Below are positions 1 to 64,000 of a DNA stretch of 64,000 nucleotides, piece after piece. The position numbers and the translations under genes are program-made. Every line of letters starts with the position of its first letter. The first letter of the stretch is position 1. This stretch comes from an uncultured Actinomycetes bacterium (GTDB lineage Bacteria; Actinomycetota; Acidimicrobiia; Acidimicrobiales; JACCXE01): NCBI GenBank assembly GCA_963722185.1, contig CAVRKD010000002.1, positions 79,362 through 143,361 of the forward strand, read 5' to 3'. Below the pieces are notes generated by a model. It saw nothing but the letters and a program-made list of their open reading frames with translations. It was not told the origin of the DNA and ran no database searches.

Positions 1-70
1 TTCCGTCGCGCAACCAACCGCGCGCAACACCACTCAAGCGGGGCCCGCTACCGGTAACCTGACACAAGCA

Positions 71-730
71 ATGGATACGGCATCCCTGCTCGCTGGGGCG
101 GAACTCTTTCGATTCTTTGACGCGTCGTCGCTCGACGACCTCGCGTCGCACGCCATCCCTATCCGCTACGGCCGCGGCGAGATCATCTTCACCGAAGGCG
201 CGACCGCCGACCGGCTCTACGTCGTCAAGGAAGGCCGCGTCGCCATCGCCAAGCGCGCCTTCGACGGCCGGGAATCTGTGGTGGCGTTGATGGAAGAAGG
301 CGACCTGTTCGGCGAGATGCCGTTGTTCGACGGCCAACCCCGCACCGCCGAGGCGCGCTCCCTGGAGCCCACCGAGATGGTGGTCGTGCCCTACCACGTG
401 GTGCGTGACGTGCTCGAGAACGCTCCGGCCCTGTTGTGGGGCGTCGTCGAGCTGCTCTCCAACCGGCTGCGTCAAACCGACTCGGCGCTCGCCGACTCGA
501 TGTTCCTCGACGTCACGGGTCGCACCGCCAAGCGCCTGCTGGAACTCGCGGGCGAGAACGAGGAGTTCGTCCTGCCCGTCACGCAGGAAGAGCTCGCCGG
601 CATGGTCGGCGCGTCGCGGGAACGGGTGAACAAGGCCCTGTCGGCGTTCATCCGCCTTGGCTGGCTCGACCAGTCCGATCGCCGTTACCGCATCATCGAC
701 CGACCGCAGCTCGCCCAACGCGCGATGTAG
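71..730 (+). CDS. Crp/Fnr family transcriptional regulator
   Basis: cNMP-binding domain (GDLFGEM...PRTA) plus C-terminal HTH (TQEELAGMVGASRERVNKAL), similar to actinobacterial Crp/GlxR. Confidence 0.92.
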   Translation: MDTASLLAGAELFRFFDASSLDDLASHAIPIRYGRGEIIFTEGATADRLYVVKEGRVAIAKRAFDGRESVVALMEEGDLFGEMPLFDGQPRTAEARSLEPTEMVVVPYHVVRDVLENAPALLWGVVELLSNRLRQTDSALADSMFLDVTGRTAKRLLELAGENEEFVLPVTQEELAGMVGASRERVNKALSAFIRLGWLDQSDRRYRIIDRPQLAQRAM

Positions 731-758
731 GTAGAGCCGAACGGGTACCACCAGCGGC

Positions 759-2156
759 ATGAGCGACAACGCCGCTGTACTCCAAGGATCGTTATGGGCC
801 CGCGACCTCGGTCGTCGCTATCCCGCACTAGGTGAGGAGCGGGAGGTCGACGTCGTGGTCGTCGGCGCCGGGATCGCCGGACTCGTCACCGCCACGCTGC
901 TGAAAGACGCGGGGTGCGACGTGTTGGTGATCGAGCGCGACGTGATCGGCGGCGTCGCCACGCGCAACACGACGGCCAAGGTCACCGCGCTGCAAGGCAC
1001 GACCCTCTCGAGGATCGCCACCAGCCGCGACGCCGACGCCGCTCTCGCCTATGCCAGTGCGCAGATGGACGCCGTCATCGGACTACGACAGCTGATCGAG
1101 TCGAAGGGCATCGACTGCGCATTGACGACGGCCGACGCCATCACGTTCGGCTCGCACGACGACGGCGCCGCGCGCGTCAACGAAGAAATCCACGCGGCCC
1201 GCCGCGCCGGACTTCCCGTGGAATCGACCGAAGACATCGGCTTCCCCATCGAGGTGAAGGCCGCCGCCCGCCTGCGCGACCAGTTCCACATGAACCCGGC
1301 GCTGCTCTGCCGCGGACTCGCCGAGCACCTCGGCGACGACGCCATCGTGGAGTACACCGGGGTAGACGAAATCGATGAGCACGACCGCGCCGTCACCGTC
1401 ACCACCGAGAACGCCCGCGTGCGCGCCCGCTACGCGGTGCTGGCGACGCAGTCGCCGATCATCGACCCGATGCTGCTCGCCAACCGGTGCGTGCCGTCGC
1501 AGTCGTATGCCATCGCCGCCACGACGGACTTCGAGATTCCCAACACGATGTGCCTCTCCGCCGACGAGTTCACGATCTCGTTGCGACCGGCGATGGACGG
1601 CGACGAACCCGTGCTGATCGTCGGAGGCAACGGCCACCACGTCGGCGACTTCGCGTCACCGAAGCGGTGGAACGAGCTGGAAGTGTGGGCCGAGAAACTT
1701 GGGCAGATACAGGTGCGGCACCGCTGGGCGACCCACGACTTGGTCACCACGGACTACGTCCCGTTCGTCGGGCTGCTGCGGCCGAGCTCGGAGAGCCGCT
1801 TCGTGGCGACCGGCTTCGGCAAGTGGGGCATGACGAACAGCTACGTAGCGGCGCGTCTCATCACCGACATGATCGCCGGCAACGAAGCGGCTCCGTGGGC
1901 GCCGACTTTCGACTCGACGCGTGTCCGCTCCACGCTCACGCGCAACATGGCTACGGCAGGTTCGACGGCGGTGCACCACCTCGTGGGTGACCGGCTCGCC
2001 GGTCGGCCCGAACCGCGCTGCACGCATCAGGGCTGCGTGCTGCGCCGCGACGACGCGCTCGACACGTGGGACTGTCCGTGCCACGGGTCGCGCTTCGACC
2101 GCAAAGGCGACGTTCTCCAGGGACCGGCGAACACGCCGCTGAAATCGGATAGCTGA
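759..2156 (+). CDS. FAD-dependent oxidoreductase (DAO family) with C-terminal Rieske [2Fe-2S] motif (YhfW-like)
   Basis: GAGIAG dinucleotide motif, GFGKWGMT, C-terminal CTHQGC...CPCHGSRF. Confidence 0.85.
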   Translation: MSDNAAVLQGSLWARDLGRRYPALGEEREVDVVVVGAGIAGLVTATLLKDAGCDVLVIERDVIGGVATRNTTAKVTALQGTTLSRIATSRDADAALAYASAQMDAVIGLRQLIESKGIDCALTTADAITFGSHDDGAARVNEEIHAARRAGLPVESTEDIGFPIEVKAAARLRDQFHMNPALLCRGLAEHLGDDAIVEYTGVDEIDEHDRAVTVTTENARVRARYAVLATQSPIIDPMLLANRCVPSQSYAIAATTDFEIPNTMCLSADEFTISLRPAMDGDEPVLIVGGNGHHVGDFASPKRWNELEVWAEKLGQIQVRHRWATHDLVTTDYVPFVGLLRPSSESRFVATGFGKWGMTNSYVAARLITDMIAGNEAAPWAPTFDSTRVRSTLTRNMATAGSTAVHHLVGDRLAGRPEPRCTHQGCVLRRDDALDTWDCPCHGSRFDRKGDVLQGPANTPLKSDS

Positions 2157-2186
2157 TCGCCACACCCTCTCTGTAGCGTCGGCCCA

Positions 2187-3020
2187 ATGGCTGAGGACCA
2201 AGAGTGGGACGTCGACAAGGAACGCGCTGACCAATTCGCACTGCTCACGGGCGTCAAGCCGGCGGAGCGGCCGGGCGAATACATCGGCATCACCGTCGAC
2301 GACGGCGATCACACCATGTTCGGTGGCGCGGTCATCGGCCAGGCGATCACGGCGATCACGCGCGACGCCCCCGAAGGCCGGCGGCTGCACTCCCTGCACG
2401 GCTACTTCCTCCGACCCACCAGCCCGCGGCAGCCGATCGATTACGTCGTCTCCACGATCCGCGACGGCCGCTCCTATTCGTCGCGCCGGCTGACGGCGAG
2501 CCAGAACGGCAAAGCGGTGTTCGAGGCGATGGGCTCGTTCACGTCCGACACCGAGGGTTGGCTCTACGACCTGCCCCACACCAGCGCGCTCCCGTCGCTC
2601 GACGAGGGCGAGCGCGGCTTTGGCATGGCGGGGTTCGAAGCGGTGTACCTCGGCGCCACCGAACAACGCACCGACGGTACGTACGAGTCGACGGAGCGCA
2701 AGTGGTTCCGCCTGCCGTTGGATATCGGTGACGATGTCCACCTGCACACCGCTTACATGGGACTGGTGTCGGACTGGACGGGCATGGGATCGCGCCCGTT
2801 GGCGATGGACTGGCAGTGGGAGCCTGGCAGCACCGGGCCGCCGGTCGCCAGCCTCGACCATTCGGTGTGGTTCCACCGTCCGGCGCGCATCACCGACTGG
2901 CACTTCCTCGACCTGCACTCGTTGGTCAACTACGGAGGCCGCGGCCAGATCCGCCTGACCATCCGCAACGAGGCGGGCGAGGTCGTGCTGTCGATGGCGC
3001 AAGAACTGCTTCTGCGATAG
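2187..3020 (+). CDS. Acyl-CoA thioesterase II (TesB family)
   Basis: FGGAVIGQA, LHSLHGYFLRP, RDGRSYSSRR, SLDHSVWFHRP motifs. Confidence 0.85.
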   Translation: MAEDQEWDVDKERADQFALLTGVKPAERPGEYIGITVDDGDHTMFGGAVIGQAITAITRDAPEGRRLHSLHGYFLRPTSPRQPIDYVVSTIRDGRSYSSRRLTASQNGKAVFEAMGSFTSDTEGWLYDLPHTSALPSLDEGERGFGMAGFEAVYLGATEQRTDGTYESTERKWFRLPLDIGDDVHLHTAYMGLVSDWTGMGSRPLAMDWQWEPGSTGPPVASLDHSVWFHRPARITDWHFLDLHSLVNYGGRGQIRLTIRNEAGEVVLSMAQELLLR

Positions 3021-3089
3021 GCAGTCGCCTCGCAACCGGAGGTTGCTCGCCGAGCTAGCCCGCACGGTGAAAGTTCTCGCCGAAGGGTC

Positions 3090-3120
3090 TTGACCTCAAG
3101 CGCCCTTTAACTCGTACGGT
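3090..3120 (+). promoter_or_regulatory. MerR/SoxR-type promoter (19-bp spacer), leaderless
   Basis: TTGACC-19 nt-TACGGT ending 6 nt before the ATG; contains CCTCAAG, a SoxR-box-like half site. Confidence 0.55.
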
Positions 3121-3126
3121 GCTCGC

Positions 3127-3492
3127 ATGTTCCTCGAACACGTGAACCTGACCGTCAGCGATCTCGACCGTTCGATCGCGTTCTATAGCGACCTGCTCGA
3201 CCTGCACGTGCGGTGGAAGGGCTTGATCGACGACTCGCGGCTGGGCGCGCACGTCGGCGACGACCGCTGCTACCTGGCGCTGTTCCAAGCGACCACTGAT
3301 GGCGACGTCGACCACGACTACACGCGCCCGGGACTGAACCATTTCGGCTTCGTGGTCGACGACCTCGAAGACGCCCGCCGTCGCCTCACAGAACTCGGCG
3401 CCACTATTCACCTCGAGGCCGACTACGAGCCGGGCCGCCGCATCTACTTCATGGACCCCGACGGCCACGAAGTCGAACTGGTCGCGTACTAG
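3127..3492 (+). CDS. VOC/glyoxalase family protein
   Basis: LEHVNLTVSDLDRSIAFY, NHFGFVVDD, YFMDPDGHEVEL. Confidence 0.88.
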   Translation: MFLEHVNLTVSDLDRSIAFYSDLLDLHVRWKGLIDDSRLGAHVGDDRCYLALFQATTDGDVDHDYTRPGLNHFGFVVDDLEDARRRLTELGATIHLEADYEPGRRIYFMDPDGHEVELVAY

Positions 3493-4535
3493 CCCAGGTT
3501 CGAATCGGCGAGACGGGCGAAGCCGTCGCGGATGGAGCGGGCGCGCACCGCGCCGACGCCACCGACCGCGTCGAGTTCATCGGCGGTGGCCGTGAGCATC
3601 TTGGAGAGCGCGCCGAAGCGCACGACGACCGCCTCGATCACCGCCTCAGGCAAACGGGGCAGCCGGTGCAACTGGCGATAGCCCCGCGGCGTGATCTGCG
3701 AATCCTGATCGGCGTTGCCAAGCCCGAGGACGCGCGCCACCACCGAGAGGTCGACGAGCTCTTCGTCCGATAGCCCGGCGAGCGCTGACTCGGCGCGGTC
3801 GAACGCCGCGTCGGCGACGTAGTCACGCAACACCAGCAGGCGGTCGTCGTCGACGCCGGCCACCAACTCGTCGAGCTGGAGGAGCACGAGCCGGCCTTCG
3901 TTGCCCAACTCCACGATGCGGTCGTAGATCTCGTCGGCCACGCGGCGCACCATCTCGATGCGTTGCAACACGAGCGCAACGTCGCGCACCGTTGCCTGGT
4001 CGCGCAGTTCGAGCGAGTTGAGGATCCCCTCCACGGCATCGAGCCGGTACTTGTAGCGCTCGAGGGTTTGCAAAGCCTGGGCGGCGTTGGCGAGCAGCCC
4101 CGGCGTTGGGACCACGCGATGCTTATGCCGTCCGCGGTACACCGTGATTATCGACATGTCCTCCGACACGCTGATCACGGGGATGTCGAGGTGCCGGGCG
4201 ACACGCTCGGCGGTGCGGTGGCGGGTGCCGGTTTCGGTCGTCGGGACCGCCGGGTCGGGGACGAGATGCACGTTGGCCCGGGCAATGCGTTGCGCGTCGG
4301 CGGTCACCACGATGGCGCCGTCCATCTTCGCCAGCTCTGACAATCGCTGGGCGGAGAACTCGGCGTCGAGCAGGAAGCCGCCGCTCGAGACGGCGAGAAC
4401 CTCGGGGCCGTCACCGATTACGACCAACGCGCCCATGTTCGCTTGCAGGATCCGGTCGAGCCCTTCGCGCAAGGGCGTGCCGGGCGCGATGGCAGCGAGC
4501 GCTTCGATCATCGCGGCCGGTCGCCGGGGCTGCAT
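3489..4535 (-). CDS. disA: DNA integrity scanning diadenylate cyclase DisA
   Basis: APGTPLREGL, ELAKMDGA (DGA), TGTRHRTAER (RHR), C-terminal HhH; start chosen at ATG 4535. Confidence 0.93.
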   Translation of the reverse strand: MQPRRPAAMIEALAAIAPGTPLREGLDRILQANMGALVVIGDGPEVLAVSSGGFLLDAEFSAQRLSELAKMDGAIVVTADAQRIARANVHLVPDPAVPTTETGTRHRTAERVARHLDIPVISVSEDMSIITVYRGRHKHRVVPTPGLLANAAQALQTLERYKYRLDAVEGILNSLELRDQATVRDVALVLQRIEMVRRVADEIYDRIVELGNEGRLVLLQLDELVAGVDDDRLLVLRDYVADAAFDRAESALAGLSDEELVDLSVVARVLGLGNADQDSQITPRGYRQLHRLPRLPEAVIEAVVVRFGALSKMLTATADELDAVGGVGAVRARSIRDGFARLADSNLG

Positions 4536-4611
4536 CAAGTCAAATGCTACTTGTCGCGTCGACGCCGCCCGTCCGCGATACCGCGCCACACCCCCGGCGT
4601 AAGTTGGCGGA

Positions 4612-5049
4612 ATGACTCCTCCTAAAGCTCGCTTTGGCGGTATCGACGTCGTCCCCACCGACATGGCCGCGTCCCTTGCCTTCTACCGCGAACTTGGCCT
4701 GGATATCCCTGACGACCAGGTGTGGTTTGTCGACGGCGTGCCGCACCATGTCGACCTGCATTTCGAGGGCGAGTACGGCATGGATATCGACAGCCAGCGG
4801 CTGACGGTCGGCTACGACCCGGGATGGAATCCGGGCACACGGTTCGTGCTCATGTTCCGCACCGACAGTCGTGAGGATGTCGACGCGCTGCACGACCACA
4901 TGGTCAGCCTCGGCCACCCGTCACACAAACCGCCGTTCGACGCGTTCTGGGGCGCTCGCTACGCGGTGCTCGTCGACCCCGACGGCATCCACGTCAGCCT
5001 GATGAGCCCGATGGACAAGTCGATGGGCGGGCCGCCGCCGGACTTTTAG
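4612..5049 (+). CDS. VOC/glyoxalase family protein
   Basis: DMAASLAFYRELG, PFDAFWGARYAVLVDPDG. Confidence 0.85.
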   Translation: MTPPKARFGGIDVVPTDMAASLAFYRELGLDIPDDQVWFVDGVPHHVDLHFEGEYGMDIDSQRLTVGYDPGWNPGTRFVLMFRTDSREDVDALHDHMVSLGHPSHKPPFDAFWGARYAVLVDPDGIHVSLMSPMDKSMGGPPPDF

Positions 5050-6392
5050 GTCCGCATGTAGCTGACAGCGTCGCGCACGTCCTTCACCCGGATCAGCTGC
5101 AGTCCTTCGATCTCAGGGGTCGCCCGCGGTACGACCGCCTGCGTAAAACCGAGGCGCTTCGCTTCGGCCAACCGTCGTTCCATGTGACTCACCCGGCGCA
5201 CTTCGCCGCCAAGGCCGACCTCGCCGCACGCCACGATGTTCGGCGGGATCGGCGAGCCGGTGGTCGCGGACGCGATCGCCATGCAGACGCCGAGATCGCC
5301 GGCGGGTTCCTGGATTCGCACGCCGCCCAGGGCCGACGCGTACACGTCGCGCTCGAAGAACTTGAAGTCGGCGCGCTTTTCAAGCACGGCGAGCAGCACG
5401 GCGAGGCGGCTGTTGTCGATGCCCTGGGCGGAGCGGCGCGGGTTCGGCGCTTTGGTTTCGGCCACGAGCGCTTGCACTTCGACCAGCAAAGTGCGGCGGC
5501 CTTCGGTAATCGGCACGACACACGAACCAGGTAGATCTGGCCGCCGGTCGCCGAGCAACAACTCCGTTGGGTCTTCGAGCCCGACCAGTCCCTCGTCGCG
5601 CATCTCGAACAGACCGAGTTCGCCCGTCGGGCCGAAGCGGTGCTTGGACGCCCGCAGCAAACGCAGCGCATGGTGACGGTCACCCTCGAACGACAGCACG
5701 GTGTCGACCACGTGCTCGAGCACGCGCGGCCCAGCGAGCGCGCCTTCCTTGGTCACGTGGCCGACGAGCACAGTCGCCACGCCCGACGCCTTCGCCGCCA
5801 TCACCAGCGCGTGCGCGCAGTCGCGCACTTGGCTCACCGATCCGGGCGACGACTCCAGGTCGGGGTCGAACACAGTCTGGATCGAGTCGATTACCAAGAG
5901 CTCCGGCTGCACTTCGGCCACCGCCGCCAGGATGGCCGGCATTGCCGTCTCGGCGACGATCCACAGGCCCTCGTGGCGAGAGCCAAGGCGTAGCGCTCGG
6001 AGTTGGACTTGCTGCGGCGATTCTTCGGCCGAAACCAGCAGGCCGCGCCGACCTTCGACCGCGAGTGCCGTGAGCATCTGCAGCGTCAGCGTTGACTTGC
6101 CGATGCCAGGCTCGCCTCCGAGCAAGGTCACCGAGCCAGCGACGAGCCCGCCGCCGAGCACACGATCCAACTCCGAGATTCCCGTCGCCCGCATGCGGGC
6201 GGCCGACGGGTCAACCGACGCCAGCGGTACCGGCCGCGCCGCCGGGCCGCTGTACTCAGCTGCCGCGCGCGGGTGCTCGAATTCCTCTACCAGGGTGTTC
6301 CACTCGCTGCAGCCGGAGCACTGCCCCGACCACTTCGGGTGCGCCGCCCCGCACGACTCACAGCGGTAGATCGTGCGTGTCTTGGCCACCAC
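5046..6392 (-). CDS. radA: DNA repair protein RadA/Sms
   Basis: C4 zinc finger (CESC...CSGC), Walker A GGEPGIGKST, KHRFG motif, Lon-like C-terminus; start may be GTG 6389. Confidence 0.96.
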   Translation of the reverse strand: MVAKTRTIYRCESCGAAHPKWSGQCSGCSEWNTLVEEFEHPRAAAEYSGPAARPVPLASVDPSAARMRATGISELDRVLGGGLVAGSVTLLGGEPGIGKSTLTLQMLTALAVEGRRGLLVSAEESPQQVQLRALRLGSRHEGLWIVAETAMPAILAAVAEVQPELLVIDSIQTVFDPDLESSPGSVSQVRDCAHALVMAAKASGVATVLVGHVTKEGALAGPRVLEHVVDTVLSFEGDRHHALRLLRASKHRFGPTGELGLFEMRDEGLVGLEDPTELLLGDRRPDLPGSCVVPITEGRRTLLVEVQALVAETKAPNPRRSAQGIDNSRLAVLLAVLEKRADFKFFERDVYASALGGVRIQEPAGDLGVCMAIASATTGSPIPPNIVACGEVGLGGEVRRVSHMERRLAEAKRLGFTQAVVPRATPEIEGLQLIRVKDVRDAVSYMRT

Positions 6393-6457
6393 GCGATCCT
6401 ACGGAGACGGTGTACCGCCGAAAGTCATAGCTCTATCTCGACGCCGCCGGCGGGAAC

Positions 6458-6504
6458 TTCTTGGTGGATCTCTGTGCCGATTCGGGCCACGGATCCACCA
6501 AGAA
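6458..6504. repeat. 47-nt palindromic element (solo copy)
   Basis: TTCTTGGTGGATC...GATCCACCAAGAA, perfect 13-bp arms, total 47 nt. Confidence 0.75.
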
Positions 6505-6532
6505 AACGATGCCTAGACAGCGGGGCCTGAAT

Positions 6533-6721
6533 TCAGGCGAGCGCCGCGGCGACTACGAGACCGACGACGATCATCACGCAGCCGGCGAGGCGGAAGTACG
6601 ACACCGACCGATCGTCATCGCTGTAAGGAACGTGGCGAAGCTTGTTGGCGAAGTTCGCTGAGCCCAGCGGCCACAACGCCAACGTGACACCGGCGATCAC
6701 CAAGACCAAGGCGAGGAACAC
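6533..6721 (-). CDS. Small membrane protein (two TM helices)
   Basis: Two hydrophobic segments; GTG start just after the upstream stop. Confidence 0.5.
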   Translation of the reverse strand: MFLALVLVIAGVTLALWPLGSANFANKLRHVPYSDDDRSVSYFRLAGCVMIVVGLVVAAALA

Positions 6722-6731
6722 GGTTTCGACG

Positions 6732-7295
6732 CTAGAGCACAGGGCTCGGTACCGAGTCGCCCTTCGCCCCTTCGGTCGCGAGGTAGTGGAGCACCTCCTC
6801 CACGCACGCCTCGAGGGGCTGGGTCGTGTCGACGACCAGCGCGCCGGTTGCCGGTCGGTGCGACCGTCGGTCGCCGGACGCGCGCACCTCCGCGGCGCCT
6901 GCCGACCCGTCCACCTGACTCGGTCGACGAACCCGCGCCTCGACGCGCCCGTCGGCAACGTCAAGCGGGCACGCGCACTCGACGAAGTAATACGGCACAC
7001 CAGCTGTGGCGGCGGCCTCCATGCCCCGGCGCGGTATGTCTTCGTATACGGACGGGCTGTCGATCACCACGGCGTGGCCCTGGGCGAGCAGATCGGCGAC
7101 GACGTGAAAGATCACGCTGTACGACGCGCCGCCAGCGGGCGGGTGCGGGACGCCGGCGTCGAGGATCGCCGTCTTGGTCGTGTCGTGGTCGATCACGACC
7201 GCGTCGGTCGCACGCCCCACAGCGCGGGCGAGCGCCGACTTACCGCTGCCGTTCCACCCCGACATCTGCAATAGGAACTGCGGCACGTCACCCAC
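6732..7295 (-). CDS. P-loop kinase / AAA_33 family protein
   Basis: Walker A GWNGSGKS, AVVIDS, VECAC. Confidence 0.8.
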   Translation of the reverse strand: MGDVPQFLLQMSGWNGSGKSALARAVGRATDAVVIDHDTTKTAILDAGVPHPPAGGASYSVIFHVVADLLAQGHAVVIDSPSVYEDIPRRGMEAAATAGVPYYFVECACPLDVADGRVEARVRRPSQVDGSAGAAEVRASGDRRSHRPATGALVVDTTQPLEACVEEVLHYLATEGAKGDSVPSPVL

Positions 7296-8019
7296 GGCGT
7301 CGGCCGCCGAGGCCGACGATCAGCGCGGTGCCGGCGGCGAGCACGGCGAGGGCGCCGAGGCCGACGGGCAACACGTTCCATTTCTTGGCAGTGGCCGTCA
7401 GTTCGATGCGGTCACCGAGCTTGGGGTGCCACGCGGCGGAGCTGCCGGACTCGGTGGTGGCGTTGGACGACACCTCGCCGGGCAGCAGCACACCAACGGT
7501 GATCGGTAGCGCGGCGCGCAGTTCGGTGCCGATGCGTTTGGCGAATTCCTCGGGCGTGGCGCCGAGCGGAGACCCGAGTTCCTTCGCCAGCGTTTCGTCG
7601 CTGAACGACTCGATTCCCTTGTGCAGGTCGACGGTGCCGCGGAACCGCGTGGTCGTACGCAACAGCGACCGGTCTTGGGTGACGGTGAAGTCGTTGAAGA
7701 GGCCGCTGCCGCCGTCGAGTTCGCGCACGGCGCGCGCCGCGCCCGCCGACGAAGTGAACTTCTTGATCGCCGTAATGCGGACGTCGCCGTCGATCTTCAC
7801 CGGCCCCTCGACCTTCCACCCAGCCTGCTTCAAGTCTTCGACGCGCAACTTGCCCGTGAGGTCGCCCACCAAGTCCTGGGCGGCGCGGTCGAGCGTGACG
7901 ACGGCTACGACCCGTCCCCCGCCGTGATCGTTGGCGTCGATGCCGACGCGCACCGCCGCCTGGCAGCCGCCGAGGAGGAAGAGCGCGGCCGCCGCCGCGA
8001 TGAGGCGCAGGAGTCGCAA
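7288..8019 (-). CDS. Putative lipoprotein with C-terminal TM helix (LppM-like)
   Basis: Signal peptide with lipobox LGGC, C-terminal hydrophobic helix; start uncertain. Confidence 0.6.
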   Translation of the reverse strand: MRLLRLIAAAAALFLLGGCQAAVRVGIDANDHGGGRVVAVVTLDRAAQDLVGDLTGKLRVEDLKQAGWKVEGPVKIDGDVRITAIKKFTSSAGAARAVRELDGGSGLFNDFTVTQDRSLLRTTTRFRGTVDLHKGIESFSDETLAKELGSPLGATPEEFAKRIGTELRAALPITVGVLLPGEVSSNATTESGSSAAWHPKLGDRIELTATAKKWNVLPVGLGALAVLAAGTALIVGLGGRRRG

Positions 8020-8027
8020 GACGATCC

Positions 8028-8411
8028 CTACGTGGTGCGGACGATGAGCAGCGCGCACGGCGACATCTTCGTGACCTTGTTGGGCACGCTGTTGCTGGTG
8101 AAGCGGCCGATGCCCTGCATGCCCTTGTTCCCGAGCACGAGCAGGTCGTAGCCACCGTTCACGGCTTCGGCGACGAGCGCCTCCGCCGGCGGCGCGTCGA
8201 CCGCTTTGCCGACCGCCTTTTTGATCCCCGCGACCTTGACGCGCGCGAGCGCAGTGGCCACGACGTCGTCGGCCTTGGGGCTCTTGCCCGCCGAGAACAC
8301 CGTCAGCGCCGCGCCCGACGCGACGGCGACCCCGATGGCTTTGTCCACGGCAATGGCCGCGGTAGCCGAGCCGTCAGTCCCAACCAAAATGTGCTTGTAA
8401 GGGCCCGCCAC
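8028..8411 (-). CDS. Universal stress protein
   Basis: YKHILVGTDGSATA, LLVLGNKGMQG, SVPNKV..SPCALLIV. Confidence 0.88.
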   Translation of the reverse strand: MAGPYKHILVGTDGSATAAIAVDKAIGVAVASGAALTVFSAGKSPKADDVVATALARVKVAGIKKAVGKAVDAPPAEALVAEAVNGGYDLLVLGNKGMQGIGRFTSNSVPNKVTKMSPCALLIVRTT

Positions 8412-8422
8412 GACGGCAAGTT

Positions 8423-10939
<2,517 letters not shown>

Positions 10940-11080
10940 GTGGCCTCCCCTGTCGTGGTGGCTGTTGAGTTATGAGTTTACGTGGTGGGTGGCCGTTGGC
11001 CTGATCGCTTCGACCTAGGTGTTACCCAAGTCGTCCGGATTGTCCGCTGGTAACTGTTACCACGTAGCTTTATCGGTTAG

Positions 11081-12061
11081 ATGGTCAACGTTTTGGAGGC
11101 CCTGGATCTTCCCTGGCTGCCCGACGCGCTGACGCGCACTGAGGTTCGGTTGCGCGAGGCAGTGACCGCCGAGGACCCCTACCTCACAGAAATCGCTGGT
11201 CATCTCATCGGCGCCGGAGGCAAACGTCTGAGGCCCGTGCTGGCCATGGTGGCCGCGGCTGCCGGTGGAGCTCCTGTGAGCGATGACGTGATCACTGGAG
11301 GTGTATCCGTAGAGCTGGTCCACATTGGATCGCTTTATCACGACGATGTCATGGACGACGCCGAGACCCGCCGCGGAGTTCCGTCAGTGAATGCCAAATG
11401 GGGCAACCTCGTGGCGATTCTTTCGGGCGACTTCTTGCTTTCGCGGGCGTCGGAGCTGGCGGCGTCGTTGGGGACCGAGGTGGCAGGACTGCTGGCGGCG
11501 ACGATCGGGCGCTTGTGCGAGGGTCAGGTCGGCGAGCTCAAGACGGCGTATTCGGCCGATCGTTCCGAACCGGCCTATTACGGGTCGATCAACGGCAAGA
11601 CGGCGTCGCTTCTGGCGACCGCGGCTCGCATCGGCGGCATCGTGGCCGGGCTCCCCCGCAATCAGATCGAGGCGCTCACGACCTACGGCGACAATTTCGG
11701 GATGGCTTTTCAGCTGATCGACGACGTACTGGATCTCGTGGCCACCGACGAAGAACTCGGCAAGCCCGCGGGCAACGACCTAGTCGAGGGCGTTTATACG
11801 TTGCCCGTCATCCGCGCGCTGGCCGACGACGACATCGGCCCGCAGCTGCGTTCCTTGCTCGGCGGCCACCTCGACTTCAACGCGCGCGACTCGGCGCGCC
11901 AAATGGTGCGTGCTTCAGACGGGATCGACTACACGATCGACATGGCCCGCGACTACATCGCCCGCGGCGCCGACGCCATGGGCGCCCTCCCGGCCAACCC
12001 CGCCCGCGACGGCCTCTGCCGAATCGGCGACGAACTCATCGCCGCCATCCCCCGCCGCTGA
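11081..12061 (+). CDS. Polyprenyl diphosphate synthase
   Basis: GGKRLRP, FARM HDDVMD, SARM IDDVLD, GKTA. Confidence 0.92.
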   Translation: MVNVLEALDLPWLPDALTRTEVRLREAVTAEDPYLTEIAGHLIGAGGKRLRPVLAMVAAAAGGAPVSDDVITGGVSVELVHIGSLYHDDVMDDAETRRGVPSVNAKWGNLVAILSGDFLLSRASELAASLGTEVAGLLAATIGRLCEGQVGELKTAYSADRSEPAYYGSINGKTASLLATAARIGGIVAGLPRNQIEALTTYGDNFGMAFQLIDDVLDLVATDEELGKPAGNDLVEGVYTLPVIRALADDDIGPQLRSLLGGHLDFNARDSARQMVRASDGIDYTIDMARDYIARGADAMGALPANPARDGLCRIGDELIAAIPRR

Positions 12062-12064
12062 GCG

Positions 12065-12111
12065 TTCTTTGCAGCCAGACGGGTGCGAGAGCCCCACTTC
12101 GCTGCAATGAA
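12065..12111. repeat. 47-nt palindromic element (degenerate solo copy)
   Basis: TTCTTTGCAGC...GCTGCAATGAA, 10/11 arm match, total 47 nt. Confidence 0.55.
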
Positions 12112-13075
12112 AGTCGTCCTCGAGCATCTTGAGGGACTGAGTCCGTTCGTCGTCGAGGAGACACGGGCGACCGCCGTCAGCGAGACGGAGGCGGTCGTCG
12201 AAATCGACGACGTGCGCGCCGGGCTCGAGTGGCGGACCGTGGTCGCCGCGTACGAGTCAGTCGCGTTCGACGTCGCGCGGCCGCGGACGTTGATCTCGCC
12301 GGAGCACGTGGCGCGCATCGCTGAGCACGTGAAGGCGTTGCCGTCGAAGTTCGCGTCGTTTCGCTTGAGTGCCGCCGGCAGCGGGAGCGATGAGTTGCTG
12401 CGCTGGCGAGCGGCGATCACCGACGCGACCGGGTTGGTGGACGAACCCGACGACGGCGAACTATTGGTCCGGCTGCGCAAGGCGGCGGCCGGTGGCTGGG
12501 AAGTACTCCTGCGCCTCACGCCCCGACCGCTGTCGGCCCGCGCCTGGCGCACCGAGCGATACGAAGGCGGACTCAACGCGACGATCGCCGCGGCGGTTGT
12601 GCTGGCAACGAAACCAACGCCGACTGATCGCTTCGTCGACCTCATGTGCGGGTCCGGGACGCTGGTGATCGAACGGCTCTTCGCCGGACCGGCCGCGCAG
12701 GTCGTCGGTTTCGACATCGACCCGGACGCCATCGCGATTACGAAGACTCACTTGCGCAACGCGGCGATCCGCGGCGCCAAGGTCGAACTGTTCAACGAGG
12801 ACGTGCTCACCGTCGACGGCCAGTTCGACAAGCTCGTGGTCAACCCACCCTGGGGCACGTCGGTCGGATCGCACGAGGAGAACCGCGACCTATACCCGGC
12901 ACTCCTGCGCGCCGCCGCCCATCTCGCCGACGCCAACGCAACGCTCTGCGTGCTCACTCACGAGATCAAGGTGTTCGAGACCGCGCTGCGAAGCGACAAC
13001 ACCTGGCACCTCACCGACCAACACCGCTTCTTCCAAAAAGGCCACTGGCCCCGCCTGTACGTCCTCAGAAAGTGA
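12107..13075 (+). CDS. SAM-dependent RNA methyltransferase (UPF0020/TrmN-like)
   Basis: DLMCGSGT SAM motif, NPPWG motif IV; ATG 12107 preferred. Confidence 0.8.
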   Translation: MKVVLEHLEGLSPFVVEETRATAVSETEAVVEIDDVRAGLEWRTVVAAYESVAFDVARPRTLISPEHVARIAEHVKALPSKFASFRLSAAGSGSDELLRWRAAITDATGLVDEPDDGELLVRLRKAAAGGWEVLLRLTPRPLSARAWRTERYEGGLNATIAAAVVLATKPTPTDRFVDLMCGSGTLVIERLFAGPAAQVVGFDIDPDAIAITKTHLRNAAIRGAKVELFNEDVLTVDGQFDKLVVNPPWGTSVGSHEENRDLYPALLRAAAHLADANATLCVLTHEIKVFETALRSDNTWHLTDQHRFFQKGHWPRLYVLRK

Positions 13076-13192
13076 GCACGCTCCACTCCTGCGAATGTCC
13101 TCGTTGAGCAATGAGACGACGCGGTGCAGATCCGCCTCGGTCGCATCGGCGTATGCGCCGAGCGACGCCGTTTCGATTTCGAGCTGTGTCAT
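12890..13192 (-). pseudogene. Possible truncated gene coupled to the HicB-like ORF (GNAT-like N-terminus)
   Basis: ATGA overlap with upstream stop; DATEADLHRVVSLLNE resembles the GNAT beta1-alpha1 region; ORF runs into the antisense methyltransferase after about 39 codons. Confidence 0.25.
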
Positions 13193-13590
13193 CTGGTCTC
13201 CCCATTGTGTTGTTGCAAGATCTGGTGGACGCGGCCGTGGGACAGTCCAAGCAGGTAGGCGATATCTCGCAAGCTCAGGCCTTCGCCGTCGAGCGCATTG
13301 ATCGCTTCGAGCGTGCATTCCGCGCTGAGCGCATTCGCCTTCAGCGCCGCATCCTTCGCCGAACGCGCCGCCTCAACTCTGTCCTGCACCTTCCTGGGAA
13401 CACTCAATTCGTCGTCGATCACGACAGAACCCCGGCGGGTGCCGTGGGCCTCGGCCAACACGGCGGCGATGTTTTCTCGCGCCTTCTCCAGCGTCCGGCC
13501 ATAGGAGGCGACGGGCGGCTCGGTGTCTTCCGCGACCGCAACCCATCCGCCTTCCGTGGCTTCGTAGCGCACACGAAAGCGGTCCTTCAC
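13189..13590 (-). CDS. HicB-like antitoxin / HTH regulator
   Basis: GGWVA...SYGRTLEKARENIAAVL HicB-like N-terminus; C-terminal HTH GLSLRDIAYLLGLSHGRVHQI. Confidence 0.75.
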   Translation of the reverse strand: MKDRFRVRYEATEGGWVAVAEDTEPPVASYGRTLEKARENIAAVLAEAHGTRRGSVVIDDELSVPRKVQDRVEAARSAKDAALKANALSAECTLEAINALDGEGLSLRDIAYLLGLSHGRVHQILQQHNGETR

Positions 13591-13596
13591 GGGCGT

Positions 13597-13627
13597 GACT
13601 GTATAGCCGCTATACAGTCGCCGTCAA
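13597..13627 (-). promoter_or_regulatory. Promoter with palindromic operator
   Basis: TTGACG-18 nt-TACAGT on the minus strand, overlapped by perfect 11-bp inverted repeat GACTGTATAGC-C-GCTATACAGTC. Confidence 0.65.
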
Positions 13628-13638
13628 TGGCATAGACG

Positions 13639-15038
13639 CTAGAAGACTTCGGGGCGCAGCGCCGGGAAGGGCAGGACGTCGCGGATGTTTTGCGAGTCCG
13701 TCAGCAACATGATGAGCCGGTCGACGCCGATGCCGAGGCCGCCGTTGGGCGGCAGGCCGTACTCGAGGGCGCGGATGTAGTCCTCGTCGACGGTCATGGC
13801 TTCGTCGTCGCCGCCAGCCTTCGCGCGTGCTTGGGCTTCGAACGTGGCGCGTTGCTCGACTGGGTCGATCAACTCGGAGAAGGCGTTGCCCAACTCGCGG
13901 CCGCAGACGATGGGTTCGAAGCGTTCGACATAACCGCGCCGCTCGCGGTGGTCCCGCGCCAAGGGCGATGTTTCCTTCGGGTGATCCAGCACGAACACCG
14001 GACCCCACAGGCTGGTCTCGGTGGTCTTCTCGTAGATCTCGACGAGCACCTTGCCTGGGCCCCAGCTGTCGTCGGGTTCGACGCCGTGCTCCAACGCGAC
14101 CTTCCGCAGCTCTTCGAGCGGCGTGTTGATGTCGACGCGCTTGCCGATGGTCTCTTCAATGACGTCGTCCATCGTCACCCGCCGCCAGGGCGGTGTGAGG
14201 TCGAGGTCGCGGCCGCCGTAGGTGAGCTTGGTGGAGCCGCACACCTCCATGGCGATGTGGGCGACGATCTCCTCGAACAACGCCATCATGTCGAGATAGT
14301 CGGCGTACGCCTCCTGGAGTTCGAGCATCGTGAACTCAGGGTTGTGGCGCGGCGAAAGCCCCTCGTTGCGGAACACGCGGCTGATCTCGAACACCTTCGT
14401 GAAGCCGCCGACGACGAGGCGCTTGAGGAACAGTTCGCTGGCGATCCGCAGTTCGAAGTCGGTGTCGAGCGAGTTGAAATGCGTGTCGAACTTCTTGGCC
14501 GTGCCGCCACCGGCCACCGAATGCAGCGTCGGCGTCTCCACTTCGATGAAGCCGCGGTCCTCGAGGAAGCGGCGCATCGAGCTGAGCACCTTGGAACGTG
14601 CGAGCAACGTGCGACGCGACTCCTCGGTGACCCACAGGTCGACGTAGCGCTGGCGGTACCGCATGTCCGGATCGGAGATGCCGTGCCACTTGTCGGGGAA
14701 GTTGCGTTTCGTTTCGGCGAGCAGCGTCCACGTCGCCACCTTCACCGAGAGCTCGCCGGTTCGGGTGGCGACGACCTCGCCTTCGACGCCGATCCAGTCA
14801 CCGAGCGACAGCCTGGAGAACTCGACGAAGTCGGCCGTCCATTTGTCGCCGGCGAAAAGTTGGATGCGACCGGTGGCGTCGTCGAGCGTGCCGAAGGCGA
14901 GCTTGCCCTGCTCGCGGCGCAGCATGAGCCGACCGGCGATCGAAACCGTGACCCCGGTTTCCGCACCGGGCTCGAGCTGGCCATACGCCTGACGCAATCC
15001 GGCCGCCGTCGCATTGACCTCGTACTTGTACGGAACCG

Positions 15039-15042
<4 letters not shown>
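13639..15042 (-). CDS. lysS: Lysine--tRNA ligase (class II)
   Basis: RYRQRYVDL, FRNEG..HNPEFTMLE, LEYGLPPNGGLGIGVDRL; TTG start overlapping the coaX stop. Confidence 0.96.
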
Positions 15043-15809
<767 letters not shown>

Positions 15810-15813
15810 GCGC

Positions 15814-16662
15814 TTAACCCTCCAAGTCCAGGCCGAAGTCGAACACTGGCGCGGAGTGCGTCAGCGCACCGACGCTAATGACGTCGGGTCCGGCTTCGGC
15901 GTACGCCCGGATCGTCTGCAGATTCATGCGACCGGAAACTTCGATCAACGCGCGTCCGGCGACCGCCGCGACCGCCGCCGGGATGTCATCGGGCTTGAAG
16001 TTGTCGAGCATCACCATGCGCGCTCCGGCGTCGACCGCTTCGCGGACTTGCTCCAATGAGTCGCACTCGACCTCGACCGTGCGCGCCGGCCACGCCTCGG
16101 TGGCGCGCTTCACCGCATCGGCGATCGAGAGACCGGCGCGGTGATTGTCCTTCACCAGCACCATCTCGCTCAGCGAGCCGCGGTGGTTGCGCCCGCCGCC
16201 GGCGCGCACCGCCGCCTTTTCCAGCGCGCGCAGGCCGGGCGTGGTCTTGCGAGTGTCGAGGATGCGCACGCCGGTGCCCGCCACCGCACCGACGAACTCG
16301 TCCGTAAGCGTGGCCACGCCCGAGAGGTGGCACAGGAAGTTGAGCGCGGTGCGCTCGGCGGTCAGCACGGAGCGCAGGAAGCCATGGAGGTGCCCGACAA
16401 CGTCACCCGCCGAGACAGGCCAGCCTTCGCCAACCTCCCACGAGACACGAATGTCGGGATCAACTTGACGGCACGTTTCCTCCACGCACAACGTGCCGGC
16501 GATGACGCCTTCTTGCCGGGCGACGATCGCGGCGTTCACCCGCGCGCCAGGGTCGATCAGGGACGCCGTCAGATCGCCCATCGGCGTGAGGTCTTCGGCC
16601 AGCGCACGCGCGACCGCCTCACGCACGGCCCCAATCGGCGGATGCAGGTTGACGCCCGTCAC
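15814..16662 (-). CDS. nadC: Quinolinate phosphoribosyltransferase (nicotinate-nucleotide diphosphorylase)
   Basis: ERTALNFL, DTRKTTPGLR, KDNH, MLDN, SVGALTHS; GTG start overlaps the nadB stop. Confidence 0.93.
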   Translation of the reverse strand: MTGVNLHPPIGAVREAVARALAEDLTPMGDLTASLIDPGARVNAAIVARQEGVIAGTLCVEETCRQVDPDIRVSWEVGEGWPVSAGDVVGHLHGFLRSVLTAERTALNFLCHLSGVATLTDEFVGAVAGTGVRILDTRKTTPGLRALEKAAVRAGGGRNHRGSLSEMVLVKDNHRAGLSIADAVKRATEAWPARTVEVECDSLEQVREAVDAGARMVMLDNFKPDDIPAAVAAVAGRALIEVSGRMNLQTIRAYAEAGPDVISVGALTHSAPVFDFGLDLEG

Positions 16663-18218
16663 TGCATCACCAGCCGGCAGCGGAAGTCGTTGCTCGTCTC
16701 GGGGTGGTCGGTACGCGTGTGAGCGCCGCGGCTTTCGGTACGAGCCAGCGCGGCGTCGAGCAGCGCGTAGGCGACGGTGAAGAGGTTGTTCAGTTCGAGT
16801 TCGTCGTCGCGCATGTACGACGGGATCGCTGCCTGCAGGCTCAGCAACTCGGCGTCGGTGTCGGCCAGCGACTCGGCGCTGCGCAGCACGCCGGCACCGT
16901 GCGTCATCGCCCGCTGCAGCGCGTCGCGGATCTTGTCGGGACCGAGCGAGGCGGGCGCGACAGCGCGGGCGAGCTCGGGCCGGTCGATACGTCGACCGGG
17001 GATGCCGCCGGCGCCGTCGAGCACGGCGCGCATGGCGCCGGTGGCCTCGGGAATAACGCGGTCTTCCTCGATCGCCTCGATGACGCGGGCGGCGAACACC
17101 ATGCCGTCGAGCAGCGAGTTCGACGCGAGGCGGTTGGCGCCGTGCACGCCGGCGCACGCCGCCTCGCCGGCCGCCCACAGTCCGCCGACCGACGCCCGAC
17201 CGTCGAGGTCGGTCACCACGCCGCCCGACAGGTAATGCGCGGCGGGCGCGATCGGCAGCCAGTCGGTCGCGGGGTCGAGTCCGACAGCAGTCAGCGAGGC
17301 CGCGATAGTCGGGAAGCGTTCGGCGAAGCGTTCGAGGCCGGTGGCGTCGAGCCACAGGTGGTCAACGCCCTGCTCGCCCATGGCCGCGCTCATTGCCCGC
17401 GACACGACGTCGCGCGGCGACAGCTCGTCGACGAACTGCTGGCCGTCCTTGTCGCGCAGCAACGCTCCGTGGCCGCGCAGCGCTTCGGACAACAGTGGGC
17501 GTGGCATGGCGGGATGGTGCAGCGCGGTGGGATGGAACTGCATGAATTCGACGTCGGCCACTGCGACGCCGGCGCGCAGAGCCATGGCGATGCCGTCGCC
17601 CGTGGCCTGCTCGGGGTTCGTGGTCACGGCGAACAGCTGGCCAGCACCGCCGGTCGCCAGCAGCGTGTGGGTGGCGCGGACCTCGACGCGCTCGCCGTTG
17701 GGTTGGCGGGCGACGACGCCGCGGCATCGTCCGGCTTCGATGATCAGGTCGACGGCCAGCCAGCGCTCCATCACCGACGCCGCGGTGGTTTGCGTGGCTT
17801 CGACGAGCGCCCGTTCGATCTCCATGCCCGTCGCCGCACCACCGGCGTGCACGACGCGGGCGCGCGAATGACCGCCTTCCCGGGCGAGCTGCAGCGTGCC
17901 ATCGGCCTCGCGGTCGAAGACCGCGCCCAGCGCGATTAGTTCGGTGACGCGCGCCGGGCCTTCGTCGACCAGCACCCGCACGGCGTCGATGTCGCACAGG
18001 CCAGCGCCGGCCTTCAACGTGTCGGCCAGGTGCAAGTCGGTCGAGTCTTCGTCGTCGGCCAGCACCGCGGCGACACCGCCCTGCGCCCACCGCGTCGCGG
18101 ACTGTTCGAGTTCGCCCTTGGTCAGGACGCCGACGCGCAGACCTGTCGTCGCCGCCCGCACCGCCGCGGAGAGTCCCGCCACGCCGGAACCCAGGACGAG
18201 GAGGTCGAGGTCAGCCAT
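16659..18218 (-). CDS. nadB: L-aspartate oxidase
   Basis: GSGVAGL, WAQGG, EGGHS, QFHPT, HGANRLASNSL, ESRGAH. Confidence 0.93.
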   Translation of the reverse strand: MADLDLLVLGSGVAGLSAAVRAATTGLRVGVLTKGELEQSATRWAQGGVAAVLADDEDSTDLHLADTLKAGAGLCDIDAVRVLVDEGPARVTELIALGAVFDREADGTLQLAREGGHSRARVVHAGGAATGMEIERALVEATQTTAASVMERWLAVDLIIEAGRCRGVVARQPNGERVEVRATHTLLATGGAGQLFAVTTNPEQATGDGIAMALRAGVAVADVEFMQFHPTALHHPAMPRPLLSEALRGHGALLRDKDGQQFVDELSPRDVVSRAMSAAMGEQGVDHLWLDATGLERFAERFPTIAASLTAVGLDPATDWLPIAPAAHYLSGGVVTDLDGRASVGGLWAAGEAACAGVHGANRLASNSLLDGMVFAARVIEAIEEDRVIPEATGAMRAVLDGAGGIPGRRIDRPELARAVAPASLGPDKIRDALQRAMTHGAGVLRSAESLADTDAELLSLQAAIPSYMRDDELELNNLFTVAYALLDAALARTESRGAHTRTDHPETSNDFRCRLVMQ

Positions 18219-18254
18219 CTCTCTCAATGCTTGCACCCCGCGGGGTGCACATCG

Positions 18255-18626
18255 TTATTGCGCGGCTTCGAGGGCGACGTTGTGCGGCACGGGACGGTTC
18301 TGTTCGTCCACGTGCACGATGCGCGGCTGGAAGTCGACGCACTCCTCGGCGTCGAAGTCGGCGTAGGTGATGATGATCACCTTGTCGCCCGGATGGACGA
18401 GGCGCGCCGCCGCGCCGTTGAGCGTGATCTCACCCGGGTTGCCGACGATGGCGTAGGTCTCAAAGCGCGCGCCGTTGTCGATGTCGACGATGGTGACTTG
18501 CTCCCACTCGAGAATGTCGGACAGTTCCATGAGCCGCGGATCAAGGCTTATCGACCCGATGTAGTGCAGGTTGGCATCGGTGACCGTGGCACGGTGGATC
18601 TTGGACTTCATCATGCGGCGGCGCAT
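18255..18626 (-). CDS. panD: Aspartate 1-decarboxylase
   Basis: [15 protein letters not shown] (G-S cleavage site), NGAAARL. Confidence 0.95.
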
Positions 18627-19432
18627 CAGCGTGGTACTCCTAAGTTGTCGAGTAGTCGCGTCGTGCCGAACTTGGCAGCGACGAGGAGACGGATTTCGTG
18701 ATCGGTGACGACGGCCTCGGCGTAGTCGAGGGTCGCCCGTGGTTCGGCGTTGACGATTTCGGTGACGACGGCGATGGCGTTGTCGAGATCGGCGGCGCCG
18801 GCTTTCAGCGCGCGGTAGAGGACGGTGGAGGCGACGCGGTCTTCAGGTGACAGGTACACGTTGCGGCTCGACAGCGCGAGGCCGTCGGCTTCGCGGACGA
18901 TCGGGCACGGCACGACGTCGACGGGGAACGACAAGTCCTTGACCATCTGGCTGACGACCTGCAGTTGCTGGTAGTCCTTCTCGCCGAAGAACGCCTTGCA
19001 CTCGCCCGCGGCATTGAACAGTTTCGCCACCACCGTGGCCACGCCGTCGAAGTGCCCGGGCCGCACCGCGCCCTCCATGCCTTCGCTGACGCCGGCGACG
19101 TGGATTGTCGTCAGCACGGTCGTACCCGCCGGTCCGTACATCTCCTCGACCGAGGGATGGAAGACGTACGACGCGCCATGGGCCTCGGCCAGCGCGACGT
19201 CGTTCTCGAACGGGCGCGGGTACTTGGCCAGGTCCTCGTGCGGACCGAACTGCAGCGGGTTCACGAACACCGTGACGGCCACGATGTCGCAGATTGCGGC
19301 CGCGGCGTCGACGAGCGACGCGTGACCGGGGTGGAGTGCGCCCATCGTGGGCACCAGCCCGACCGTCTTGCCGGCGGCGCGCTCGGCGTCGAGCGCCTTG
19401 CGGAATCCAGCCACGGTGTCGATTACTTGCAT
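18626..19432 (-). CDS. panC: Pantoate--beta-alanine ligase
   Basis: [39 protein letters not shown]. Confidence 0.95.
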
Positions 19433-20164
19433 CGAGCGAGTTCCTCGGTCGAGGGAAGGAGCGCGTCGTACAAGGCGAGGTCACCGGGCGCGTGCGCGGC
19501 GATGGCCTCGCGGTGACGCTGGACGGTGCCGTAGTCGCCGCGGGCGACTGGGCCGGTCAGCGCCGCGGCGGCGCCGAGCTCTTCGACGTTGCCGACCACG
19601 GTCCGGGCGATCTCGAAATACGCCGACGCCGGGACGCCCGCCGCCGCGGCGAGCCGCTCGACTTGGCCGAGCACTGTCACGAGGTGGTTGCCGGCGACGC
19701 AGGACGCCGCGTGGTGCAGGGCGCGCACGTCGGGATCGTCGGCCAAGGTGATGGCACGGCCTCCGAGCGCGTCGACGATCTGCCGACCGATCACGTCGCA
19801 GCCTTCGGTGAGGGCGAACCACCCGTTGTCGAGCAGGCGCAGCGCGCCGATCGTCTGCGTTCGGCAGTCCCATGATCGGATGCACGACTGCCCGGCGAGC
19901 GTGCGGCGCCAGCACGTCCGGGCCGAGCGACCCGCTCAGGTGCACGACGGCGCACGTCGCCATCGGTTCGACCGCGGCGGCGACACTCGGAATGACCGCG
20001 TCCGGCACGGCGATGATCAGGACGTCGACGTCAGCGGCGGCGCCGTGGAGGTCGTCGGCACGGCCCAACGCGGGGGCGGCCGTCCACCCCGCTTTCGCCA
20101 GCGCGCGTCGGACAGAACCGCCGGCCCGGCCAGCGCCAACCACACGAAAGGAGGGGTTGCTCAT
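19423..20164 (-). CDS. Rossmann-like + DUF2520 protein (PanG/Rv3603c-like), frameshifted near 19855
   Basis: GAGRAG, IAVPD, HLSGS, VHP in one frame; HAASCVAGN, ALTGPVARGD in another; position next to panC. Confidence 0.8.
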
Positions 20165-20266
20165 TAGCTCGCATTCCGGCCCCAGGGTGGGTGCCGTTCG
20201 CTCAAGAAAACGGTACCAGAACCATTCGCCGCCGCGCCTTCCGCCCCCTCCCCCGGCCGCCGGCGT

Positions 20267-20313
20267 TTCTGGTTGTGGCTGGCGTTGCCGAGCAACGGCA
20301 GCCACAACCAGAA
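20267..20313. repeat. 47-nt palindromic element, left flank of the DUF559 gene
   Basis: TTCTGGTTGTGGCTG-G-CGTTGC-CGA-GCAACG-G-CAGCCACAACCAGAA. Confidence 0.9.
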
Positions 20314-20347
20314 CCTCGGTGTCACACCCCCTCGACAGGATCGGGCG

Positions 20348-21298
20348 ATGCCAAAGCTGTACGACGACCTAGCGAAGCTCGCTGACGCGACCGACCGCGT
20401 CGTCACTCGCGAAGCGCTCGACCGGATCGGATTCACCGAACAGCGCCGGCGGACGCTCGTTGGCCAGCGCCTGATCCAACTGCTTCACGAGGCCGTCTAC
20501 CTCATCGGCGCCGACAGCGCGACCTGGCGACAGCGCGCCCGAGCCGGCGTTCTGGCCGGCGGCGAGGACTCCTGGCTCTCGGGCCTGAGCGCCGTGCGGT
20601 GGTGGGGTGTCACGGTCCCGGAGGACGACGAGTCCGTCCACATCTCGACGTTTCGGACCGCTGGGTGCGATCCAGCTGGCGTAACGGTCCACCGACCGCG
20701 TCGCGCGGTCAAGGTGCTCACCCGCGACAAGGTCCGCGTTGCTTCCATCGAGGATGCGCTCCTCGACTTTGCGGCGTCGACGGATAGGGCCAAGCTCGAA
20801 TTGGTCGTCGAGAGCGCCCTTCTCAGCCGCAAGACACACGAACGGAAGATCTGGCGCGTCATCGCCCTCAACTCGAGAAAGGGCGTACGCGGCGTGGCGC
20901 TACTGCGGCACGTCATGGAGCACCGACCGAAGGGCAAGCCCGCTCGGAGCATCCTCGAGATCGAGGTGCTCGACGTCCTCCGCCATGCCGGTCTTCCCCT
21001 CCCGACACGCAACCACGACGTGATCGACGGCAACGGAGATAAGCGTGAGATCGACCTTTGTTACGTGGGCGTGCTGGGCGCGATCGAGGCCGACGGCAAG
21101 GCGTTTCACAGCACTGCGACGCAGACCGAGGCCGACAAGAAACGTCAACGCGCCCTTGAGGCGGTGGGGTTTCGCTTCGTGCGCGTGACGTGGGCCGACG
21201 TGTTCCAGCGGCCGGACTGGATCGTCACTGAGGTCCGCGGGCTTCTGGTTGTGCGTGACGTTGCTGTGCAACGGCACGCACAACCAGAAGCGTCATGA
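20348..21298 (+). CDS. AbiEi-like N-terminal domain + DUF559 (Vsr-like PD-(D/E)xK) endonuclease protein
   Basis: N-terminal AbiEi-like region (VVTREALDRIG...LHEAVY), RSILE, IDLCY...IEADGKAFH, DKKRQRALEAVGFRFVRVTW. Confidence 0.82.
   Translation: MPKLYDDLAKLADATDRVVTREALDRIGFTEQRRRTLVGQRLIQLLHEAVYLIGADSATWRQRARAGVLAGGEDSWLSGLSAVRWWGVTVPEDDESVHISTFRTAGCDPAGVTVHRPRRAVKVLTRDKVRVASIEDALLDFAASTDRAKLELVVESALLSRKTHERKIWRVIALNSRKGVRGVALLRHVMEHRPKGKPARSILEIEVLDVLRHAGLPLPTRNHDVIDGNGDKREIDLCYVGVLGAIEADGKAFHSTATQTEADKKRQRALEAVGFRFVRVTWADVFQRPDWIVTEVRGLLVVRDVAVQRHAQPEAS
21243..21289. repeat. 47-nt palindromic element, right flank (inside the DUF559 3' end)
   Basis: TTCTGGTTGTGCGTG-A-CGTTGC-TGT-GCAACG-G-CACGCACAACCAGAA. 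Confidence 0.9.
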
Positions 21299-22291
21299 CG
21301 GGCGGTGTTCCTCGAGCCAGGCGCGTTGTTGGTCGCTGAGAAGCGGCAGTGCGGCGGCGAAGTCTTCGTCGTCGCGGGGGCGCGAGTACTTGGCCTTGTA
21401 GAGGAGCTGCAGCTGCGGGGCGATGTAGGGGATGCCGTCGCTCGTGTGGAGGATCGCTTCGTCGAGGGGCAGCGTGACCGACGGGTCGCGGCGGTAGTAC
21501 AGGACCCCGTCGCGGATGTCCTCGAACATGATCTCGACCGACCACATCGCGTCGGGCGAAGGACGGCCCCAGATCTGATGCGCACCGTCGGCTGCGGGTA
21601 GGTGCCCGGGTGGCCAACGGACAAACGACCCCGGCCGGGGAATGAAGAACTCCCATCCCGGCAGCACCTCGTGCAGTTGCGCGAGGTCGTTGCGCGCGAC
21701 CGACACCTCGAGATCGTGGTGCTCGCGGAACGAGCGGCCGACGAAGAGCTCGATGGCCCAGCCACCGCAGATCGCCCACGGGCCGTCCCAGTCCCCGAAC
21801 CACCGCGCGGCGTCGGCTGGACGGACTGACAGGTCGAAGTCGCCCCACAGCGACGGCGCTTTCCGCAGGCCGCTCGTATCGAGGCCGTCGAGGCGATCGG
21901 CGTACTGCGGCGCGACCTCCACGAGAGGGACCACGGCGAACGCTCGCTCCCACAAGCGGGGGTGCGGCACCACCAGGTCGGGCTCGTTCACCTCGAGGTC
22001 GCCGACCAGCAGCACGTCGACATCGAGAGTCCGCGGCCCCCAGCGTTCGGTCCGCACGCGCCCCGCCGCCTCTTCAAGCGATCGGCACAGCTCCAGCAAC
22101 TCCCGCGGTGACCGTTCGGTCTCCAACGCCACCACCATGTTGAGGAACGCGCCCTGCCCTTCGGGCCCCCCGACCGGGTTGGTCTCCCAGACCGAGGACT
22201 GGTCGACGCGATCGGGGATGGCATCGATCGCCTGGCGCAGGTACTCGTCGCGGTCGCCGAGGTTGGACCCCAACCCGAGGTACGCCTTCAT
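21293..22291 (-). CDS. folK: FolK (HPPK) fused to a C-terminal aminoglycoside/lincosamide nucleotidyltransferase-like domain
   Basis: YLGLGSNLGDR, RWGPRTLDVDVL, PHPRLWERAF; then WAICGGWAIELFVG..REHHDLE, APQLQLLYKAK..RPRDDEDF. Confidence 0.88.
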   Translation of the reverse strand: MKAYLGLGSNLGDRDEYLRQAIDAIPDRVDQSSVWETNPVGGPEGQGAFLNMVVALETERSPRELLELCRSLEEAAGRVRTERWGPRTLDVDVLLVGDLEVNEPDLVVPHPRLWERAFAVVPLVEVAPQYADRLDGLDTSGLRKAPSLWGDFDLSVRPADAARWFGDWDGPWAICGGWAIELFVGRSFREHHDLEVSVARNDLAQLHEVLPGWEFFIPRPGSFVRWPPGHLPAADGAHQIWGRPSPDAMWSVEIMFEDIRDGVLYYRRDPSVTLPLDEAILHTSDGIPYIAPQLQLLYKAKYSRPRDDEDFAAALPLLSDQQRAWLEEHRPS

Positions 22292-22647
22292 CGGGAGACG
22301 GTGAGACGTACTCCTGCCCAGGCGAAGTCGTGCGCCACTGGCGGCCGCGTCTTGCGGAGCGCAATATCGACGGCGGTGATGCGCTCGTCGAGCGCGAGCA
22401 CCGCGTCGCCGATCAACTTCGCCAGACGCTCGATCAAGTTCTGCGACGGACCCTGCATCACATCGACGGCCGCTTGCACGATCGGTGAGTAGTCGACCGT
22501 GTCATCCAGGTTGTCGGACTCGGCGGACGCGCTCATGTCGAAGTACACATCGAGGTCGAACTCGAAGGGTTGCGGCCGGTCGCGTTCCTCCGGCAGCACG
22601 CCGTGGGTGCCGAGCACCCGCACACCGTGGATTTCGAGCACCGACAT
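22288..22647 (-). CDS. folB: Dihydroneopterin aldolase
   Basis: HGVLPEER..QPFEFDL, SDNLDDTVDY, NLIERLA, LRK. Confidence 0.9.
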   Translation of the reverse strand: MSVLEIHGVRVLGTHGVLPEERDRPQPFEFDLDVYFDMSASAESDNLDDTVDYSPIVQAAVDVMQGPSQNLIERLAKLIGDAVLALDERITAVDIALRKTRPPVAHDFAWAGVRLTVSR

Positions 22648-23156
22648 CAGGTGCGGTGAGAAACGACTTCCAGCACCGCGTGCACGATTTCGCGCCCGGT
22701 CGCGGTCAGCTCGCGATGGGCGAGGTGCTCGATCACGGTGACCGTTTGCGGCCCGTTGTCGAGGTTGCCGTTCCACAACAAGTAGCCGGCCACAACGCCG
22801 AGCAGGCGGTCGCCGACTTCTTCGCCGTGCACGAGCAGCCGTTCACCGTTGCTGAGCCAGCCGCGGAGTTGCTCGTAGATGACGGGTAGTGCTTCGCGTG
22901 GGTCGTCGTGCGCACCGAACGGGACGTGGGACGCGGGGATGCCGAAGTCCTCGTAGGCGGCCATGTTGTGGGGCGAGGCCAGCACCGAGACGATGCGACT
23001 GAACCCGTTCTCGCGCAGCCAGATCATCTCTTCCTGCCGGCGAACCTTGCGGTGGCTACGGCCGTAGCCGCCCGGGCGCTCGCTGATGGCCAAGCGGTCT
23101 TTGATGATCCAGGTGAAGTTGCGAGGCTGGATTCCGGCGGCCCATTTCCCCTTCAT
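22647..23156 (-). CDS. Dual-specificity-phosphatase-like fold protein lacking the catalytic Cys
   Basis: NFTWIIKDRLAISERPG...WLRENG; VHGEEVGDR in place of HCxxGxxR; translationally coupled to folP and folB. Confidence 0.6.
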   Translation of the reverse strand: MKGKWAAGIQPRNFTWIIKDRLAISERPGGYGRSHRKVRRQEEMIWLRENGFSRIVSVLASPHNMAAYEDFGIPASHVPFGAHDDPREALPVIYEQLRGWLSNGERLLVHGEEVGDRLLGVVAGYLLWNGNLDNGPQTVTVIEHLAHRELTATGREIVHAVLEVVSHRT

Positions 23157-23953
23157 CAGGTGACCGTCACCGGCTCGCAGACGATGCGCATTGCGGCCAC
23201 GGTAGCGGCCACATCGTGAGCCCGGACCATTCCAACGCCTTTTGTTGCCGCCCAAACCGCGGCAGCAATCGAGGGTTCGAGGCGGTCGGAGGCCGGAGGG
23301 ACGGATCCGTCGGGATTCGGCGAGACTGCGCCAAGCATCGACTTTCTGCTCAAACCCACCAAAACCGGGTGTCCGGTGGCGCAAAAGTCGTCCAAATGAG
23401 CCAGAAGCGTCAGGTTGTGGGCCACGGTCTTGCCGAATCCGAAGCCTGGATCGATCCAGACTTCGCTCACGCCACCGGCCACCGCCGCACGCGCCCGCTC
23501 CACCAAAAATTCACGCACTTCGACGACGACGTCCGCGTAGTGGGGCTCGGCCTGCATATCGGCTGGCGTTCCCTGCATGTGCATGCCCGCCCAGGCAACG
23601 CCCGTTTCGGCGGCGATCGGCCACAGCGACGCACTCACGTCGTTGATGAGGGAGGCACCCGCCTCGACGGCCGCCCGGGCCACGTCGGGGGTCATCGTGT
23701 CGACCGAGATGCGCGCCCGACCAACCCCCGCCAGCGCCTCGATGACCGGCACGACGCGGGCTAGCTCCTCGTCGACGGAAGGCTGCACCGAGCCGGGCCG
23801 CGTCGACGCGCCGCCGACATCGATGACGTCCGCTCCGTCGTCCATCATGGCGACGCCTTGCGCGACGGCGTCCTCGAGGTTCAGAAACATTCCGCCGTCG
23901 GAAAACGAGTCCGGCGTGACGTTCAGCACGCCCATGACAAGCGGTTGGCTCAA
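23156..23953 (-). CDS. folP: Dihydropteroate synthase
   Basis: [43 protein letters not shown]. Confidence 0.95.
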
Positions 23954-24522
23954 CGGCGGCCGAAGAGGATGGTCATGGCTTCGGCGCGGGTGGCCGCGTC
24001 GTGACGGAACAAACCAAACACGGCGCTGGTGACGGTGGTGGTGCCTGGCTTGCGCACGCCGCGCATCGACATGCACAGGTGCTCGGCCTCGACGACGACC
24101 ATCACGCCCTTCGGCGCGAGTTCCGAATCGAGTGACGTCGCCACCTGCGTGGTGAACCGCTCCTGCACCTGCAACCGATGGGCATACACGTCGCAGAGAC
24201 GCGCGATCTTCGACAGGCCCGTGATGCGGCCCTCGTCGTTCGGGATGTAGGCGACGTGCGCGTGTCCGAACCACGGAACCATGTGGTGCTCGCACAACGA
24301 GTACACCGGGATGTCCTTGACCATGACCATCTCGTCGTGGTTCGCCTCGAATGTCACCGCGAGATGCGCCGCCGGATCGGCGTCGGTGCCCCCGGCGATC
24401 TCTCCGTACATCCGGGCAACGCGCGCCGGCGTGTCGCGCAGGCCGTCACGGTCGGGATCCTCACCAATCGAGAACAGCAACTCGCGCACGGCAGCCTCAG
24501 CGCGCTCCCGATCTATTGGCAT
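23950..24522 (-). CDS. folE: GTP cyclohydrolase I
   Basis: [37 protein letters not shown]. Confidence 0.96.
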
Positions 24523-24535
24523 GGGACGACGCTAG

Positions 24536-26489
24536 TTAGGCGGTGGCGGGGCGTGGACGCCGAAGGGCGCCCGGTGCCGGCGCTGGGGCGGGCCGACGCT
24601 TGGCTCCGCCGACCGGGATAGCCGCCGGCGAGCCCGGCTTCGGTCCCGACTTCTTCTTGACAGCCGGACGCCGCGGCTTCCACGTGCCGACCTTGCCGAG
24701 GATCGCGGCGAGGTCTTCACCCTCGAGCGTTTCCTTCTCCATTAACGCCTTCGCCAGCGCGTCGAGCGTGGTGCGATGCGTACTCAGGATGTCGCGCGCC
24801 TCGTCGTGCGCGGCATCGATGAAAAGGCGGATCTCGGCGTCGATCGCGCGCCGCCACTTCCTCTGAGTAGTTCTTCGTGTGACCGATGTCGCGGCCGAGG
24901 AAGACTTCGCCGCCGTTCTGGCCGAGCTGTTGCGGTCCGAGCACGTCGCTCATGCCCCACTCGGTGACCATCGAGCGCGCGATGCCGGACGCAACTTCGA
25001 TGTCGTTCTGCGCGCCGGTGGTCGGTTCGCTGAAGATCAGCTCTTCGGCCGTGCGGCCACCCATGAGGGTGGCGAGGCGGTGCCGCAGCTGTGACCGGGT
25101 GGTGATGTAGCGATCCTCGGTGGGCAACGACAGCGTCCACCCGAGCGATCTACCCCTCGCAACGATCGAAACCTTGTGCACGGGATCGGCGTGTTCGAGC
25201 ACGTGGCCTACCAGCGTGTGGCCGCCCTCGTGGTAGGCGATGACGAGCTTCTCGGACTCGCTCATCACGCGGGTCTTGCGCTCCGGACCGCCTATGACGC
25301 GATCGATCGCCTCTTCGAGTTCGGGCATACCGATGCGCTTTGAGCCGTGACGCGCCGCCAGCAGCGCCGCCTCGTTCATCAGGTTGGCGAGATCGGCGCC
25401 GGTGAAACCGGGCGTGCGACGCGCCAGCACGTTGAGGTCGACACCGGCAGTGAGCGGCTTGTCCTGCGCGTGCACGGTGAGGATCGCTTCGCGGCCGACG
25501 AGGTCGGGCGCGTCGACGACGATCTGGCGATCGAAGCGGCCTGGACGCAGCAGCGCGGGGTCGAGGATGTCGGGACGGTTGGTGGCGGCGATCAGGATCA
25601 CGCCGGTCTTGGACTCGAAGCCGTCCATCTCGACGAGCAACTGATTCAACGTCTGCTCGCGTTCGTCGTGGCCACCGCCAAGGCCCGCGCCGCGGTGGCG
25701 GCCGACGGCGTCGATCTCGTCGACGAACACGATCGCCGGCGCCGAGGCCTTCGCTTGCTCGAACAGGTCGCGCACGCGTGACGCGCCGACACCGACGAAC
25801 ATCTCGACGAAGTCCGAACCGCTGATCGAGAAGAACGGCACGCCGGCCTCGCCGGCGACCGCCTTGGCAAGCAGGGTCTTACCGGTACCAGGAGGACCGA
25901 ACAGCAATACGCCCTTGGGGATCTTGGCGCCCATCGCCTGGAACTTGGCGGGCGCCTCGAGGAACTCCTTGATCTCCTGCAACTCGGCGACCGCCTCGTC
26001 GGCGCCGGCGACGTCGGCGAAGGTGATCTTCGGCGAGTCCTTGGACACCTGCTTGGTCTTGGCCTTGCCGAACTGCATGACGCGGTTGCCGCCGCCCTGC
26101 ATCGAGTTGAACAGGAAGACGAACAGCCCGAGGATCAACAGGAAAGGCAGGATGCCGAGGACGAAGTTGAGCAGCGCATTGCTCTTGGGTGACTTGGAGT
26201 CGAGATCGATCTTCGGCTCGGCGGCGAGCAGCTTGGCGGTCAGTTCGTCGACGTACTCCTCGGGGTACTTCACCTCGAACTTCTGCCCCGACCGCAGCGT
26301 GCCCTGGATCTTGCCGGAGCCGTCGATGACTTCGGCCGACTTCACCTGCTTCGCGGCGACCTCGGCTTCGAAGGTGCTCAGGCTGAGCTTCTTGCGGGAG
26401 GGCCCGCCCTGGAAGACCGTGGTCAGAACGAGCAGCGCGATCAGCGCCACGACCACGTACACACCGGCGCCTCGCATGACCCGTTTCAT
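24536..26489 (-). CDS. ftsH: ATP-dependent zinc metalloprotease FtsH (frameshift near 24846)
   Basis: Two TM helices, [19 protein letters not shown]; C-terminus (IDAEIR...MEKETLEG) continues in a second frame. Confidence 0.93.
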
Positions 26490-26533
26490 CGCAGCAAGGC
26501 TACAGGGCGAATTTGCGCGGCCGAACTCGGCCT

Positions 26534-27056
26534 CTATTCGCCGTCGAGGACCCCGACATAGGGGAGGTTCCGGTACTTCTCGCGCGTTGTCGAGGCCGTA
26601 GCCGACCACGAATTCCGGCGGGATCGTGAAGCCGACGTACTTGAGTTCGAGGTCGTCGCGCTGGAGGCCTTCTTTGACCAGGAGGGCGCACACCTCGAGG
26701 GTCGCCGGGTGACGGGCAAGCAGGTTGCGCTTGAGATACGCCAGCGTGAGCCCGCTGTCCACGATGTCCTCCACGACCAGGACGTGGCGGTTGGTCAGGT
26801 CAGCGTCGAGGTCTTTGACGATGCGGACGACGCCGCTCGACTTGGTCGCGGCGCCGTAGGAGGCGACGGCCATGAAGTCGAACTCGACCTGAAGGTCGAT
26901 CGCCCGCGCCAGGTCGGCCATGAAGACAAAGGCACCTTTGAGCACGCCGACGAGCAGCGGCGGCCGGCCGTCGTAGTCCGCCGTGATCTCTTTGCCGAGT
27001 TCACGAATGCGGTTCTGCAGCTGCTCTTCCGAAACAACGATGCGATCCACGCCCAC
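26534..27056 (-). CDS. hpt: Hypoxanthine phosphoribosyltransferase (frameshift near 26582)
   Basis: [32 protein letters not shown]; [10 protein letters not shown] continues in a second frame. Confidence 0.9.
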
Positions 27057-27081
27057 GGAAACCGAACGGTAGCGGTCGCAG

Positions 27082-27941
27082 CTAGGCGCGCACGATCCGT
27101 AGAACGCCTTTCGTGCGTCTGACAGAGACGCCGGCCACGACATCGGTGCCGGTGCGTTCACCGCGGGCGACGGCGAGGACACGGTCGACGGCCGCGGCGT
27201 CGGGCGGATAGCCCTCGAGCTGCGGCCGGAGCCAGGCGCGGATCGCCCGCCGGGCGATCGCCGGCGGCGCAATGCGCAACGCGGCCACGTCGGTGGCGTC
27301 GATCGCCGAGGCCAGCTCGTCGAGCAGCGCGACCTCCTCGGTTGCGTGCTCGGCGAGCCGGCACAGGAGCGGCACCGGGTCACGCCGGCCGATGTCGCCC
27401 AGCAAGGGCAACAGCTCGTGGCGAAGGCGGTTGCGCGTAAACGCGGGGTCGTCGTTGGACTCGTCGACCACTGGCGTCGAGGCGTTCGGCGGCGCACAGC
27501 GCGTGCGTCTCGTGCCGACGGATGGCGAGCAGAGGCCGCCGCGCCGGTTCGCCGATGCCGCGCACGCCATCAAGGCCGCTCCCTCGGAGCAGATTCAGCA
27601 GGACGGTCTCCGCCTGGTCGTCGGCGGTGTGGCCGGTGAGAGCGTCTGCCGGCAACACATTGCGACGCGCCGCCCGCGCCCGCGCTTCGAGATTCGGCCC
27701 GCGTCCAACGTCGACCCGCTCACTCCGGAACCCGAAGCCGTACCGCCGCGCGGCGTCGCGCACGACATCAGCTTCGGTCGCCGACCCGGCGCGCAAGCCG
27801 TGGTCGACGTGCACCGCCGTCGCCGTGCAGCCCGCCTTGCGCGGCGAGCACGAGCAGCGCCAACGAGTCGGGTCCTCCGGAAACGGCGAGCGTGACCGCA
27901 CTACCCGCCGCCGGAAACCGGCACCGGGCAACCAGATTCAT
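27082..27941 (-). CDS. tilS: tRNA(Ile)-lysidine synthase (frameshifts near 27840 and 27480)
   Basis: SGGPDS PP-loop; [20 protein letters not shown]; [15 protein letters not shown], split over three frames. Confidence 0.88.
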
Positions 27942-29014
27942 TTTGCGAGGGCGAGGTTGGGCGCGTCGTCGGACACGCGCCGGATCCAGGCGGCCGGATC
28001 GCGGATCTCGCCGAGCGTCGGCAGCTGGTCGGGGCCTTGCCACACGCGGGCGAGCAGTTCGGGACCGCCCACGGCTTCGACGGCTTCGATAAAGCGCTCG
28101 CCGGCCTCGTACTGCTTCATCTTGGCGTCGAGGCCCGTGAGTTGCTGCACGAGCCGCGCCACCGCGGGCTGCCGCGTGTTGCGACGGGCGTGCAACGTGG
28201 CCGAGAACCGCGCCGCGTTCGGGATGCGACCGCGGCCCGCGCGATCCATCGTCACGTCGCCGTGGCCTTCGAGCAGGCTCATCAGGCCTTGCGTCTTCTG
28301 CAGCGTCTCGTACTGCTCGGGGCCGGCGAGCAGCGCTACCAAGCCGCCTTCGTCCAATGGGTTGCGGCCGTCGCGCACCGCTTCCACCGATCGGCGCAGC
28401 GCGTCGAGGAATCGCTTCGGGTCGATGTCGGCCACGTTGACGGTGGCGTCGACCAGACCGCGGAAGTAATCGTGCATCCACGGGATCCCCGTGAACTGCA
28501 CGCGGTGGGTCACCTCGTGCAGCGCGAGCCACAAGCGGAACTCGCGGGGCGGGAAGCCGAAACGCTTCTCCAGCGCGAGCACGTTCGGCCCGACGTAGTA
28601 GACGACGTCCCCCTCATTTTCTTCGTCGAACAACAACGCGTCGTATTGACCCAGCACCCGGGTCGCCATCCAGCCGAGCATCGCGCCGACCTCGAGCGCG
28701 GACACGGCTTGCGCAGGAATGGCGAGTGGGCCGCGCATCCCCGATTCGAGCTTCTCGGTCAGCGGGCGCAGTAGGCGGCGCATCGATCCGATGTTGGCCC
28801 GCACCCAGTCGGCGCGATCCACGACCTGGGCGCGTGCCGGGCCGCGCAAGCTGCGGAAGCCGAACTCTGCGAAGACCAGTTCTTCGGCCTCAGCCGTCAG
28901 CTCGGCGAAGTCGGGACCGAGCGATGCGTAGTGATAGGACCGGGCCAGCGGTTCTGAGCCGGCGACGCGTACGGCAACCCGCTCTGCCAGCCCCCAGGCG
29001 ACCGCCTCCGGCAC
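27938..29014 (-). CDS. Zinc-dependent metalloprotease (zincin_2/DUF2342 family)
   Basis: VLGQYD, LHEVTHRVQF (HExxH), MSLLEGHGD. Confidence 0.85.
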   Translation of the reverse strand: MPEAVAWGLAERVAVRVAGSEPLARSYHYASLGPDFAELTAEAEELVFAEFGFRSLRGPARAQVVDRADWVRANIGSMRRLLRPLTEKLESGMRGPLAIPAQAVSALEVGAMLGWMATRVLGQYDALLFDEENEGDVVYYVGPNVLALEKRFGFPPREFRLWLALHEVTHRVQFTGIPWMHDYFRGLVDATVNVADIDPKRFLDALRRSVEAVRDGRNPLDEGGLVALLAGPEQYETLQKTQGLMSLLEGHGDVTMDRAGRGRIPNAARFSATLHARRNTRQPAVARLVQQLTGLDAKMKQYEAGERFIEAVEAVGGPELLARVWQGPDQLPTLGEIRDPAAWIRRVSDDAPNLALAK

Positions 29015-29018
29015 CGCC

Positions 29019-29153
29019 CTACCTCGGGTACTTCGGTCGGATGACCTTCCTCACGTAGCCGCCTGCGAGGCCGGCGAGGGCGAGGACACCGGCGGCGATC
29101 AACGGGAAGGCAACCCAGGCGTGCCATTGCTTCGCGGCGAGGAGGAACAACAT
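29019..29153 (-). CDS. Small (44 aa) membrane protein, below the ORF track cutoff
   Basis: MLFLLAAKQWHAWVAFPLIAAGVLALAGLAGGYVRKVIRPKYPR fills the gap between rsrA and the metalloprotease. Confidence 0.55.
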   Translation of the reverse strand: MLFLLAAKQWHAWVAFPLIAAGVLALAGLAGGYVRKVIRPKYPR

Positions 29154-29155
29154 GA

Positions 29156-29416
29156 TCACGACGTTACTTGGGTGCCGCCGTCACCTCGAAGCGCGGCGAG
29201 GATCTTTTCGGTCAGCCCCGGCGGCACCGTCTCGGAGCATTTCCTTGCGACGATTTGCAGTACCTCGGCCTCGAAGTCGAACTTCTCGAAGCACGGGGCG
29301 CACGCCTCGAGGTGCTCCTGCACTTGGAGGCGAATCTCGGGCGTCAGTTCGCCGTCGAGGAACTCGTACAACGTGTGACGAGCGTCGTCACAGTTCGCGT
29401 GGTCATGTTCCGTCAT
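29156..29416 (-). CDS. rsrA: Zinc-binding anti-sigma factor (RsrA/RshA-like)
   Basis: C...LYEFLDGEL, HLEACAPC (HxxxCxxC); directly downstream of the ECF sigma. Confidence 0.85.
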   Translation of the reverse strand: MTEHDHANCDDARHTLYEFLDGELTPEIRLQVQEHLEACAPCFEKFDFEAEVLQIVARKCSETVPPGLTEKILAALRGDGGTQVTS

Positions 29417-29426
29417 GAGTTCTCGT

Positions 29427-30005
29427 TCACCGCGGGGTCGTCGCTTCCTCAACCAGGCCTCGTTCGAGTCCGAAGTCGTATAACGCCTTCTGAAGCGCCC
29501 TTCTTCCCCGGTGGAGCCTGCTCATAACGGTACCGATGGGCACCTCCATGATGTCGGCGATCTCCTTGTAGGAGAAACCTTCGACATCGGCGAGCAACAC
29601 CGGGATCCGGAAATTCTCGGGCAGCGATTCGACTGCGGCCTTCACCTCGTCGTCGGTGATGCGCTCGAGGACGGTGTCTTCGGTCGTGCGGTTGGCCAGC
29701 GCCGCCTCGAGACCGCCCACGCGGTTGTAGAGGAAGAAGTCCTCGCCCTCCTCGAGGTCGACGGACTCGGGGCGGCGCTGCTTGGCCCGGTAGATGTTGA
29801 TGTAGGTGTTCGTGAGGATGCGGAACAACCACGCCTTGAGGTTGGTCCCCTCGTTAAAGCTCCCGTAGCCCCGGTAGGCGCGCAGATACGCCTCCTGCAC
29901 CAGGTCCTCCGCGTCGGCCGCGTTTCGCGTCATACGGAGCGCACCTCCGTACAAAGCGGACATAAACGGCGTGGCGTCGTCAGCGAACGTTGATTGGTCA
30001 GCTAT
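29427..30005 (-). CDS. sigR: ECF sigma factor SigR/SigH; probable ATA start
   Basis: [50 protein letters not shown]; homology appears to extend upstream of ATG 29963 to ATA 30005. Confidence 0.88.
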
Positions 30006-30093
30006 GCCGCGACACTATTCCTTCGGGCGAAGCAGGCCGATAAGGGCTGTGTCGAGAATGTCTATAAGGGACACACACCCTTAAGGGAGCGCG

Positions 30094-31443
30094 TTGACAG
30101 TGAGTTCAGAGGCACATGTCGCGCACGTTTGGCGGAGGCTTGGCTTTGGTCCAGCGCCGGGGGACGTGGAAGCGGGCGTCGCCGCGGGCGGCGCCGCCGC
30201 GGTCATCGAGGACCTCCTCGCGCGCCCTGCCACCACGCTGACGGACTGGCACTGGCCGACCGACACGAGGAACCCACCGGTCGTCGACGACATGGCGCGC
30301 TGGGTCGACCAAATGTGGAAGCTGTGGATGCACAGCCCCGGCGTCGTGCAGGAGCGCATCTCGTGGATCCTCACGGGCATCACGGTCGCCGGCATCACCG
30401 ACTCGGTGAAGTACCTCGACCTCAAGGATCACCACAACCACCTGCGAGCGTGGCCGTCCGCGACGTACAAGTCGTTGCTCACCGATGTCGCCAGCGGTCC
30501 GGCGGTGCAGAAGTACCTCGACGGAGTGCTCAGCGCGCCGCCGCATCCCAACGAAAACCTGGCGCGCGAACTCATGGAGTTGTTCGGCCTCGGCGTTACG
30601 CATCCCGCGACGGGCGCCAACAACTACGACGAGACCGACGTCAAAGAAGTGGCGCGCGCGCTCACCGGTTACCGGTGGAACGGGCAGACGGGACCGAGCA
30701 GCGTCTGGTTCGATCCGGCGTTCTGGGACAGCGGCGAGAAGACCTTCCTCGGCGCGTCACGCGGCGCAGCCAAGTTGCCCGAGGTCATCGACGCCATCGC
30801 CTCTCACGACAGCTTCAAGTACTTCGTTCCAAAGCAGATCTATCGCGACCTCGTCGGCGTCGACCCGTCTTCGAGCGCGCTCAGCGAGATGGCGGCGGTG
30901 TGGGGTGCCGACGGCGACATCGCCGGTCTGGTCAGCCATATCGCGCATCGGCCGGAGTTCACCGCCGAGGCGACGATTGGCAACCGCGTCAAGAGCCCGG
31001 TCGAGTTGATGGCCAGTTGCATGCGCGTCCTCGGCTTCGCCGACGTCAGCCAGTTCTCGCTTTACTGGACCCCGGCTTTGCTGCGCCAGAACCCCATCAC
31101 CCCACCCGACGTGTCCGGTTGGGACAGCGGCTGGTTGCACCCCGCGCACATCGTGTCGTGGTCGGAGATGGCGTACTGGCTGAGCTGGTTCGACCGGGGC
31201 CCGAGGGAGACGCAATACCCGACGCCGGTGGCTCAGCGGAGCCCGACGATGCGCAACTTCTTCGCGCAGGCGACCACGTTTACTGCGACCGACATGGCTC
31301 TGCGCCTCGCCGGGCTGTACGACGTGCCGCCGTCGACGCGCGACGCCGTCGACGCATACGTCAAGGCCGGCACGTGGGACTGGCAGCGTGCCTGCGGAAC
31401 CATGCAGCTCGTCTTCAACAGCCCCGAGTTCATGGTGAATTGA
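30094..31443 (+). CDS. DUF1800 family protein (copy 1)
   Basis: HVWRRLGFG, PNENLARELMELFGLG, ETDVKEVARALTG, VKSPVE, PPDVSGW, SPEF. Confidence 0.88.
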   Translation: MTVSSEAHVAHVWRRLGFGPAPGDVEAGVAAGGAAAVIEDLLARPATTLTDWHWPTDTRNPPVVDDMARWVDQMWKLWMHSPGVVQERISWILTGITVAGITDSVKYLDLKDHHNHLRAWPSATYKSLLTDVASGPAVQKYLDGVLSAPPHPNENLARELMELFGLGVTHPATGANNYDETDVKEVARALTGYRWNGQTGPSSVWFDPAFWDSGEKTFLGASRGAAKLPEVIDAIASHDSFKYFVPKQIYRDLVGVDPSSSALSEMAAVWGADGDIAGLVSHIAHRPEFTAEATIGNRVKSPVELMASCMRVLGFADVSQFSLYWTPALLRQNPITPPDVSGWDSGWLHPAHIVSWSEMAYWLSWFDRGPRETQYPTPVAQRSPTMRNFFAQATTFTATDMALRLAGLYDVPPSTRDAVDAYVKAGTWDWQRACGTMQLVFNSPEFMVN

Positions 31444-31450
31444 GCCGACG

Positions 31451-33067
31451 ATGACCTACACCACCAACCGCCGCCGCTTCCTCGTGCAACTCAGCACCGC
31501 CGTGGCCGCCGGCGCGTCCACACCGTTGTGGTTCGACCTCGTCAAGGGCGGCGGGCTGCCGTTCGCTTGGGGAGCCGGCGAAGCCGACGTGCTGGCGCCC
31601 GGAACACCGATCTGCGTACACCTCGCCCTTGAGGGTGGGAACGACTACCTCAACACGCTGGTGCCCGTCGAGGACGGCTTCTACAACTCGCCAACGGTTG
31701 GCCACGGCTCGATCGCGCTGACCGCGACCGACACCCTCGCGCTAACCGGAACCAACTACCGCCTGCACAAGAACCTCGCCTGGCTAGCCAACCGGTGGAA
31801 CACGACCGGCGACGTCGGGTTTGTGCTCGGCGTGGGCAACACGCAGCAGAACTTCAGCCACTTCGACTCGATGAAGTACTGGTCGACCGGCCGGGCCGAC
31901 ATGGCGGGCAACACCGGCTGGCTCGGTCGGTACTCCGATCTCACGCCGCAGCAGAATCCGCTTGGCAGCATCAGCATCGAGAACCTGCACCCCGATGCCG
32001 TTGGCACGCGAGCGCCGACACTGGTCGTGGAGAACTGCGCCGAGTTCACCTACAGCGCGCCGTGGCTCAACACCAACGTGTTCCTCGACAGCGCGCAGCA
32101 GATGGCGGCCCGCACGGGCACGGCGCCGGCCGACGAGATCGCGAAAATGATGAACACGACCTTCCAGGTCGCCAGCCGGATCCAGGGCGCCAACGACGTC
32201 GACATCATCAACAGCGCTCCCAACCCGGCGTGGATCACCAAGCAGCTACTCCAGGCCGCGCTGCTCATTCGGGCCGGCATGCCGACACAGGGTTACTCGC
32301 TGGCTCTCGGCGGCTTCGACAGTCACGCCGGGCAGAAGCAAATGCAGACCGCTCGCTTCACCGAGATCAACGAGGGCCTGACGAAGTTCTTCGCCGCGCT
32401 GGCCGGTCATGAACGCGCTCGCGACGTGTTCGTCCTGATCACCTCGGAGTTCGGACGCCAGGTCACCTCGAATAAGGACCTCGGCACCGACCACGGCCAA
32501 GCCGGCATGGCGATCTTCATCGGCGGCGGCACGATGCGCGGGATCTACGGCCAGGCGCCGACGTTGGACCCGGGGGGCCCGACCGCTCCGAACCGCGTGA
32601 GCGACGCGCTCATCCCGACGCTCGACTTCCGCAGCGTGCATGCCACCGCGCTGGCGCGTCTCGCCAAGGACGACACCAACGTGGCGGACTCGGCGCTCAA
32701 CTCGCACTACGAGAACCTCGGGTTGTTCAGCCCGTGGACACCGCCGGCACCAACAACCACGACAACGTCCCCGCCACCGACGACGACCACGACGGCGCCG
32801 CCGAACCAGAAGCCGATCCCGTCCTTCACACTCAGCAAGACCACCGGCGCGATGCCGTTGAGCCTCTCGGCCAACGGCGGCGCGTCGATCGACCCCGACG
32901 GAACCATCTCGAAGTACACGTGGAAGTGGGGTGACGGCACCGCGTCGTCAACCGGCAAGACGGCGAGCCACGTGTATCTCAAGCGCGGCACGTTCACGGT
33001 TCAGCTGACTGTGACCGACAACAAGGGCGCCACCGCCTACACGACGAAAACCGTGAAAGTGACCTAA
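31451..33067 (+). CDS. DUF1501 family protein with Tat-like signal and C-terminal PKD domain (copy 1)
   Basis: RRRFL, GGNDYLNT, GGFDSH, SEFGR, GTDHG, DFRSV; Thr/Pro linker; PKD motif DPDGTI..YTWKWGDG..LTVTDNKGA. Confidence 0.88.
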   Translation: MTYTTNRRRFLVQLSTAVAAGASTPLWFDLVKGGGLPFAWGAGEADVLAPGTPICVHLALEGGNDYLNTLVPVEDGFYNSPTVGHGSIALTATDTLALTGTNYRLHKNLAWLANRWNTTGDVGFVLGVGNTQQNFSHFDSMKYWSTGRADMAGNTGWLGRYSDLTPQQNPLGSISIENLHPDAVGTRAPTLVVENCAEFTYSAPWLNTNVFLDSAQQMAARTGTAPADEIAKMMNTTFQVASRIQGANDVDIINSAPNPAWITKQLLQAALLIRAGMPTQGYSLALGGFDSHAGQKQMQTARFTEINEGLTKFFAALAGHERARDVFVLITSEFGRQVTSNKDLGTDHGQAGMAIFIGGGTMRGIYGQAPTLDPGGPTAPNRVSDALIPTLDFRSVHATALARLAKDDTNVADSALNSHYENLGLFSPWTPPAPTTTTTSPPPTTTTTAPPNQKPIPSFTLSKTTGAMPLSLSANGGASIDPDGTISKYTWKWGDGTASSTGKTASHVYLKRGTFTVQLTVTDNKGATAYTTKTVKVT

Positions 33068-33163
33068 CGGAACGGTCCTCTGTTGTTTGAATAGTTGGGC
33101 GCCGATAGGGCGGTGTTGTGAATACGTTGGGTTGTGAAGGCGACGCACCTGTAAGGGGTCGTA

Positions 33164-34549
33164 GTGGCGGTCAGTAACGAAGCGCGCGTGGCGCACGTAT
33201 GGCGACGACTCGGGTTCGGCCCTGCGCCGGGCGACGTCGAAGCCGCGGTGAGCACCGGCGGCGCCGCCCCCGCGAGCGCGCTGGTCGACACGCTGCTCGC
33301 GCGTCCGACGACGACGCAAGCCGAGTGGCAATGGCCGGCGGACCTCACCGATCCCGAGCTTCAGTGGGAGAACCAGTCGCGCTGGTTGACGCGCATGTTC
33401 CAGCTATGGGCCACGAGCCCCGGCCAATTGCAGGAACGCGTCGCCTGGATCCTGAGCGGCATTCTCGTCGTCGGATACAACGACGCCGTTCAGTATCTCG
33501 AACTGAAGGAGCACCACAACCGGCTGCGGGCGTGGCCGGCGGCCGCGTCCTACAAGGCGCTGCTGCAAGACGTCGCCAACACCGGCCCGATGCAGAAGTA
33601 CCTGACCGGGATCTTCAGCGAAGCGCCGCACCCGAACGAGAACCTCGCCCGCGAGTTGATGGAGTTGTTCAGCCTCGGCGTGACGCATCCGAAGACCGGC
33701 GCCGACAACTACACCGAGACCGACGTCAAGGAAATCGCGCGAGCGCTCACCGGCTACCGGTGGAACTGGGAGTCGGGCCCGAACACGGTGTGGTTCGACG
33801 TCAACCACTGGGACGGCGGCGCCAAGACGTTTCTGGGCGCGGGGCGCGGTGCGGCGCAACTACCGCAGGTGATCGACGCCATCGCGGCGCACGACTCGTT
33901 CAAGTACTTCATTCCGCAGCGGCTCTACCGCGACCTCGTCGGCTTCAACCCGTCGACGACCGCGCTCGACCAGATGGCCGTTGCGTGGGGAAGCAGCGGG
34001 GATCTGAAGGCGCTCGTGTCCCACATCGCGCATCGGCCCGAGTTCCTGGCCGACGCCACGATCGGTAACCGCGTCAAGAGCCCCGTCGAACTGCTCGCCA
34101 GTGCCATGAAGATTCTCGGGGTCCAGGACGTCTCGGACTGGTCATTGGCGTGGTCGAGCGGCGTGATGCGGCAAAACCCGATCGACCCGCCGGATGTGTC
34201 GGGCTGGGACGGCACGTGGTTGCACCCGACGCACCTCGTCGTCTGGTCGCGGTTCCAGTACTGGTTCTGCTGGGCCGACCGCGGCCCCGAGGCCGACGGA
34301 ACGACCGACGCCACTCCACCGCAGAAACAGAGTCCGACGATTCGCAAGCTGTTCGCCGAGGCGACGCGGGCGACCGCGGCTGACATGGCGCTGAAGTTGG
34401 CCGGGCTGCATGACGTGTCCACCCAGACGCGCTCGGCCATCGACACCTACGCCAAGGCGTCGGACTGGACCGGCGAGGCGTGGTCGTTCTGGCGGGCGTG
34501 CGGCGTCATGCAGATGGTCTTCGACAGCCCCGAGTTCTTGGTGAGTTGA
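33164..34549 (+). CDS. DUF1800 family protein (copy 2)
   Basis: Paralogue of 30094-31443 with the same motifs. Confidence 0.88.
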   Translation: MAVSNEARVAHVWRRLGFGPAPGDVEAAVSTGGAAPASALVDTLLARPTTTQAEWQWPADLTDPELQWENQSRWLTRMFQLWATSPGQLQERVAWILSGILVVGYNDAVQYLELKEHHNRLRAWPAAASYKALLQDVANTGPMQKYLTGIFSEAPHPNENLARELMELFSLGVTHPKTGADNYTETDVKEIARALTGYRWNWESGPNTVWFDVNHWDGGAKTFLGAGRGAAQLPQVIDAIAAHDSFKYFIPQRLYRDLVGFNPSTTALDQMAVAWGSSGDLKALVSHIAHRPEFLADATIGNRVKSPVELLASAMKILGVQDVSDWSLAWSSGVMRQNPIDPPDVSGWDGTWLHPTHLVVWSRFQYWFCWADRGPEADGTTDATPPQKQSPTIRKLFAEATRATAADMALKLAGLHDVSTQTRSAIDTYAKASDWTGEAWSFWRACGVMQMVFDSPEFLVS

Positions 34550-34550
34550 G

Positions 34551-36191
34551 GTGACGATGAACCACTCCCCCAGTCGCCGTCGATTCCTGGTGCAACTCGG
34601 TGCCGCCGCGGCCGCCGGCGTTTCCACGCCGCTGTGGCTCGAACTCGCACAACGTGGCGGGTTGCCCTTCGCATGGGGCGCTGGCGAATCCGACGCACTT
34701 CCGCTCGGCACGCCTATCTGCGTGCACATCGCGCTCGACGGCGGCAACGACTACCTCAACACCCTCGTCCCCGTCAACGACGGCTGGTACCTCGACACCG
34801 CCGCCGGGCACGGCGCCATCGCGCTGACACCGGCCGAGACGCTGGCGTTGAACAGTTCGCCGTACCGGCTGCACGGCAGCCTGCCGTGGTTGGCCAACCG
34901 TTGGAACACCGTGGGCGACGTCGGCTTCGCGCTCGGCGTCGGGAACCTCGAGGCGAACTTCAGTCACTTCGACTCGATGAAGTACTGGGAGACGGCGCAG
35001 CTCAGCGTGCTCGGAAAGACGGGTTGGCTCGGCCGCTACGCGGACACCGTCCGCCCGAACAACCCGCTGGCGAGTGTGGCCATTTCGGACCTGCGGCGCG
35101 AAGCCGTCGGTGCGACCGCGCCGGTGCTGGTCGTGCAGGACTGCGGCGGCTTCGCCTACGACCCACCGTGGCTCAGTTCCAATGTGTTCCTCAACGGCGC
35201 CAAGCAGATGGCGACGATCCCGGGCACGAACAAGATCGCCGAAGTCGCCAAGATGATGGGCACCACGTTCCAGGTCGCCGATCGCATCCACGCCGCCGAC
35301 GACCCCGCTCTGACCGGTCAGACCAGCGGCTACGGAAACCTGCAGTGGATCAGCCAGCAGCTCGTGCAGACGGCGTTGCTCATCAAGGCGGGCGTGCCGG
35401 CGCAGAGCTACACGATGGGCTTCGGACCATTCGACAGCCACAGCGATCAGAAGCAGATGCAGTTCGATCGCTTCACCGAGCTCGACGAGGCGCTGTCGAA
35501 GTTCTTCACCGTTCTCGCCGGGCACGCGCGGCAGAACGACGTGGTCGTGTTGATCACGTCGGAGTTCGGGCGGCAAGGAACAGCGAACCAAGACGGAGGC
35601 ACCGACCACGGTCAAGCGGGCATGGCGGTGTTCATCGGGGGCGGCGTGAAGCGCGGCGTCTTCGGCCAAGCCCCGACGCTGGATCCTGGCGGCCCGACGC
35701 GACCCAACCGCATCTCCGACGCGCTCAAGCCGACGGTCGACTTCCGCAGCGTGCACGCCACGATGCTGAACCGCTTGGCCAAGGGCGACATGAACGTCGC
35801 CGACGCCGTGCTCAACGGCCACTTCGAGGACCTCGGTGTGTTCACCACCGCGACGCCGCCGACGACCACGACGACCGTGCCGGTGACGACCACGACGTCT
35901 ACGTCGACGACCACCACGACGATCGCCAACAAGAAGCCGGTCGCTTCGTTCACGCTCAACCGGCTCACCGGGCAGGTGCCGTTGACTGTGACGGCCGACG
36001 CGTCAGCGTCGCGGGATCCCGATGGCACGATCGCCAAGTATGTGTGGAAATGGGGCGACGGCACCGCCGTCACATACGGGAAGACTCAGACACACAAGTT
36101 CACCAAGCGCGGCACCTTCGCGGTGAGCCTGACCGTCCGCGACAACAAGGGCGCTAGCACCACCGTCACCAAGACGGTGAAGGTGACTTAG
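34551..36191 (+). CDS. DUF1501 family protein with Tat-like signal and PKD domain (copy 2)
   Basis: Paralogue of 31451-33067 with the same motifs. Confidence 0.88.
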   Translation: MTMNHSPSRRRFLVQLGAAAAAGVSTPLWLELAQRGGLPFAWGAGESDALPLGTPICVHIALDGGNDYLNTLVPVNDGWYLDTAAGHGAIALTPAETLALNSSPYRLHGSLPWLANRWNTVGDVGFALGVGNLEANFSHFDSMKYWETAQLSVLGKTGWLGRYADTVRPNNPLASVAISDLRREAVGATAPVLVVQDCGGFAYDPPWLSSNVFLNGAKQMATIPGTNKIAEVAKMMGTTFQVADRIHAADDPALTGQTSGYGNLQWISQQLVQTALLIKAGVPAQSYTMGFGPFDSHSDQKQMQFDRFTELDEALSKFFTVLAGHARQNDVVVLITSEFGRQGTANQDGGTDHGQAGMAVFIGGGVKRGVFGQAPTLDPGGPTRPNRISDALKPTVDFRSVHATMLNRLAKGDMNVADAVLNGHFEDLGVFTTATPPTTTTTVPVTTTTSTSTTTTTIANKKPVASFTLNRLTGQVPLTVTADASASRDPDGTIAKYVWKWGDGTAVTYGKTQTHKFTKRGTFAVSLTVRDNKGASTTVTKTVKVT

Positions 36192-36198
36192 CCGGTCG

Positions 36199-37935
36199 TC
36201 AGAAGACGGGGCTGAACATCACCGCGACCCAGGCGACGAATACAGACTCGGCGACCGCGATGAGCGCGGTGTTGCGTCCCCTCGACCAGGCGGCGGCGGC
36301 GAATACCTCCAGCGCGACGTACTGAACCGCCAAGGGGATGAGGATCAGGTTGAGTACCCCCGGGAGCGCTCCGACGCGGAGGCCGAACGAGAGCACGGCC
36401 AGCTGGAACACCCGGCCAAGCAGGCCGAAGCCGAGACCGGACCAGGTGTTGCCGCGGCGCACGATCGCTTCGAACGCCGCGTAGAACGGCAGCACCATCG
36501 CGGCGAGCAGGACCCAGGAGATGAACCGCTCGAGGCTGGGGACGGTCGCATGCAAGATCACGCCGGCGGGCGCCAGGAGGACGAACATGGCGAGGCCCGC
36601 AAGCACACCCGGTACGCCGACCGAGCGGAACGGCAACCAATCGCCATCGCCGACCCAGCCGGCCACCCGTCCGGTGATCGCGCCGCTGCGTGCGAAGTAG
36701 CGCACCAACCACAGCACGGTCGCGGCGAACAGTGAGGCCACCGCAACCTGTTGGCCGGCGCCGACCGGCAGAATCCCGAAGCCGCCCGTCGCCAACAGCG
36801 GCATCGTGAACAACGACGCGCCCAGGAGCAGCCACCACGCGCCCGGAGTCGTGCCGGTCGCGAGGGGCGGCACGGCCCGTCCGGCGAGTCGGCCGAGGAA
36901 GCCGAACAGGATGACCGCGATCAACGCGTAGGCGGTCGCGGTGGCCCGACGCGGGTCAACGCGCCCGGTCGAGAGCCGCTCGGTCGGCGCGCCGAACGCG
37001 TCGTCGAGGAAAGAGGTGATCGCGTCGAACGTCCGCCCGTCGCTGATCACACTGAGGTGGTTCGTGCCGCTGATCTCGACCGACTTCACTTCCACACCGG
37101 GGCGGGCGCTGAGTGTCGCGGCGGCGGCGGCCTGACTGTCGTGCGTGTAACTCGGATCCGTTTCGGCAACGATGAACAAGACGTGCGGCGGAGTGTGGAC
37201 CTCGTTCGGTGCGTCACCGCCGGAAACCGGAATCACCGCGGCGACTCGGGCGTCGAGCGTTGACCAGTCGAGCGCGGCGCCGGCGCCCATCGAGTGCCCC
37301 AGCACAGCGATACGGGTGGGGTCGACGTACGGCGATGTTTCCGCCCAGTCGATGACCGTTTCGAGGTCCTGGTTGATGTTGCCCTGGAAGCGATTGCGGT
37401 TGCCGCCGTGCCCGCGGAAGTCGAAGGTCATGGTGGCGTATCCAGCGCGGGCGATGCTGCGGGCCATCGTGCTCAAGCCCTGCTGGTCGCTCGAGTAGCC
37501 GTGCGCCATGATGATCAGCGCCGGGCGGTCGCCCTCGCGCCGCGGCTGCGGGAAGATGTCGTCGCCCTCGAGTTCCTCACCCGGCAAGTACAGCGTCGCC
37601 GGTACGCCGTCGCCGAGAACTATGCCCATGTGCGGCGGGCCACCCCACTCCTGCCGGCCCAGCCGCATCAGTTGCATCGACGCGACGAGAACAAGCAGCA
37701 CCACGATGACCGGCGCTACGTAACGCCGGGGATTGCGGGGCTCCGCCACCACGACGGGCTCGTATGCCTTCACGTCAATCGGCGCGACGCCCGACAGTTC
37801 GGTCACTGGGGAGTCTTCGACAACCGTGACTTTCTGCGCCGCCGCCTTCTTCGCCGGAGCCCTCTTCGCCGGCGCCTTCTTCGTCGCGGCTTTCTTGGCT
37901 GGCGCCGCCTTCTTCGGGCGTTGGGTCTGTGCCAT
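36199..37935 (-). CDS. Alpha/beta hydrolase with multi-TM C-terminal domain and Lys/Ala-rich N-terminal tail
   Basis: AHGYS, DFRGHG, GHSMG nucleophile elbow, NH; several TM helices; KKAAPAKK repeats. Confidence 0.8.
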   Translation of the reverse strand: MAQTQRPKKAAPAKKAATKKAPAKRAPAKKAAAQKVTVVEDSPVTELSGVAPIDVKAYEPVVVAEPRNPRRYVAPVIVVLLVLVASMQLMRLGRQEWGGPPHMGIVLGDGVPATLYLPGEELEGDDIFPQPRREGDRPALIIMAHGYSSDQQGLSTMARSIARAGYATMTFDFRGHGGNRNRFQGNINQDLETVIDWAETSPYVDPTRIAVLGHSMGAGAALDWSTLDARVAAVIPVSGGDAPNEVHTPPHVLFIVAETDPSYTHDSQAAAAATLSARPGVEVKSVEISGTNHLSVISDGRTFDAITSFLDDAFGAPTERLSTGRVDPRRATATAYALIAVILFGFLGRLAGRAVPPLATGTTPGAWWLLLGASLFTMPLLATGGFGILPVGAGQQVAVASLFAATVLWLVRYFARSGAITGRVAGWVGDGDWLPFRSVGVPGVLAGLAMFVLLAPAGVILHATVPSLERFISWVLLAAMVLPFYAAFEAIVRRGNTWSGLGFGLLGRVFQLAVLSFGLRVGALPGVLNLILIPLAVQYVALEVFAAAAWSRGRNTALIAVAESVFVAWVAVMFSPVF

Positions 37936-37983
37936 ACGCGCAGTTTGCCCGGAGTGACCCGTCGATGTCGTGGATTTGCGCGG

Positions 37984-38451
37984 CTAGCGGGCGAACTCTT
38001 CGAGCACGAAGCTCGTCTGCGTCGAGCGCACCGCTGGCATCGACTGGAGGCGCTCCAGCACCACGTCGCGCAGGGTCTCCATGTCCGCCGCTCGCACGAG
38101 CAGGACCACGTCGAACGAGCCGGTGGTGAGCGCGACGAACTCGACGCCGGGCAGTTCGAGCACGGTGTCGGCCACGTCGCGCCAGGCGTGCTGGTCGATG
38201 TCCATGAGAATCAGCGCGGTTATGGCGTCGCCTAAGCGGCGGTGGTCGACGTCCACGGTGAAGCGCTTGATCACGCCGTCGTCACGTAGGCGGGCGAGGC
38301 GCTGGTAGGCGTTGGCCCGCGAGACGTTGGCCTGTAGGGCCAGCTCGCTGACCGAGAGGCGACTGTCGTCTCGCAGGAGCGCAATCAGACGACGATCCGT
38401 CTCATCTATGACTGCCGGCGGCCCGGATTTCGACAATTTGTCTCGAACCAC
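37984..38451 (-). CDS. Lrp/AsnC family regulator
   Basis: IDETDRRLIALLRDDSR HTH, TGSFDVVL; divergent from phhA. Confidence 0.9.
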   Translation of the reverse strand: MVRDKLSKSGPPAVIDETDRRLIALLRDDSRLSVSELALQANVSRANAYQRLARLRDDGVIKRFTVDVDHRRLGDAITALILMDIDQHAWRDVADTVLELPGVEFVALTTGSFDVVLLVRAADMETLRDVVLERLQSMPAVRSTQTSFVLEEFAR

Positions 38452-38498
38452 GTCCAGACTGTAGACGATTTCACTGGTTCGGGTAATACTCGAAGACG

Positions 38499-39371
38499 AT
38501 GCCTATGCAACTGGTCGACAAGGGCGTGAACACGCTCGCCTACGGCGGGCAGCTGTCGGCCGATCACCCCGGCTTTACCGACGCCGCTTACCGGGCGCGG
38601 CGCGAAGCGCTCTCGAAGGTCGCCGAGCGCTACCGACGCGGCGGGCCGATCCCCGAGGCGCCGTACGCCGAGGAGGACCACGCGCTGTGGGCCGCGTGCT
38701 CACGCGAGCTCGCGGAGCGGCACGAGCGACTCGCCTGCGACGAATACCTGCGCGGAGTGCACGCGCTCGCGCTGCCGCACGATCACGTCCCGCAGCTGAC
38801 CGAGGTGTCGTCGCTCCTCGAGCCCATCACCGGGTTCAAGTACGAACCCGTGCCCGGGCTGGTGTCGCCGTGGAATTTCTATGGCGCTCTGGGCGACGGG
38901 TGGTTCATGTCGACGCAGTACATCCGTCACCACTCATTGCCGTATTACACGCCCGAGCCAGACGTCGTGCACGAGGTCATCGGTCACGCCAACCAACTGG
39001 CAAGCCCGCAGTTCGCGTCGCTGTACCGCAAGGTCGGCGAGGCGGTGAAGCGCGTGCACACCGATCAGGCGGTGCAGTTCCTGTCGCGGGTGTTCTGGTT
39101 CACCGTCGAGTTCGGTGTCGTGCGTGAGGCGGGTGCGTTGAAGGCGTACGGCGCCGGCATCCTGTCGAGCTTTGGTGAGCTCGACGCGTTCCGCGAGGCC
39201 GACGTTCGCCCGTTCGACATCGCGGCCATGGGAGCGCAGCCATACGACATCACGCGGTACCAACCGGTGTTGTTCGCCGCGGACTCAACCGACGCATTGG
39301 TCGGCGAATTGGGTACGTTCCTCGACACGTACGACGACGACGCCTACACCCGATTGACCCGAGCGGCATGA
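38499..39371 (+). CDS. phhA: Phenylalanine 4-monooxygenase
   Basis: DHPGF, TQYIRH, YTPEPDVVHEVIGH, FWFTVEFG, KAYGAGILSS. Confidence 0.92.
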   Translation: MPMQLVDKGVNTLAYGGQLSADHPGFTDAAYRARREALSKVAERYRRGGPIPEAPYAEEDHALWAACSRELAERHERLACDEYLRGVHALALPHDHVPQLTEVSSLLEPITGFKYEPVPGLVSPWNFYGALGDGWFMSTQYIRHHSLPYYTPEPDVVHEVIGHANQLASPQFASLYRKVGEAVKRVHTDQAVQFLSRVFWFTVEFGVVREAGALKAYGAGILSSFGELDAFREADVRPFDIAAMGAQPYDITRYQPVLFAADSTDALVGELGTFLDTYDDDAYTRLTRAA

Positions 39372-40486
39372 CGTCGCCCGCGGTCACCGAAGCTCCCGCA
39401 TCGCACTTGCGCGGCTGGGACTGCATCGAGTTCTGGGTCGGCAACGCCCGCGCCATGGCGGGGTTTCTCATGAGCGCCTTCGGTTTCGAGTGCACGGCTT
39501 ACGCCGGACCGGAAACCGGCGCTCGTGAGAAGGCGAGCTACGTGCTCGAGCAAGGCGACGTCCGCTTCGTCATCTCGGGCGCGCTGGACGCCGAGTCGCC
39601 GATCGCGCAACACGTGCGCGCCCACGGCGACGGCGTGCACGACCTGGCGTGGTTGGTCGACGACGTCGACGCCGTGTTCGACGCGGCCGTTACACGCGGC
39701 GCGCCTGTCGTGCGCGCGCCGTGGAACGAGGCCGACGACCGCGGCACGCTGCGCCTGGCGCAGATCGGCACCTACGGCGAAACGGTGCACACCTTCGTGG
39801 ACCGGGCGCGTTACGAACCGACGCACCTCGAACCTGGCTACGGACGCGACAACCTGCCGCCCGTGCCAACGGGGCCGCACGTCGGCATCGAGGCTGTCGA
39901 CCACGTGGTCGGCAACGTCGAGAAGGGTCGCCTCGACGACTGGGTGCACTTCTACGCCGAGGTCATGGGGTTCTCGCCGCTGGTGCACTTCTCCGAAGAT
40001 CAGATCTCCACCGAGTACTCGGCGCTCATGTCCACCGTGGTGTGGGACGGCACCAAGATCGTCATGCCGATCAACGAACCCGCCGACGGGCTGAAGAAGA
40101 GTCAGATCCAGGAGTACCTCGAGACCTACGACGGTCCGGGCGTACAGCACATCGCGCTGCGAACCAACGACATCGTCGCCACGGTGGGCGCGTTGCGCGC
40201 CCGTGGGGTGCGCTTCATGCAGGTGCCCCCGACGTACTACGACGATGCCAAGGCGCGCCTCGAAGGCGTCGACCTGCCGTGGGACGCGCTCATGCGCCTC
40301 AACATCCTCGCCGACCGCGACCAGGAGGGGTACCTCCTGCAGATCTTCACCGAGACGATCACCGACCGCCCGACGGTCTTTTTCGAAATCATCGAGCGCC
40401 GCGGTGCCCGCGGGTTCGGCGAAGGCAACTTCAAGGCGCTGTTCGAAGCCATCGAACGCGACCAGGCGCGCCGCGGCAACTTGTGA
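39368..40486 (+). CDS. hppD: 4-hydroxyphenylpyruvate dioxygenase
   Basis: HGDGV, DHVVGNV, PINEP, SQIQEYL, QHIAL, LLQIFT, GFGEGNFKALF. Confidence 0.95.
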   Translation: MTSPAVTEAPASHLRGWDCIEFWVGNARAMAGFLMSAFGFECTAYAGPETGAREKASYVLEQGDVRFVISGALDAESPIAQHVRAHGDGVHDLAWLVDDVDAVFDAAVTRGAPVVRAPWNEADDRGTLRLAQIGTYGETVHTFVDRARYEPTHLEPGYGRDNLPPVPTGPHVGIEAVDHVVGNVEKGRLDDWVHFYAEVMGFSPLVHFSEDQISTEYSALMSTVVWDGTKIVMPINEPADGLKKSQIQEYLETYDGPGVQHIALRTNDIVATVGALRARGVRFMQVPPTYYDDAKARLEGVDLPWDALMRLNILADRDQEGYLLQIFTETITDRPTVFFEIIERRGARGFGEGNFKALFEAIERDQARRGNL

Positions 40487-40938
40487 CCGACTGGCTCGAG
40501 CGGCTCGACGCGGTCCGTGCGCGGCTGCAAACGCTCGCCCAGCGCGACCTTGACGGGCTCACAACGCCCGACGAAGCCACCGGCGAACAGTGGGAGGCCG
40601 GCCAGGTGTGGGCGCACCTCGCGGAGTTCGGGCACTACTGGTTGGACGAGCTGGACAAGGTGCTCGCCGGAGCCGAGGAGTTCGGCCGCGTCAAGACGGA
40701 TCCGGTCCGGATCGCCGCAATCGAAGCCGGACGTCACCTTCCGGTCGCCACCCACATCGCGATCGTGGAGCGCGCGCTGGACGACCTGCGGGCCCGGCTC
40801 GTCGCCATGACCGACGACGACTGGAAGAAGGCGAGCCGGCACTCGACACTCGGCGTGATGGACATCGACGCGCAGATGCAGCACTTCCACGTCGGGCACT
40901 ACGAAGAGCACGCCGACCAACTGGAGTCGCTGCAGTGA
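40483..40938 (+). CDS. DinB superfamily protein
   Basis: W..GQVWAHLAEF and HYEEH His triad; GTGA coupling on both sides. Confidence 0.75.
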   Translation: MTDWLERLDAVRARLQTLAQRDLDGLTTPDEATGEQWEAGQVWAHLAEFGHYWLDELDKVLAGAEEFGRVKTDPVRIAAIEAGRHLPVATHIAIVERALDDLRARLVAMTDDDWKKASRHSTLGVMDIDAQMQHFHVGHYEEHADQLESLQ

Positions 40939-41975
40939 TCGCGTACGGCGTCGCCGACCGACGCGTGGTCGCCCGATTGCGCGACGGCGTCGTCGCCGTC
41001 GGAGACGTCATCGCCGATCCTGTGTTCGAACAGCCGTCGCTCAACGCCTTCATGGCCCAAGGCCCCGCCGCGTGGCGCGAGGTCCGCGAAACCCTTCTGG
41101 TTGGCTCTGGCGTTGCTGAGCAACGCCAGGGCCAACCAGAACGCATGACGATGCCGTTCGAGGTGGCGGACTACGTCGACTTCTACTCGTCGATTCACCA
41201 CGCCACGAACCTGGGCAGGCTCTTCCGTCCCGACAGTGAGCCGTTGCTGCCCAACTGGCGGCACCTGCCCGTCGGCTATCACGGCCGCGCCGGCACCGTC
41301 GTGGTGAGCGGCACCGACGTCGTGCGCCCGACGGGGCTCGTGCAGACCGAGGGTGGCGTCGTGCGCCAGCCGAGCGCCCGGCTCGACATCGAGTTGGAAG
41401 TCGGCTTCGTCGTCGGCGTCGGCAGCGACGGGCCGATCGCCGTCGACGGCGCCGACGCCCACGTGTTCGGCGCCGTGCTGGTCAACGACTGGAGCGCGCG
41501 CGACATCCAGGCCTTCGAGTACCAACCGCTCGGCCCGTTCCTCGGCAAGTCGTTCCTGACGTCGATCTCGCCGTGGGTCGTGCCGTTCGACGAACTGCGG
41601 CCGTTCCTGCGCGCCGCGCCACCACAAGACCCAGTCCCGGATCCCGGGCTGCGCGGCGAGCGCGACTGGGCCATCGACATGCAGCTGGAAGTTGAACTCA
41701 ACGGCACCGTCATTAGCCGCACCAACTTCGCCGACCTGTATTGGACCTTCGCTCAGCAACTGGCGCACATGACCAGCAACGGCGCCACCGCCCGCACGGG
41801 CGACCTGTTCGCGTCGGGCACCGTCTCGGGCGCCGAGCCCGACAGTTACGGATCGCTCATCGAGATGGGCCGCCCGTTCCTCGAAGACGGCGACACGGTT
41901 GTGCTGCGCGGCTGGTGCGGCGAAGGCGACGCTCGCGTCGATCTGGGCGACGTCACCAGTACGGTGCGTTCCTGA
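40935..41975 (+). CDS. fahA: Fumarylacetoacetase
   Basis: DYVDFYSSIHHA, LPVGYHGRA, LDIELE, NDWSARDIQ, PLGPFLGKSF, SGTVSG. Confidence 0.9.
   Translation: MIAYGVADRRVVARLRDGVVAVGDVIADPVFEQPSLNAFMAQGPAAWREVRETLLVGSGVAEQRQGQPERMTMPFEVADYVDFYSSIHHATNLGRLFRPDSEPLLPNWRHLPVGYHGRAGTVVVSGTDVVRPTGLVQTEGGVVRQPSARLDIELEVGFVVGVGSDGPIAVDGADAHVFGAVLVNDWSARDIQAFEYQPLGPFLGKSFLTSISPWVVPFDELRPFLRAAPPQDPVPDPGLRGERDWAIDMQLEVELNGTVISRTNFADLYWTFAQQLAHMTSNGATARTGDLFASGTVSGAEPDSYGSLIEMGRPFLEDGDTVVLRGWCGEGDARVDLGDVTSTVRS
41095..41141. repeat. 47-nt palindromic element inside the fahA coding sequence
   Basis: TTCTGGTTGGCTCTG-G-CGTTGC-TGA-GCAACG-C-CAGGGCCAACCAGAA. Confidence 0.88.
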
Positions 41976-43123
41976 TGTTCTACCGACGCGTCGGCCACGT
42001 TCCGGACAAGCGCCACACGGTGCACCTCGACGAAGGAGGCGACCGCCTCCTCGAGGAACTCGTCGGGCAAGAGGGCTTCTCCGACGTGTCGTCGCTGCTG
42101 TACCACCGTCACTCACCGAGCGCGTTGGTAAGCGTTGAAGCGGTCGACGACGAACGTCCCCCGCTCGTGCCGTTGCACCCGGTCGCTCCTCTCCACCTCC
42201 GTACGGGTGACGTGGCGATGGGCGCCGATCCCGTCCTCGGTCGCAAGCTGCTGCTCGGCAACGAGGACGTCCGCGTGTGCGTCGCGTCGGCCAGCGAATC
42301 GAGTCCGCTGTATCGCGACGCCGTCGGGGATCAACTCGCCTACGTCCAGTCGGGCAACTGCGTGCTGGAGTCGGTGTTCGGCACGACCCAGCTGCGCGCC
42401 GGCGACTACGTGGTCATCCCGGCGGGCGTGACGCACCGCTGGACAGTCGTCTCGCCGGTGGAAGTCCTCTTCTTCGAGAGCAGCGCCCACGTGCGCGCGC
42501 CGCGGAAGTACCTGTCGGCCGCGGGTCAGTTCCTCGAGCACGCGCCGTACTGCGAGCGCGACATCCGCCCGCCCGACGGTCCGTTCGTCGTCTCCGGCGA
42601 AAACGTCGAGGTCATCGTCCGCACGCGCAGCGGGCTGACCCGCCACACGCAAGTGCACCACCCCTTCGACGTGGTCGGATGGGACGGCGGGCTGTACCCG
42701 TGGGCGCTTTCGATCCACGACTTCGAGCCGATCGTCGGCAGCCTCCACCAGCCACCACCCGTTCACCAGACCTTCGAAGGCCCCAACTTCGTCGTGTGCT
42801 CGTTCGTCCCCCGCCTGTTCGACTTCCATCCGGACGCCGTGAAGATCCCGTACTTCCACAGCAACGTCGACAGTGACGAAGTGATCTTCTACTCGGTCGG
42901 CAACTTCATGAGCCGCGGCACCGCCGGCATCGGTGTCGGTTCGATCACGGTGCACCCGGCGGGCTTCGTGCACGGACCGCAACCCGGTAGCTACGAACGA
43001 TCAGTCGACGCCACCCGCACCGAAGAGATCGCCGTGATGCTCGACACCTTCCGACCGCTGCGCATCACCGACACCGCGCAGGCCGTGTCGGATCCGGAGT
43101 ACATCCACAGCTGGTCGAACTGA
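41975..43123 (+). CDS. hmgA: Homogentisate 1,2-dioxygenase
   Basis: HPFDVVGWDG, HQPPPVHQTF, PYFHSNVDSDEV, HGPQPG, AVMLDT. Confidence 0.92.
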   Translation: MFYRRVGHVPDKRHTVHLDEGGDRLLEELVGQEGFSDVSSLLYHRHSPSALVSVEAVDDERPPLVPLHPVAPLHLRTGDVAMGADPVLGRKLLLGNEDVRVCVASASESSPLYRDAVGDQLAYVQSGNCVLESVFGTTQLRAGDYVVIPAGVTHRWTVVSPVEVLFFESSAHVRAPRKYLSAAGQFLEHAPYCERDIRPPDGPFVVSGENVEVIVRTRSGLTRHTQVHHPFDVVGWDGGLYPWALSIHDFEPIVGSLHQPPPVHQTFEGPNFVVCSFVPRLFDFHPDAVKIPYFHSNVDSDEVIFYSVGNFMSRGTAGIGVGSITVHPAGFVHGPQPGSYERSVDATRTEEIAVMLDTFRPLRITDTAQAVSDPEYIHSWSN

Positions 43124-43141
43124 CCCCTACGCTCCCTCGCA

Positions 43142-44120
43142 ATGGCAAAGAGCGTCCTCGCCTTCGTTGCTGCGGTCGTCATGGTCATCGGCGCGCTCGC
43201 CGTTCGCGCCCGCATCGACGACGGCGGAGGTGGCGGCGGTAGTACGAACCGCTCCGGGCCGCTCGAACTGGTGTGCGCGACCGAACTGCAAGCGGTGTGC
43301 GACGACATCGACGCCAACGAGAACGACGTGAACGTGACGGTCGAACCGGCAACCGTCACCGCCGACCGCCTCAAGACGGCGGACGCCGACGACGCCGAAC
43401 TCGACGGTTGGCTCGCGCCCGGGCCGTGGGGTGAGCTGGTCGACGTGGCGCGCCCGCCGGGCAGCGGCTCGCTGTTCGCCCCCAGCGGCGACGCACTGGC
43501 GCGTTCGCCGTTCGTGCTGGCCGTGTGGAAGAACAGGCGCGCTCCACTCGCGTGCGCCGATCCCGTCGACCTCGGTTGCCTGGGCGACGCCGTCATCAGC
43601 CGCGGCTTCCGCCTGGGAGCGGCGGCCGACGACCAAGCCGAGGGCGTGCTGGGCGACGCTGCACTCGGTGCGGGCCACGTCAAGAACGCCAACTTCGCTA
43701 CCAACGACCTCACCGAGACCGACCTCGCGGATTGGCTCACGGGCGTCGACACCAAAGTCGATGCCGTCGGGCGCAACCCCGGCGGGCGGTCCTTCGCCGA
43801 GATGCTGGCGTTCGGTCCCGCCGTAGCCGACGGATTCCTCGCCACCGAAGCGGTCGTCGCGCCGCAACTCGCCGCGCGCAGCGAACCGCAACCAACTCAA
43901 CGTGGTGCAGGTCGTCCCCACCGCGACGGCCGACGTGCAGTTCGCATCCCGCGTCGGTGATCGAGGAAGTCGGCTCGGCGAGATCGTCCGGCGGCAACGC
44001 GTCCGTGACGCGCTCCAGGCAGCCGGTTGGCGCGTCGAAGGAGACAGCCGGCCGCTTCCGAAAGACGACGGGCTACCCTCGGCAGGCGTGTTGCAAGCCC
44101 TGAGGGATGTCACGAAATGA
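43142..44120 (+). CDS. Substrate-binding-like exported protein (frameshift near 43875)
   Basis: N-terminal signal/TM, LARSPFVLAV; second frame ends in ATGA overlap with the next gene. Confidence 0.55.
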
Positions 44121-45914
44121 ATCGCAAGCTCGCCTTCGTCTGTGCGGTCGCGCTGCTTGCGACGGCCGCCTGCGCCACCGACGGCAACGATCTCGACGAC
44201 GTACTCGGCGATGCGCCCGACGGCTGCACAACGGTCCCGATCGCAACGTCGCCGGAGAAACTCGACCTGCTGACGTCGCTGGCCAAGAGCTTCAACAACG
44301 GCGACGACAACGAAGTCGACGGCACCTGCTCGTTCGTGCAAATAGCCAAGGTCTCCTCCGGCGTCGGTGCCTCCTTGCTCGCCGAGGGCTGGCCAGACGA
44401 GCAGGAGAACGGAACCCGGCCCGTCGTGTGGTCGCCGTCGGCAAGCTCGTGGGGTGCCGTAGTCAACGAACGGCTGGCGCAAAAGCAGCAGCCCCCAGTC
44501 GTGCCCACTGACGCCAAGCCGTTCATGCTGACCCCGCTCGTCATCGCCATGCCCAAGCCCATGGCCGAGGCCCTGGGCTATCCAAAGACGCCGATCGGCT
44601 TCGGCGACCTGCTCGCCTTGGCCACGGCCAACGACGGCTGGGCGAGCAAGGGCCACCCCGAGTGGGGCGCTTTCAAGCTCGGAAAGACCAACCCGAATTT
44701 CTCGACCAGCGGGCTATCGAGCACGATCGCCCAGTACTACGCGGCGACGGGCAAGCAGTCGGATCTCACGCTCGAAGACGTGAACCGCCCGAACGTCGAC
44801 ACGTTCATGCGCGGCGTGGAGTCGGCGGTCGTGCACTACGGCGACACGACGCTGAGCTTCCTCAACAACCTGTATCGCAACGACCGCGCCGGCCTCGGCT
44901 TGACGTACGTGTCGGCGGTCGCCGTCGAGGAGACGTCGATTATCGCCTACAACCGCGGCAACCCCGACGGCATCCTCGATCCGGGCGAGCAGCCGCGTGC
45001 GCCCCGCGTGCCGCTGGTCGCCGTATACCCGAAGGACGGCACGCTGTTCTCGGACAACCCCTTCTTCGTCCTGAACGCGCCGTGGGTGAGCGCGGCCGAG
45101 AAGAAGGCGGCGCGGCTGTTCGAGTCGTTCGTCCAGAAGCCGGCGAATCAGAAGCGCGTCCTCACCTTCGGCTTCCGGCCCGGGAACCCAGCTGTCGCCG
45201 TCGCTTCGCCGATCTCGGCGCGGTTCGGCGTCGATCCGGCGCAGCCCACCGCGGTGCTCGGCGTGCCCGAACCGGCGGTGCTCGTGCGGCTGATCGAGAA
45301 ATGGGGCGAGCAACGCAAAGCGGCGCGGGTGCTGCTCGTAATCGACGTGTCGGGTTCGATGGGCGAAGAGGTGGACGGCGGCGAGACGAAACTCGACCTG
45401 GCGAAACGCGCGTCGGTCGAGGCACTTGGCGCAGTTCAAGCCCGAAGACCTCGTCGGCCTGCGCATCTTCTCCACCAACATTTCGCCCAAGGCGCCAACG
45501 GACTATCTCGACCTCGTTCCGCTCGGCGCGATTTCCGACAACCGCGAGGTGATCGCCGGGCGCATCCGCAGCCTCGTGCCGACCGAAGGCACGCCGCTGT
45601 ACTTCACCGCCAAAGACTCGGTCGAGTTCATGAAGCAGGGCTACGACGCGTCGCGCATCAACGCCATCGTCCTGCTGACCGACGGCAAGAACGAGGACGA
45701 CTTCACCGACCTCAACGCCACGCTGGCGGCGCTACGCGCCGGCTCCGAAGGCCAGTCGTCGAACCCCGTCCGGCTGTTCACGATCGCCTACGGGCAAGAC
45801 GCCGACAAGGCCGTCCTGAAGCGGCTGGCCGAGGCGACCAATGCGGGCTCTTATGACGCCACCGATCCGCGCACGGTCACCAAGGTGTTCACCGCGGTGA
45901 TCTCCAACTTCTAA
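44117..45914 (+). CDS. Lipoprotein: substrate-binding domain + vWA domain (frameshift near 45425)
   Basis: Lipobox TAAC, SPEK, TPLVIAMP, KTNPNFSTSG; MIDAS DVSGSM, GTPLY, LTDG. Confidence 0.82.
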
Positions 45915-46669
45915 TGCTGGCGCGGCTTCCCGAGCGCGTCCGCACGCCGGCGGTCGCGCGGGCGATCACGTCGCCCTCAGCGTTCCTGCTCGCCGGAGCC
46001 GGCATGTCCGCCGCCATCCTCGGCGGACTCCCGCTCGCCGCCGCGGCCGTCGCCGGTGGCCTGGCGTACGCCGCTCGCGTCGCCCTCGCCGTGCCGCGTC
46101 GCCGTGCCGGCGACCGCATCGACCCCAACCGCGTCAGCGATCCGTGGCGGCATTTCGTCATCGACGCGCAACAAGCGCAAGCCCGGTTCGACCGCACGGT
46201 GCGCCAATGCCAGGACGGCCCCATCAAAGAGCGACTCGGCACCATCGGGCGCCGCATCGGCGATGGCGTCAACGAGTGCTGGCGCATCGCCCGGCAAGGC
46301 GACGTGCTCCAGGACGCGCTCCGGGCGCTGGACCGCGACGAGATCGAAGCCGGCCTGGCGAACGTGTCGCGCGAACTCGCGAACGCCAGCGGCACCCGCG
46401 AGTCGTCGCTCAAGCGAACGCGCGACGCGTTGCTGTCGCAGGCGAAGTCCTACGACCGGTTGTCCTCGGTGTGGCAAGACACCCGGGACCGCCTGGAGGT
46501 GCTCAACGCGCAGCTAGACGAAGCGGTGGCTCGCGCCGTGGAACTGTCAGTTCACACCGGCGACATCAATGCGCTGGCGCCGCTGACCGCCGATGTGGAG
46601 AGCCTGGTCGACGAACTCGAGTCACTCCGGCTGGGACTGGAAGAGGCCGGAAGCGAAGCAACGGGATAG
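45914..46669 (+). CDS. Hypothetical membrane-anchored coiled-coil protein
   Basis: N-terminal hydrophobic segments followed by helical heptads; coupled to the vWA gene. Confidence 0.65.
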   Translation: MLARLPERVRTPAVARAITSPSAFLLAGAGMSAAILGGLPLAAAAVAGGLAYAARVALAVPRRRAGDRIDPNRVSDPWRHFVIDAQQAQARFDRTVRQCQDGPIKERLGTIGRRIGDGVNECWRIARQGDVLQDALRALDRDEIEAGLANVSRELANASGTRESSLKRTRDALLSQAKSYDRLSSVWQDTRDRLEVLNAQLDEAVARAVELSVHTGDINALAPLTADVESLVDELESLRLGLEEAGSEATG

Positions 46670-47095
46670 GCGCTGCATCGAGACCCGGTTGCGCAGCGCG
46701 AGCATCGGCCGGATCAGCGGAGTGAGCACCTGTGCCGGGCCGACCGGACGCTCCCGCATGACGATCTCGGTCTGCTCGCCGCGGCGAATGAAGTCGAACT
46801 CGACTTTGGCGGTAAGCGGACCGGCATGGGCTTCGAGCACGAGTTGACGGTGGCCGTGCGACTCCAGCACCACGGTCGAGTCGTCGACGGCTACCTCAGG
46901 GCTCGCCCCCACGGAATGAGCGAACTCGGCGCCCTTTTCGGGGAACTCGTCGTCGACATCGCGGATCTGCTGCGCCCCAACCAGCCAATTTGGATACGTC
47001 TCGGGATTGGCTACGGCGTTGAAGACGTCGTCGCGGGGCGCGTCGACCAGTTGGTGAACTTCCACTGGCGACCAGGGGGCAGAGAGCAGAGCCAT
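46622..47095 (-). CDS. SRPBCC/polyketide cyclase-like protein
   Basis: [24 protein letters not shown]. Confidence 0.75.
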
Positions 47096-47135
47096 GAGAT
47101 GGCTGTGCCCGTTGCGACCGACGATTAGCCGCGCG

Positions 47136-49483
<2,348 letters not shown>

Positions 49484-49484
<1 letters not shown>

Positions 49485-49894
49485 CAGCGAAGTTCCTGAA
49501 TACGGATCATGTTGCCCGCAGGATCGCGCACGGCGCAGTCGCGCACGCCGTACGGCTGCTCGATCGGTTCCTGCACGATCTCGGCGTCGCTGGCCTGCAG
49601 CTTCTCGAAGGTGCCGTCGAGATCCTTCGTTGCCAACAGCAGAATGCCGTAGGTGCCCTTGGCCATCATCTCGAGGATGGTGGTGCGCTCCTGGTCGGTG
49701 ATGCCGGGATCGACCGCTGGCGGCGCCAACACGATGTTGGTACCGGGCTGGCCTTCGGGGCCGATGGTGATCCAACGCATGGTGCCCTCGCCGACATCGA
49801 GGCGGACCTCGAAGCCGAGGAGATCACGATAGAACGCCAATGAAGCTTCGGGGTCGTTGTGGGCGAGGAAGCTGGAGTGAATGGTGATGTCCAT
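49484..49894 (-). CDS. VOC/bleomycin-resistance family protein
   Basis: SLAFYRDLLGFEV, QEPIEQPYGVRDCAVRDPAGN. Confidence 0.88.
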
Positions 49895-49904
49895 GGCTTC
49901 CACC

Positions 49905-50324
49905 CTAAGTACGGCTCGCGGATTTGGCTTCTCGATTCCTGACCGGTCGCGTCACCTGTTTCGATACGCACGACACGATCTCAGCCTGCGCCTGCTTCGA
50001 CTCTCGGTACTCGCTGGGCGACATGCCGAGTAGTTCGCTAAACCGCGTGCTGAACGTGCCGAGCGACGAGCAGCCCACGGCGAAGCACACCTCGGTGACG
50101 GTGAGGTCACCGCGTCGCAGCAGCGCCATCGCCCGCTCGATGCGGCGCGTCATGAGATAGCTGTACGGCGACTCGCCGTAGGCGAGTTTGAACTGACGGC
50201 TGAGATGTCCCGCCGACATGTGCACGCCACGCGCCAGCGCCTCGACATCGAGCGGTTGCACGTAGTCCCGGTCGATCCGGTCCTTGACGCGCCGCAACCA
50301 CGCGAGATCTTCGAGACTTGCCAC
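49905..50324 (-). CDS. Small AraC family regulator
   Basis: LDVEALAR..MSAGHLSRQF, VTEVCFAVGCSSLGTFSTRF. Confidence 0.88.
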   Translation of the reverse strand: MASLEDLAWLRRVKDRIDRDYVQPLDVEALARGVHMSAGHLSRQFKLAYGESPYSYLMTRRIERAMALLRRGDLTVTEVCFAVGCSSLGTFSTRFSELLGMSPSEYRESKQAQAEIVSCVSKQVTRPVRNREAKSASRT

Positions 50325-50342
50325 CGTTGAATTATCACGCGT

Positions 50343-51554
50343 TCAGGCGGCGACGAACACCTCGCCTGTGTGCGGTGCCAACGTGGCAGACGCTCGCGCC
50401 ACGCCGTCGAGGTCCTTATACGTGCCGCCGAGAGAAACCGTGTAGGTCGACGAGGTGGGGTTCACGAGCGAGATGCCCTTCGTGAAGTTGCGCCGGTAGA
50501 CGCCGCCGCCCGCCACCTTGGCGTAAGCGCCGGTCGCGCCGCCGACGTCCACGCGATCGTACGGATGGTCGGCCGTCAGACCGTCATACGTCTGAGCGGC
50601 GGTGAAACGGAAGTACGACTTGCCGTTCGTGCCGAGAAGGAACGTGGCGAGGGCGTACTTGTGCCAACCCTTCACCTGGTCAGCGTTGGCAGCGATCCAC
50701 AACTTGGTCACGGCGAACAACGACTCGCCGCGGTTGCCGGCGTCCACGAGCATGTCGACGTCGGCCTTCCAGTCGCCTTCGGAGCGGTAGGTCGTCACAC
50801 CCTGCGACGGGCCGCGGACAAACACTTCGGCTTCGGCTCCGTTCAGTGCCGGCCACAGCCGCGACGTCGGCGCGGTGGCGCTGAAGTACACCGTCCCCTG
50901 CGCGAGGCCGTTCCCGCCCACGATCAGGTCGCGGTTGCGCGTCGCCACCTTCTGGGCGAGCGCGGTCGTGGCGTTGAGCCACTCGCTGTCGGTCCACGGG
51001 CGACCGGTGGCGTTGTTGATCGGCTGGCTCGTGAGGTAGTTGCCACGAATCGGAGCGGTGCCGAGCATGTCGAGGAAGCAACCGTCGTAGCCGTCAGTCG
51101 CAACGAAGTTCTTGCACCGGTACACCACGTTCTTGACCCAGTCGGCATTGCTGATGTCCATCAGGTAGTTGCCGAAGTTGTTCGACCGCACGAGCGCCCC
51201 TGTGGCATCGCGGGCGTACCAGGAGTCGGGGTAGAACGGCGGTGCTTGGTTGGCCTGCGCGAACGACGCGTTCAAATAGTCGAGGATGCGCAGCCGCGGA
51301 TTGGCTTGTTTCATGGCCGTCACCCGGCCGGCGAAGCTGCCCTTGGTAGCCAGGATGACGTCGACACGGTTGGCCAAGGCAACGGCATCGGCGGCCGGCG
51401 GGTTGACCTTGCCGGTCATGTGCGTCAGCGCGAGTTGCTGCGTGAGCCGCCCGCTGGGAACGTAGTTCGGCGCGACTGCTTCGGCCGGCGGCATGAGCCC
51501 AGCCGCGGCAACCGGAACGAGCAGCAGCAACAAGGTTCTCCAGGTAGGTCGCAT
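50343..51554 (-). CDS. Secreted putative glycoside hydrolase (TIM barrel, GHL15-like)
   Basis: Signal peptide, YDGCFLDM, YALATFLL, VYRRNFTKG.VNP. Confidence 0.65.
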   Translation of the reverse strand: MRPTWRTLLLLLVPVAAAGLMPPAEAVAPNYVPSGRLTQQLALTHMTGKVNPPAADAVALANRVDVILATKGSFAGRVTAMKQANPRLRILDYLNASFAQANQAPPFYPDSWYARDATGALVRSNNFGNYLMDISNADWVKNVVYRCKNFVATDGYDGCFLDMLGTAPIRGNYLTSQPINNATGRPWTDSEWLNATTALAQKVATRNRDLIVGGNGLAQGTVYFSATAPTSRLWPALNGAEAEVFVRGPSQGVTTYRSEGDWKADVDMLVDAGNRGESLFAVTKLWIAANADQVKGWHKYALATFLLGTNGKSYFRFTAAQTYDGLTADHPYDRVDVGGATGAYAKVAGGGVYRRNFTKGISLVNPTSSTYTVSLGGTYKDLDGVARASATLAPHTGEVFVAA

Positions 51555-51626
51555 GACTCCCTTTGCTACGAACCACCCCAATGACCGGCAGGGAGCGTAT
51601 CCGCGACCAGCCCGCCCCGACCAACC

Positions 51627-51659
51627 GCTGAGTCCTCGATTGTGCTCACTGGACTCAGC
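51627..51659 (-). terminator. Hairpin downstream of the anti-sigma-like gene
   Basis: GCTGAGTCC-15 nt-GGACTCAGC; no U-tract. Confidence 0.3.
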
Positions 51660-51728
51660 AGCCGGTCTCGACGTTGGTGTGCTCCTCCTTGCTGGCGTGG
51701 CTGGCGGTGTTGCTGAAGCGCTGACCTC

Positions 51729-53138
51729 TTACGGGCCAACGGGCGCTGGTTGCAGCGACTCCACGAGGCCAACCAACTCCTCCGCCGACGCATCGCCCGA
51801 GACGGTGACGACCAGTCGTTCGTCGATGCTCCAGACATGCGGCACACCACGGGGCGACACCACGAGTTCCGCGAACGAACCACGCAGGGCGCCGCGCGAG
51901 ATGGTGAGCGACTTCGCCTCGTCGCTGTTGCCTTCCCCTGACGCAACCGGGTCAGCCCAGCACGTTGTCTCGCCGGTACCATCGCCGGCGCACCGCGCCG
52001 CGCCGCCCCGCAGCCGAGACGTGACGATGATGCGGTCGAATCCGCGACGGAATGCCATGGAGACAACGCCCGACGCAGCCGGGTTCGCAGCCTCGTTGCC
52101 CGTCGCTGGCCCGTCAGCGGCGGCAAGCATTTCGGCAAGTTCGAAGCCTTTGGGCAGCGTCGTCGCGACGAGCGGCGCATAGCCGACGACGCGGGCGGCC
52201 TCGCTCGGGCTCACCGGCCGGAACTCGGCATCCTGGCGAAATACCGGAGCACCCGCCGGGAACGAAATGGTGAATGTCGACGCCGGCAACGGTGCGTCTG
52301 CTACCAAGGTCGTCAGGCGTATCTCGTGCAGGAATCGTCGGTTCAGAGACTCGGTGATCCGCAGCGGAAATCCAGTCTCTTGGTCGACCACGATCTCCAG
52401 CTGGTCGCCGCTGCGCTCGGGTCCGGCCAATTTGTTCGGGGTCACGGCCATCGCCAAAAGCCACGCTTCGCGCCCGTTCTCACTGACCTCTGTGACAGCC
52501 GTATCGGAACGGTCTGACAGGAACGCGCGCACGACCGACGCGAAGTTCCGCCGCAGCGGCGATCGGGTGAACGCGTCGGGCGGGCCGGCCCCCGGATTCC
52601 GGATCTCGACGCCTTCGAGACCGTTGCCGAAGTCGACGAGTTCCCGCTGCACACGGTCGGCCACGCTGAAGGCAGCGTCATCCGTGAAGCCGATTCCAGT
52701 GGTCCGTTCGTCACCCGCAGCAGTTGCCGCGAACGACCACCGTTTGGTCGACCGGCCTCCGGTCTCTGGCGGGGAGCACGAGCCGACGTCGATCGCGCAC
52801 GTGACCGTAATCTCGCCAGTCAGCGTCGTGAGCGAGCCCAACGCTGTCCCGACGCGAGCGCGTACCGCCGACGCAGTGACGAACTGCGGCTCGACCGTGC
52901 TCTTCTCGGCGGTCGTGCGGCTAAGCACCGACACAGCGACCGCGAGTGCCAGGACCGACGCGGCGAGTGCCGTCAGCGTGCGGGGGTTGGACCACCGGGT
53001 CGACGAGTGCCCCCCGAGCGCCGGTGCCTCCACTTCGAGCCTTGCACTCAGATCGGAGAAGAACCCGGCGCGGTGTTCGGGAACCTCGAGTTGTCGCAAC
53101 GCGTCGCCCAGTTCTTCGTCTCGGAACGCGTCGCTCAT
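51729..53138 (-). CDS. Membrane-anchored anti-sigma-like protein with LolA/RseB-like extracellular domain
   Basis: Short cytoplasmic N-terminus, one TM, VVDQETGFPLRI; ATGA-coupled to the ECF sigma. Confidence 0.6.
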   Translation of the reverse strand: MSDAFRDEELGDALRQLEVPEHRAGFFSDLSARLEVEAPALGGHSSTRWSNPRTLTALAASVLALAVAVSVLSRTTAEKSTVEPQFVTASAVRARVGTALGSLTTLTGEITVTCAIDVGSCSPPETGGRSTKRWSFAATAAGDERTTGIGFTDDAAFSVADRVQRELVDFGNGLEGVEIRNPGAGPPDAFTRSPLRRNFASVVRAFLSDRSDTAVTEVSENGREAWLLAMAVTPNKLAGPERSGDQLEIVVDQETGFPLRITESLNRRFLHEIRLTTLVADAPLPASTFTISFPAGAPVFRQDAEFRPVSPSEAARVVGYAPLVATTLPKGFELAEMLAAADGPATGNEAANPAASGVVSMAFRRGFDRIIVTSRLRGGAARCAGDGTGETTCWADPVASGEGNSDEAKSLTISRGALRGSFAELVVSPRGVPHVWSIDERLVVTVSGDASAEELVGLVESLQPAPVGP

Positions 53139-53758
53139 GCGTCGCCCTTCAGTGACACGCGCAAGGCGGCGCGGGCGCGATTCAATCGCGACGCGATCGT
53201 TCCCGTTGCGACTCCCAGCACCTTGGCGGCCTCCGCGTAATCGACCCCGTGCGCATCTACGAGCAGCACTGCGGCGCGTTGGTCCGCCGGCAGCAGCGCC
53301 AACGCGGCAGCGAGATCCCTCAGCGTTCCTACCTGTTCGGCCGGGTCAGCGTCGGCGTCCGGCGCGTCGACGCGATCGTCGAGGCTGGCTATCTCCCGAC
53401 GCGCCCGTAGGTCGTCGATGCAGGTGTTGTAAACGATGCGGTACAGCCACGTGCCAAGGGCGGCATCGCCTTTGAAGCGGGGCAGCGAGCGAAACGCCTT
53501 GACGTAGGCCTCCTGGAGGGCGTCATCCATTCGGTCGCGGTCTCCCAGGAGGCGGTACGCGAGCCCGCGTAACCGGTAGTCGTAGTGCTCGACGATTTGC
53601 CCGAACGCGCGGGAGTCCCCACGCCGAGCTCGCTCGACGACGAGTTGATCTATCTCTCCGGCCGACGACCGACGGGCAGATGCCGCGAACAACGTCTGCA
53701 CGACATCGAGGACTCGGAGAAGCCAACGAGGGCTCGGATACGGCAGGGCGAAGTCCAC
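53135..53758 (-). CDS. ECF sigma-70 factor (start uncertain)
   Basis: ARRGDSRAF, DALQEAYVKA, TWLYRIVYN, GTIASRLNRAR. Confidence 0.88.
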   Translation of the reverse strand: MDFALPYPSPRWLLRVLDVVQTLFAASARRSSAGEIDQLVVERARRGDSRAFGQIVEHYDYRLRGLAYRLLGDRDRMDDALQEAYVKAFRSLPRFKGDAALGTWLYRIVYNTCIDDLRARREIASLDDRVDAPDADADPAEQVGTLRDLAAALALLPADQRAAVLLVDAHGVDYAEAAKVLGVATGTIASRLNRARAALRVSLKGDA

Positions 53759-53768
53759 GCGATTGTTT

Positions 53769-53795
53769 TGACGTACGCCCACGATCAATCCTTCC
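53769..53795 (-). promoter_or_regulatory. ECF-type promoter of the sigma gene
   Basis: GGAAGGATT...CGTCA, 18 nt between GGAA and CGTC. Confidence 0.55.
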
Positions 53796-53819
53796 AATGT
53801 TCTGCGAAATGGCTTTTCC

Positions 53820-53846
53820 GGAAGGATTCGACGTTTCACGCCGTCA
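53820..53846 (+). promoter_or_regulatory. ECF-type promoter of the L,D-transpeptidase gene
   Basis: GGAAGGATT...CGTCA, 18 nt between GGAA and CGTC. Confidence 0.55.
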
Positions 53847-53854
53847 CACCGTTC

Positions 53855-54679
53855 GTGACGACTCGACGATTCTTCTGGCCCTCAATGGCGTTCATCGCGA
53901 CCCTAACTTCGGCTGCGGGTGGTGAAGCGCTCACCGAGCGATCGGCGTCGATCGGGGTCGAACCCGTCGCTGCCCGGCCCGTTGAGATGACGACGACAAC
54001 CATGCCGCCAGCGCCGGTCACGACCGCGCCGGCGCTGATCCCAACCGCGCCGCCTTCGGAATCGCCGATCGGCACGCTGCGCGCCGGAAACGTCGGGCCG
54101 CGCACTCTCGAGCTGCAGCGGCAGTTGACTGCGCTCGGCTACTGGCTGGGCGAGGCCGACGGCACCTACGGGGACCTCACAGTGCAGGCCGTCACCGCTC
54201 TGCAAAAGATGCACGGCATGACGCGTGACGGGATCGCGGGTCCCGCCGTGGCGTCAGCCATTGCGTCAGCCATTGCGTCAGGAACGCGTCCGGCGGCGGC
54301 TCGTAGCCGCGGAGATGCGCTCGAAGTCGACAAGGAACGTCAGGTGCTGCACGTGGTGCGCGACGGAGAGGTCGTGTGGACCTTGCACGTTTCGAGCGGT
54401 ACCGGCAAGCCGTACCGGGTCAACGGCCGCACCGAGATTGCGGACACGCCTGACGGCCAGTGGACTGTCTCGCGAGCTCACGACGGCGTACGGACCGGCG
54501 AACTCGGCCGGATCTATCGGCCGCGGTACTTCCATCAAGACGGGATTGCCGTGCACGGCTTCGCCTCGGTGCCCGCGTTTGCGGCGTCGCACGGTTGCGT
54601 ACGGGTGAGCAAGCCGGCGATGGACTGGATCTGGACGTCCGACGTCATGCCGATCGGCACAACCGTCTTCGTCTACTGA
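53855..54679 (+). CDS. L,D-transpeptidase (YkuD) with peptidoglycan-binding domain
   Basis: LQRQLTALGY..ADGTYG..T..AV..LQ..DGIAGP; IAVHG...SHGCVRV. Confidence 0.88.
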   Translation: MTTRRFFWPSMAFIATLTSAAGGEALTERSASIGVEPVAARPVEMTTTTMPPAPVTTAPALIPTAPPSESPIGTLRAGNVGPRTLELQRQLTALGYWLGEADGTYGDLTVQAVTALQKMHGMTRDGIAGPAVASAIASAIASGTRPAAARSRGDALEVDKERQVLHVVRDGEVVWTLHVSSGTGKPYRVNGRTEIADTPDGQWTVSRAHDGVRTGELGRIYRPRYFHQDGIAVHGFASVPAFAASHGCVRVSKPAMDWIWTSDVMPIGTTVFVY

Positions 54680-54767
54680 GCCAAAGTCCGCGAATTTTGA
54701 TGGAAGAAAATGCCGCTCCGCTCGTCAGATGTGGAGCGGCTCCGAATGGAGTTCAAGAAAGGGATAC

Positions 54768-55601
54768 GTGAAGCACATTTCACTGGCTCGCCGGACAAGT
54801 TCGACAATGGCGATTACTGCAGCAATTGCCGTGCTCTCAGCCGCGTGTGGCGACGAATCCACCGATCGAGCGACTCGAGCACGGGCCACGCGGGAGACGA
54901 CCCGCGCCACCATCGCTGGTCCCGCGACGACGACCACCTCGTCAGGCGCAGTCGTTCGGCCCGCAGCATCATCCTCGGTCGAGGCTACGAAGTTCGCTCG
55001 TGCGGCCGACGCGGTTCGGCATCTCTACTCGGCATGGCGCAAAGGTGATCGCGCGGCTGCAGGTGCGGCCGCCACGGCCGAGGCAGTGCGGGACTTCTTT
55101 GCCCGTCCCGCTACCGATTTGTCCGGCAGCGAATGCAATGGCAGCGCGGGCGCCACCAGGTGCTTCATGGACGGCGACGGGTTCAGCGTGATCTTCGAAG
55201 TCGCCACCAGCACGAGTCGCGGGTACCAAGTCCACGCCGTGTCGTTCGCGACGCACGGGAATGAGCAAGCCGGACCGACCGCGGTCGCGACGCCGGGACG
55301 CGCCGCCGTCGGCGACACCGTGCACCTCCGGGGTGACGGCTTCACCGGTGATCCCTACGACGCGGAGGATGCTCCGTTTTACCTCGTCGGCGGCACCGAC
55401 GGGTGCGCGCTCTACGCCATGGCTCGCGACACATTGGTCGTCGACGACGATGGGCGGCTCAGCGGAACCTTCGTGGTGCCAGCGACCGGCGATTGCCGTA
55501 TGGCTGGGCGCGAGGCGGCGGTGACACCGGGGAAGTACGAGCTCGCCTACGCATGCACTGCTTGCATCGTCGGCGAAATCGAGGTCGTGGCCGCTCCGTA
55601 G
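54768..55601 (+). CDS. Hypothetical lipoprotein
   Basis: Lipobox LSAAC, Thr-rich linker, several Cys pairs. Confidence 0.6.
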   Translation: MKHISLARRTSSTMAITAAIAVLSAACGDESTDRATRARATRETTRATIAGPATTTTSSGAVVRPAASSSVEATKFARAADAVRHLYSAWRKGDRAAAGAAATAEAVRDFFARPATDLSGSECNGSAGATRCFMDGDGFSVIFEVATSTSRGYQVHAVSFATHGNEQAGPTAVATPGRAAVGDTVHLRGDGFTGDPYDAEDAPFYLVGGTDGCALYAMARDTLVVDDDGRLSGTFVVPATGDCRMAGREAAVTPGKYELAYACTACIVGEIEVVAAP

Positions 55602-55635
55602 TGCCTTCGGGGCTGACCGGGTCAAGCTCTACGAG

Positions 55636-55708
55636 AGCCCGAAAGCGGATTTGAACCGCTGACCTACGCATTACGAGTGCGTTGCTCTACCGACTGAGCT
55701 ATTCGGGC
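55636..55708 (-). tRNA. tRNA-Thr(CGT)
   Basis: GCCCGAA acceptor stem, D-arm TAGCTCAGTCGGTAGAGC, anticodon arm ACGCA-CTCGTAA-TGCGT, T-loop GGTTCAAATCC; CCA not encoded. Confidence 0.95.
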
Positions 55709-55737
55709 GTGCCGTTTTGGCGGCCAGAAAGTATGGC

Positions 55738-56796
55738 CTAGGTGGAGAGCCGGGCGAGAAGTCCTTCCAGCAGCGACATTTCCGCTGGGTTGTATTGCAT
55801 GCGGTCAGCCACGTCGGCAATGGCGTCGAGGGCCACCAGCGCACGCCGCGCGGGACGGGTTTCTTCGGTGGCGACGCGGTCGCGGTAGACCGACGCCAGC
55901 GCCGCCAGGCCGGCGCGCAGGTCGTCGGTGCGGGCCCGGCGCTGGGCGCGGCGCTGGCGGACCTCGACCTCCCGCCGCGGCGGAACCGGGAGGCCCGCCT
56001 TGGCCTGCTCGGCCATCTCGGCGTCGTCGCGCTTGTGCTGTTCGACGACGGGCGCGGCGGCCGCTTCGAGCAACCCGGCCAGCGTTCCGGCGACGGCCAC
56101 GACCGCTCCGGCGGTCCCGTCGAGCAAATCGGGGACGCTGCGCCACACCGCCATGCGCGCCCGCATCTCCGGATCCTTTGCGACGGAGCGCGCCCGCGCG
56201 ATCGAGCCGGCAGCGATGGCCGCCGACTCGGACGCCACATCGGCCTCCACGCCTTCGGCCACCAGCAAGGTGGTGACGACTTCGGCGGGCAGCGGCGGGA
56301 ACTCGACGCGCACGCAGCGGCTGGCGATGGTGACGAGCTCGGGGGTGATCTGGTCGGCGAGGATGCAGAACACCGCGGACGGCGGCGGTTCCTCGATTGT
56401 CTTGAGCAGCGCCGGCGCCGCTTCCTCCACCGCGTGGAAGTCGGTGAGCACGAGCACCTTGCGACCGCCCTCCATCGGCGACCGCAGCGTCAGCCGGGTC
56501 ACCTCGCGGGCGTCGTCGACGAGGATGCTGGCGCCGCTGCGCTCGATCACCGCGAGGTCCGGGTGCGTGCCGCGCAACGCGCGGGTACAGGCCGAGCACG
56601 CGCCGCAGCCGCCGGTCGGGCACAGCAGCGCGGCGGCGAAGCCGCGGGCCGCGGCGAGCGCGCCCGCGCCGTCGGGGCCTTCGAACAGGTAAGCGTGCAC
56701 TGGCGCGTGCGCGCTGGCGCGCAGGAACTCCACGGCGCGGTCTTGACCCACGACGCCCTCGAACAGCGCGGCGACGGGCTTGTCGGTCGGCTTCAT
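55738..56796 (-). CDS. holB: DNA polymerase III delta' subunit
   Basis: VHAYLFEGP, CGACSAC, HPDL, LLKTIEEP, TIASRC. Confidence 0.9.
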   Translation of the reverse strand: MKPTDKPVAALFEGVVGQDRAVEFLRASAHAPVHAYLFEGPDGAGALAAARGFAAALLCPTGGCGACSACTRALRGTHPDLAVIERSGASILVDDAREVTRLTLRSPMEGGRKVLVLTDFHAVEEAAPALLKTIEEPPPSAVFCILADQITPELVTIASRCVRVEFPPLPAEVVTTLLVAEGVEADVASESAAIAAGSIARARSVAKDPEMRARMAVWRSVPDLLDGTAGAVVAVAGTLAGLLEAAAAPVVEQHKRDDAEMAEQAKAGLPVPPRREVEVRQRRAQRRARTDDLRAGLAALASVYRDRVATEETRPARRALVALDAIADVADRMQYNPAEMSLLEGLLARLST

Positions 56797-57398
56797 CGTG
56801 CGGTCACCCAGGCGTCGTACGCGGCGTTGACGCGTGCCGCGACCTCGTCGATGGTCCCCACGCCGTCGATCACGAGCCAGTGATCGACGTTGTCCGCCGC
56901 GAGGGCGGCGAAGCCCTCGGCGACGCGACGATGGAACTTCTTGCCGAGTCGCTCCATGCGATCCGTGGGTCGACGCAATCGCTCTTCGGCTACCTCCGCG
57001 GGCACCACCAGAAGCACGACCACGTCGGCCGGACGCCCGTCAGTCGCCCAGTGCGACAGCTGCACCAGTTCGTCGACCGACAGGCCGTGCCCGTGCCCCT
57101 GGTACGCCAGCGACGAGCCGATGTAGCGGTCCGTCACCACCGTCTCGCCGCGGTCCAGCGCGGGGGCGATGATGTCGGCCACGTGTTGCGCCCGCGCCGC
57201 CGCCATCAACAACGCTTCGGCGCGCGGGTCGACCGAACCGTTCGACGGATCGAGCACCACCGCCCGGATGCGTTCACCCAGCGGCGTACCGCCCGGCTCG
57301 CGGGTCAACACCGCGCCCAAGCGTTCGGCCAGCCGCGCCGCTTGGGTTGACTTACCCGAGCCTTCGCCCCCTTCGAACGCGATCAGGCGAGCCGTCAT
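56793..57398 (-). CDS. tmk: Thymidylate kinase
   Basis: FEGGEGSGKST, TREPGGT, DRYIGSSLAYQG. Confidence 0.94.
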   Translation of the reverse strand: MTARLIAFEGGEGSGKSTQAARLAERLGAVLTREPGGTPLGERIRAVVLDPSNGSVDPRAEALLMAAARAQHVADIIAPALDRGETVVTDRYIGSSLAYQGHGHGLSVDELVQLSHWATDGRPADVVVLLVVPAEVAEERLRRPTDRMERLGKKFHRRVAEGFAALAADNVDHWLVIDGVGTIDEVAARVNAAYDAWVTAR

Positions 57399-58726
57399 GT
57401 GGTGCGGGTCGGGTGCGCGTTGCGTGAGCCCACGGGGTCGCGCAGCGACAGCAGCGACAGCAAGCCCGCGATGGCGATGATGCCGCCGGCGAACCACAGC
57501 GACAGGCGCACGCCGGAGACGTTCAGCCCCAGCGTCAAACCAAGCGAACCGAGGAGGCGGCTCATGATCGGCGCGACCGTGAACGACAAGAGGAGCACGA
57601 CGCGGATCATCGTGTACAGGGTGGCGAAGGTGCGGCCGCGCAACGCGTCCTCGACGTTGGTCTGCAAGATCGTGAAGCCGAGGACGTAGACGGCGCCGGC
57701 ACACAGCCCAAGGCACGCGACCCAGAGCACCGCTGGCGTCATCGACGACGCCGTCGCGCCGAGACTTATGAAGGCAGCCGCCCCGAATACCGCTCCGACG
57801 AATACGGGCTCAGGCGTGAGGCGGCGCTGCACGAGCGACAGTCCGATCACGCTGATGGCTACTCCGAAGCCGAGCGCCGAGATCAACACGCCGAAGCCGG
57901 CCTGGCCGCCGCCGAGATCCTTGTTGGCGAACACCTGGCCGAGGGGGACGAGCATGCCCCCGCCGAAGAGTCCGGCGCCGATGCCGAGCATGACAGAACG
58001 CACCCGCGGGCTCGTGCCGATGAACTTCATTCCTTCACGCAGGTCGCGCATGACGTTGGGACGCGCCTCCTCGTCGACCTCCTCGATCGGCGTCGCTCGA
58101 GGCAGGGCCGTTCTGCTCACGATCGCGGCGGCGACGAGGAAGGTGAAGCCGTTCGCCCACAGAGCGAGGGACTCCTGGTTCACCTGGAGTATCGAGAGAG
58201 CGTCGATGTTGCCGAGCGCCTCGGACACCTTGGCGAAGAGAGCGAAGATGACCGAACCAAGCGGGAACGTCCCGTACGCCGCCGCCACCGACAACGAGTT
58301 CGCCGTCGGCAGCTGTTCGGCCGGCACCAGGTTGGGCACCGTCGCTTCCTTCGCCGTCGACCACGCGATCGCCATCGCCTCCAACAGCAGGGAGGCGACG
58401 ACGAGGCCGAAGATCGTGTCGACGATAGGCAGGAACGCGAACACGATCGCGCGGCCGACGTGGCACAGAACCATCACGCGGCGACGGTCGAGCCGGTCGA
58501 GAAACACGCCCGCTATGGGCCCGAAGAAGAACCCGGGCAGCAGACGCGCCGAGAGCACGACGGCCACCGCCGTCTCGCCGGAACCCTTCGAGACACGCGT
58601 TGCCAGCGCGATGACCGCGACGAAGCCGATCCAGTCGCCAAGGCTCGCTATGAGCGACGCGAACCAGAGGCGTCGGAACGACGGATACGAGAAAACGCCC
58701 CGGCGAGCAGATTTCGGCTCGGCCAC
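57395..58726 (-). CDS. MFS transporter
   Basis: About 12 TM helices, DRLDRRRVM; adjacent to tmk (fused in some actinomycetes). Confidence 0.88.
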   Translation of the reverse strand: MAEPKSARRGVFSYPSFRRLWFASLIASLGDWIGFVAVIALATRVSKGSGETAVAVVLSARLLPGFFFGPIAGVFLDRLDRRRVMVLCHVGRAIVFAFLPIVDTIFGLVVASLLLEAMAIAWSTAKEATVPNLVPAEQLPTANSLSVAAAYGTFPLGSVIFALFAKVSEALGNIDALSILQVNQESLALWANGFTFLVAAAIVSRTALPRATPIEEVDEEARPNVMRDLREGMKFIGTSPRVRSVMLGIGAGLFGGGMLVPLGQVFANKDLGGGQAGFGVLISALGFGVAISVIGLSLVQRRLTPEPVFVGAVFGAAAFISLGATASSMTPAVLWVACLGLCAGAVYVLGFTILQTNVEDALRGRTFATLYTMIRVVLLLSFTVAPIMSRLLGSLGLTLGLNVSGVRLSLWFAGGIIAIAGLLSLLSLRDPVGSRNAHPTRTT

Positions 58727-58736
58727 GTATCGAAGA

Positions 58737-61406
58737 CTAAGCGGTCTTCTTCTTCGCGGGCGCCCGCTTCGCCGATGCCTTGCGAGTTGCCTTTTTGGCC
58801 GGTGCCTTGCGTTTGGCCGCCGCCTTCTTCGGCGCCGGACCCTTGGCCCGCTTCTCGGCCAGCAACTCGATGGCCCGTTCCTCGGTCAGCGTTTCGATGG
58901 CCACGCCGGCGGGGATCGTGGCGTTGGTCTCGCCGTCGGTGACATACGGTCCGAAGCGGCCGTCTTTGACCAGCATCGGCTTGCCGCTGATCGGGTCGTC
59001 GCCGAAGGTGGCCAGCGGCGGCTTGGCGACGCCGCGGCGGCCCCACTGCTTGGGCTGCTTGTAGATCTCGACCGCCTCGTCGAGGGTGATGGAGAAGATG
59101 CGCTCCTCATTGTCGAGCGACCGGCTGTCGACGCCCTTGGTCAGGTACGGGCCGTAGCGACCGTTCTGCGCGGTGATTATCTCGCCGTCGGTGGGATCGA
59201 CGCCGACTTCGCGGGGCAGAGACAGCAGTTGCAGCGCGTCGTCGAGGGTGAGCCGCTCGAGCGTCATAGTGCTGAACAGCGAGCCGGTCTTCGGCTTGTG
59301 GGTGACCTTGCCCTTTTCGTTGGTCTCCACTTCACCGAGCTGCACGTACGGGCCGTACTTGCCGCTCTTGGCGAGCACGGGCAGCCCCGTCGCCGGGTCG
59401 ATACCGAGTTCGCGATCGCTCGATGGCGCGTTGAACAACTCGATGGCGCGTTCCAGCGTGAGTTCGTCCGGCGGTATCTCGGGGGCGACCGAAGGACCGT
59501 TGGCCTCGCCGATCTGCAGGTACGGCCCGTACTTGCCGACCCGCACGACCACCGGCTCACCGTCCGGCGTCGCGCCGAGCAGGATCGAGTTGATCGCCGC
59601 GGCGTCGATCTCGTCCATGGCGTGATCGACCATGGGCTTCAGGCCGTCGCCGTTCGCCCCGAAGTAGAAGTTCGTGAGCCACGGCACCCGTTCGGCCTCG
59701 CGCGATGCGATGCGGTCGAGGTCGTCCTCCATCGCCGCGGTGAAGCGGTAGTCGACGTACTGGCCGAAGTGCTGCTCGAGGATCTGCACCACGGCGAACG
59801 CCGCCCACGTGGGCACGAGGGCGTTGCCCTTCTTGAACGCGAAACCGCGGCTCTCGTTGAGGATGGTGTTGATGATCGACGCGTAGGTCGAGGGGCGACC
59901 GATGCCGCGCTCCTCGAGTTCGCGGATGAGCGACGCCTCGGTAAAACGGGCGGGCGGCTTGGTGTCGTGTCCTTGCGGCAGGTACGACTCGCCACTGACG
60001 GTGTCGCCTTCGGCCAGCGGCGGCAGCACGCGTTCGTCCTCGTCCGCGTCGTCGTCGGTGTGCTCGATGTAGACGGCGCGATAGCCGGGAAACGTGATCA
60101 CGCGGCCGCTGGCAGCGAAGTCGCAGTTCTCGGCGTCGGCGGTAACTGCGTTGAGGCGCACCGAAACGGTGAAGCCGCGGGCGTCGGCCATCTGCGAGGC
60201 CACGGTGCGCTTCCAAATGAGGTCGTAGACCCGCGCCTGGTCGGAGTCGACGAGATTGCGGACTTCGTCGGGGTGACGGAACGTGTCGCCGGCGGGGCGG
60301 ATCGCTTCGTGCGCTTCCTGCGCGTTCTTGACCTTCTTCGTGTACTGCCGCGGCGCCTCCGGCACGTAGTCGGCGCCGAACAGATCGGTGGCCGCCCGCC
60401 GCGCCGCCGCCAGCGCTTGGTCCGACAGCGTCGTCGAGTCGGTGCGCATGTAGGTGATGAAGCCGTTCTCGTAGAGGCCTTGCGCGGCGCGCATAGTTCG
60501 CTGGGCGGTCATGCCCAGTTGGTTGTTGCCGGCCTGCTGGAGCGTCGAGGTGATGAACGGTGGCTTGGGTGAGGACTTGTACGGCTTCTCTTCGACGCTG
60601 CGGACGGTGACAGGCACACCGCCGAGACGCTCGGCCAAGCCGCGAGCGGCGGCTTCGTCGAGCAGGAGGCGATCGGCCGACAGCTGCCCGGTGGACGGAT
60701 CAAAGTCCTTGCCTTCTGCGAGTCGCTGGTCGTTGACCGCCACCAGTGCCGCCTTGAACGCGGCGTCGTCCTTGCGGAAGATCGCCTCGATGTCCCAGTA
60801 GTTGGCGGAGCGGAACGCCATGCGGGCCCGCTCGCGTTCTACCAGTAGACGGATGGCCGGGCTTTGCACGCGACCGGCGGTGGCACCGCCCGGGCCCTTC
60901 CGGCGCAGGACTTCGATCAATCGCCAGCCGTAGAGCCGGTCGAGGATGCGACGCGTCTCCTGGGCGTCGACCAGCGCCATGTCGAGGTCGCGGGGGTTGG
61001 CGACCGCTTCTTCGATGGCGGCGCGGGTGATCTCGTGGAACACCATCCGCTTGACGGGCACGTTGGGCGACAGCGTCTCGAGCAGGTGCCAGCTGATGGC
61101 CTCGCCCTCGCGGTCTTCGTCGGTCGCGAGATAGATCTCACTCGCACCCTTGAGCAATGCCTTGAGTTCGCGCACCACGCCCTTCTTCGACTCGGGCACG
61201 ACGTACAGCGGCTTGAAGTCGTTCTCGACGTCGACGCCGTCCCGCGACCACTTGAGCGACTTGTACGCCTCGGGAATCTCCTTGGCGCCGCGCGGCAAGT
61301 CGCGGATGTGGCCCACCGAAGACTCCACGAGATAGTCGTCGCCAAGGAAGCCCACGATGGTGCGCGCCTTGGCAGGGGACTCGACGATGACGAGGGGTTT
61401 GGCCAT
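58737..61406 (-). CDS. topA: DNA topoisomerase I
   Basis: IVESPAKA, DEDREGE, AGRVQS, ITYMRTDS, AQEAHEAIRP, repeated GxYGPY C-terminal domains, Lys-rich tail. Confidence 0.97.
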   Translation of the reverse strand: MAKPLVIVESPAKARTIVGFLGDDYLVESSVGHIRDLPRGAKEIPEAYKSLKWSRDGVDVENDFKPLYVVPESKKGVVRELKALLKGASEIYLATDEDREGEAISWHLLETLSPNVPVKRMVFHEITRAAIEEAVANPRDLDMALVDAQETRRILDRLYGWRLIEVLRRKGPGGATAGRVQSPAIRLLVERERARMAFRSANYWDIEAIFRKDDAAFKAALVAVNDQRLAEGKDFDPSTGQLSADRLLLDEAAARGLAERLGGVPVTVRSVEEKPYKSSPKPPFITSTLQQAGNNQLGMTAQRTMRAAQGLYENGFITYMRTDSTTLSDQALAAARRAATDLFGADYVPEAPRQYTKKVKNAQEAHEAIRPAGDTFRHPDEVRNLVDSDQARVYDLIWKRTVASQMADARGFTVSVRLNAVTADAENCDFAASGRVITFPGYRAVYIEHTDDDADEDERVLPPLAEGDTVSGESYLPQGHDTKPPARFTEASLIRELEERGIGRPSTYASIINTILNESRGFAFKKGNALVPTWAAFAVVQILEQHFGQYVDYRFTAAMEDDLDRIASREAERVPWLTNFYFGANGDGLKPMVDHAMDEIDAAAINSILLGATPDGEPVVVRVGKYGPYLQIGEANGPSVAPEIPPDELTLERAIELFNAPSSDRELGIDPATGLPVLAKSGKYGPYVQLGEVETNEKGKVTHKPKTGSLFSTMTLERLTLDDALQLLSLPREVGVDPTDGEIITAQNGRYGPYLTKGVDSRSLDNEERIFSITLDEAVEIYKQPKQWGRRGVAKPPLATFGDDPISGKPMLVKDGRFGPYVTDGETNATIPAGVAIETLTEERAIELLAEKRAKGPAPKKAAAKRKAPAKKATRKASAKRAPAKKKTA

Positions 61407-61444
61407 AACTCTTTTTCCAGAGTGGGCAGACGAAATCTCGCCTG

Positions 61445-62089
61445 TCAAACAGACCTACGCCGAGCGGAGCGCCGAACCAGCAGGATCTTGCGCAATGCCA
61501 ACCAGGCGACATAGCCAAAAATCGCCGCCAATACGAGGTAGCCGAGCGGTTCGACCCAGCTTGAGACCCGGTCCCACCGGTCGCCCAACTCGTAGCCAAG
61601 TCCTATGAATAGGGCATTCCAGATCGCGCTCCCGATCACCGTGAGGACCGTGAATCTTCCGAGCGGCATCTTCGACCAACCGGCCGGGACCGACACGATG
61701 CTGCGGACGAGCGGGATGCATCGGCCGACGAGGACGATCGCGCTGCCGTGGCGTTCGAAGAACTTCTCGCCGCGCGCGAGATCGTTCGGGCTGAAGAGGA
61801 AGAACCACCGCTTCTGGGCCAGTTCCTGGAGGCGGTCGTAGCCGATGATGCGCCCAACCCCGTAGAGAACGTAGGCACCCACGAGCGCGCCGACCGTGGC
61901 GGCGACCCACGCGAGGACCAGGTTGATATCGCCCTGTGCCGCGCTGAACCCGGCAAAGGGCAGGATCGCTTCAGACGGGATCGGCGGGAAGACGTTTTCG
62001 AGCGCGATGAGGACTCCGACGCCGAGCTCTCCGATGGACTCGATCACGTCGACGACCCAACCCGTCACCCCGCTGAGGTCGCTTGCCAC
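61445..62089 (-). CDS. DedA family membrane protein
   Basis: LENVFPPIPSEAILPFAG, GRCIPLVRSIVSVPAG. Confidence 0.9.
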   Translation of the reverse strand: MASDLSGVTGWVVDVIESIGELGVGVLIALENVFPPIPSEAILPFAGFSAAQGDINLVLAWVAATVGALVGAYVLYGVGRIIGYDRLQELAQKRWFFLFSPNDLARGEKFFERHGSAIVLVGRCIPLVRSIVSVPAGWSKMPLGRFTVLTVIGSAIWNALFIGLGYELGDRWDRVSSWVEPLGYLVLAAIFGYVAWLALRKILLVRRSARRRSV

Positions 62090-62213
62090 GCGAGCACCGT
62101 ATCGGTCACCACGCTCGCCGGGAGAACCGCGCAAACGGTGGATAACTTCGGACTAATCCACGGTTAATCCACAACCTTTATGGGGTTGCGGTCCACAGGC
62201 CGCGGGGCGCACG

Positions 62214-62408
62214 GTGACGTCCGTGGTCATTACGGCACCACATCTTGCAGCAGAGCTACGGCGCCGGCGTAAGTGCCGCCGCGCGCTGGTTGAAGAGCTC
62301 GAACGGTCGTCGGGCCACACGTGGGTCCCCGACGACTTAGAGCGGGCGCCGACGAACCTCTTGGTGCTTGCTGCACTCAATCTGACCGGAAGGGGGGCAT
62401 CTCAGTAG
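62214..62408 (+). CDS. Small hypothetical protein
   Basis: Only ORF filling the gap on this strand; no recognisable motif. Confidence 0.25.
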   Translation: MTSVVITAPHLAAELRRRRKCRRALVEELERSSGHTWVPDDLERAPTNLLVLAALNLTGRGASQ

Positions 62409-62447
62409 CGCGCCGCAGGCGGGCTCTTTGGCCATAGCCTGCGGCGC

Positions 62448-63401
62448 GTGACTGGTCCCCTTCCTTCATACGCCGACCTGCCCGACGGCGCCTCATGGAG
62501 CGTCTGGCCGGGTCGTGAGGTCTACGGCACCCTGAATCTGCTGACGCCCGAGCGCGCCGTGGCCGCCGCCCGCTTGGTGCAAACCGGCGAGACTTTCGGG
62601 CTCAACTGGAACATGGAATTGCCCGACCCGCCGCTGTTCGGCCGCGGCGCCTTCGAGCACGAGATCGTCGCCGGCCAGACGCATCGCGACGACGTGCTGC
62701 ACCACTGGAACACGCAGTCCTCGTCCCAGTGGGATGGCCTTCGCCACGTGTTCCACCCGACCCGCGGCAATTACGGCGGACTGCCGGACGAGGAGCATGG
62801 CGTTCATTTCTGGGCCCGCAAAGGCATCGTCGGTCGGGGCGTACTGGTCGACGTAGCCCGATGGCGCGCCTCGGTCGGACGGCCGATCGACCCTTCGCGC
62901 GCCGACGCCGTCGAGCTCGACGATCTCGACGCCACGCTGCAAGCGCAGGGCCTCACGCTCGAACCTGGCGACGTGCTGCTGATGCACACAGGGTGGATCG
63001 CGCACTACATGAGCCTCGACGACGCGGCGCGGGCCGACCTGCGCGAGAACATCGCGACGCCCGGCCTGCGCGCCGGGCGCAAGACTGCCGCGTGGTTGTG
63101 GGATCACCACATCGCGGCCATCGCGGCCGACAACCCGGCCATCGAGATGATGCCGTGGGATCCGGACCTGACCGTCGAAGCACGCACGGCCGCGTGGCGC
63201 GATATCGACAACCGCGGCGAGGTCTTCGGCCACATTCACTTCCTGCCGCTGCTCGGCATCCCGCTCGGCGAGATGTTCGACCTACGCGGCCTGGCCGAGG
63301 CCTGCGCGCGCGAGCAGCGGTACGCGTTCCTGTTCACGTCGGCGCCGCTCAACCTGCTCCACGGCGTCGCCAGTCCACCGAACGCCCTGGCGATCCTCTA
63401 A
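62448..63401 (+). CDS. Cyclase family (kynurenine formamidase-like) metal hydrolase
   Basis: GTLNLLTP, SSQWDGLRH, GRGVLVD, GDVLLMHTG, ADNPAIE, GVASPPNA. Confidence 0.85.
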   Translation: MTGPLPSYADLPDGASWSVWPGREVYGTLNLLTPERAVAAARLVQTGETFGLNWNMELPDPPLFGRGAFEHEIVAGQTHRDDVLHHWNTQSSSQWDGLRHVFHPTRGNYGGLPDEEHGVHFWARKGIVGRGVLVDVARWRASVGRPIDPSRADAVELDDLDATLQAQGLTLEPGDVLLMHTGWIAHYMSLDDAARADLRENIATPGLRAGRKTAAWLWDHHIAAIAADNPAIEMMPWDPDLTVEARTAAWRDIDNRGEVFGHIHFLPLLGIPLGEMFDLRGLAEACAREQRYAFLFTSAPLNLLHGVASPPNALAIL

Positions 63402-63404
63402 CGA

Positions 63405-63456
63405 CGAACTGGTCGCACAATCACGCCAGACACAGCGCGATGGTGCGACCAGTTCG
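63405..63456. repeat. Palindrome between convergent genes (possible variant element or bidirectional terminator)
   Basis: CGAACTGGTCGCAC...GTGCGACCAGTTCG, perfect 14-bp arms. Confidence 0.6.
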
Positions 63457-63481
63457 GTTTGTTGCGTGGTTCTGAAGCGTC

Positions 63482-64000
63482 TTAGCGGCGGGCGGCGGCT
63501 TTCTTCGCCGGAGCCTTCTTGGCCGCAGGAGCCTTCTTGGCGACGGCCTTCTTCTTGGCTGGAGCCTTCTTCGCCGTCTTGACGGCGCTGACTTCAGGCT
63601 CGTCGCTGTCGAGACCGAGCGCTTCTTGGGCGAGGTCCACGACGGCGTGCAGACCGTCGGAACCGCGCGCCGGCTCGCTACCGCCGATGCCGGGCGCTTC
63701 GCGCTTGGAGAACGCGATGGCACCGATGAGGATCACCAGCGACACGCCGGCGATCGTGTATCGGACGCCGTCGTTGTCGCGCAGGTTGATGATCGCCGGC
63801 AGCATGAGCAGCGAGACGAGGTTCATCACCTTGATCAGCGGGTTGAGCGCCGGTCCGGCGGTGTCCTTGAACGGGTCGCCGACGGTGTCGCCGATGACCG
63901 CAGCCTTGTGGGCCTCGGAGCCCTTGCCGCCTTCGTTTCCGTCCTCGATGAACTTCTTGGCGTTGTCCCACGCACCACCCGCATTCGACAGGTAGTTCGC
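63482..64000 (-). CDS. hppA: Membrane-bound H+/Na+-translocating pyrophosphatase, 3' part
   Basis: [46 protein letters not shown]; extends beyond the window. Confidence 0.92.

What the first reader, a model, noticed from the sequence alone, without database searches (positions are those of the whole stretch)
20190..21298. DUF559 nuclease gene bracketed by covarying 47-nt hairpins: candidate REP/RAYT-like mobile system with a non-HUH enzyme
Seen: an AbiEi-like/DUF559 gene lies antisense inside the conserved folK-DUF2520-panC cluster. It is flanked at 20267-20313 and 21243-21289 by 47-nt hairpins with one architecture: 15-bp arm, 1-nt mismatch, CGTTGC-NNN-GCAACG, 15-bp arm. The arms differ by compensatory changes (GGCTG/CAGCC vs GCGTG/CACGC), so structure is maintained. 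A decayed hairpin ending CCAGAA sits at 20190-20221. The right copy encodes the protein's last residues. Further 47-nt copies occur at 6458, 12065 and 41095. Established: REP sequences flank, and are spread by, HUH-type RAYT transposases; DUF559 is a Vsr-like PD-(D/E)xK nuclease. Inference: this nuclease recognises and disperses its cognate hairpins, an analogous system that I do not recall being characterised.
Basis: partly seen in the sequence, partly recalled or inferred. Interest (0 to 1): 0.86.

Follow-up and report, generated by a model that had tools for sequence, protein, structure and literature searches.

The report
Nuclease genes bracketed by own hairpins
A soil actinobacterium carries about fifteen nuclease genes, each boxed in by two copies of its own 47-base DNA hairpin that is also scattered behind other genes, which looks like a REP/RAYT-style repeat system run by a different kind of enzyme.

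Summary
The core observation holds. The gene at 20348-21298 is bracketed by two exact-architecture 47-nt hairpins with compensated stem changes. It is not a one-off. In this genome 14 of 15 paralogous genes (an AbiEi-like DNA-binding module fused to a Vsr/DUF559 nuclease) carry a hairpin at the stop codon and the same hairpin type about 1 kb upstream. Each gene has a different hairpin type. Seven of 10 multi-copy hairpin families have such a 'master' gene. Across relatives, 61 of 81 elements show the bracket. No HUH/Y1 transposase was found in the 10 genomes of the genus.

Two sister genomes differ in the cassette at one locus. One holds a divergent allele with a different hairpin type. That type has 17 loci there and 0 in the sister. 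Solo sites switch type in step with the resident gene. One solo insertion has an empty site in the sister genome and a 22-nt target duplication.

Enzymatic action on the hairpins is inferred, not shown. No paper describing this pairing turned up in seven literature searches.

The parts
20267..20313 (.). 5' bracket hairpin, 47 nt (22-bp stem with one G.G mismatch, 3-nt loop), family 5
20320..20341 (+). Promoter-like motif (TGTCACACCCCC, then a -10-like ACAGGAT) 6 nt before the ATG. This is the host's common promoter type, so the mRNA is probably leaderless.
   Evidence: the same motif stands before many unrelated ORFs, and in 38 of 81 elements
20348..21298 (+). Gene for a 316-aa protein. Residues 1-200 are AbiEi-like (winged helix plus second domain). 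Residues 215-300 are a Vsr/DUF559-type nuclease with invariant D236, E247 and D263.
21243..21289 (.). 3' bracket hairpin, 47 nt, same family. It lies inside the last 19 codons of the gene and 4 nt from the stop codon of the convergent folK.
41095..41141 (.). Solo copy of the same hairpin family (family 5). Two more lie on other contigs (C1:24211, C3:242076).
6458..6504 (.). 47-nt hairpin of another family of the same superfamily (TTCTTGGTGGATC type). No cognate gene was found.
12065..12111 (.). Decayed 47-nt hairpin of the TTCTTTGCAGC type, the type that brackets the paralogous gene at C9:208734-209750.

Best explanation
The window gene is one member of a large set of single-copy genes. Each encodes an AbiEi-like DNA-binding module fused to a Vsr/DUF559 (PD-(D/E)xK-like) nuclease. 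Each sits in a cassette of about 1.05-1.1 kb: hairpin, own promoter, ORF, hairpin. The two hairpins are of one type, and that type is private to the gene. The same type occurs as solo 47-nt copies, mostly within a few bases of stop codons and often filling the spacer between convergent genes.

Most likely the protein recognises its own hairpin type. The conserved basal and apical parts of the stem would be read, and the middle only has to pair. By nicking or cutting there, the protein would drive two processes: copying of the hairpin into new sites, and overwriting of older hairpins of related type. This would be a REP/RAYT-like partnership in which a nuclease plus host repair replaces the HUH transposase.

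Shown: the architecture, the pairing of gene and hairpin type, the lack of a Y1 transposase in the genomes searched, the family burst linked to a cassette swap, one new insertion with a target duplication, and purifying selection on the proteins.

Inferred: binding, cleavage, and that the enzyme causes the spread.
For: 1. Architecture.
- 14 of 15 paralogues in this genome have the hairpin at the stop codon and a matching one 950-1055 nt upstream.
- 61 of 81 elements from 21 related genomes exceed the 99th percentile of a non-cognate null. The cognate median score is 51 against 22 for the null.
- 7 of 24 loci from more distant families of the phylum do so too.

2. Enrichment. In a uniform structural scan, 7 of 154 long hairpins lie in the 9 kb around the ends of the 15 genes. 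By my arithmetic about 0.34 would be expected.

3. Private types.
- Paralogues are 19-41% identical to the window protein, and the closest intact pair is 62%.
- Each has a different hairpin, and 7 of 10 multi-copy families have a bracketed gene.
- Genes are single-copy per type, while hairpins reach 12 near-identical copies.

4. Clade-level features.
- In the AACTGG clade (paralogues p6 and p11 and their relatives) the basal GAACTGG is kept while the inner stems differ.
- A GGTCTT loop is kept across hairpins with different stems in another clade.
- Hairpin similarity decays quickly with protein distance (Mantel r 0.147, p 0.001).

5. No Y1_Tnp match in this genome or in the 10 genus genomes searched; 1 of 21 relatives has one.

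6. Sister genomes G005 and G007, about 94-96% identical in DNA.
- At one locus, with flanks 95-100% alike, the cassette differs as a whole: dS 0.94 against 0.11-0.36 for four of the five other sister pairs (0.62 for the fifth, L080/L096), and both hairpins are of another type.
- Type A has 17 loci in G005 and 0 in G007. Type B has 11 loci in G005, none bracketing a gene, and 8 in G007, two of which bracket the gene.

7. Solo sites follow the resident gene.
- One site is type A in G005 and type B in G007, with the same flanks.
- At another site four species hold four types, and three of these match the bracket of a gene in the same genome.

8. New insertion. One spacer is 130 nt in G005 but 52 nt in G007 and 53 nt in G000. 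The extra 78 nt are a 56-nt insert (hairpin plus 9 nt) and a 22-nt direct repeat of the target, 19 of 22 bases alike.

9. Protein.
- The AlphaFold model has pLDDT 90.9.
- The N-terminal 200 aa resemble AbiEi (6y8q, E 4e-6). The C-terminal part resembles the I-Bth0305I catalytic domain (TM 0.75 on the target), Vsr and 3hrl.
- The D..ExD motif is invariant or nearly so.
- dN/dS is 0.10-0.34.
Against: - No biochemical or genetic evidence exists. PD-(D/E)xK/Vsr-type nucleases form no covalent intermediate, so they cannot carry out strand transfer alone. The copying step has no known precedent for this fold.
- Some brackets have no solo copies. The G004 type tested occurs only at the two gene flanks, and in this genome 2-3 of 14 types have none.
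- Two multi-copy families here (8 and 7 copies) have no gene. The assembly is 91% complete, or they may be orphans like type B in G005.
- One protein clade (C4:41952 and 5 relatives) has no hairpins, and only 7 of 24 distant relatives show the bracket.
- Five of the 9 type-B solo sites followed between the sister genomes are simply inherited in both, so mobility is slow.
- Only one clean filled-versus-empty pair with a target duplication was found.
- G007 is 86% complete and 2.4 Mb against 4.0 Mb, so '0 type-A loci' is weaker than it looks. Three orthologous positions do show B where G005 has A.
- Compensated stem changes in a DNA palindrome can arise by template switching without any selection or enzyme.
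Confidence: 0.6

Rival explanations
1. The mobile unit is the whole cassette (hairpin-gene-hairpin). The palindromic hairpins are its ends, or its target duplicated on insertion. Solo hairpins are footprints left when the two bracket copies recombine and delete the gene, as with solo LTRs. The nuclease serves the gene's own homing, not hairpin dispersal.
For: - The bracket is the constant feature, and some types have no solos.
- The folK-DUF2520 site holds a cassette in G000 and G008 (there a frameshifted one), a solo hairpin in G003, G001 and G005, and nothing clear in G004, G002 and G009.
- A whole cassette was exchanged at one locus between sister genomes.
- The nearest characterised nuclease domain is a homing endonuclease.
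Against: - No two gene copies in a genome are close. The highest identity is 62% among intact G000 paralogues, whereas hairpins reach 95-100% identity in up to 12 copies.
- Type A has 15 solos for one gene in G005.
- The new insertion in G005 is 56 nt plus a 22-nt duplication at a site that is empty in the sister genome at about 5% divergence. This would need a cassette to insert and then be exactly deleted in a short time.
- Bracket copies are in direct orientation in 6 and inverted in 8 of 14 elements. A target duplication would always be direct, although loops of palindromes can flip.
Confidence: 0.2
2. The hairpins are host elements, such as bidirectional terminators or mRNA-stabilising stem-loops without a U-tract, as is common in high-GC actinobacteria. 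They evolve quickly under selection for pairing. The nuclease cassettes merely prefer to insert at such hairpins or need them as insulators.
For: - 30 of 48 solo family copies lie within 30 nt of a called stop codon, against 3.75% of random 47-mers. 28 of 48 lie between convergent ORFs, often filling the whole spacer.
- The same spacers hold different hairpins in different species.
Against: - Ordinary terminators do not form families of near-identical 47-nt copies with fixed length and conserved ends.
- No T-run follows the hairpins.
- Both bracket copies and the solo copies change type together with the resident gene. A host terminator has no reason to do so.
- Conserved mismatches and conserved loop motifs suggest recognition by a protein.
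- A host role as terminator can still coexist with the main explanation.
Confidence: 0.1
3. The protein is a regulator or a defence/toxin-antitoxin-like factor. Its AbiEi-like module binds the palindromes as operators for autoregulation or a small regulon, and the nuclease acts on foreign DNA. The hairpins are binding sites, not mobile DNA.
For: - The fold of the first 200 residues matches the AbiEi antitoxin and Rv2827c, which bind inverted repeats (the binding is my recollection of the AbiEi literature, not read here).
- There are weak NCBIfam hits of the nuclease part to the large anti-phage proteins Hhe and ProA, at E 2e-4 and 2e-3, far below the cut-offs.
Against: - No AbiEii-type partner gene is adjacent. 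The neighbours are folK and the DUF2520/pan genes.
- Most solo copies sit at 3' ends between convergent genes, a poor place for operators.
- One bracket copy is at the 3' end of the gene itself.
- This reading does not explain the family bursts or the insertion with a target duplication.
Confidence: 0.07

Closest known systems
REP/REPIN sequences with their RAYT (REP-associated tyrosine transposase, HUH/Y1 family)
   Same: - A single-copy gene is bracketed by its own palindromic repeats.
- The same repeats are dispersed in tens of copies in intergenic spacers at gene ends.
- Several gene/repeat families coexist in one genome.
- Inheritance is mostly vertical, and orphan repeat families are left after gene loss or replacement.
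(. The RAYT features come from the abstracts listed and from my own knowledge.)
   Different: - The enzyme is unrelated: an AbiEi-like module plus a Vsr/DUF559 nuclease, with no Y1_Tnp domain in the 10 genus genomes searched.
- It has no catalytic tyrosine chemistry, so the transfer mechanism must differ.
- The repeat is a single long hairpin of fixed 47 nt rather than a 20-40-nt REP or a REP doublet.
- There is no conserved GTAG/CGTC end tag.
- One insertion shows a 22-nt target duplication.
I-Bth0305I and the EDxHD (Vsr-like) homing endonucleases
   Same: - The catalytic domain fold matches (3r3p, TM 0.75 on the target; profile E 1e-3).
- The nuclease is joined to an N-terminal helix-turn-helix DNA-binding region.
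- The target is long and pseudo-palindromic and is nicked on each strand (passages read in PMC3239194).
   Different: - These genes are free-standing chromosomal genes with their own promoter, not inside introns or inteins.
- They are bracketed by intact copies of the presumed site.
- Their N-terminal module is AbiEi-like rather than NUMOD.
AbiEi antitoxin of type IV toxin-antitoxin system AbiE (6y8q) and M. tuberculosis Rv2827c (1zel)
   Same: The fold of residues 1-200 matches (Foldseek E 4e-6 and 6e-4). 2 of 14 paralogues also hit Pfam AbiEi_4 and 1 hits AbiEi_3_N.
   Different: There is no AbiEii nucleotidyltransferase partner gene next to it. The C-terminal end carries a nuclease instead.
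Vsr very-short-patch repair endonuclease and DUF559 proteins (3hrl)
   Same: The nuclease fold and acidic catalytic motif match.
   Different: - Vsr is a small stand-alone mismatch nickase tied to a cytosine methyltransferase.
- Here the domain is fused to a 200-aa DNA-binding module, is multi-paralogous (15 per genome), and is tied to hairpin repeats.

Membership tests
REP/RAYT system | Enzyme is a HUH/Y1 tyrosine transposase (Pfam Y1_Tnp) | tested here: not met
   No Y1_Tnp match in the own genome or in the 10 genus genomes searched; 1 of 21 relatives has one. The bracketed protein has MTES_1575/DUF559 domains.
REP/RAYT system | Single-copy gene flanked on both sides by its cognate palindromic repeats | tested here: met
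   14 of 15 genes in this genome and 61 of 81 in relatives. The closest intact paralogues are 62% identical.
REP/RAYT system | Same repeats dispersed in many extragenic copies | tested here: met
   There are 10 multi-copy families of 2-12 copies, 7 with a cognate gene. 30 of 48 solos lie within 30 nt of a stop codon. Copy numbers are lower than in classical REP hosts.
REP/RAYT system | Enzyme binds and cleaves its REP as single-stranded DNA | not testable with these tools
   Needs biochemistry.
DUF559 / Vsr-like nuclease superfamily | Sequence match to the family models above the curated cut-off | tested here: met
   MTES_1575 scores 41.5 bits (cut-off 38.2) and DUF559 scores 21.8 bits (cut-off 20.6). 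9 of 14 paralogues hit DUF559 and 6 of 14 hit MTES_1575.
DUF559 / Vsr-like nuclease superfamily | Vsr-type fold with conserved acidic catalytic residues | tested here: met
   Foldseek hits 3r3p, 1cw0, 1vsr and 3hrl. The profile hits 3hrl at 1.4e-9. D236, E247 and D263 are invariant. The D of ExD is replaced in 3 of 14 paralogues.
AbiEi antitoxin (type IV TA) | AbiEi two-domain fold | tested here: met
   6y8q at E 4.4e-6 and 1zel at 5.6e-4.
AbiEi antitoxin (type IV TA) | Adjacent AbiEii nucleotidyltransferase toxin gene | tested here: not met
   The neighbours are folK and the DUF2520-like gene, and the cassette holds one ORF only.
EDxHD homing endonucleases | Gene resides in a self-splicing intron or intein and cuts the intron-less allele | tested here: not met
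   The gene is free-standing and intergenic with its own promoter motif.
Insertion sequence / autonomous transposon | Several near-identical gene copies per genome | tested here: not met
   Paralogues are 19-48% identical to the window protein. The closest intact pair is 62%.
Intrinsic (U-tract) terminator | GC-rich hairpin followed by a run of T | tested here: not met
   No T-run follows the bracket or solo hairpins. Termination without a U-tract was not tested.
Known RNA families (Rfam 15) | Match to a curated covariance model | tested here: not met
   0 matches at E<=1 in window 19000-22500.

The most novel reading that the evidence does not exclude
These cassettes would be a new class of nuclease-driven repeat system in which no transposase is involved. 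A Vsr-type nickase, aimed by an AbiEi-like module, nicks its cognate hairpin when it is extruded or single-stranded, and host repair does the rest. Repair from another copy spreads or overwrites hairpins, which amounts to intragenomic homing with a long target duplication. Repair of one arm against the other restores pairing after any mutation. That would explain why 4-8 bp in the middle of the stem are rewritten with perfect compensation between copies and between sister species, while the ends and apex stay fixed.
Probability: 0.25. Interest if true: 0.9.

Novelty: new variant of a known kind. Interest (0 to 1): 0.82.

Why it matters
REP-type repeats are among the commonest repeats in bacteria, yet only one enzyme family (RAYT) has been tied to them. 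Many REP-like families, such as the CGTC-tagged ones, have no known partner (passage read in PMC3733652).

Here a second, unrelated enzyme type shows the same genomic signature. It does so in a phylum where the protein family is common: 69 of 151 sampled genomes, or 63 of 145 without the six unpublished ones.

If the nuclease acts on its hairpins, three things follow:
- DUF559/AbiEi-like fusion proteins, so far of unknown function, gain a function.
- It shows how a hydrolytic nuclease plus host repair can maintain and spread short DNA.
- It supplies a set of natural protein/47-bp-site pairs with private specificities.

The claim is directly testable with oligonucleotides and purified protein.

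Tried and rejected
- Rfam at a permissive threshold on 19000-22500 gave no match.
A 3-row alignment found only 5 loci in named MAG records (L054-L058), and I did not analyse them.
- A fuzzy motif scan of the genome was far too permissive and was discarded. The structural scan replaced it.
- My first hairpin finder missed bulged hairpins. It was replaced by aligning the 3' region to the 5' flank against a non-cognate null.
- Public runs: 4 soil-metagenome runs of one study hold parts of the stretch, and no RNA holder is listed. Their contigs are short and none covers either hairpin, so nothing can be said on variants or expression.
- Sister-genome sites L133, L139 and L146 could not be resolved. 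They involve a 13-kb island next to a tRNA, a non-orthologous downstream flank and a contig end. Sites L154 and L156 had no conserved left flank and no G007 match.
- I considered that the motif GTGTYACACCCC before the start codons was an operator of the AbiEi-like domain. I rejected this because the motif, with a -10-like TAnnnT, stands before many unrelated ORFs genome-wide.
- I considered integron attC sites and IS200/IS605 ends. There is no integrase or Y1 gene context, and the ends do not fit from recollection. This was not tested further.
- I considered fast in-situ evolution of the L039/L037 gene. A dS of 0.94 points to replacement of the cassette instead.
- Literature searches: of the 25 papers that hold 'DUF559' (22 were listed), none is about hairpin repeats, judged by title or abstract listing. 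There were 0 papers for REP-associated+endonuclease+Actinobacteria+palindromic. I read passages only of PMC3733652, PMC3710099 and PMC3239194. Supplements were not seen, subscription journals are not covered, and the seven searches were few.
Full report
THE OBSERVATION

Window 20267-20313 and 21243-21289 are two 47-nt hairpins with identical architecture. They bracket an ORF at 20348..21298 on the + strand (316 aa). Its C-terminal third hits Pfam MTES_1575 (1.4e-10) and DUF559 (1.8e-4). The gene lies antisense between folK (21293..22291, -) and the DUF2520-like/panC/panD genes. The right hairpin lies inside the last 19 codons.

On the five copies of this family (two bracket copies, window 41095, C1:24211, C3:242076), 98.2% of cells pair. 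Four pairs changed on both sides, and all variation sits in four consecutive pairs. None of 500 shuffles reached the covariation score.

Two details of the finding are wrong.
- The '20190-20221 decayed hairpin' is part of a leader upstream of DUF2520. That leader is conserved in all eight genus genomes compared, with or without the nuclease gene.
- The hairpins at 6458 and 12065 are 47 nt long but belong to other sequence families.

IT IS A SYSTEM, NOT ONE LOCUS

The window lies in a 4.09-Mb, 67% GC, 10-contig assembly that is 91% complete. It holds 15 full-length paralogues of the protein plus fragments. They are 19-41% identical to the window protein in the alignment (up to 48%), and the closest intact pair is 62%.

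In 14 of the 15, a 40-50-nt hairpin overlaps or directly follows the stop codon. The same hairpin type recurs 950-1055 nt upstream (764-809 nt in the 5'-truncated pseudogene at C3:100574), ahead of the start. Only C4:41952-42830 has none. Each gene has a different hairpin sequence.

A uniform scan finds 154 long hairpins in the genome. Ten multi-copy families have sizes 12, 8, 8, 7, 6, 5, 4, 3, 3 and 2, and most members are about 47 nt long with A/T-rich, TG-containing ends. Seven of the ten families have a bracketed gene. Two families, of 8 and 7 copies, have none. Seven of the 154 hairpins lie in the 9 kb around the ends of the 15 genes, where I calculate about 0.34 by chance.

Conservation of solo copies stops at the base of the hairpin.

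RELATIVES

The protein family is present in 20 of 21 related genomes of the order, at 1-17 copies each.

I collected 81 elements from these genomes. For each I aligned the 3' region with the 5' flank, and for a null I aligned it with the 5' flanks of other elements. 61 of 81 exceed the 99th percentile of the null (33.8). The cognate median is 51 and the null median is 22. The matched segments fold as hairpins at the stop codon and near -1000. A clade around C4:41952 (L066, L073, L079, L080, L096) has none.

In a sample of the phylum the family occurs in 69 of 151 genomes. Without the six genomes flagged unpublished, all of which have a match, that is 63 of 145. Of 24 loci from these more distant genomes, 7 pass the same threshold and 5 are clear (loci from unpublished genomes were left out).

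WHAT THE PROTEIN IS

The AlphaFold2 model has mean pLDDT 90.9.
- Foldseek matches residues 1-200 to the AbiEi antitoxin (6y8q, E 4e-6) and to Rv2827c (1zel).
- A profile search of PDB sequences gives 3hrl (1.4e-9), PvuRts1I (4e-5) and 3r3p (1e-3).
- D236, E247 and D263 are invariant. The D of the ExD motif is replaced in 3 of 14 paralogues.

Between the 5' hairpin and the ATG stands a motif, TGTYACACCCC followed by a -10-like hexamer 6-7 nt before the start. I first took it for an operator. It occurs before many unrelated ORFs in the genome, so it is the host's promoter type, and the genes are probably leaderless. In one clade the ribosome-binding site is instead sequestered in a conserved stem.

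dN/dS between sister-genome orthologues is 0.10-0.34, so the proteins are kept by selection.

WHERE THE SOLO COPIES SIT

With crude ORF calls (2836 ORFs, 79% coverage), 30 of 48 solo family copies lie within 30 nt of a stop codon, against 3.75% of random 47-mers. 28 of 48 lie between convergent ORFs, often with 0-17 nt on either side. No T-run follows them.

IS ANOTHER ENZYME RESPONSIBLE?

No Y1_Tnp (RAYT/IS200) match exists in the genome or in the 10 genus genomes searched. One of 21 relatives has one. The control genomes ring as expected.

COUPLING OF GENE AND HAIRPIN TYPE

Hairpin similarity falls off quickly with protein distance. Only pairs at or above 60% protein identity share recognisable hairpins (Mantel r 0.147, p 0.001). 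Kin are not independent, so this alone is weak.

Clade-level features persist while the inner stems differ. In the AACTGG clade (paralogues p6 and p11 and their relatives) the basal GAACTGG is kept in 7 of 8 elements, by my count. A GGTCTT loop is kept in most members of another clade. A conserved loop and conserved stem mismatches (family 2) suggest that the folded form is read.

THE SISTER GENOMES G005 AND G007 GIVE THE STRONGEST EVIDENCE

These two genomes are 94-96% identical over shared loci.

(a) A cassette swap.
- At one locus the flanks are 95-100% identical, but the cassette differs as a whole. Both hairpins are of type A in G005 and of type B in G007.
- The genes have dS 0.94. The other sister pairs have dS 0.11-0.36, and one has 0.62.
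- So a divergent cassette with its own hairpins replaced the other one. This is not fast evolution in place.

(b) A family burst.
- Type A has 17 loci in G005 (2 bracket the gene) and 0 in G007.
- Type B has 11 loci in G005, none bracketing a gene, and 8 in G007, 2 of which bracket the gene.
- G007 is only 86% complete, but three orthologous positions show B where G005 has A.

(c) A solo site that switched type. One solo site is A in G005 and B in G007, with the same flanks.

(d) Stability. Five B solo sites are orthologous in both genomes, so most copies are inherited.

(e) A new insertion.
- At the site of G005:C10:14880 the spacer between fixed anchors is 130 nt in G005, 52 nt in G007 and 53 nt in G000.
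- The extra 78 nt are 7 nt, the 47-nt hairpin, 2 nt, and a 22-nt direct repeat of the target (19 of 22 bases alike).

(f) A second site.
- At the site of G005:C15:30772, G005 has type A, and G000, G003, G004 and G008 have no hairpin.
- G001 has another type, which matches the bracket of its own gene L089.
- G007 has a 2.4-kb ORF there.

(g) A third site. Four species hold four hairpin types. G005's is A, G003's matches the bracket of its own gene L078, and G001's matches that of its own gene L086.

(h) Clustering. Type-A copies lie 11-12 nt from B copies at three sites.

At the window's own site, G008 also holds a cassette. It is frameshifted, its protein is closer to another paralogue than to the window protein, and it has its own hairpin type. 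G003, G001 and G005 hold solo hairpins of other types, and G004, G002 and G009 hold nothing clear.

READING

The association is as firm as comparative data can make it.

The direction of cause is inferred. A family burst that follows the arrival of a cassette, orphan copies where the gene was replaced, solo copies that track the resident gene's type, and the lack of any other candidate enzyme all point one way: the nuclease acts on its own hairpins and drives their spread and homogenisation. I put this at 0.6.

The main rival is that the cassette is the mobile unit and the solo copies are its footprints (0.2). It is supported by brackets without solos, by the mixed states at the folK site, and by the cassette swap itself. 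It fits poorly with single-copy genes against many near-identical hairpins, and with the 56-nt insertion at a site that is empty in the sister genome. A host role of the hairpins as terminators is compatible with either reading.

How a hydrolytic nuclease could copy DNA is open. Nick- or break-induced repair from another copy would explain the overwriting. A staggered cut would explain the long target duplication. Repair of one arm against the other would explain the rewritten but always paired middle of the stem. None of this is shown.

NOVELTY

Seven full-text searches found no paper linking DUF559, MTES_1575, AbiEi fusions or Vsr-like nucleases with hairpin repeats. I saw listings for these and read passages of three papers.

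I file this as a new variant of the REP/RAYT kind of system, with an unrelated enzyme. If the repair-driven mechanism holds, it would deserve a class of its own.

Noticed in passing
window 20168-20240 (- strand leader of the DUF2520-like gene): A stretch of about 70 nt upstream of the DUF2520/panC/panD genes is conserved in all 8 genus genomes compared and contains a short stem (GGTACCGTTTT..AACGGCACC). It has no Rfam match. It may be a cis-regulatory leader of the pantothenate genes.
   Followed up: partly
genome-wide, e.g. window 20320-20341; G000 C4:380726, C9:68264, C5:149768: A motif TGTYACACCCC, then 5-6 nt, then TAnnnT, then 6-8 nt, then ATG/GTG stands before many unrelated ORFs. It looks like the organism's main promoter type with leaderless starts.
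   Followed up: partly
window 21293-22291 (-): folK (HPPK domain, residues 4-128) is fused to a C-terminal part of about 200 aa with a weak match to the aminoglycoside-2''-adenylyltransferase family (PF10706, 3.7e-5). The fusion is kept in 8 of 10 genus genomes.
   Followed up: no
window 19423-20167 (-): The DUF2520-like gene seems split over two frames. The Rossmann-like N-terminal part is in the frame of 20167 downwards, and a plausible C-terminal part is in the ORF 19423-19794. This suggests a frameshift or an assembly error near 19800.
   Followed up: no
L014, L036, L022, L038, L020, L061, L071, L093 (5' of the start codon): In one clade of the nuclease genes the ribosome-binding site (GAAGGGG) is paired with an upstream CCCCTTC in a conserved stem right before the start codon. 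This suggests tight translational repression.
   Followed up: no
G005:C21:1182-14084 versus G007:C152 (L133, L149, L150): A 13-kb segment present in G005 and absent in G007 lies next to a tRNA gene. One of its ends coincides with the position where G007 has a type-B hairpin.
   Followed up: no
G000 C10:201189, C10:354541, C2:270437, C10:660288, C2:386289, C6:205402: There is a further family of shorter (37-39 nt) hairpins with the core CCTGTGGATGAG. It has no link to the nuclease genes and a different length class.
   Followed up: no
L081 versus L098 (G005:C33 / G007:C141), 3' end of the gene: G005 has two tandem copies of the 3' hairpin, 10 nt apart, where G007 has one. The middle 6-8 bp of the stem are entirely different but paired in both, while the ends and loop region are kept.
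   Followed up: partly
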